A stretch of DNA of 13,207 bases from Methanobacteriota archaeon (GCA_027064305.1 JAMOPY010000041.1:1-13207), one strand, 5' to 3'. Numbered from the stretch's first letter, positions 1-13,207 are shown. The notes: generated by a model from the sequence alone, not told the origin. Numbers and translations: made by a program.

Positions 1-231
1 GCCGTCGTCGGGTTCGCGTCCCTCGCGTGGTTCTCGCTCCGGTACGGGATGCCGAGGTGGCTCCTGGCGATGACCGTGGCACCCGGGATGCTGGGTTCGG
101 TCCTCGTGGACGCGGTCATGCTCCGGATCGGGTTCTACAGGGTCCCGTGGGAGACCGCGCTCGCGTTGGTCGCGTACGGGGTGGCGTGGTGGTGGGGCCG
201 GCCCGGGCCATCCGGCCCGGGGTCCCGTTAG
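1..231 (+). CDS. Hypothetical membrane protein, 3' part (5'-truncated by the window edge)
   Basis: Frame 1 is open from base 1 (AVVGFASLAWFSLRYGMPRWLLAM...VAWWWGRPGPSGPGSR) to TAG at 229-231, with 2-3 hydrophobic segments. The track ORF 49..231 is an internal part of it. Confidence 0.6.
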   Translation, partial: AVVGFASLAWFSLRYGMPRWLLAMTVAPGMLGSVLVDAVMLRIGFYRVPWETALALVAYGVAWWWGRPGPSGPGSR

Positions 232-245
232 GGTTCCCCCGGGCC
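214..245 (-). promoter_or_regulatory. Archaeal SECIS element in the 3' UTR of vhuU
   Basis: The minus strand reads GGCCCGGGG-GAA-CCC-TAAC-GGG-A-CCCCGGGCC. This is a 9-bp GC stem, a GAA/A internal loop, three C-G pairs and a 4-nt apical loop, matching the archaeal SECIS consensus. It starts 17 nt after the vhuU stop. Confidence 0.92.
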
Positions 246-262
246 CTCATCGGCCGGGGGCG

Positions 263-388
263 TTAGTCCTGGCGCTTCTTGACCCGGATCTTGACCTGCT
301 CCAGCGTGTGGGCCGCGCACGACAGTCAGATGTCGTAGCTCCGGATGATCATCTCGAGGTAGTTTAGCACGTCCTTCTTCTCGGCCAT
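263..388 (-). CDS. vhuU: F420-non-reducing [NiFeSe] hydrogenase selenoprotein subunit VhuU (41 aa, Sec at codon 21)
   Basis: Manual translation gives MAEKKDVLNYLEMIIRSYDI-U(TGA 326-328)-LSCAAHTLEQVKIRVKKRQD-TAA. It carries the hydrogenase C-terminal D-x-[C/U]-x-x-C-x-x-H motif that the upstream large subunit lacks. A GAGGGGG RBS-like site lies upstream and a SECIS lies downstream. It is absent from the ORF track. Confidence 0.95.
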
Positions 389-407
389 CGGCTCAACCCC
401 CTCGGGC

Positions 408-1715
408 CTATTCGGCGAGTTTGACGAGCTCGTCCTCGAGCTTCTTCGCGGCGTCGCGCAGGGCCATCTCGATCGCGGGCACGTTGTGCGTGGTGGCCAC
501 GATCAGGTTGGCCTCGGTGACGCGGCCCTCCTCGTCCGTCTTGTAGTGGTGGATCAGCGTGCCGCGCGGGGCCTCCACGATGCCGACCCCGTCTCCCTCC
601 TGCGGCTCGTAGTCCTCCTTGCACTCGTCCTCCTCCGTGATCACGTCGTCCTCGAGCAGCATCTTGGCCTCCTCGCACGCCGCCACGAGCTCGATCACCC
701 GGGCCCAGTTGATCGTGAGCGAGTAGTTCACGCACTCCCCGAACTCGTCCACGTACTCCTCGTAGAGCTCCTGGGCCCGGTCCGTCTTCATCTCCTCGCA
801 CACGTTCAGCCGGGCGCCCGGCCCGACGCGGTAGATCCCGTCCGGGTACCCGACCTCCTTCAGGTACGGGTGCTTGACGTACGAGTACTCGATGGACCGC
901 TCGGCGATCACGTCCAGGTACTCGTCCGGCTGGAACCGCGTGAACTCGTTGCCCTCCGGGTCCACGACGCGGACCTCGCCGTCGTAGAACTCGTGCCGGT
1001 TCCCGTCCGCCACGAGGCCCATGTGGTACGTCTCGATGTTACCCAGCGTCTCCAGCAGGTCGAGGTCGTGCTTCTCCCGGTACTCCTCCAGCGTCTCCCG
1101 GATGGCCTCGATCCCGGCCTGGGCACCCTCGTAGGCCCTCTCCACCATCTCCTCCGCCCGGTTGAAGAGCTCGTCCCGGTCCTCCTCGTCCACGGGCGCG
1201 GAGACCCCGCCCGGGATGCCGGCGACCGGGTGGATCGCCTTGCCTCCCGTCGCCTCGACGATGTCCTGACCGAACCTGCGGAGCTCGATCGCGATCTTAC
1301 CGAGCTCCGGGTTCTCCTTCGCGATCTGGACCACGTTCCGCCGCAGCGGGTCGGCGTCCGGGCCGATCACGTAGTCCGGGGCGGCCAGGAAGTAGAAGTG
1401 CAGGGCGTGGCTGTGGATCATGTTGCCCAGGTGCATCAGCCAGCGGATCTTGTGACCGCCCTCGGGCGGCTCGACGTCGAAGCACCCGTCCACGGCCTTG
1501 CACGCGGCCAGGTGGTGCGCGGTCTGGCAGATCCCGCAGATGCGGGACACGATGTACGGGACCTCCTCCGCCGGCCGGCCCTGAACGAACTTCTCGAAGC
1601 CGCGGACGGCCAGGACGGCGAACTTGACGTCCTTGACCTCGCCGCCCTCCACCTCGATGATCACCTCTCCGTGTCCCTCCACCCTCGTCAGAGGGTGAAT
1701 CTTGATCTCGGACAC
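408..1715 (-). CDS. vhuA: F420-non-reducing hydrogenase large subunit (VhuA/MvhA family), split form lacking the C-terminal Ni-binding motif
   Basis: Motifs TRVEGHG, RGFE, SRICGICQTAHH (N-terminal Ni-binding CxxC) and EAPRGTLIHHY are present. The protein ends at ...ELVKLAE without DPCxxC. GTG start. Confidence 0.93.
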   Translation of the reverse strand: MSEIKIHPLTRVEGHGEVIIEVEGGEVKDVKFAVLAVRGFEKFVQGRPAEEVPYIVSRICGICQTAHHLAACKAVDGCFDVEPPEGGHKIRWLMHLGNMIHSHALHFYFLAAPDYVIGPDADPLRRNVVQIAKENPELGKIAIELRRFGQDIVEATGGKAIHPVAGIPGGVSAPVDEEDRDELFNRAEEMVERAYEGAQAGIEAIRETLEEYREKHDLDLLETLGNIETYHMGLVADGNRHEFYDGEVRVVDPEGNEFTRFQPDEYLDVIAERSIEYSYVKHPYLKEVGYPDGIYRVGPGARLNVCEEMKTDRAQELYEEYVDEFGECVNYSLTINWARVIELVAACEEAKMLLEDDVITEEDECKEDYEPQEGDGVGIVEAPRGTLIHHYKTDEEGRVTEANLIVATTHNVPAIEMALRDAAKKLEDELVKLAE

Positions 1716-1716
1716 C

Positions 1717-2625
1717 CTACTTACCCCCGATCACGTCCCGGTGTCCCTTCAGGATGGAGGACGCCAGGGAGAACATGTAGAGTCGTCCGGGCAGGTCCAC
1801 GAGACCCTCCAGGAGCTCCTCCACGTCCACGTCCGCCTCGAACGACACGGAGGCGAGCGCGTCCAGGAACGCGGCGCCCTGGTCCACGGCCTCCTCCGTG
1901 GGACCGTTGCAGCCGCGGCACGGCAGTCCTCGGGACGGGCACGCCGCCTCGCACCCGGCCCGGGTCGCCGGGCCCAGGCACGGGTACCCCTGCTCCAGGA
2001 GGCACTTGTCCGGGTCCGGCCTCCCCTGACCGGTCCGGAACTTGATCTCCTCGATGGGCTTGTCCTCCTTCTCCCGGGGGCACTCCTCGCAGAGGTTGGT
2101 CCTCGGGAGCTCCGGCTCCCGGTCCTCCAGCAGCGCCGTCACGATCTCCGCGATGGCGTCCGGCTTGGGCGGGCAGCCCGGGACCATGTAGTCGACGTCG
2201 ATGACCTCGCCGAGCGGCCTCACGTACTCGAAGAGCTTCGGGACGACCTCGCTGGGAACCTCGCCCTCGTCGTCGGTGCTGTGTGACTCCTCGTACACCC
2301 ACTTGAGCAGCTCCTCCCGGTCGTACAGGTTGGCCAGCCCGTGCACGCCCCCGAAGCACGCGCACGTGCCCACGGCCACGACGACCTCGGCGGCCTCCCG
2401 GAGCTCCTCCGCCACCTCCAGGTCCTCCTCGTTCCGGATGCTCCCCTCGATGAGGGCGACGTCGATCTCCTCGGGGATCTCCTTCTGATCCAGCACCACG
2501 TAGCAGTACTGGAGATCGATGGCGTCCTCCAGGAGGTCAAGCAGCCGCTCGTGCAGGTCCAGCAGCGACACGTGACAGCCCACGCAGGAGGACAGCTGCG
2601 CGGTCGCGACGGTGGCCTTGCCCAT
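1717..2625 (-). CDS. vhuG: F420-non-reducing hydrogenase small (Fe-S) subunit (VhuG/MvhG family)
   Basis: Motifs SSCVGC, IEGSIRN, VGTCACFGG, VPGCPP, LCEECPR, CLLEQGYPCLGPATRAGC and CRGCNGP are present. It lies directly upstream of vhuA (1-nt gap). Confidence 0.93.
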   Translation of the reverse strand: MGKATVATAQLSSCVGCHVSLLDLHERLLDLLEDAIDLQYCYVVLDQKEIPEEIDVALIEGSIRNEEDLEVAEELREAAEVVVAVGTCACFGGVHGLANLYDREELLKWVYEESHSTDDEGEVPSEVVPKLFEYVRPLGEVIDVDYMVPGCPPKPDAIAEIVTALLEDREPELPRTNLCEECPREKEDKPIEEIKFRTGQGRPDPDKCLLEQGYPCLGPATRAGCEAACPSRGLPCRGCNGPTEEAVDQGAAFLDALASVSFEADVDVEELLEGLVDLPGRLYMFSLASSILKGHRDVIGGK

Positions 2626-2656
2626 GGAGAACGCGTCCCTGGGCGGTCCGACGCGC

Positions 2657-2670
2657 TGAATTTAATACGA
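2657..2670. promoter_or_regulatory. Candidate TATA box in the divergent vhuG/ECF intergenic region
   Basis: TGAATTTAATACGA is a conspicuous AT-rich island in GC-rich DNA. It reads TTTAATA on + and TATTAAAT on -, and lies about 35 nt upstream of the vhuG ATG. Confidence 0.55.
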
Positions 2671-2732
2671 GAACGGCATTAGAGTTCCTGATGGTGCCCA
2701 TCATCGAACCGGGGGGACGGGCGATAGCCCAC

Positions 2733-3311
2733 GTGCACCTGCCGGACGGCATGATCCCGCTGCGCTGGTGCGCCCTCTGCTACGGCCTCGCGGGCTCCGT
2801 TGTCGCCCTAGGGATCTATAAGATGCCGCGCGAGCGGCTCGTCCCGGCCGGGCTCCTCGCCGGCCTCTCCTTCGCGCTGATGCAGGTGCCCATCCTGCAC
2901 GCTCATATTAACCTCACAGGGTTGATAGGAATCCTGATGGGCCCGCTGGCCTCGGCCCCGATCGTCTTCCTGGTCAACCTGGCGTGCGGGCTGCTCGGAC
3001 ACGGTGGAATCACCCTGGTGGGGCTGAACACGCTGCTGAACTGGTCCGAGTGCGCGGGCGCGTGGGCCCTGTACCGGGCCCTTCGGGGCGCGATCGGGGC
3101 CAGACTCGCCGCCGGGATCGCCACCTTTACGGTCCTGTCCACCACGGCCCTCGTCGCCGCGCTCATCGTCGCGCGGGTCGTCGGCCGGTCCCCTTACTAC
3201 TTCCTGATCACCCTCACGCCGAGCTGGATCCTAACGGCGGCGATCGAGGCCCCGATCACGGCCTCGGCCGTGGCCGCGCTGGAGAGGATGACGCCGGAGT
3301 GGGTGCGCTGA
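2733..3311 (+). CDS. cbiM: Ni/Co ECF transporter substrate-binding component (CbiM/NikM family)
   Basis: A GTG start at 2733 gives the family N-terminus MHLPDG. The protein has a second His region (HAHINLTGLIGILMGP), GHGGITLVGLN and multiple TM helices. The track start at 2691 is probably too long. Confidence 0.85.
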   Translation: MHLPDGMIPLRWCALCYGLAGSVVALGIYKMPRERLVPAGLLAGLSFALMQVPILHAHINLTGLIGILMGPLASAPIVFLVNLACGLLGHGGITLVGLNTLLNWSECAGAWALYRALRGAIGARLAAGIATFTVLSTTALVAALIVARVVGRSPYYFLITLTPSWILTAAIEAPITASAVAALERMTPEWVR

Positions 3312-3314
3312 GCG

Positions 3315-4010
3315 TTGCGTGTGGAGGAGATCCTGGAGTGGTCGCTCACCGCGAACACCGCGCTCCATCGGGTGGACCCGGCGACCAAGCTGGGCTGCCT
3401 GTCCGCCACCCTCCTGGCCCTGCTGCTGGTGCGGGACCCGTGGGGAGCGCTGCTGCTGTCCCTACCGTACCTGATCGGCGCGCTCGCTGCCCGGGTACCC
3501 TGGGGCTCCATGGCGCGCCTCTCGGTCGTCCCGCTCGGCTTCCTCGGGGCGATCCTCGCGCTAATGCTTCCCACCGGCGTACCCGCGCGCGAGGTCGCCC
3601 TCTACGCGGCCCGCGGGTTCACCGCGCTGCTGGCGACGCTGCTCGTCGCCTTCACCACCCCGTTCAACGCCCTATGGTCCTCGATCGCGAGCCTGATGCC
3701 CGGACGCCTGGCGGAGATGGCGCTGCTGTTTCACCGGTCCCTGTACGGGATGATCGACGACCTGAACGGGCTTCTGAGGGCGGCCCGGATGCGGGGGGCC
3801 CGGCCCGGACCCCGCCTGATCGGGGTGCTCGTGGCGACCCTGCTCGCCCGGAGTCACGAGTCCGCGCGGAGGCTGATGGCGAGCCTGGAGGTGCGGGGAG
3901 CCCGCGGGAGGGTGCGCCCGCTCCGTCGTCCGCGCCCGTCCCGGGAGGACGCGGCGTGGACGCTGCTCACGCTGCTCTCGATCGCGCTCGCGCTCCTGAG
4001 GGGGGTGTGA
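3315..4010 (+). CDS. cbiQ: ECF transporter transmembrane T component (CbiQ/NikQ family)
   Basis: It has LHRVDPATKL, hydrophobic helices, TTPF, and the Arg motifs ARMRG and LEVRG. It lies between the M and ATPase genes. TTG start. Confidence 0.85.
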   Translation: MRVEEILEWSLTANTALHRVDPATKLGCLSATLLALLLVRDPWGALLLSLPYLIGALAARVPWGSMARLSVVPLGFLGAILALMLPTGVPAREVALYAARGFTALLATLLVAFTTPFNALWSSIASLMPGRLAEMALLFHRSLYGMIDDLNGLLRAARMRGARPGPRLIGVLVATLLARSHESARRLMASLEVRGARGRVRPLRRPRPSREDAAWTLLTLLSIALALLRGV

Positions 4011-4026
4011 CGGGATCGGTTACGCG

Positions 4027-4848
4027 GTGAAAATCGAGTGCCTGGAGCACGAGTACCCCGACGGCACCCGCTCCGTGTGCGGGCTGACCCTGAAGGTTCG
4101 GGAGGGCGAGTCGGTGGTCGTCCTGGGCCCGAACGGGTCCGGCAAGACCACGCTGCTGCACCACGTGATCGGGCTGCTGGAGCCCAAGGATGGATACATC
4201 GAGGTGCTGGGGCACGAGCTGCCCGAAGAAGTCCACCGGGTGCGGGAGAGGATGGGCGTCGTGTTTCAGGACGTGGACGACCAGCTGATCATGCCCAGCG
4301 TGCTGGAGGACGTGGCCTTCGGGCTAGTCAATCAGGGCGTGCCCCGGAGGGAGGCCTTCGAGCGGGCGGAGCGGGTGCTGCGGGAGCTGGGCATCGAGCA
4401 CCTGAGGGATCGACCGCCCCAGTTCCTGAGCGGGGGTCAGAAGAAGCTCGTGGCGCTCGCGGGCGCGGTGGTCACGGAGCCCGACCTGCTGGTGCTGGAC
4501 GAGCCGACCTCCGGGCTGGACTACCGGGCCACGCGGAGGTTCGTGCGGCTGATCTCCGAGCTGAAGGAGCGGATGGACTTCACCCTGATCCTCACGACGT
4601 TCGACGTCGACGTGGCGGCCGAGCTGGCGGATCGGGTGGTGGTGCTCAAGCGGGGGAACGTGGTCGCCGAGGGGCCGCCCCGGAGGGTGCTCACCGACGT
4701 GGATCTAATGCGTTCCTCCGGCTTGAAGCCGCCGGAGCACGTGGAGCTGCTGCGGGAGCTGGGCGTGAAGCGGCCGCCGCTGGATCTAACGGAGGCGAAG
4801 AAGGTGCTGCGGGAGCTGGTGGGGGAGAGGCTAGATGGAGGCCCGTAG
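4027..4848 (+). CDS. cbiO: ECF transporter ATPase (CbiO/NikO/EcfA family)
   Basis: Walker A GPNGSGKTT, Q-loop VFQD, signature LSGGQKK and Walker B LLVLDEP are present. The H-loop reads TTFD rather than THD. Confidence 0.9.
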   Translation: MKIECLEHEYPDGTRSVCGLTLKVREGESVVVLGPNGSGKTTLLHHVIGLLEPKDGYIEVLGHELPEEVHRVRERMGVVFQDVDDQLIMPSVLEDVAFGLVNQGVPRREAFERAERVLRELGIEHLRDRPPQFLSGGQKKLVALAGAVVTEPDLLVLDEPTSGLDYRATRRFVRLISELKERMDFTLILTTFDVDVAAELADRVVVLKRGNVVAEGPPRRVLTDVDLMRSSGLKPPEHVELLRELGVKRPPLDLTEAKKVLRELVGERLDGGP

Positions 4849-5509
4849 GCTGCCGTACCCGGAGGTGGATCTGGAGGGTGAGGTCGTGCTGCTTCCCGTG
4901 GGCAGCACGGAGCAGCACGGGCCGCACCTACCGCTCGGCACGGATCACCTGATCGCGGCGGCGATCTGCCGGGAGGTCTCGCGCCGGACGGGGGCTCCCT
5001 GGTACCCGGCGATCCCGTACGGCGTCTCCCGGCACCACCTGGGGTTTCCCGGGACCGTGTCCCTGAGGACGGGCACCATGATCCGGCTGCTCCGGGACGT
5101 GCACCGGTCGTTCCTGCACCACGGGGCCGCCGCCACCCTGGCGATCAACGGGCACGGGGGGAACGAGCCCGCGCTGGGGGCGGTGGCCGAGGAGGAGGAG
5201 CGGTTCCATTGGGTGAGCTGGTGGCGGCTGGCCCCGGAGGAGGAACTGGAGACGGACTGGGGCGGGCACGCGGACGAGCTGGAAACCTCGGTGATGCTGT
5301 ACCTGTACCCGGAGCTGGTTCGGGAGGATCGGATGGTCAAGGACGGGCGCCGGACCGAGGTGTGGGAGTACCCGGACTTCCACGAGATCTCGGAGACGGG
5401 GGTTAAGGGGGACCCGCGGCCGGCGGATCGGGAGAAGGGGAGGCGGATCTTCCGGGAGGTGGTGCGCCGGACGTGCGAGATCGTGGAGCGGCTGCGGGAC
5501 CGGGGCTAA
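4835..5509 (+). CDS. Creatininase/creatinine amidohydrolase family protein
   Basis: Metal-binding motifs PVGSTEQHGPHLPLGTD, NGHGGN and GHADELETS are present. It overlaps the end of cbiO by 14 nt. Confidence 0.88.
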   Translation: MEARRLPYPEVDLEGEVVLLPVGSTEQHGPHLPLGTDHLIAAAICREVSRRTGAPWYPAIPYGVSRHHLGFPGTVSLRTGTMIRLLRDVHRSFLHHGAAATLAINGHGGNEPALGAVAEEEERFHWVSWWRLAPEEELETDWGGHADELETSVMLYLYPELVREDRMVKDGRRTEVWEYPDFHEISETGVKGDPRPADREKGRRIFREVVRRTCEIVERLRDRG

Positions 5510-5829
5510 GAGATGCGCTCCTCGACCCTCTCCGATAGCCTCTTGACGGCCTCCACTTCCTCCTCGCTCAGCTCCAGCTCGGCCAGCTTTTTCGTCCGCT
5601 CCCAGCCAGGGTACTTGGAGGTTCCCAGCCGCCGGGAGCGGCGCAAGGTATAGACGGTCACCCGAGCCCCGTCCTCGCCCTCCTCCACGACCACCTCGTA
5701 CCTGCCGCCCGTGTGAAGGATGCTCTGCATCTGCTTCGCCACGCTGGAGAGCTCGCCCGGCAGCTCCTCGAGTTCCTCCTTCCGACCATACCGGGCCAGG
5801 TTCTCCAGCGCCTCCTCGAGCTCCGTCAT
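5506..5829 (-). CDS. Hypothetical charged protein (107 aa)
   Basis: ATG at 5827-5829 follows a GAGGG stretch. The translation MTELEEALENLARYGRKEELEE...ERVEERIS has the Glu/Arg-rich composition of the real genes in this window. It fills the gap between the creatininase gene and rnhB, and is the real part of the track ORF 5506..6483. Confidence 0.7.
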   Translation of the reverse strand: MTELEEALENLARYGRKEELEELPGELSSVAKQMQSILHTGGRYEVVVEEGEDGARVTVYTLRRSRRLGTSKYPGWERTKKLAELELSEEEVEAVKRLSERVEERIS

Positions 5830-5871
5830 CCCTCGACCCCGCCGCCACCCGGCCGGCCGGGGGTTCAAAAG

Positions 5872-6507
5872 GTGCGCGGGGTGCTGGGGATCGACGAGGC
5901 GGGTCGAGGGCCCGTGTTCGGCCCCATGGTCGTGGCCGGCGTTCTGGGGCCCGACGAGCGTCCGGGCATCGGCGCCCGAGACTCCAAGCGAATGACCCCG
6001 AGCGCCCGCCGGCGGAAGTTGTTGGAGATCCTCCGGGACGAGCGGCTGACAGTCGACGTGGAGATCGTCTGGCCCTGGGAGATCGACGAGGAGGGCGTCA
6101 ACGAGGCCGAGCTCCGGGCGATGAGCGCGTTGATCCGCCGGCACCGCCCGGACCTGGCCCTCGTCGACAAGCCCGGCAACTACGATCCGGACCGGGTCCG
6201 ACGGGCGCTGCGGCCCCCGCGGGGAGTGACGGTCATCGCGGAGGACCGGGCGGACGAGCGCTACGAGATCGTCTCGGCCGCGTCCATCGTGGCCAAGACG
6301 TACCGGGACTGGATCGTTCGGCTGCTGGAGCTGGAGTTCGGGGTCGAGGTCGGATCCGGCTACCCCTCCGACCCGCGCACCGTGCGGGCCCTGCGCCGGG
6401 AGCTGCGGCGGAAGGGACCACTGCTCGAGTACTTCCGACGGTCGTGGAGCACCTACGACCGACTCGCCTCCGAGCTGGGCCAATCCACGCTCGACGAGTT
6501 CGTATGA
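5872..6507 (+). CDS. rnhB: Ribonuclease HII
   Basis: Motifs GIDEAGRGPVFGPMVVAG, DSK, VD, ADERYEIVSAASIVAK and GSGYPSDP are present, plus a C-terminal PIP-box-like QSTLDEFV. The start is placed at GTG 5872 because the track's 5713 start overlaps the divergent gene. Confidence 0.93.
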   Translation: MRGVLGIDEAGRGPVFGPMVVAGVLGPDERPGIGARDSKRMTPSARRRKLLEILRDERLTVDVEIVWPWEIDEEGVNEAELRAMSALIRRHRPDLALVDKPGNYDPDRVRRALRPPRGVTVIAEDRADERYEIVSAASIVAKTYRDWIVRLLELEFGVEVGSGYPSDPRTVRALRRELRRKGPLLEYFRRSWSTYDRLASELGQSTLDEFV

Positions 6508-6522
6508 TCAGGGGGAGGGGAG

Positions 6523-7182
6523 CTGAAGGTCGCCGGCCTCCGGCCCGTCAGCTGTTCGGACGGGCTGCCGGGCGAAGTCTGCTCGGTGGTGTGGGTCCAG
6601 GGGTGCCCGCTGCGGTGCCCGTGGTGCCACAACCCGGAGCTGCGGCCCGCAACCGGAGGCACAGAGATGTCGCCCGACGAGGTGGCGGACCGGGTGAAGC
6701 GGCGCTCGGACTACCTGGACGCCGTGATCGTCTCGGGCGGGGAGCCGCTGACCCAGCCGCTCGACGAGCTCCGGGAGCTTTGCCGACGGATCCGCCGGCT
6801 GGGCCTGTCCCCCGTCCTGGACACCTCCGGGTACCCGGCGGAGCGGCTGGATCGCGTGGCGGACGCGTTCGATCGGGTGGCCCTCGACCTCAAGGCCCCG
6901 CTGCGGGACCGGGACTACCTGCGCGCGACCGGGAACGTCATGGACGCGCTCGAGCTCCGGCGCGCGGTGAACGCCGTCCGGGGCCGGGTCGAGCTGGAGC
7001 TCAGGATCACCGCGCACCCCTACCTGCCCGACGACCGCGAGTCCCTGGTCCGATCCGTCAAAGAGATCGATCCGGACTACGTGGTCGTTCAGCGGTACGT
7101 CGGTGAGGGTGAGGGGCCCGATCCGCGCGAGCTCGCGGGCGCGCTGAGGGAGGTCGTCGGAGCGGTGTTCGTGAGGGTGTGA
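6523..7182 (+). CDS. Radical SAM protein, anaerobic ribonucleotide reductase activase-like (NrdG/PFL-activase group)
   Basis: It has CxxxCxxC (GCPLRCPWCHN), SGGEP, LDTSG and DLKAP. Family-like sequence extends upstream of the track start (6586) to a CTG at 6523 preceded by GGGGAGGGG. The start position is uncertain. Confidence 0.82.
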   Translation: MKVAGLRPVSCSDGLPGEVCSVVWVQGCPLRCPWCHNPELRPATGGTEMSPDEVADRVKRRSDYLDAVIVSGGEPLTQPLDELRELCRRIRRLGLSPVLDTSGYPAERLDRVADAFDRVALDLKAPLRDRDYLRATGNVMDALELRRAVNAVRGRVELELRITAHPYLPDDRESLVRSVKEIDPDYVVVQRYVGEGEGPDPRELAGALREVVGAVFVRV

Positions 7183-8564
7183 AGCCGTTGCGGGTGCGGT
7201 TCGAGGTCAAGGACCGGGACGTCGCCGGGCGCCTCGCCCGGTTCGAGGTGAACGGGCGCCGACTCGAGACGCCCGCCCTGCTCCCGGTCATCAACCCGAA
7301 CGACCCGGTGGTCCCGCCCAAGGAGATCGGTCGGATGGGTTTCGACGGGGTGATCACCAACGCGTACATCATCCGGAGGCACGAGCACCTGCGTCGGGAG
7401 GCGCTGGAGCGCGGCGTGCACGGGCTCCTGGACTTCGACGGGTTCGTCATGACCGACTCCGGCTCCTTCCAGCTCGCGGAGTACGGGGACGTGGACGTCA
7501 CCAACCGGGAGATCGTGCGGTTTCAGGCCCGGATCGGGTCGGACGTGGGCACCATCCTGGACATTCCCACCCCGCCCGACGCGCCCCGGGATCGGGCGGA
7601 GCGGGACGTGGAAACGACCGTCGAGCGGGCCCGGGAGGCCGCCTCGCTGGACGAGCGCCCGCCCCTGGCCCTGACCGTGCAAGGATCCACGTACGAGGAC
7701 CTGCGGCGGGAGTGCGCGGAGCGGCTCGCCGAGCTCCCGGCCGCGGTCTATCCGGTCGGCGGCGTCGTGCCCCTCCTGGAGGAGTACCGGTTCGCCGACG
7801 TCGTCCGCGTCGTCCTCGCCGCCAAGTCGGCCCTACCGCCCCACCGACCGGTGCACCTCTTCGGGTGCGGTCACCCGCTGGCGATCCCGCTGGCCGTCTG
7901 CATGGGGTGCGACCTGTTCGACTCCGCCTCCTACGCGATCTACGCGCGGACCGACCGGTACCTGTCCGTCCTCGGGACCCTCAGGCTGGAGGAGCTGCGT
8001 GAGTTCCCCTGCTCCTGCCCGGTCTGCACCCGGCACGATCCCGGGGAGCTGCGGGAGATGGACCGGGAGGAGCGGACGCGGCTGCTAGCGCGGCACAACC
8101 TCCACGAGCTGCACCGGGTGATCCGCACCGTCCGTCAGGCGATCGCCTCGGGGGAGCTGTGGGAGCTCGCCGAGTCCGTCTGCCGCGCGCACCCGGCCGC
8201 GTGGAGGGGGATGGAGGAGCTGTCCCGGCGCGGGGAGGAGCTGGAGCGATGGGTGCCCGGGACGCGACGGAGCGTCTTCGCGTTCGACGAGGTGTCCAAG
8301 GGGCGGCCGGAGCTGCGCCTGTACCGTCGTCGGCTCCGGGAGCGGTTCGGTCCGCTCGAGGGGCGAAGGCTCGTAAAGGGGCTCAAGAGACCCTTCGCCG
8401 AGCGGGTGGAGTGGCTCGAGCCCTGGGAGCTGGCCTTCGCCGACGAGTGGCTGGGAATCGTGCCCGGGGAGCTCTCGTGGACGTACCCGTGCCACTCCCT
8501 CGTGACGCCCGGGGATGATGAGGGTGAGGACCGACGGAGGGGTGAAGAGGGTCGCAGGCGCTGA
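7179..8564 (+). CDS. tgtA: Archaeosine tRNA-guanine(15) transglycosylase (ArcTGT), short form
   Basis: Motifs ETPALLPVINP, ITNAYII, MTDSGSFQL, VQGS, HLFGCGHP, GCDLFDSASY and the Zn site CSCPVC...HN are present. It has a GTGA overlap with the upstream gene. Confidence 0.92.
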   Translation: MKPLRVRFEVKDRDVAGRLARFEVNGRRLETPALLPVINPNDPVVPPKEIGRMGFDGVITNAYIIRRHEHLRREALERGVHGLLDFDGFVMTDSGSFQLAEYGDVDVTNREIVRFQARIGSDVGTILDIPTPPDAPRDRAERDVETTVERAREAASLDERPPLALTVQGSTYEDLRRECAERLAELPAAVYPVGGVVPLLEEYRFADVVRVVLAAKSALPPHRPVHLFGCGHPLAIPLAVCMGCDLFDSASYAIYARTDRYLSVLGTLRLEELREFPCSCPVCTRHDPGELREMDREERTRLLARHNLHELHRVIRTVRQAIASGELWELAESVCRAHPAAWRGMEELSRRGEELERWVPGTRRSVFAFDEVSKGRPELRLYRRRLRERFGPLEGRRLVKGLKRPFAERVEWLEPWELAFADEWLGIVPGELSWTYPCHSLVTPGDDEGEDRRRGEEGRRR

Positions 8565-9414
8565 GCTCGTGCTCTACCGGGAGGGGTCCTCGGAGTTCTA
8601 CGTGCCCGATCCGGACCGGTACTGCGAGGGCGGACTCCCCACCCGCGACGCCCCGATCGCCTTCGCCCCGAACGCGGCGGTCAACCGGTCGATTCTGGTG
8701 CTGTTCCATCGGGTCAACCGGATCGAGCGGTTCGGGGACGTGTTCTGCGGGGTGGGGGCCCGGGCCGTCCGGCTGCACCTTGAGGCGGGCGTCAGGGAGT
8801 CCGTGCTGTCCGACGTGAACCCGCTCGCCTGCCGCGTCGCCCGAATGAACGTCACCCGACACGGGCTCCGGGCCCGGGTCCACTGCCTCGACGCCGCGAT
8901 CGCGCTCTCCAGCTTCGACTTCGACGCGGTGGACCTGGACGTGCACGGGTCCCCCGTTCCGTTCGCCCAGGCCGCGTTCCGCGGCGTGGGGGACGGGTAC
9001 GTTCACCTCACGGCCACGGACCTGGAGTCCCTGTACACGCCCGCCGCCCGCCGGAAGTACCTGCTGGACGGTCCCCTGAGGGACCGGGATCCGGAGCTCG
9101 AGGCGCGCGTCATCGTGGGCGCGCTCGTGCGCCTGGCCGCCTCCGTCGACGTGGGTGCCTTCCCCCGGTACTGCCTCGTGGAGCCGGGGCTGCGCGTCCG
9201 CGTCTGCCTCGAGTGCCGCCGCGGTAAGTCGCACGCGAACCGGGCCCTGGAGCACCTGCGCCGCGAGCGGGGCGTGGGGCCCGTGTGGTCGGGCCCCCTG
9301 ACGGACGAGCGCACGCTGTCCCGGATGCGTCGGGAGCTGGATCGGGTGGACTGGCGGTCGGAGCACGTGCGCGAGGTGCGCCGGGCGCTGGGGAGTAACG
9401 TTTTGATCGCCTGA
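8515..9414 (+). CDS. Trm1-like SAM-dependent methyltransferase (divergent)
   Basis: It shows REG, NR, DVFCGVGARAVR (SAM motif I), SDVNP, DAVDLDVHGSP, LTATD and GPVWSGPL. The start may instead be 8518 or 8542. Confidence 0.75.
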   Translation: MMRVRTDGGVKRVAGAELVLYREGSSEFYVPDPDRYCEGGLPTRDAPIAFAPNAAVNRSILVLFHRVNRIERFGDVFCGVGARAVRLHLEAGVRESVLSDVNPLACRVARMNVTRHGLRARVHCLDAAIALSSFDFDAVDLDVHGSPVPFAQAAFRGVGDGYVHLTATDLESLYTPAARRKYLLDGPLRDRDPELEARVIVGALVRLAASVDVGAFPRYCLVEPGLRVRVCLECRRGKSHANRALEHLRRERGVGPVWSGPLTDERTLSRMRRELDRVDWRSEHVREVRRALGSNVLIA

Positions 9415-9443
9415 TCGGACCATGGTCCCTCGGGCCCTCGGCC

Positions 9444-11066
9444 TTGAACGAGGTCGTGAGGGAGGTGGAGCAGGTCCGCGGGGCGAGGGTCGCGCGGACG
9501 CTCGCGACGCAGCACCCGGACGCGACCAAGTCCGTGCGAGTGCAGGAGGAGCCGGAGGAGGCAGTGGAGTGCCTCACCAGGTTCGGCATCGAGGAGTACA
9601 TGATCGACTTCGAGGGAAAGCTCACCCCGTACCTGCAGCCCGTGCAGGTGCTCATGGAGCTGCACGACGCGGGCGTGGAGGTGGGAGAGGACCGGTTCGT
9701 GATCGTCCGGGTGCCGAGCGCGTCCAAGGAGAACGTGCTCCGGCAGATCCAGGCGCTGCTGGGCGTGATGGAGGCCAACTCCGAGCTGTTTAAGGAGAAC
9801 CCGGACGCGCGCGGGATCTTCGAGGTCGTGCACCCCATGACGGCCTCGCCCGAGGAGCTGCTCGACACCGCGGACCGCATCTCCTACGCCCGACGGTTCG
9901 CCTCCCGCGAGCTGGACGCGCCCCTGAGCGCGGGCCACCTGCGCATCATCCCGCTCATCGAGGAGGTGCCGGAGCTTCTGAACATCCGGCAGATACTGAA
10001 GGGCTACGTGGACGGCATGCGCGACATCGGGATGGACGTGAGCTACCTCCGGGTCTTCATCGGTCGGTCCGACCCGGCCCTCTCCTACGGGCACGTGCCC
10101 GCCGTCCTGGCCTGCAAGTACGCGATCTTCCAGGTGTACGAGCTCGTGGACGAGCTGGGCGTGCCGATGGCTCCCATCCTTGGCGGCGGTTGCCTACCCT
10201 TCCGGGGCCACGTCAAGCCCGGGGTGGAGGACGACTTCACCCAGGAGTACGCCGGCGCGGCCACGTACACCATCCAGTCGGGGTTCCGGTACGACCACGA
10301 CGAGGACCTGGCCATCCGGTCCGTCCACCGCATCAACGAGCTCGCCGCCAACGAGCCGCTCGAGCTCTCCGACGACGACGTGGAGTACCTGATCCTCTCG
10401 ACCGGCATCTTCGTGAAGCACTACCTGAGCGTCTTCTTCCGCTGCATCGGAACCATCAACATCGTCTCCGACCTGATCCCCAACACCCGGGACCGACTCG
10501 CCCGAAAGGGTCCCGTCGGGTACGCCAGAGACATCCCGGAGCCGGACAAGGTGGGCGAGCTCTGCAAGCGCGTCAACGACGACGTGGGGCGCGAGCTCTA
10601 CCGCGAGCTCCGACGCATGCGGGTCGAGAAGCTCCCGGAGCTCCCGCGCGCCATCAAGTTCACCGGCGCGTGCTACACCGTCGGGATGCCGCCCGAGCTC
10701 ATCGGCACCGGTCGCGGGCTCGCCGAGGTGGAGGAGCGCCTGGGCGAGGACGCCCTGGACGCCCTCCTCTCCCGACTGTACCCGATGCTCCGACGGGACC
10801 TGCAGTTCGCCGTCGAGCACACCTTCCTGGAGACGGCCGGGGCCGTCCTCCCCACGACCGGCGTCTCCATGGTGAACGCGGACCTCGAGTACTGCGTCGA
10901 GTACCTGGACCTCGAGCCGCCCTCCGACTTCGAGTACCAGAACCTGGTCCACACGCTGGAGCCCTACCTCCGGTACGTGGTCGCGGAGGGCGGCGTCGAG
11001 GAGGTCAACCCGTTCGTCCGCAACCTCCTCTTGGAGATGGGCCGCATGCGAGGCTCACTGGGCTGA
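9444..11066 (+). CDS. ppcA: Archaeal-type phosphoenolpyruvate carboxylase
   Basis: Motifs ATQHPD, DFEGK, IIPLIE, RVFIGRSDPALSYG, LPFRGH, TIQS and LPRAIKFTG are present, with C-terminal RGSLG. The exact start is uncertain (TTG 9444). Confidence 0.93.
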   Translation: MNEVVREVEQVRGARVARTLATQHPDATKSVRVQEEPEEAVECLTRFGIEEYMIDFEGKLTPYLQPVQVLMELHDAGVEVGEDRFVIVRVPSASKENVLRQIQALLGVMEANSELFKENPDARGIFEVVHPMTASPEELLDTADRISYARRFASRELDAPLSAGHLRIIPLIEEVPELLNIRQILKGYVDGMRDIGMDVSYLRVFIGRSDPALSYGHVPAVLACKYAIFQVYELVDELGVPMAPILGGGCLPFRGHVKPGVEDDFTQEYAGAATYTIQSGFRYDHDEDLAIRSVHRINELAANEPLELSDDDVEYLILSTGIFVKHYLSVFFRCIGTINIVSDLIPNTRDRLARKGPVGYARDIPEPDKVGELCKRVNDDVGRELYRELRRMRVEKLPELPRAIKFTGACYTVGMPPELIGTGRGLAEVEERLGEDALDALLSRLYPMLRRDLQFAVEHTFLETAGAVLPTTGVSMVNADLEYCVEYLDLEPPSDFEYQNLVHTLEPYLRYVVAEGGVEEVNPFVRNLLLEMGRMRGSLG

Positions 11067-12116
11067 CGGCGGTCTGGACAGCACCACCGACGAGAACAGA
11101 CCCTCCAGCGCGCCCACCTCCCCGCGATCCACCAGGCAGTGGTGATTACCCCTGGGCTCGAACCCGCTCACCCTCACCTCCGCCTGCACCCTGCACTGAT
11201 CCTCCCGCCACGACGTCCCCACGACGTCAACCCGCCACACCTCTGGGTACCGGGCCAGCCCGAAGGCGCCCGAACCGACGCACCCCCGCACCGCGTGAGG
11301 GGCGCCGGTCTCCAGGTGATCGCAGGGCTCCGGCCCCTCCACCAGCTCCAGCGGGCAGGCGCAGTGGGCCAGCCGCACCCGCTCACCCTCCCACTCCACC
11401 ACGTTGGCCACGAACGGCTGCCTCCGACAGGCCAACACGGTCAACAGCGCGGTCGCGTCCCCCTCGCAGCAGTACCCTCCCCGGGCCGAGAAGTAGAGGC
11501 ACGGAACCGCCCCGTACTCCTCGTACAGGCCGAAGCAGTCCCCCGTAATCACGCCCGCCCCCTCCCGCTCGGCCAGCGCGTGGAGCCTCCCCGCCAGCTC
11601 CAGGAACCCCTCGTCCAACGACCGAACGTCCACGCCCGCCGAGGAGAGCAGCCTCCTGACCTCCCGGAGGGCGGGCTCGACGTCGGCGAGCTCATCCACG
11701 TCCACCGCGATCGCGTTCAAGTACGGCAGCTCGGTCGGCTCCACGCTCCGGACCCAGTCGCACTTGCCCCCCAGCACGAGTACCTTCCTCTCAACGAGCC
11801 GCCGGAAGGCCTCGACCACGGCTCCACAATCCTCCACGCTCACCGGCGACAGACCGACCTCCAGCGCGGCGGCGAGGGAGTTGTAGCGGGGCCAGTACAG
11901 CGGGAGTAGGGCCGGGCACCGCTCCATCAACGCCTCGAGGACGTCCTCGGTCCCGCCGGTGGCGACCAGCGCGACCGCCGGATCCTCCGGCGCCCGCTCC
12001 GGGTCGGTGACCACCTCGATACGGTCCAGCCCCAACCCCCTCAGCCGGTCCTTCGCCTCCCGGATCGTGCCCCTGTCCGCCAGCTCGGAGGCCGCGACGA
12101 CGCCCACGACCCTCAA
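11055..12116 (-). CDS. L-fucose/arabinose isomerase-like (FucI-related) protein
   Basis: Motifs ATGGTE, NSLAAALE, CF, PCL, CEGD, LAHC and GNHH resemble uncharacterised FucI-like proteins. TTG start, overlapping the upstream stop by 4 nt. Confidence 0.62.
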   Translation of the reverse strand: MRVVGVVAASELADRGTIREAKDRLRGLGLDRIEVVTDPERAPEDPAVALVATGGTEDVLEALMERCPALLPLYWPRYNSLAAALEVGLSPVSVEDCGAVVEAFRRLVERKVLVLGGKCDWVRSVEPTELPYLNAIAVDVDELADVEPALREVRRLLSSAGVDVRSLDEGFLELAGRLHALAEREGAGVITGDCFGLYEEYGAVPCLYFSARGGYCCEGDATALLTVLACRRQPFVANVVEWEGERVRLAHCACPLELVEGPEPCDHLETGAPHAVRGCVGSGAFGLARYPEVWRVDVVGTSWREDQCRVQAEVRVSGFEPRGNHHCLVDRGEVGALEGLFSSVVLSRPPSAQ

Positions 12117-13207
12117 GCCGTCTTGGCCCTCCGGTACTCGTTGAGCGTGACGAGGGTCAGCTCCTCCGGGTCGGTGATGTGGTACGAACGGCCCCCGGTG
12201 ATGCTGGCGATCTGCTCGATGAGCTGGCGGCCCTCCCGGGGCAGCCGAACCCCGATCGTGGAGATGGTAACGCCCCGCCGGGCCGCCGCGATCGCCTCGG
12301 ACACGGCCTTCGTCTCCGGGTCCGGCTCGCCCTTCGTCGGTATCCCGTCGGTCAGCAGGATCATGTGCCAGCCGCGGTCCCGCCCCCCGCTCCGCTCGAA
12401 CAGCCGCACGCCCACCCGGATGGCGTCCCCCACGTCGGTGGCGCCGCCCGGCTTCAGGGAGATCACCCGGGTGATGATCCGCTCCACGTCCGACGTGATG
12501 TCGGTGACCACCCGGGCCCGGGAGTTGAACTCAACGATCCCCACCCGGTCCCGGTGCCGGAGGCTGAAGTGCGTGAGGGCGATGGCCGCCCGCTTGGCCG
12601 CGTCGATCCGGTCCCCCGCCATGCTGCCCGAGGTGTCGATCACGTACACGAGGTCGAGCCTCACCTCCTCCTCGCGGTCGCGCGCCCTCAGGTCCTCAGG
12701 CAACACCCTCCGACGACCCCTGCGGACCGACGTGCGGATGGACTTGCGCACGTCGATGGTGCTGTAGGGGTCGCCCCGACGGTACTCCCGGGCGTACCCT
12801 CGGTCCCCCGTCCCGTGCACGCTCAACCGCTTGGCCGCGTGCTGACCGAACTCCCTACCCTCGAACGCCTCCAGCTCCTCAACCAGCGCGGAGAAGGCCG
12901 CCAGCTCCTTCCCCTTCGTCGTGATGCTCACGCCGCCCTGGTAAGAGGGCCGAATGAATCCCAGCTCCTCCAGCACCTCCAGACGCTCCCGGATCCGCCC
13001 CTCCAACTCGTCGATGAACGAGTAATCGTGCTGGCGCCGCGCGATCTCCTCGTACCGGTACCCCGTGATGTCCTCGATGAACTCCCGTCCGTACCGGCTC
13101 TTCACGTGGGCCGCGCTCGTGACCAGCGTCTCCGCCAGCTGATCCGGGCGCAGGTACTCGATCCCGCGGTTCAAGAGGCTCCTGAGCACCCGGGCCGAGA
13201 ACACGTA
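12113..13207 (-). CDS. vWA (MIDAS) domain protein, ChlD/Mg-chelatase-subunit-like, 5'-truncated
   Basis: It has REYRRGD, IDVRKSIR, VIDTSGSM (DxSxS), GGATD and LLTDG. The frame stays open to the window end (TAC GTG TTC...), so the start probably lies outside the window. Confidence 0.82.
   Translation of the reverse strand, partial: YVFSARVLRSLLNRGIEYLRPDQLAETLVTSAAHVKSRYGREFIEDITGYRYEEIARRQHDYSFIDELEGRIRERLEVLEELGFIRPSYQGGVSITTKGKELAAFSALVEELEAFEGREFGQHAAKRLSVHGTGDRGYAREYRRGDPYSTIDVRKSIRTSVRRGRRRVLPEDLRARDREEEVRLDLVYVIDTSGSMAGDRIDAAKRAAIALTHFSLRHRDRVGIVEFNSRARVVTDITSDVERIITRVISLKPGGATDVGDAIRVGVRLFERSGGRDRGWHMILLTDGIPTKGEPDPETKAVSEAIAAARRGVTISTIGVRLPREGRQLIEQIASITGGRSYHITDPEELTLVTLNEYRRAKTA

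Follow-up and report, generated by a model that had tools for sequence, protein, structure and literature searches.

The Vhu hydrogenase of Methanococcales supplies the selenocysteine (Sec) ligand of its active site on a separate small peptide, VhuU, which is C-terminally processed after a His residue. In FruA and in the bacterial [NiFeSe] enzymes (PDB 2wpn, 5jsh) Sec instead lies within a full-length large subunit, and in the bacterial enzymes the SECIS element lies inside the coding region. According to a passage in PMC4989117 (citing Stock and Rother 2009), the selenoproteins VhuU, VhuD and HdrA were identified earlier in Methanococcus and Methanopyrus, so that the type of system described here was already known, as a preliminary description of the present locus had stated. 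VhuU also appears in Table 1 of PMC2933860. The family model NF041786 is given with a UxxC motif in a section of PMC13188914, where archaeal Sec use is confined to Methanococcales, Methanopyrales and Asgard archaea. An excerpt of PMC11881835 defines the methanoarchaeal SECIS as a 3'-UTR element whose internal loop, flanked by G-C clamps, is asymmetric (GAA/A) and whose terminal loop has 4-6 nt. An early read-through screen put forward seven M. kandleri candidates, with no VhuU-like peptide among those in passages of its table (PMC1242214), which fits the idea that so short an ORF is easily missed.

The window analyzed here is a stretch of 13,207 nucleotides, the whole of contig C41 in a 50-contig metagenome bin (1,208,994 bp, 69.8% G+C, 89% complete). 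Its source is an uncultured methanogen of the class Methanopyri, which holds the order Methanopyrales, and not a member of Methanococcales.

The vhuU gene and its in-frame TGA

On the minus strand of the window, positions 263-388 hold an ORF of 41 codons closed by a TAA stop (ATG at 386-388, coding region 266-388, stop at 263-265). Its translation is MAEKKDVLNYLEMIIRSYDI-U-LSCAAHTLEQVKIRVKKRQD, where U is the predicted Sec encoded by codon 21 (326-328), the only TGA in the ORF. This codon stands in the context YDI-U-LSCAAH, and in MvhA the residue opposite U21 is the first Cys of the DPCLSC motif; the earlier observation that the TGA falls exactly at the first Cys position of the hydrogenase C-terminal motif was therefore accurate. 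The LSCAAH segment comprises codons 22-27 (308-325), in which Cys24 is the second Ni/Fe-ligand Cys and His27 (308-310) precedes the predicted cleavage site. With Cys written for Sec in the query, the peptide matches the NCBIfam model NF041786 (VhuU) at 65.4 bits (E 2.9e-18), below the curated cut-off of 70, over profile positions 1-41 of 45, and this is by far the best family for the peptide; a Pfam search of the 41 residues returned no match. Homology both to the VhuU model and to the MvhA C-terminus upholds the identification as VhuU made in the preliminary description. The region 263-388 is the vhuU gene, an orthologue of a known selenoprotein; the analysis confirms what had been observed and supports how it had been interpreted. 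The explanation taken as a whole, namely that the TGA of vhuU is read as Sec by means of a SECIS in the 3' UTR and that the product completes the active site of VhuA, is in our judgment very probably correct.

The gene resembles vhuU of Methanococcus voltae and M. maripaludis in being a small gene of its own that immediately follows a truncated vhuA, and shares with Methanococcus VhuU a single UGA at the first Cys position of a UxxCxxH motif, a GAA/A SECIS in the 3' UTR and a tail after the His. It differs in the residues around Sec (YDI-U-LSC here, YDP-U-YSC in Methanococcus), and, unlike the Methanococcus Vhu arrangement, vhuD is not found upstream of vhuG in the present window.

A large subunit split between two genes

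The hydrogenase genes, all on the minus strand, form an operon in the order vhuG (1717-2625), vhuA (408-1715) and vhuU. The small subunit encoded by vhuG matches PF01058 and, at 328.6 bits, NF045875 (VhuG; cut-off 450). The 435-aa product of vhuA is a [NiFe(Se)] hydrogenase large subunit that matches PF00374, with NF041785 (VhuA) as its best NCBIfam family at 558 bits, below the cut-off of 800. Its N-terminal RICGIC motif is present, with Cys60 encoded at 1536-1538 and Cys63 at 1527-1529. The C-terminal metal-binding motif is missing: the protein ends in ...AAKKLEDELVKLAE with no DPCxxCxxH, in agreement with the earlier claim that the adjacent large subunit stops short of it.

As a reference for the split subunit we took a Cys-type MvhA, full length at 483 residues, from an open frame in another genome of the genus. 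VhuA residues 4-425 align to MvhA 13-427 (52% identity, E 6e-142) and VhuU residues 6-29 to MvhA 438-461 (67% identity, E 1e-10), so that the two together cover MvhA 13-461. In this alignment, which the preliminary description had proposed as a check, VhuA ends where VhuU takes over. The end of VhuA falls about 10 residues short of the position of the C-terminal DPCxxCxxH in the unsplit large subunit, and the chain break corresponds to a ten-residue, non-conserved linker. The split enzyme and unsplit MvhA (PDB 5odc chain F and the same-genus protein) share a fold family and four metal-ligand positions, but MvhA is a single polypeptide with Cys at the Sec position, whereas here the chain is divided and a UGA encodes the ligand. 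The FruA encoded on contig C36 of this genome carries the motif YDI-U-ASCAAH and its own SECIS, and there Sec replaces the same Ni-ligand Cys. By homology to the Vhu and Mvh enzymes, Sec21 and Cys24 of VhuU would join Cys60 and Cys63 of VhuA as the four ligands of the Ni-Fe site, and the resulting enzyme would be a [NiFeSe] F420-non-reducing hydrogenase.

A 19-nt spacer (389-407) separates vhuA from vhuU and includes, 8 nt ahead of the ATG, the Shine-Dalgarno-like sequence GAGGGGG (397-403). The two genes lie in different reading frames, and the contigs of two public sequencing runs (X1 and X2) carry within the spacer two changes, A>G at 395 and one inserted nucleotide after 396, which are strain variation that leaves both genes intact. 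The differing frames, together with a 1-nt spacer insertion in natural variants, indicate two genes with a non-coding spacer and rule out a single vhuA-vhuU gene broken by a frameshift.

A divided large subunit is also represented among deposited structures. VhuA residues 3-424 score 485 bits against the 418-aa large chain of PDB 9sfi/9t1s (9sfi chain g), and a further chain of these entries, 27 residues long and named "F420 non-reducing hydrogenase subunit", aligns through its residues 6-26 to VhuU residues 7-27. In the short chain of 9sfi the Sec position is given as X and residue 26 is His; the comparison is one of sequence only. A literature search found no paper for the 9sfi structure.

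Conservation of the TGA and of the residues behind it

The peptide was searched against 41 genomes. A separate short frame with one TGA was present in all six genomes of the genus (the present one included), with one weaker case outside it in G028, an A+T-rich, Methanococcales-like genome; the other matches were C-termini of unsplit large subunits. G028 has the same layout of vhuA followed by vhuU, with the motif YDP-U-YSCAAH and a GAA/A hairpin, and differs in that a polyferredoxin-like ORF follows its vhuU, while no vhuB follows vhuU here. The five other same-genus orthologues encode peptides 70-93% identical to the present one and agree in the TGA, LSCAAH, SECIS and gene order. What differs does so only at species level: the tail sequence varies, and translation ends at TAA in the present gene and two of the orthologues but at TGA in the other three. 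VhuA is 85-97% identical in three same-genus loci.

Among the six genomes the TGA codon is invariant. The 15 codons before it show 64 synonymous against 9 nonsynonymous pairwise differences, and LSCAAH varies at two sites only, both third positions, with 13 synonymous differences against none that are nonsynonymous. A lack of conservation downstream of the TGA had been named in advance as evidence against a Sec codon; what is found there is conservation under purifying selection.

These counts bear directly on whether the TGA might be a true stop, in which case the locus would be what is left of a once full-length large-subunit gene after decay, yielding a 20-residue peptide or none. The 20 open codons past the TGA are weak evidence on their own, as frames open by chance and many spurious ORFs occur in a genome of 70% G+C, and the failure of Pfam to match the peptide would suit a remnant as well. 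Against this stand the absence of nonsynonymous change in LSCAAH, a SECIS 9 nt past the stop codon and a complete Sec machinery (see below), and an enzyme deprived of VhuU would miss two of its four metal ligands. We consider termination at this codon very improbable.

An assembly or sequencing error for TGC or TGT, which would make the product a Cys-type, VhcU-like subunit, could be entertained for a metagenome bin in 50 contigs, the more so as the Cys form of the motif exists in the full-length MvhA of relatives. Yet the TGA recurs in six of six independently assembled genomes. It was also found in the contigs of four public runs from four studies (three DNA runs from three studies and a metatranscriptome library from the fourth), all of which cover 326-328 with no other letter at these positions; the TGC or TGT that the preliminary description had named as contrary evidence is not seen in them. 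An error is exceedingly improbable. Variants in the runs at 278 and 287 are synonymous third-position changes in the tail. The RNA library (X7) contributes a single 163-nt contig (299-461), which has a depth of 2.8 and differs at 11 positions; its source is a relative, DNA carry-over is possible, and it is no proof that the present gene is transcribed.

A SECIS hairpin in the 3' UTR

A predicted archaeal SECIS lies on the minus strand at 208-253, starting 9 nt after the vhuU stop codon. The Rfam model RF01737 (flpD RNA) recognizes it from end to end (model positions 1-47) with 42 bits, where the gathering score is 40. The core (214-245) reads GGCCCGGGG-GAA-CCC-UAAC-GGG-A-CCCCGGGCC and forms a 9-bp basal stem, the GAA with its opposite A, GC clamps, a CCC/GGG apical stem and a 4-nt UAAC loop. 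The hairpin fits the definition excerpted from PMC11881835 and was also found by our own descriptor scan. Its folding energy (z = -1.74) was equaled or surpassed by 12 of 200 shuffles of this 70% G+C sequence; since folding energy is not distinctive in G+C-rich DNA, we rely on the covariance model, the motif and the position.

A strict descriptor, which demanded GAA/A with 3 bp or more in the apical and 9 bp or more in the basal stem, gave five matches in the 1.21-Mb genome, none in the mirrored genome, and 0, 0, 2, 0, 0, 0, 2, 0, 0 and 0 matches in ten block shuffles. A looser version (basal stem of at least 6 bp, [GAC]AA) gave nine matches against two to seven in shuffled genomes and was dropped as unspecific; with counts so near those of the shuffles, only the strict version is specific. 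The strict run yielded counts only, and the identities of the sites were taken from the list of the descriptor scan (contigs C41, C1, C36, C7 and C32). The five strict hairpins stand 0-38 nt 3' of genes that contain a TGA: vhuU, selD (NF010705, 432 bits), fruA (TIGR03295, 521 bits), fwuB (TIGR03129, 673 bits) and hdrA (NF040770, 935 bits, below the cut-off of 1100).

In the whole genome only the vhuU element exceeds the cut-off of the Rfam flpD model, the two other matches scoring 17.1 and 15.4 bits. The other four candidate elements escape the model, as does the SECIS behind vhuU in G028. It does match 3' of vhuU in all five same-genus relatives, above the cut-off in four and at 37.3 bits in one. 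The Rfam "flpD RNA", typed as Cis-reg, is here the vhuU SECIS, and in practice it is a narrow model for this lineage. Our literature search found no paper that equates the flpD motif with a SECIS, flpD occurring there only as a protein name; in PMC2864571 the motif is represented by a table row giving Euryarchaeota and RF01737.

A convergent ORF on the plus strand (1-231) overlaps the hairpin at 208-253 and runs off the start of the contig. Its product is hydrophobic and membrane-protein-like, has no Pfam match and ends in ...GRPGPSGPGSR before a TAG at 229-231. The ending is the same in five of the six same-genus genomes; in the sixth, a loop longer by one base shifts the frame to a later TGA. 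Since the TAG lies inside the complement of the apical loop, the SECIS is also coding sequence on the opposite strand.

Sec machinery and the decoding of UGA

The search for Sec machinery that the preliminary description had recommended found every component in the genome. A tRNA-Sec is matched by aragorn and by Rfam (67.1 bits against a threshold of 47); SepSecS scores 559.5 bits, SelB 326.4 bits and PSTK 233.9 bits (E 8.7e-70, below the curated cut-off of 290.5), and SelD is present and itself carries one in-frame TGA. This gene content predicts that tRNA-Sec first receives Ser, which PSTK would phosphorylate and SepSecS would then convert with selenophosphate supplied by SelD. Archaeal SelB would then bring Sec-tRNA to the UGA, with the 3'-UTR SECIS acting over about 90 nt.

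The UGA could alternatively be decoded by near-cognate insertion of Cys or Trp, at least when selenium is scarce. Such decoding would suit a genome in which no Cys-type MvhA back-up was found, the best tblastn match of a relative's MvhA in the assembly being VhuA itself (53% identity). As the assembly is 89% complete, however, a back-up enzyme may simply be unassembled, and near-cognate decoding has against it the SECIS, the full Sec pathway and four other genes that use the same signal. We judge it very improbable compared with insertion of Sec.

At least five genes of the bin (vhuU, selD, fruA, fwuB and hdrA) need UGA as Sec. If vhuU is overlooked, the main H2-activating enzyme for heterodisulfide reduction seems to be without half of its active site, and a genome lacking the vhuU annotation would be scored as having a broken hydrogenase. 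Nothing is changed in the knowledge of [NiFeSe] hydrogenases or of archaeal Sec decoding; since the gene is an orthologue of a selenoprotein already listed for the lineage, the value of the finding lies in annotation, and it is ordinary though correct.

The tail and predicted C-terminal processing

Behind His27 the ORF continues for 14 codons (266-307), encoding the tail TLEQVKIRVKKRQD, which is predicted to be removed on maturation. Within the first nine codons of the tail, nonsynonymous differences between pairs of the six genomes outnumber synonymous ones by 60 to 22, so constraint is relaxed there, and tail length ranges from 14 to 16 residues among relatives. Fast evolution and variable length are as expected for an extension that is removed. 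[NiFe] large subunits are generally cleaved after the His or Arg of the motif, and the original M. voltae study reportedly dealt with VhuU processing. We infer cleavage after His27, which would leave a 27-residue mature peptide and is the least certain part of the explanation; the predicted length fits the 27-residue chain of PDB 9sfi and the VhuU of M. voltae, measured as 26 aa and 3016 Da according to an excerpt of PMC9929600. After metal insertion the 14-residue tail would be cut off and the remaining peptide clamped into VhuA.

The peptide may instead be read through to its full 41 residues and then left unprocessed, or trimmed elsewhere than after His27. In favor of this, searches found only one HycI-family maturation protease in the genome (FrhD equivalog, 188.7 bits, C9:3891-4286, minus strand) and likewise one in each of three relatives of the genus that are 99% complete, whereas G028 has three, and in the 27-residue PDB chain the His stands at residue 26 and not at the end. 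One protease may serve FruA, VhuU and MvhA alike. The relaxed constraint on the tail, its variable length, the measured size of M. voltae VhuU and the general rule for [NiFe] large subunits all speak for removal after the motif. A different fate of the C-terminus is unlikely, though it keeps a small real share of the probability, and cleavage after His27 remains our preferred prediction.

Possible opposite meanings of UGA on one mRNA

In selD and fruA the SECIS stem begins immediately behind the terminal TGA (0 nt; C1:25222-25260 and C36:56126-56165), and the Sec-UGAs of these genes lie 90-957 nt upstream. Likewise, in three of the six same-genus genomes (loci L033-L035) vhuU ends in a TGA 22-23 codons after the Sec-TGA, and in one of the three this terminal UGA was counted on the sequence to stand 18 nt before the hairpin. 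Read-through of the terminal UGA would add 60-91 residues to selD or fruA. We tentatively suggest that in Methanopyri one mRNA carries UGAs of opposite meaning that are told apart by their distance from the SECIS alone, an idea we regard as possible but somewhat short of an even chance. If true, the distance rule would amount to a recoding "dead zone" beside the archaeal SECIS, comparable to the minimal UGA-SECIS spacing known for eukaryotic SECIS elements.

VhuD and the genomic surroundings

A three-frame read-through of 2500-3400, upstream of vhuG, found no vhuD, and PF02662 gave no match for VhuD or MvhD, the usual partner subunit, anywhere in the 89%-complete assembly. All five same-genus relatives have a VhuD with an in-frame TGA, encoded elsewhere in the genome, so vhuD is probably unassembled here. 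Three of these relatives also have a stop-free, Cys-type MvhD, which in two of them is encoded within a few kb of a match to Cys-type MvhA; in a fourth, a split copy occupies the corresponding place. In G005, the nearest relative (87% complete), a match to MvhA was likewise absent in a peptide search.

The G+C content of 69.8%, the same in window and genome, compares with 56-65% at the loci of the five relatives, a large spread for one genus. In all five (L031-L035) the SECIS is followed, some 280-340 bp further on, by a tRNA gene; the present contig does not extend that far, and its end may reflect a break in the assembly at the position of this gene or close by.

Divergent from vhuG, the window encodes a CbiM-type transmembrane component and an ABC ATPase (2691-3311 and 4027-4848, both on the plus strand), possibly a nickel/cobalt uptake system beside a nickel enzyme. 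Further along the plus strand, 8511-8566 resembles a C/D-box sRNA (sR1 at 31.4 bits, with a gathering score of 45, and snoPyro_CD at 27.5), with two weaker Rfam matches at the same place; the segment sits where a TGT-family ORF (7179-8564) ends and a Trm1-like ORF (8515-9414) begins.
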